Part shown: positions 1 to 14,469 of the stretch, in pieces | Numbering within the stretch: the stretch's first letter is position 1 | Layout: every line of letters starts with the position of its first letter | Virus genome (UHGV): UHGV-0142781 | Source of the DNA: a virus | Strand: one strand, 5' to 3' | Length of the DNA: 14,469 nucleotides | The notes under the pieces: generated by a model | What the model was told of the DNA's origin: nothing | The model's database searches: none | What the model saw: only the letters and a program-made list of their open reading frames with translations | Translations under genes and position numbers: made by a program

Positions 1-236
1 GACAGCAACCGGCATGTTCCATTATCAGCAGGCTGTGACCGTTCGACATACCCGGTAAACCAGCGCAGGACCAGACCATCATAACCAACATCGATCCGCA
101 CCATTTTGCCGGTGTAATCTGTCTCTGTCCCCGCCGTAATAAACCCCCGACCGCACGCGTTCAGCTCCAGCACGATATTGCAGTCAATCAGATGGACCGG
201 ATCAGAGGAAAGGTACAGGCGTTTAATTGGTTTCAT
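1..236 (-). CDS. Phage tail protein, N-terminal part (gene runs off window start); weak resemblance to P2 gpD (late control D / hub) N-terminus
   Basis: Reverse-strand ATG at 234-236; my translation begins MKPIKRLYLSSDPVHLIDCNIVLELNACGRGF... and stays open to position 1. The GRGF...G.DG.V...F.GYVE pattern loosely matches my recollection of gpD-family N-termini. Product identity is low-confidence. Confidence 0.45.
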   Translation of the reverse strand, partial: MKPIKRLYLSSDPVHLIDCNIVLELNACGRGFITAGTETDYTGKMVRIDVGYDGLVLRWFTGYVERSQPADNGTCRLL

Positions 237-243
237 CGTTTAA

Positions 244-786
244 TTACCCCAGCGCATCGTTGACCGGCTTTAAGACTTTTTCTTCAAACCAGCTCATTTT
301 GTCGGCTGGTTCATCAGCACCGGCAGCCGGACCCGCGCCCTTTGCCCCTGTTTGCTTGGTGCTGGCCGTCGCGTTGCCTTTTCGGGCCTGTCGTTTTTCC
401 GGGACACTGCCTTTTTCACGCAGGGTGAAACTTACCTGCCAGGCAAGGCGATCCTCCTGCGGTACGGCATCAATCTGACCGGTGAACGTGGCTTCACGAA
501 GGTTGATAGCCGTTGCCGTCGCATTGGCAACACGGTACTTTTTTAACGCGCCGCTGGCTTCGGTTGCGGATGCCAGCTGGAAAAGCCGCTGTAAGACGGC
601 TTCGTCGTCGAATGTCACCAGACCCGACACGCGCAGCTCTTTGGCCTTGATGCCCTGTTCAGCATTGGCCGTGCTCGATGTCTGGCCCGACTGGTCCTTC
701 TCCTGAAACTGCATGGAAGGTGAAACCAGCATGTTTTGCATGGCAATCCCTTCACCATCAAGCGCGAGTAGTGCGGTCTGGCTCAT
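244..786 (-). CDS. Hypothetical phage structural protein (position consistent with gpU-like tail protein)
   Basis: 180-aa ORF with AGGGAAG-type RBS upstream of its ATG; sits between the Ala-rich ORF and the gpD-like ORF on the same strand; host-like GC. Function assigned by position only. Confidence 0.5.
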   Translation of the reverse strand: MSQTALLALDGEGIAMQNMLVSPSMQFQEKDQSGQTSSTANAEQGIKAKELRVSGLVTFDDEAVLQRLFQLASATEASGALKKYRVANATATAINLREATFTGQIDAVPQEDRLAWQVSFTLREKGSVPEKRQARKGNATASTKQTGAKGAGPAAGADEPADKMSWFEEKVLKPVNDALG

Positions 787-1288
787 GTAGCATCTTCCCT
801 AAGTCAGATAACGAATCCCCGATAAACATCATCGCGGCGGTATGCACTGCCGTTGTTTGCGGGATGCCTTTCAGCAATTCAGCGGCAGCAACGGCATAAC
901 TTCCGCTGTAACTGAATGAAAAAATATTCGCACTGGCGGCTTTCAGGTCGTCCAGTCCCTGGCTGAGCGAGGACAGCAAACCGGCCCGTTCCTGAATAAA
1001 TCCCGTAACCTGATTTTTTAGATCTGTTGTGGTGGTACTGACTGCGGCGGCCAGCTGCGCGGCGGCAACACGCTGGGCATTCAGCGCCAGCCGGTTGGTT
1101 GAGACTGATAACGGCGCACTGGCTGGCAATACATCTGCTTTAACCGGCAACTGCATTTTTACTGTGCTGAGTTCTGCGGCCGCTGCCGCCATGCGGCTTA
1201 CCTGCGTAAATACCGGGGCCGGAAATACGGTGGACAGTTTATTCAGTCCCTGCATAAAAGCGTCATGGGTATTTTCCGCCACCATCAT
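758..1288 (-). CDS. Ala/Gly-rich phage protein, possibly a 5'-truncated tape-measure (gpT)-like remnant
   Basis: ORF track gives 758..1552, but that start would overlap the divergent Q start codon. The first plausible internal start is the MM pair at 1283-1288. The frame stays open upstream to 1552, as expected if the gene's 5' end was lost. Composition (poly-Ala, Q/L/S-rich) is tape-measure-like. Confidence 0.35.
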   Translation of the reverse strand: MMVAENTHDAFMQGLNKLSTVFPAPVFTQVSRMAAAAAELSTVKMQLPVKADVLPASAPLSVSTNRLALNAQRVAAAQLAAAVSTTTTDLKNQVTGFIQERAGLLSSLSQGLDDLKAASANIFSFSYSGSYAVAAAELLKGIPQTTAVHTAAMMFIGDSLSDLGKMLHEPDRTTRA

Positions 1289-1545
1289 GACGATAACGTC
1301 ACCACTTCCACCACCACTACCGGATAACAGCTTTTTAGCCAGATATCCCACCGCGTTGGCAGGGCTGAGATAACCGCCTGAATACCGGTTTTTAACGCGC
1401 TCAGGTCTTCCGCTTCCATGTTTTCCACGCTTTTGACGTATACCGTTACCGCCAGGGTGTGGCTGGTTATCTCGCACGCCGTAATTAACGAACCTATCGA
1501 TCACGAATATGACCGCCCATCGGGCTGGTACTTTGGGAAAGCAGC

Positions 1546-2607
1546 ATGACAAAGAAACAGCGTAAAAATAAAAAATTCGGGTCCATGACCGGCAACAAGG
1601 TTGAAACCTTCACGCCAGGGCGCGGAAGCGTGATCACCTTTGGCGAACCAGAACCCATCCTGACGACCGGCACTGATTATCACAATATCTGGTATGACAA
1701 TGAGTATGACCACTGGCGACTCCCGATTGATCGCCTGGCGCTGGCCCAGTTGCCGAACCTTAACGGCCAGCACGGCGGGGTACTGTATGCGCGGCGCAAT
1801 ATGGTGGCCGGTGGCTATATCGGCGGCGGCCTGACGCCTGACCAGGTCGAACAGGCTGTCTTTGATTACCTGCTGTTTGGTGACGTCGCTATCCTGAAAA
1901 TTCGTAACGTATTCGGGGAAGTGATCGACCTGCTGCCGCTGCCGTCGCTGTATCTGCGCTGCCGGAAAGACGGGTCGTTTGCCGTTCTGCAGGAAGGGCC
2001 AGCGCTTATCTATGACCCGGAAGACATCGTTTTCTTTAAAATGTACGACCCTCGCCAGCAGGTGTATGGCCTGCCTGACTATATCGGCGGCATCCATTCG
2101 GTGTTACTCAACAGTGAGGCAACCATCTTCAGGCGCCGTTACTACAATAACGGGGCGCACATGGGCTTTATTCTCTATACCAGCGATCCGAATCTGACGC
2201 TGGAAATGGAAAACGAAATCAAAGAGAAGATCGCCCAGTCCAAAGGGCTGGGTAACTTCCGCAATATGTTTATCAACATCCCGAAGGGCGACCCGGAAGG
2301 GGTTAAAATCCTGCCGGTGGGCGAAGTCAGCGCAAAGGACGAATTTGCCAACATCAAAGGGATCACCGCACAGGATATCTTTACCGCTCACCGTTTCCCC
2401 GCTGGCCTGGCGGGTATCATCCCGACCAATGGCGCGGTAATGGGCAACCCTGAAACCGCCCGCACAACCTATCGCAAGGATGAAGTTATCCCCTTGCAGC
2501 GCAAGCTAATGAACGGCGTCAACAATGACCCGGAGATCCCCGCACACTTGCACCTGGTTTTTGACGTGGATATCCCAGCAATTACCACCGAAAAGGGCGA
2601 AAAATGA
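1546..2607 (+). CDS. Q: Capsid portal protein (P2 gpQ family)
   Basis: 353 aa; motifs FGEPEP, IFRRRYYNNGAHMGFILY, SKGLGNFRNMF and EVSAKDEFANIKGITAQDIFTAHR match my recollection of P2 gpQ. GGGAAAG RBS at 1533-1539. Confidence 0.85.
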   Translation: MTKKQRKNKKFGSMTGNKVETFTPGRGSVITFGEPEPILTTGTDYHNIWYDNEYDHWRLPIDRLALAQLPNLNGQHGGVLYARRNMVAGGYIGGGLTPDQVEQAVFDYLLFGDVAILKIRNVFGEVIDLLPLPSLYLRCRKDGSFAVLQEGPALIYDPEDIVFFKMYDPRQQVYGLPDYIGGIHSVLLNSEATIFRRRYYNNGAHMGFILYTSDPNLTLEMENEIKEKIAQSKGLGNFRNMFINIPKGDPEGVKILPVGEVSAKDEFANIKGITAQDIFTAHRFPAGLAGIIPTNGAVMGNPETARTTYRKDEVIPLQRKLMNGVNNDPEIPAHLHLVFDVDIPAITTEKGEK

Positions 2608-2930
2608 GCGCAGTTAAGTTAAAATCATCCCCATTGTTAGCAATGGTGTGCGGGATGGTGAACATGCGAGTTTTTAAAATTAAATGTCCTGAATGCGGCT
2701 CACCGGCCATCATTCGCAAATCAGACTGGAAAGATAAAAAACTGGCCGATTTATACTGCGCCTGCACGGAAGTTGAATGCGGCCACACCTTTGTTTTTAA
2801 CGCCCAGTTTTCACATACTCTCAGCCCCAGCGGACTGACCGGCAACAAGCTGGTTAAATTTCTGATTGATCGGCTCAAACCAGACGAAAGACAATTCGCT
2901 TTAGATTTGCTAAACAACCATATTAATTAA
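2604..2930 (+). CDS. Ogr/Delta-family zinc-finger transcriptional activator (late-gene activator type)
   Basis: CPEC-x22-C-TEVE-C-GHTF matches the Ogr pattern C-x2-C-x22-C-x4-C-x2-TF (P2 Ogr: CPLC...CQNVNCSATF). ATG at 2604 overlaps the Q stop TGA at 2605-2607 (ATGA). An alternative start at 2664 (MRVFKIKCPEC) gives an Ogr-sized protein. Confidence 0.7.
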   Translation: MSAVKLKSSPLLAMVCGMVNMRVFKIKCPECGSPAIIRKSDWKDKKLADLYCACTEVECGHTFVFNAQFSHTLSPSGLTGNKLVKFLIDRLKPDERQFALDLLNNHIN

Positions 2931-2982
2931 CCTATAAGCACCGAGTATCTTTATTTAAATGTGATATTTATAAGGAAATATA
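2931..2982 (+). promoter_or_regulatory. AT-rich leader of the cargo cassette (possible promoter plus RBS)
   Basis: Very AT-rich stretch (TTTATTTAAATGTGATATTTATAAGGAAATATA) ending in an AAGGA RBS before the ATG at 2983. No specific -35/-10 assigned. Confidence 0.3.
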
Positions 2983-4818
2983 ATGAGCAATTCAAAATAC
3001 ATTAATTTAGATGCGAGAATAAAAAAACTAAAAGAAGTTGTTAAAGATTTAGACACAAACACTTTAGCAACCTACTCTTTTTGGGAAATGTACAAATTTG
3101 GTACATTAGGTCAAAAAATTGAACTACAATCACCAGCACGACAAATCTTATATCTTTTTGGGATTGCATGTTCATCTGCTGAACCAACCGAACCAACTGA
3201 TAATGTTGAGGGTAAGATAAAACAAACAGTAGAGATCCTAAATGATATTTTTACAAAATATATGTTGGCGTACTTTCCAACCAAAGATGATTTAAAATCT
3301 GGATTAGAAGATGAATGGCATAAAGTTAGAGAAGTTGCTATGCCAATGTTTTCAAACTACTTTTTTGAAGGGTTAAAAGTTTCCACTGAAAACTTCAAAG
3401 GGATCATAAAAAATTATTTCAATGGTTTTGAAAATGAAATAAAAACACATTTTGGCTTAGATCACCATGAAATGGTAGAAATTTTAAATCTCATTGGTGA
3501 GCTTATACAGAGCAAATATGACAGATTCCGTGAAATAATGGATACATTAAAAGACGAACATGAGAAATTTAAAGAGAATAATTTTGAAAAACATGAAGAT
3601 TTTATAACATATATGGATGACATGAGGGAGCGTACAAAACATTTAGCACAAGAATTTCATGACTTCCTCAATGGGAGTGTATCATTCAAGTTTGATTCAA
3701 TAAGATGTAAACTTGGTGACGATGTCGTTGATAGTTTTATAAAAGCTTTCGTTACAGAGCGTGGAAACTCATCCGAAATCAAATACATTACTGATGAGAA
3801 TCCATTTTCATATAAACCGATAGTAACTGTAAATAATCTGGATTATATGCTCCCTTCTGCTAACGCAGCTTATGAAGCTATCATTCTTAATCTTGAAAAG
3901 TTTTTTAAAGAGTCAAAACACAATGATAAATTTAGAAAAGCCCGAGACAACAGGCTGGAACATGAGACTTTTTGCACCTTTAGAAATTTCTTCCCTGAAT
4001 CAACTACAATACTTGAAAGTGTATTTGAAACAAACAAATCCCATAATGAACATGATCTGATTATTTTCCATGATAAAACGATTCTTATTGTAGAGGCTAA
4101 AGCATCACCACGCCGCGCTCCATTGAGAGAACCAGCCAGAGCATACATTAGAATTAGAGATGATTTCAAACGTAAATCAGGAATACAAAGCGCATCTGAA
4201 CAAGCAAATAACTTAAGAAATTTAATCATTAATAATGAAAAAACATCATTATATGATAAAAAAGGTAATTTACTATATACCATAAATCGTTGTGACTACG
4301 ACAATATATATTGTATATGTGTCACTAAAGATGATTTCGGAATGCTTGCTACAAATTTAACTTTAATGTTAGAAAAAAAAGAAGATGAACCCTACCCTTG
4401 GGTTATTTGTATTCAAGACTTGAAGTTTTATTTTGATTGCCTTAAGGAAATAGATTTGGATCATGACTATTTCTTAAATTATATTCGTGAAAGAATAAAA
4501 ATACACGGCAAAGCAACGGCATGTGATGAGCTTGAATATGCAGGTGCATACTTGAATTATGGTGGTTTCGATTTCATTAATAAAGAAGTAAACTCTAACG
4601 TTTGTCTTGATATCTCTGAATCACGAGTATTCGATGAAATCCATATCGAAAAAGTTAATGGCAGGAAATATGTTCACCAGATTAAAAAACCTACTTACAG
4701 CATTTTAAATAGAGATAAATTAATTTCTTCTTTAAATTTCAATCACTCAAACAAAGATGCAAAAAAAGCAAAATCAAAAAGAAAGGAACAGAAAAAATCC
4801 AGAAAAAGAAACCGTTAA
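2983..4818 (+). CDS. Cargo protein with central PD-(D/E)xK-like nuclease motif and poly-basic C-terminal tail; candidate defence effector
   Basis: 611 aa, strongly AT-rich. Residues 356-373 read EHDLIIFHDKTILIVEAK (D-x12-ExK, nt ~4048-4101). C-terminal 23 residues are almost all K/R/S. No Walker A motif. Confidence 0.85.
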   Translation: MSNSKYINLDARIKKLKEVVKDLDTNTLATYSFWEMYKFGTLGQKIELQSPARQILYLFGIACSSAEPTEPTDNVEGKIKQTVEILNDIFTKYMLAYFPTKDDLKSGLEDEWHKVREVAMPMFSNYFFEGLKVSTENFKGIIKNYFNGFENEIKTHFGLDHHEMVEILNLIGELIQSKYDRFREIMDTLKDEHEKFKENNFEKHEDFITYMDDMRERTKHLAQEFHDFLNGSVSFKFDSIRCKLGDDVVDSFIKAFVTERGNSSEIKYITDENPFSYKPIVTVNNLDYMLPSANAAYEAIILNLEKFFKESKHNDKFRKARDNRLEHETFCTFRNFFPESTTILESVFETNKSHNEHDLIIFHDKTILIVEAKASPRRAPLREPARAYIRIRDDFKRKSGIQSASEQANNLRNLIINNEKTSLYDKKGNLLYTINRCDYDNIYCICVTKDDFGMLATNLTLMLEKKEDEPYPWVICIQDLKFYFDCLKEIDLDHDYFLNYIRERIKIHGKATACDELEYAGAYLNYGGFDFINKEVNSNVCLDISESRVFDEIHIEKVNGRKYVHQIKKPTYSILNRDKLISSLNFNHSNKDAKKAKSKRKEQKKSRKRNR

Positions 4819-4872
4819 CAAAATATCCTTTTGACGAATTCAAACCAACTGAACATATGGAGAAAATAAAAC

Positions 4873-6228
4873 ATGAGAATGACCGCCCCATTAAAATCAT
4901 TTTCTGATGGATTTTGTGAGAATGACGACATTTTTGAAAGAAAAAAACTTCACGACATTATTATGCGAGTTGCTACTAACGCGCCTGATAAAAGTTTAGT
5001 TTTAGCATTAGATGATAAATGGGGTAATGGGAAAACTTCATTTGTAAAAATGATGGAATCAGAAATAAGCAAAAAACATTCCGATGATTTCGAAGTCATC
5101 TATTTTGATGCATTTAAAAGTGATTATCAGTCGGATCCATTTGTAGCGTTAACTTCCAATATTTATTCGTTGGTTAGTAATGAAGAAGGCAAGCTAAAAA
5201 CATTAGGTGAAAAATTATTAAGTGCTGGTAAAAAACTAGGAGCTTCATTCCTTTTAAATGGTGCGAAGTTTGCAATCAGTACTATTTCAGGTGGGATGGT
5301 TTCTGGTACTGTAGTCGAAAAGGCAAGTGATACAATATCAGAATCCATATCATCACCTGTAGAAAAATACATAGAAGAAAAGATAAAAGCAAGTGAGAGT
5401 GAGTTTGCTACTATTGAGCAATTTGGAAATTTGTTAACTGAGATATACAAAGAAAGTGGAAAGAAAATATTTTTTATAATTGATGAATTAGACCGTGCAC
5501 GACCTGATTTTTCATTGGATTTATTAGAAAAGATAAAACATATATTCTCAGTAGAGGGTATTATTTTTCTATTGGTCGTCAATCGCGAACAATTTGAAAA
5601 AAGCATTGAGTCTCGATATGGCAATATAAACTCAAGATTGTATCTCAATAAATTTGTTCATTACTGGTTTTCGCTTCCCAAAACAAGCTGTTTATCTGAT
5701 GGTTGCTTAAATGGATATACTTATTCAACTATAAAACGATATTTACTTTCCATTGATAATGGAAACGACTTATTAAGTAGAAATGGTCCGCTTCTTAATA
5801 CACTATCATTGCTTTTGGAAATAAATGGAGCTTCTTTGAGAGAGGCGGAACGCTGTTACTCGGTATTTTCGGTTATCGAAGATGTCAATAAAGTAAACTA
5901 CTATACAAGTGATGCATATAAAGTAGCTTTGGGACTTGTTGTTTTCCTGAAAGTACATAACTCACAGTTGTTAACTGAAATTGTCTTAAAAAAAATCGTG
6001 TTAAAAGAAGCGATAGCCAAGCTTTTAATATACACAGTTCATCACCACAATATAATCGAAGCTCAATTCATTGAATATATCTTAAAGTACCATTACGCAA
6101 CAAATGAAGAATTAATAGAAGAAAGGAAGCAAAGAACATACTCTGATATAGAAGGTGGATATGGTCGAAGAACTCCCCTATTAGAAGGCATGTTTAAAAC
6201 AGTTGAGGGGTTTGATATTAGTTCTTAA
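4873..6228 (+). CDS. KAP-like P-loop NTPase; candidate defence partner
   Basis: 451 aa, AT-rich. Walker A-like DDKWGNGKTSF (res 47-57, nt 5011-5043) and Walker B FFIIDELDR (res 200-208), about 150 residues apart with a hydrophobic stretch between, as in KAP NTPases. 54-bp gap after the upstream gene, same strand. Confidence 0.85.
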   Translation: MRMTAPLKSFSDGFCENDDIFERKKLHDIIMRVATNAPDKSLVLALDDKWGNGKTSFVKMMESEISKKHSDDFEVIYFDAFKSDYQSDPFVALTSNIYSLVSNEEGKLKTLGEKLLSAGKKLGASFLLNGAKFAISTISGGMVSGTVVEKASDTISESISSPVEKYIEEKIKASESEFATIEQFGNLLTEIYKESGKKIFFIIDELDRARPDFSLDLLEKIKHIFSVEGIIFLLVVNREQFEKSIESRYGNINSRLYLNKFVHYWFSLPKTSCLSDGCLNGYTYSTIKRYLLSIDNGNDLLSRNGPLLNTLSLLLEINGASLREAERCYSVFSVIEDVNKVNYYTSDAYKVALGLVVFLKVHNSQLLTEIVLKKIVLKEAIAKLLIYTVHHHNIIEAQFIEYILKYHYATNEELIEERKQRTYSDIEGGYGRRTPLLEGMFKTVEGFDISS

Positions 6229-6319
6229 ACTCTATTTTTTCGCGGACTCTTTGCCGCCCGCCCCGCATCATCGCGCAGATCGACGCAACAAGTTGCGACG
6301 GTCAGCGCGATTGCATTCA

Positions 6320-8932
6320 TTATTTTGGGTGACTACCATCCACACCCGCCAGCATTTTTTGATACTCCCCGACCGGATCAAACCGCAGGCGCGTGGCATC
6401 AATACCGTGGTTATCACGCAGACGGTCCCATAATTTATTCACCGTCCGTGACTCATCGAGTAATTGACGCGTTATCAACTCGCCGCCAGCACTGCCCCGA
6501 TAAACTTTGCCGCCAATCTCCAGACGGCTCCCCATTAACAGCGAAACAGCCTGAATCTCTGAAATCTCAACCGAACACAACGCCGCATCAGCCAGCAGAC
6601 TGGCAACCTCAGGGGCAAGCGCTGCCCGCCTGGCTTTTTCAGCCGCCGATCTGGCCTCGGTTTTTTTAACGGCAGAACGCCAGGCAACATCTAATTCGCT
6701 CCCTGGCTCATAAGGTGATCCGCTTTGCCGCCTTTTGAATGGTGCTTCACGTAGTCGCCGCATCAATTTTCGCCGCGTTGGCTGGTCCATATTTTCAAAA
6801 TCGACGATTTCCTCTTCTGATTCTTCTGTCATACCCTCCACATCACGCGAAAAATCGGTGATTTTTTCGTCTTCCGTAGAGTTATTGACAGAACTCCAAG
6901 CGTCGCCGGTTGGCGACGGCAAAAGGTCAACCCCCAAACCGGGGCCGTTTTTGGCCTCGGTGGTAGCTTTAGATTTGGCGCAGATTTTCCACTTAACCAG
7001 ACGGGTACAAATACGGGAGGCATCACCCAGACGCGGCGACCAGACCCCGAAAACCTTTTCGGGGATCTCACAATAAGCATTCATTTCATCAGCTGGCTGA
7101 TAGGCCAGACGGACGACATAGTTTTCTCGCGGGATCAAAACCCCACCCTGGCGGATGATGTAGGTAGCAAAGCACCCGACATCGGCAGCGGCGCAAACCG
7201 CATCCATTGCAGGATCCACAAGCAACGGCGCACCGCGTTTGAAGGTATTGTCAATTTTCTGGCGGGTCGTGATTTGATTGCTCAGTTTGCGCAGCTCGCG
7301 GTAAACCGATATGGGCGGCTGTCCGATAGGCTGAAACTGGCGGATACGGTGAAGCGATGCCCAGGCCATTGCATATTTGGCGGTTTCATTCAGCGGCTTG
7401 CCGCTTTCGTCGTCCAGTTCACCGGCCAGCGCGTGGCCGTCGATATTCTTCGAAATGTATTTAGCGATATATGCCGTTGCCGACCCTTTCCGTGGGTCCA
7501 TTTTTTTTGACTTGAAACGAGCACCGGTATTGCGGCCCAGCTCATCGCGGTCTTCCGCAATGAAGTAGGCGCGAAGGATCGCAACCGTGGCTTTGACTTG
7601 CTCTTGTGGCATAAACAGCAACGCGTGCCAGTGTGGTGTCCCATCGTGATGCGGCTCGGCGACACGGAAGCCATAAGGGCGCAAATCTTCGCGTTTCAGT
7701 TTGGCGGTTGCACGGTTCCATACACGGCATAAATAGCGCTGCGCCTGGGCGACGGTGGAATGATTCCATTTGGCATTATGGTGGCCGGACGCAATATTAC
7801 TGTGATATTTCGACGGGCAAGTGATGGTCAGGAAAATACCAACATCGCCGCGACTTTGGGCGACAAGTTCAACGCCAGCCATTCTGGTCATAAGCTCATG
7901 GCGACGAATAGCCGGGTTAGACGTGGATTTATTAATCATTTCCTCAAGCGACGAAACGTTGCCGTCTTCGTCTACCAGTTCATGACTTTTGAAAAAATCC
8001 CGGTTTTTACGGCGCTGTTCCTGCCACTCGATCAGGCTGGAAGCGCTAACGTAGGCGTGCGCTTTTTTATTTACCGCGCCAACAGCACGCAGCTGGTTCT
8101 CGCGCCAGTCACAACGCAAGCGCCAGATTTTTCGCCCCCACCAGTCAGGCGAAGCCATACGCAAAATGGCCGTGCATATGCGCTCGCGTTCCCACGGCGC
8201 ATACCATGCAGGCGGCACAATACGAAGCGCCAGCATTTCTCGGCCCAGGTGGCAATAAAGCCAGTCCAGTTCTTCGACGTTCATGTCGGAAACATTCCGC
8301 CCTAGGGCTTCGCATTCCGTCCCCAGCATTTCAGCCATGCGGCTGGCGATCTCATTAGCGGCGCTTAGTGCATCCCGCTTTGTGAAATCAGCCAGACGTT
8401 GCCAGCGCCCGAACCAGTACGCGGCCAGTTCGCCGGTGATATCAGGCGAAACACCTTGCCTTGTGCGTACAACATCAAGACGCAGCAATGATTTTTTCAC
8501 GGTTCCCATAAGAAAATCATTGGTGTGTCTGGTTTCACGGTTGACCCGTAACCACTCAATTTTTTTTCGCCAGACTTCACGAATGAAGAACGGCTCTGCT
8601 AATAAACGCGCTTCGACACCTTCCGGCGTATTGGTCCAGGCTGCCGTCGTAGATTTGGCGGCTTCCATTTCCTGCCGGATTAAATTTTGATGGGCGGCCA
8701 GTGGCAGGCCGCACGGTTCGTACCTGTCCAGCGCCTGGATAAGCGCGTTACGGTCCCGCACCTCGTCGGGGTTGTAACCGGCGTGTCTGAAGATGTGATC
8801 GATGTGTTTTTTTACGGCAGGATGATGCGCCACCGCCCCGGCAAGCGGGGCGATTTTTTTCGGTTCGTAGGTGTACAGGCCAACAGCTGGGCGCGGCGCG
8901 TTCCAGGGCCATGCAAAAGCTGTGTCAGACAT
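6320..8932 (-). CDS. A: Replication initiation protein (P2 gpA family rolling-circle endonuclease)
   Basis: About 870 aa at the expected position upstream of the cargo slot; identified by size, synteny and general resemblance to gpA. ORF track starts at a GTG at 8950; the ATG at 8930-8932 (MSDTAF...) is the more likely start. Confidence 0.85.
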   Translation of the reverse strand: MSDTAFAWPWNAPRPAVGLYTYEPKKIAPLAGAVAHHPAVKKHIDHIFRHAGYNPDEVRDRNALIQALDRYEPCGLPLAAHQNLIRQEMEAAKSTTAAWTNTPEGVEARLLAEPFFIREVWRKKIEWLRVNRETRHTNDFLMGTVKKSLLRLDVVRTRQGVSPDITGELAAYWFGRWQRLADFTKRDALSAANEIASRMAEMLGTECEALGRNVSDMNVEELDWLYCHLGREMLALRIVPPAWYAPWERERICTAILRMASPDWWGRKIWRLRCDWRENQLRAVGAVNKKAHAYVSASSLIEWQEQRRKNRDFFKSHELVDEDGNVSSLEEMINKSTSNPAIRRHELMTRMAGVELVAQSRGDVGIFLTITCPSKYHSNIASGHHNAKWNHSTVAQAQRYLCRVWNRATAKLKREDLRPYGFRVAEPHHDGTPHWHALLFMPQEQVKATVAILRAYFIAEDRDELGRNTGARFKSKKMDPRKGSATAYIAKYISKNIDGHALAGELDDESGKPLNETAKYAMAWASLHRIRQFQPIGQPPISVYRELRKLSNQITTRQKIDNTFKRGAPLLVDPAMDAVCAAADVGCFATYIIRQGGVLIPRENYVVRLAYQPADEMNAYCEIPEKVFGVWSPRLGDASRICTRLVKWKICAKSKATTEAKNGPGLGVDLLPSPTGDAWSSVNNSTEDEKITDFSRDVEGMTEESEEEIVDFENMDQPTRRKLMRRLREAPFKRRQSGSPYEPGSELDVAWRSAVKKTEARSAAEKARRAALAPEVASLLADAALCSVEISEIQAVSLLMGSRLEIGGKVYRGSAGGELITRQLLDESRTVNKLWDRLRDNHGIDATRLRFDPVGEYQKMLAGVDGSHPK

Positions 8933-9146
8933 TGGATGCCCCGCTATCACCCTCCCGCTGGGAATGTTTTTCGATTAGCGGGTCGAGTAACACATTGAAA
9001 GAAATCAACAGCGTATTTGCGGCTTCACTTCCGGCGAGAACACCCGCGAACGTTGCGTGTGCAAGGGCCAGTGTTTTGGCTTCGTTAAGCGCAGCCAGTG
9101 CGCCGCGCTGGTATTCCGAAAGACCGTTATTAATTTTGTTAGCCAT
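8925..9146 (-). CDS. Small hypothetical phage early protein
   Basis: 73 aa; its ATG overlaps the dam stop (TGATG at ~9144-9148), suggesting translational coupling; position matches the small ORFs before A in P2. Confidence 0.6.
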   Translation of the reverse strand: MANKINNGLSEYQRGALAALNEAKTLALAHATFAGVLAGSEAANTLLISFNVLLDPLIEKHSQREGDSGASNV

Positions 9147-10111
9147 CAGAAGACCACCTCGTCAGCCGTCCCACCCCACACGGAATAACCAGCACAAGGG
9201 CCACAGTCAGGACAGCACCCACCACCTGCACGACGACAAGTTGCACAGACTTTGAGGACGCCGATCACTTCACTGGCGGCCCCTCTGGTAATGGCGTTCG
9301 CGCTGACAGAACGGTTAACGCTGATTTCCTGGAAGTTGAAAGCGCGATAAATCTCGCGGGTAGATGGGGTGTCGCTATTGGACAGGATCACCGGCGAACC
9401 AGTAAGGCGGTTAATATCCAGCAGGGCGGCAGCTAACTGGCGATGCTCTTTAATCCCAAACGGGGCGGTGTGGTATTGGGTGAAATTAGCGGTTTCGCTT
9501 GTTGGCAGGTATGGCGGATCGCAGTAGATAACCGCGTCACTACCAATCATAATTTTTAACGTGCTCTGGAAATCGCAGCACACGAAAATGGCTTTCGTGT
9601 CGTTAGCTTTTTCAGTGAATAAACGGATCTGTTCTTCCGGGAAGTAAGGCGGGGTTTTGTGTCGCCCAAAGGGAACGTTATATCCACCCTGTTGGTTGTA
9701 GCGTACTACGCCGTTATATCCGTGACGGTTCAGGTAAAGAAATTGTGCTGCACGAAGAATCTTGCCCGTGTCCGGTCCGTCCTCAAACACATTGCGCGAT
9801 GACAGAAGGTCATAGGCGCGGGCGTTGAAATCATCGCGGATCCACTTATAGCCGTCTTTATCGCCGTACACTTTAAACAGCGGGCGAGCAGCGTCGATCA
9901 CCGCATCAGGCCAGCGGGTTATCTGGCGATACAGGTTAATTAAATCTGGGTTGATATCACCCAGGATATAACGGCGATATTCAGTATTGAGGAAAACAGA
10001 AGCACCGCCGACAAACGGTTCCACCAGGCAATCGGCTTTCGGCAGAATCGTTAGCAAATCAGGCATAACCCGGCCTTTGCCACCGGGCCATTTAACGAGA
10101 GATCGAATCAT
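9146..10111 (-). CDS. dam: DNA adenine methyltransferase (Dam family) with Cys-rich C-terminal extension
   Basis: N-terminal KWPGGK, EPFVGG and catalytic DPPY (res 198-201) motifs; GGAGAAAG RBS. C-terminal about 35 residues carry six Cys (CATC...CC..C..C). Confidence 0.9.
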   Translation of the reverse strand: MIRSLVKWPGGKGRVMPDLLTILPKADCLVEPFVGGASVFLNTEYRRYILGDINPDLINLYRQITRWPDAVIDAARPLFKVYGDKDGYKWIRDDFNARAYDLLSSRNVFEDGPDTGKILRAAQFLYLNRHGYNGVVRYNQQGGYNVPFGRHKTPPYFPEEQIRLFTEKANDTKAIFVCCDFQSTLKIMIGSDAVIYCDPPYLPTSETANFTQYHTAPFGIKEHRQLAAALLDINRLTGSPVILSNSDTPSTREIYRAFNFQEISVNRSVSANAITRGAASEVIGVLKVCATCRRAGGGCCPDCGPCAGYSVWGGTADEVVF

Positions 10112-10181
10112 TTTTACTTTCTCCAGGGTGCAAGAAGCCCGACGCGTTAGCGCCTGTTTCTTTTTTGTGGGTAGTTAGTTG

Positions 10182-10571
10182 TTAATTGACTGCGTTATCT
10201 GGCGCGGGTGGTTTGTCGCGTATCGCCTGAATTTCGGCGCGTGGTGCTGCATAGTCCTTAAATTCCCACGGCATTGATGCTGCAAATTCGGAAAGGCGCT
10301 TAATGCCCATCAAAAGGCACGTTTGCTCCTTTTCGGTTAGATTTCCGTAAGTACAACCCAGCTGTTTAGCGGTCAGCTTCGGCATTCCGGCTATGTATCT
10401 GGACGCATCGTTTGCCAGGATGAAAATCACCTTTTTACAGGCATCATCTAGGCGGTTAAAACGGGTTGCAGTGTCGTTCACGCGTGAGGCGTTCAAACTG
10501 GCTTGTAGCCGCGCCCGTTGCTCTAAGAACTGGCGGCGGCCTGGTTGTTGTTCTGTCTTATCCATCAACAT
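10182..10571 (-). CDS. Hypothetical phage early protein
   Basis: ORF track starts at a GTG at 10577; the ATG at 10569-10571 has a GGGGAGG RBS 5 nt upstream. About 129 aa, phage-typical GC, same strand as the early operon. Confidence 0.6.
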   Translation of the reverse strand: MLMDKTEQQPGRRQFLEQRARLQASLNASRVNDTATRFNRLDDACKKVIFILANDASRYIAGMPKLTAKQLGCTYGNLTEKEQTCLLMGIKRLSEFAASMPWEFKDYAAPRAEIQAIRDKPPAPDNAVN

Positions 10572-10586
10572 AACCACCTCCCCGAA

Positions 10587-10808
10587 CTACGCAAAGATGC
10601 CCATTAAGCGGGAAAACCAGCGGCGCTTATTACGCGGGCGCGACATGAACGGTACACGGCAGTTTTTAACAAATTGAACATCTGCCGCTTTCGGCTGGAA
10701 GAACCGCCCGTCCGGGGTTTCAATCCAGCCGCGTTGATGCTGACGGTGGGTGATCTGCTGGCCGTGCGTGAGCAGACTAGCGAGTGAAGGGCATTGTGTT
10801 AATTCCAT
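10587..10808 (-). CDS. Small hypothetical phage early protein
   Basis: ORF track gives 10587..10880; the internal ATG at 10806-10808 (MELTQCP...) is preceded by GGAG. GC-rich, same strand as neighbours. Start uncertain. Confidence 0.45.
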   Translation of the reverse strand: MELTQCPSLASLLTHGQQITHRQHQRGWIETPDGRFFQPKAADVQFVKNCRVPFMSRPRNKRRWFSRLMGIFA

Positions 10809-10946
10809 GTTGATCTCCGTCATATTGAAAAGATGCCGGGATACGACCCCACGCCCGGCGCGTGTTTCCTGTGATAACATCGCTATGCCTGTGTAACTTT
10901 GAGCAGTGAATCAGGCATAACAATCACCAACACAGAAGGAGTTGTA

Positions 10947-11426
10947 ATGAAATTCAATGTGTTTTTTAAAAAAGACCACGGATCACACTGGGTGCTTTCC
11001 GATGATTCCCCCCTCTTTGAAAGTCCACTATTTGAAACAAGACCTAAAGCCATTGATGACCTTGAGAACTTTGTAGGCCTTATGGAATCGCCAATCTTTA
11101 TTAAGGCTGGTGACGATATTAATTCTGGCGATACAGAAAACTGTCCATCTGTAGTAATTTCTTTAAAACAGCATGAATCGCTATGGGGCTGGGAATTATT
11201 TATCTCAAAAAATGGACAACTTTCTAAAGTTACCGAAAGTTCAGGTAATGGCTTTGACTCATTAGAATTAGCAAAGCAAAGTGCCCAGTTTTTCCTTAAT
11301 GCCATTATCGACGCTCCTATTCTGGATCAAGCCGATGTCGCTATCCCCGGCATGCACTTCTCAAAATCTTTCGAGGAAACGCACCACATTGGTGACACTC
11401 ACCCATCTAGTAAATGGTTCAAATAA
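10947..11426 (+). CDS. AT-rich hypothetical protein (moron), antisense to the early operon
   Basis: ATG at 10947 with AGGAG RBS at 10936-10940 (ORF track extends to 10899). 159 aa, visibly AT-richer than neighbours; no recognisable motifs. Confidence 0.7.
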   Translation: MKFNVFFKKDHGSHWVLSDDSPLFESPLFETRPKAIDDLENFVGLMESPIFIKAGDDINSGDTENCPSVVISLKQHESLWGWELFISKNGQLSKVTESSGNGFDSLELAKQSAQFFLNAIIDAPILDQADVAIPGMHFSKSFEETHHIGDTHPSSKWFK

Positions 11427-11430
11427 TCCA

Positions 11431-11778
11431 TCACTGTGGTGTTATCGTTTTTCTTGTGCGAGGTGGTACATCTCGCACGGTTTCTTCATCAACAATTAAC
11501 TCATAAACTCTGATGCTGCTATCACCTTTTGATACGTCATCAAATACCTGAAAAAGAAAACTCATGAATTGCTCATAAGTGACGCTGGGTTCAACATACC
11601 CACCAGTAACCTCAATTAATGGTGTTAGTCCTGAATTATCTGCTAACGAAACGCAGTCCAACTTATCCAAACGGAAAAAGTAATTACCGCAAGGTGTTCT
11701 TTTATCCTTAATCCGTATAAATACATTTGATAACGCTGTATGACTATCTGAGAGTTTAAAGATTTTTGCCGTGTCCAT
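11431..11778 (-). CDS. AT-rich hypothetical protein (moron) immediately downstream of cox
   Basis: 115 aa starting 22 nt after the cox stop on the same strand; its stop lies 4 bp from the stop of the convergent 10947-11426 gene. AT-rich relative to cox. Confidence 0.6.
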   Translation of the reverse strand: MDTAKIFKLSDSHTALSNVFIRIKDKRTPCGNYFFRLDKLDCVSLADNSGLTPLIEVTGGYVEPSVTYEQFMSFLFQVFDDVSKGDSSIRVYELIVDEETVRDVPPRTRKTITPQ

Positions 11779-11800
11779 TTTATTCAGCCCTGTAAGTTGC

Positions 11801-12076
11801 TTATGATGGATTGCCCAGACCCAACCACATTAACCACCCTTCCCTAATTTCCTTCGGGCGGCTCTCATACGCCATTTTCATTCCGTTGTTCCATGCTGGG
11901 AGGTAGACCCAGTACTCACCTGCCCGCCCGGAAGTTGATTGCGGATCGGTCATCTCAACTACGGGTAGCTTTCCTTTTTCAATCATCCCCTTCACCGCTG
12001 CCGGTGTTTTACCAATGAGTTTTGCGAACTCCTGATATGGGACGGCATCTGTGCTTAACGCGATCTGTTTAACCAT
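11801..12076 (-). CDS. cox: Cox (excisionase / lytic-switch regulator)
   Basis: 91 aa; translation tracks my recollection of P2 Cox over most of its length (AIPYQEFAKLIGK, DPQSTSGRAGEYWVYLPAWNNG, ESRPKEIREGWLMWLGLG). GAGGG RBS. Confidence 0.9.
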   Translation of the reverse strand: MVKQIALSTDAVPYQEFAKLIGKTPAAVKGMIEKGKLPVVEMTDPQSTSGRAGEYWVYLPAWNNGMKMAYESRPKEIREGWLMWLGLGNPS

Positions 12077-12192
12077 TTAAGGCCCTCACAAGTTTAAGAA
12101 TCGTCACCAATGGCTTATAGTTGCCTTTGATGTTCATTTCTAAACATCAAACAGTCTACATCTAAATCAAATGGTATTGAGATCTAAACACT
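12077..12192. promoter_or_regulatory. Immunity switch region between cox and C (early and repressor promoters with operator repeats)
   Basis: Three direct repeats TCTAAACA (12139-12146), TCTAAATC (12161-12168), TCTAAACA (12183-12190), exactly 22 bp apart. A TATAAG -10-like element on the minus strand (~12113-12118) faces cox. Confidence 0.6.
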
Positions 12193-12492
12193 ATGTCAAA
12201 CGCCTTAAACGAGAAAATTGTACTCATCAGAAAGTCTGAGTATCTCAGCAGACAGCAACTAGCTGATTTAACAGGCATTCCCTATGGCACTTTAAGTTAT
12301 TACGAAAGTGGTCGTTCTACACCGCCCACGGACGTAATGATGAGGATTTTGCAAATGCCCCAATTCAGCAAATACACGTTGTGGTTTATGACCGATCAGG
12401 TTGCTCCCGAAGCCGGTCAGATAGCACCGGCCCTCGCACACTTTGGGCAAGATGTAACAACATCGCAGCACTCAGACCAAAAGATTGGTTAA
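12193..12492 (+). CDS. C: Immunity repressor C
   Basis: 99 aa; near-collinear with my recollection of P2 C (EKIVLIRKSEYLSRQQLADLTGIPYGTLSYYESGRSTPPTDVMM...), same length. Confidence 0.9.
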   Translation: MSNALNEKIVLIRKSEYLSRQQLADLTGIPYGTLSYYESGRSTPPTDVMMRILQMPQFSKYTLWFMTDQVAPEAGQIAPALAHFGQDVTTSQHSDQKIG

Positions 12493-12637
12493 CCATTCAC
12501 CAGGCGCATCTTTATTACAAAATTTGTTTACTTGTTGCCAAATACAACAAACACAACAAGTTTGTGAAATCTAAGCGCAAGGGAAAATTAACAGCAGCAA
12601 AGAAAACTCAACCTAGCACCATTCATTTGGGGGTCTT

Positions 12638-13645
12638 ATGACAATTAAGAAACTCGATGATGGTCGTTATGAAGTGGATATCAGACCTGCAGGGCGCAAC
12701 GGAAAGCGCATCCGCAGGAAATTTGACAAGAAAAGTGAGGCTGTAGCTTTTGAGAAACACACTCAATACAACCATCACGATAAAGAATGGCTGGCTAAAC
12801 CGACAGATAAGCGGCATCTGTCTGAATTAACAAAAGTCTGGTGGGATCTGAAAGGCAAGCATGAAGAACACGGAAAATCCAATTTGGGTAAGATTGAAAT
12901 CTTTACCCGGATCACTGATGACCCTTGCGCGTTCCAGATAACCAAAGCGCTTATTAGCCAGTACAGCATGACTCGCAGAGGGCAAGGCATAAAACCGGCC
13001 AGTATTAACCGCGACCTTACCTGCTTGAGTGGTATGTTTACTGCGCTAATTGATGCGGAGTTGTTTTTTGGCGAACACCCTTTCAGAGGGATGAAAAAGC
13101 TCAAGGAGCAGAAACCAGAAACAGGCTATCTGACGCAGGAAGAAATAACATTGTTGCTTGCCAATCTTGACGGGGACAACAAGAAAATCGCGATTCTCTG
13201 TTTAAGTACCGGCGCTCGATGGGGTGAGGCCGCGAAACTGAAAGCTGAGAACGTAATACAGAATCGGGTGACGTTCGTTAAAACAAAGACGAACAAACCA
13301 CGTACTGTCCCTATCTCTGAGGAAGTAGCTGTAATGATTGCGGGTAAAGGGTATCTGTTCCCAGATGCCTCATACCCGAAGTTCAGGCGAACAATGAAAG
13401 ATGTAAAACCAGATCTACCGGACGGGCAAGCAACTCACGCATTGCGTCACAGTTTTGCTACCCACTTTATGATTAACGGCGGGAGTATCATCACCTTGCA
13501 GAGAATACTGGGACATTCACGGATAGAGCAGACAATGGTCTATGCGCACTTTGCCCCGGAGTATCTTCAGGATGCTGTTTCACTCAATCCGCTACGTGGT
13601 GGTGTTGACTCCCAGAGTGTCCACACTGTGTCCACAGTAGGGTAG
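12638..13645 (+). CDS. int: Tyrosine integrase (P2 Int family)
   Basis: 335 aa; N-terminus MTIKKLDDGRYEVDIRPAGRNGKRIRRKFDKKSEAVAFEK and C-terminal HALRHSFATHFM...LGHSRIEQTMVYAHFAPEY match P2 Int as I recall it. GGGGG RBS. Confidence 0.95.
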   Translation: MTIKKLDDGRYEVDIRPAGRNGKRIRRKFDKKSEAVAFEKHTQYNHHDKEWLAKPTDKRHLSELTKVWWDLKGKHEEHGKSNLGKIEIFTRITDDPCAFQITKALISQYSMTRRGQGIKPASINRDLTCLSGMFTALIDAELFFGEHPFRGMKKLKEQKPETGYLTQEEITLLLANLDGDNKKIAILCLSTGARWGEAAKLKAENVIQNRVTFVKTKTNKPRTVPISEEVAVMIAGKGYLFPDASYPKFRRTMKDVKPDLPDGQATHALRHSFATHFMINGGSIITLQRILGHSRIEQTMVYAHFAPEYLQDAVSLNPLRGGVDSQSVHTVSTVG

Positions 13646-13726
13646 TTTATTATGGCTTTCAGTGGTCTTGCGTGCCGCGCAAACCCGCATTGCACCGCTG
13701 AAAGCCCATGTTACCTACCCTGAAAA

Positions 13727-13753
13727 ACGCCCTTACGCAGGCTTATTTTTTGC
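13727..13753. other. Candidate attL core (P2 att-core-like sequence) marking the prophage-host junction
   Basis: CGCCCTTACGCAGGCTTATTTTTTG is close to the reverse complement of the P2 core as I recall it (AAAAAATAAGCCCGTGTAAGGGAGATT); lies about 80 bp after the int stop, just before the clpA terminator. Confidence 0.45.
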
Positions 13754-13804
13754 CTGCCGTTTAAACTCCCTGAATATCCCAATTCAAATCACTTTTATCA
13801 GGCG

Positions 13805-13829
13805 AAAAAAAACCGGGCATTACGCCCGG
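13805..13829 (-). terminator. Rho-independent terminator of clpA
   Basis: Minus strand reads GCCGGGC-GTAAT-GCCCGG followed by eight U (stem 13813-13818 / 13824-13829, U-run 13805-13812), about 20 bp after the clpA stop. Confidence 0.75.
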
Positions 13830-13848
13830 CTGATTAGGTGATTAAAGA

Positions 13849-14469
13849 TTAATGTGCAGCTTCTGGCTTGTGCTTTTGCGCACTCTGGAAACCATAAGTC
13901 AGCTCATTTTTCTCTTTATCCAGCGCAACGGTCACCTGGCCACCATCCACCAGCGAACCGAACAGCAGTTCGTTAGCCAATGGTTTTTTCAGGTTATCCT
14001 GGACAACACGCGTCATTGGACGTGCGCCCATTGCGCGGTCGTAGCCTTTCTCTGCCAGCCAGTCACGTGCTTCCTGGCTCACTTCCAGAGAGACACCTTT
14101 CTGATCCAGCTGAACCTGAAGCTCGACGATAAACTTATCAACAACCTGATGAATCACCTCGGTAGAGAGATGATCAAACCAGATAATGTTGTCGAGGCGG
14201 TTACGGAATTCCGGCGTAAACACTTTTTTGATTTCGCCCATTGCATCAGTACTATTGTCCTGATGAATCAACCCAATCGATTTACGCTCAGTTTCACGCA
14301 CACCGGCGTTGGTGGTCATGACCAGCACCACATTGCGGAAATCCGCTTTACGCCCGTTATTGTCGGTCAGCGTGCCGTTATCCATCACCTGCAACAGCAG
14401 GTTAAAGACATCCGGGTGTGCTTTTTCGATTTCATCCAGCAGCAGTACCGCATGCGGATGCTTAATAAC
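13849..14469 (-). CDS. clpA: ATP-dependent Clp protease ATP-binding subunit ClpA, C-terminal part (gene runs off window end)
   Basis: Translation ...LLQVMDNGTLTDNNGRKADFRNVVLVMTTNAG...ALDKEKNELTYGFQSAQKHKPEAAH matches the ClpA C-terminus nearly residue for residue; stop at 13849-13851. Confidence 0.95.
   Translation of the reverse strand, partial: VIKHPHAVLLLDEIEKAHPDVFNLLLQVMDNGTLTDNNGRKADFRNVVLVMTTNAGVRETERKSIGLIHQDNSTDAMGEIKKVFTPEFRNRLDNIIWFDHLSTEVIHQVVDKFIVELQVQLDQKGVSLEVSQEARDWLAEKGYDRAMGARPMTRVVQDNLKKPLANELLFGSLVDGGQVTVALDKEKNELTYGFQSAQKHKPEAAH

Follow-up and report, generated by a model that had tools for sequence, protein, structure and literature searches.

The stretch of DNA analyzed here (hereafter the window) comprises 14,469 nucleotides of the virus genome UHGV-0142781 and contains the end of a P2-like prophage devoted to immunity and integration, namely cox, the C repressor gene, int and, between cox and C, divergent Pe/Pc-like promoters found by a promoter scan. 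An inverted repeat, the subject of this work, lies just downstream of int. The parts of the region that surround it are given below with their coordinates in the window.

11801-12076, minus strand: cox, 91 amino acids, whose product is predicted to bind the site; about 80% identical to P2 Cox (translation comparison; tblastn against the P2 locus)
12094-12121, plus strand: Pc-like promoter, probable source of the C-int transcript; promoter scan, position matching Pc in the P2 annotation
12193-12492: C repressor gene
12638-13645, plus strand: int, P2-type tyrosine integrase, 335 amino acids; from the ORF list, 86.6% amino acid identity to P2 Int (tblastn), with annotated homologues in E. coli prophages
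13617-13625 and 13628-13636, unstranded: two direct Int arm-type repeats GTGTCCACA, 11 bp apart, in the 3' end of int; 25/27 against the P2 feature "Int, P' arm" (24470-24496)
13635-13708, unstranded: equivalent of the Cox-bound region of P2 (AF063097, 24399-24472); gap-free alignment, 58/74 identical
13724-13751, unstranded: P2-type core (crossover); 24/28 identical to the P2 attP core (24356-24383)

Similarity to phage P2, and to the E. coli prophages located beside yegR, stops at 13751; beyond this position there is host DNA, with a minus-strand terminator (13811-13831) and part of the gene for a ClpA/ClpB-type AAA protein, namely its C-terminal 206 codons. The junction is attL in P2 usage, the boundary between a P2-like prophage and its host. 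Since the inverted repeat is flanked by the Int arm repeats and the core, and similarity ends at 13751, the repeat is phage DNA and belongs to the int-proximal arm. Another, 6-bp inverted repeat runs across the phage/host boundary, GCAGGC (13737-13742) with GCCTGC (13752-13757).

The same int and arm (98% identical DNA) adjoin yegR in E. coli, with the core ...CCCTTACACGGGCTTATTTTTT, and in the window and in Citrobacter youngae (locus L015) int and its arm adjoin a ClpA/ClpB-type gene, with the core ...CCCTTACGCAGGCTTATTTTTT. A yegR site and a ClpA/ClpB-type site occurring with the same integrase type thus indicate one integrase and two host loci, the cores of which differ at two positions.

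At the other end of the window (1-2930) the gene order is unlike that of P2: the stop of a portal ORF (1546-2607; phrog_68, E 3e-118) overlaps the start of an Ogr/Delta-type zinc-finger ORF (2604-2930) that comes next, and no open terminase ORF was found upstream of the portal, where there are instead the minus-strand ORFs 244-786 (HP1_ORF34 family) and 758-1552. Bases 6-1468 give a 95% match to the tail region of the Salmonella P2-like phages SW5, SW3 and SI7; the window could be a rearranged or mosaic prophage. Two plus-strand ORFs between the portal gene and gene A (2983-6228) are in the position of the variable anti-phage hotspot of P2; the product of the second (4873-6228) is a KAP-family P-loop NTPase that matches PDC-S20, a candidate defence family of PADLOC (E 9e-72), and has weaker matches to PifA and QatA, and the first (2983-4818, 611 amino acids) gave no Pfam, PHROG or PADLOC match. 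The tRNA/tmRNA scan (ARAGORN) found no gene in the window.

An inverted repeat between int and the core

The stem of the repeat starts after a gap of 8 nt from the int stop codon (TAG, 13643-13645), and its parts, all of them written on the int-sense strand, are as follows.

13654-13666, plus strand: left arm GGCTTTCAGTGGT; from sequence and fold, 13/13 identical to P2
13667-13693, plus strand: hairpin loop of 27 nt, including the conserved core CAAACCCGCATTG and a short internal helix; 20/27 identical to P2
13694-13706, plus strand: right arm ACCGCTGAAAGCC; from sequence and fold, 12/13 identical to P2

Paired with each other (13654-13666 with 13694-13706), the arms form a stem of 13 pairs, including one T.G, that closes the 27-nt loop. 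A first-pass annotation, made from the letters of the window alone, had described two 12-mers pairing at about 11 of 12 positions around a GC-rich loop with a smaller palindrome inside. The two 12-mers, GGCTTTCAGTGG and CCGCTGAAAGCC, do exist and form 11 Watson-Crick pairs plus one T.G, but their positions had to be corrected, the left one being 13654-13665 and not 13664-13675 (10 bases off) and the right one 13695-13706 and not 13696-13707 (1 base off); one extra T-A pair lengthens this pairing to 13 bp. The loop also agrees with the description, the 29 bases that separate the 12-mers having 62% G+C and small internal pairings being present, TGCG (13669-72) with CGCA (13686-89) and GTGC (13672-75) with GCAT (13687-90).

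RNA folding, suggested in the same annotation as a check on the int 3' UTR, gave a stable stem, with -27.7 kcal/mol for 13650-13710 (z = -4.45; 0 of 200 shuffles as good), and as DNA the same segment reached -16.7 kcal/mol (z = -4.17). On the coordinates first proposed the fold was unremarkable, because the left arm is cut off there. Inverted repeats of comparable quality (12-bp arm, at most 1 mismatch, loop of 3-40 nt) numbered 2 in the window against 1.25 ± 1.2 per dinucleotide-shuffled window; such a repeat is thus expected about once per shuffled window, and the statistics of a single sequence are not significant. That the hairpin is real is shown, rather than by chance statistics, by the fact that about 200 related loci conserve it and display compensatory changes.

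The only other similar inverted repeat of the window, CAGCAATGATTTTTT with AGAAAATCATTGGTG (8483-8525; 12-bp arms, one mismatch), is inside the homologue of replication gene A (6320-8950, minus strand; Phage_GPA, E 5e-107), and could be related to the origin/nick site carried within gene A of P2-type phages.

A stable stem right after a stop codon would suit an intrinsic (Rho-independent) terminator of int, and about one repeat of such quality per window is what a chance palindrome would amount to; we give practically no credence to either. No T/U run is found 3' of the hairpin on either strand, as the first-pass annotation had rightly noted in arguing against a classic terminator, a terminator scan of 13640-13760 returned no site and a 27-nt loop is atypical, while chance is excluded by the conservation and covariation observed across the roughly 200 loci. 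Rfam covariance models at E ≤ 10 gave no match overlapping 13646-13760; the only matches obtained at that threshold fell on the clp-gene terminator (13805-13858) and were discarded as noise.

A probable Cox-binding region in the P' arm

In the GenBank record of P2 (AF063097) three features follow each other from int, "Int, P' arm" (24470-24496), the protein_bind feature "Cox" (24399-24472) and "Int, attP core" (24356-24383); the IHF site and the second Int arm site are both on the far (ogr) side of the core, IHF being annotated there only. Cox binding in P2 was taken from this annotation and from two later papers, and was mapped onto the window by alignment. The whole repeat falls inside the window equivalent of the Cox-bound stretch of P2. 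Comparison with the attP arm sites of P2, also proposed at first pass, revealed that P2 itself carries the same inverted repeat within that stretch, GGGCTTTCAGTGGTA with TACCGTTGAAAGCCC, with an RNA fold of -24.8 kcal/mol (z -5.5).

The Cox region of the P' arm of P2 attP is in the same place as the repeat of the window, directly after int, with the Int P' arm repeats on one side of it and the core on the other. Identity between both phages is patchy, being 25/26 in the arms of the repeat, 20/27 in the loop (7 changes), 25/27 in the Int arm sites and 24/28 in the core, in contrast with a diverged spacer between repeat and core (6/17). The window also differs from P2 in having its junction next to a ClpA/ClpB-type gene, which is not a known P2 locus.

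P2 Cox recognises 9-bp cox-boxes, TTAAA(G/C)NC(A/C), whose starts are 10-11 bp apart; P2 attP has six of them in two orientations, and filaments were proposed to grow from there toward the core and the Int arm sites (PMC3936717). When this consensus was searched for in the arm of the window, two box-like 9-mers stood out, one in each arm of the repeat and divergent, the remaining candidates carrying 2-3 mismatches, so that a convincing set of six boxes was not recognised.

13653-13661, minus strand: 9-mer TGAAAGCCA resembling a cox-box, with a single mismatch and directed outward from the loop
13699-13707, plus strand: 9-mer TGAAAGCCC resembling a cox-box, with a single mismatch and directed outward from the loop

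The consensus is degenerate and, allowing at most 1 mismatch, occurs 69 times in the window where 50 occurrences would be expected, therefore these two matches alone carry little weight. The distribution of the element along with the type of Cox gives stronger support to the link than the motif matches do: all the element-bearing loci with a scorable cox encode a Cox 78-100% identical to that of the window (57-100% for the C repressor). Phages WPhi, P2_4A7b and Fels-2 (Int 39-55% identical) have the int gene and no equivalent hairpin, so the element is lineage-specific and not general in the family. The Cox protein of WPhi does not bind cox-boxes and recognises other sequences (PMC5009727).

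The Int arm-type repeat GTGTCCACA is absent within 13654-13706, being present only at 13617-13625 and 13628-13636. The first-pass annotation had proposed here a structure in the att arm bound by a recombination protein, which was right in substance, as the repeat is in a P2-type P' arm and inside the annotated Cox-bound stretch of P2; the protein, however, would be the excision factor Cox and not Int, and its target would be duplex DNA and not an extruded structure. Protection of the stretch by Cox has been shown by others for P2, and we infer its transfer to this phage from the position, homology, conservation and distribution presented here. We therefore consider, with good confidence, that at the DNA level the repeat serves as a Cox site. 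As far as position, homology and cognate protein can place it, the site is of an ordinary and already characterised kind, the Cox-site family of P2 attP/attL.

According to the mechanism we propose, the phage's own Cox would bind the duplex cooperatively, starting at the two outward-facing 9-mers in the arms, and would extend toward the Int arm sites on one side and toward the core on the other. The coated P' arm would then bend, enabling Int to excise the prophage from attL, with integration being blocked.

Excision-factor arrays between arm-type sites and core are also formed by the Xis sites of lambda (X1, X1.5, X2) and by the Apl sites of phage 186 at attP. The lambda and 186 arrays are direct repeats about one helical turn apart; unlike them, the two best sites of the window are inverted, 38 bp apart and able to pair mutually. 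The likeness is in the protein and its proposed action, a small winged-helix factor occupying repeated sites of a single att arm cooperatively, bending that arm and determining which way recombination runs (in part from PMC7498355).

Conservation and covariation of the stem

Related loci were collected from three sources, one genome per species, viral contigs chosen by Int similarity and viral contigs chosen by loop-anchored patterns in which the arms were left free. The element was present in about 200 related loci, across core types (the P2-type core and two terminator-like cores), as 52 distinct variants. Failure of the element to be conserved in related prophage junctions had been named beforehand as what would speak against it, and we found it strongly conserved. 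Scanning viral contigs with a Klebsiella-type loop anchor yielded several new variants, none of which breaks the stem, and with a Kluyvera-type loop anchor no new element variants; in a metagenome scan with a 14-base loop anchor nine loci passed the element filter, all of them chance matches.

Two loci displayed partial losses. At L035 (Kluyvera intermedia), where int is truncated, a deletion has removed the hairpin's left arm and one of the arm repeats is missing, though the hairpin's right arm and the core persist; at L037 (Citrobacter youngae ATCC 29220) the hairpin is kept, one Int arm repeat is lost and the loop has changes. Both are likely decaying prophages.

When the 13-bp stem was imposed on the 52 variants, 98.8% of the 676 cells formed a standard pair as int-sense RNA, compared with 35-53% in slid-stem controls. 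Three pairs change on both sides, a number reached by 0 of 500 shuffles, and a fourth switches as well; as the variants are related, the counts below are not independent events.

L1/R13: G-C in 49 variants, G.U in 2, A-U in 1
L9/R5: G-C in 27, G.U in 8, A-U in 17
L12/R2: G-C in 51, A-U in 1
L10/R4 (the fourth switching pair): U.G in 46, C-G in 5, U-A in 1

Pairs L9/R5, L10/R4 and L12/R2 are outside the cox-box-like 9-mers.

The polarity of the changes between strands was analyzed in 47 variants, that is the set before the Klebsiella- and Kluyvera-type anchor scans. One-sided changes at L3, L5, L6, L7 and L8 always give G.U on the int-sense strand, and pairing is broken only by a single A.C, seen once in a P2-type copy, by T.C in two cases and by part of the changes at the closing pair; this asymmetry of G.U over A.C is based on about 8 positions against 1-2. 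Among the transitions in the stem, counted over related variants, 13 of 15 events keep the sense-strand pairing, since 5 of the 7 G>A/T>C events there either have a compensating change or turn a wobble into a better pair; loop columns, used as a control for mutation bias, had 7 C>T/A>G and 7 G>A/T>C events. The sense strand was 98.7% paired versus 88.4% for the antisense strand, and the long stem was folded by all 47 variants, the sense strand being the more stable one in 39.

Correction of quasi-palindromes by template switching could mimic compensation of this kind. Two opposed Cox sites would form a quasi-palindrome and one arm would occasionally be copied onto the other, while the pairing as such would be functionless. 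In E. coli, mutation by template switching at imperfect inverted repeats is well established; single-stranded DNA could allow the 13-bp stem to fold around its 27-nt loop, and just 3-4 pairs covary, in variants that are related. The T.G at L10/R4, however, persists uncorrected in 46 of the 52 variants, and template switching would not be expected to prefer G.U-type to A.C-type mispairs on one of the strands. The inner stem L9-L13, moreover, is complementary although outside the 9-mers, and two boxes alone would not create it. We consider this explanation quite improbable.

The difference between strands also bears on the idea of a DNA cruciform, whose architectural role would be to bend the P' arm and so place the Int arm sites near the core. 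The repeat is indeed midway between the arm sites and the core, and the IHF motif WATCAANNNNTTR (at most 1 mismatch) was found nowhere in 13499-14135, which covers the hairpin arm (13640-13760); in P2, IHF is annotated only on the ogr side of the core. A 27-nt loop, on the other hand, makes cruciform extrusion very costly, and both strands must pair, when the antisense strand would carry the A.C mismatches responsible for its lower pairing. A cruciform is not described for P2 in PMC3936717 or PMC5009727 either, and we regard it as very improbable.

The loop is conserved too: its core CAAACCCGCATTG equals the stem in conservation, and AACCCGCATT hardly changes from one variant to another, an indication that the sequence itself is recognised.

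A possible RNA layer in the C-int transcript

The terminator scan found no plus-strand terminator between the Pc-like promoter and the hairpin, or after int. The Pc (C-int) transcript would read through the repeat and fold into a stem-loop 8 nt after the int stop. Since no intrinsic terminator follows, the likeliest role of such a structure would be that of a barrier to 3' exonucleases or 3'-end determinant, or of a handle regulating Int synthesis. Cox binding fails to explain the compensatory, sense-polar changes outside the boxes, so an RNA stem-loop is the simplest addition to it. The other proposal of the first-pass annotation, an element that would stabilise int mRNA, is compatible with the pairing kept on the int-sense strand. 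Judging from these substitution patterns, selection of the arm pairing itself as an int-sense RNA stem-loop comes close to an even call, falling slightly on the doubtful side. The conserved sequence of the loop is more than a simple stabiliser hairpin needs, and it counts against this RNA layer. The work of Yu and colleagues from 1994 is said to describe self-regulation of P2 Int by binding to its own mRNA.

The RNA might also be taken as the whole of the matter, the repeat being then a stem-loop of the C-int 3' UTR (exonuclease barrier, RNase III target or site of Int autoregulation) and the protection by Cox incidental to the coating of the arm. Such a view would account for the compensatory and G.U-type changes on the sense strand, including those at three pairs outside the 9-mers, for the folding of the stem in 47 of 47 variants tested, and for the place of the hairpin, 8 nt after the stop and with no terminator downstream; non-homologous strong hairpins in the same place of P2-like prophages of Enterobacter and Erwinia (L019-L021) also speak in its favour. 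In PMC11789052, P2 Int is cited (Yu et al. 1994) as a viral protein regulated through its own mRNA, a case of autoregulation that would agree with this view as well. Against it, the loop core is conserved as strongly as the stem, the element occurs only alongside a P2-type Cox, the Cox-bound stretch of P2 coincides almost exactly with the repeat, and WPhi, Fels-2 and P2_4A7b have int yet no such hairpin. A role at the RNA level only is in our opinion unlikely.

The hairpins of L019-L021, prophages with an Int 51% identical to that of the window, consist of AAGGCGCTCGTAACGTA with TACGTTGAGCGCCTT, about 20-60 nt after the int stop, and fold with -24 to -29 kcal/mol; their sequence is unlike the window element. 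In a Vibrio relative (L027) inverted copies of GGCGACA, perhaps its Int arm-type repeat, overlap the int stop. The family may repeatedly have palindromes right after int, with unrelated sequences.

A hairpin downstream of int is also known from lambda, where sib/tI controls the decay of int mRNA through RNase III. The lambda sib element is beyond the core, so that it becomes separated from int in the prophage, and sib/tI has a U run. Like sib/tI, the element of the window is a stable hairpin in the transcript 3' of int which could control Int synthesis post-transcriptionally; unlike it, the hairpin (13654-13706) is between int (end 13645) and the core (13724-13751), stays linked to int and has no U run. 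A retroregulator of the lambda sib type was accordingly rejected, as its defining feature is a hairpin beyond the core. The 3'-UTR stabiliser stem-loops found at the mature 3' ends of Rho-terminated transcripts are similar in having the stem just after the stop, no U run and no intrinsic terminator downstream; these, however, need no conserved loop, whereas in the window the loop is conserved as the stem is, and the DNA is a predicted protein-binding site.

Returning to the Cox site, the reading we favour as a whole, and think likely, is that the attachment site is of the P2 type and that the repeat forms the conserved middle of the segment bound by Cox in its int-proximal (P') arm, with an RNA layer as an addition. 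A more specific form of it, in which the same sequence would be both a duplex site for Cox and a selected stem-loop of the C-int 3' UTR, setting the stability of int mRNA or serving as a handle for Int self-regulation, is possible, although we lean slightly against it. Such dual use would amount to a sib-like control that, unlike that of lambda, stays attached to int in the prophage.

The analysis places the prophage boundary precisely, with the arm sites, the Cox region and the core of attL beside a ClpA/ClpB-type gene, and for annotation purposes the repeat is a recombination-control site and not a terminator or a host element. The relevance of these results is modest and of a specialist kind, the understanding of attachment sites being unchanged. 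Textbook P2 biology is exceeded at a single point, the sense-strand pairing kept via G.U intermediates, including outside the 9-mers; this RNA-level pairing constraint is not mentioned in the P2 papers cited here. If it reflects a true RNA structure, one short sequence would couple the control of excision (DNA and Cox) with integrase dosage (RNA), and the post-transcriptional control of P2 Int, which is poorly understood, would gain a concrete candidate that a few mutants could probe.
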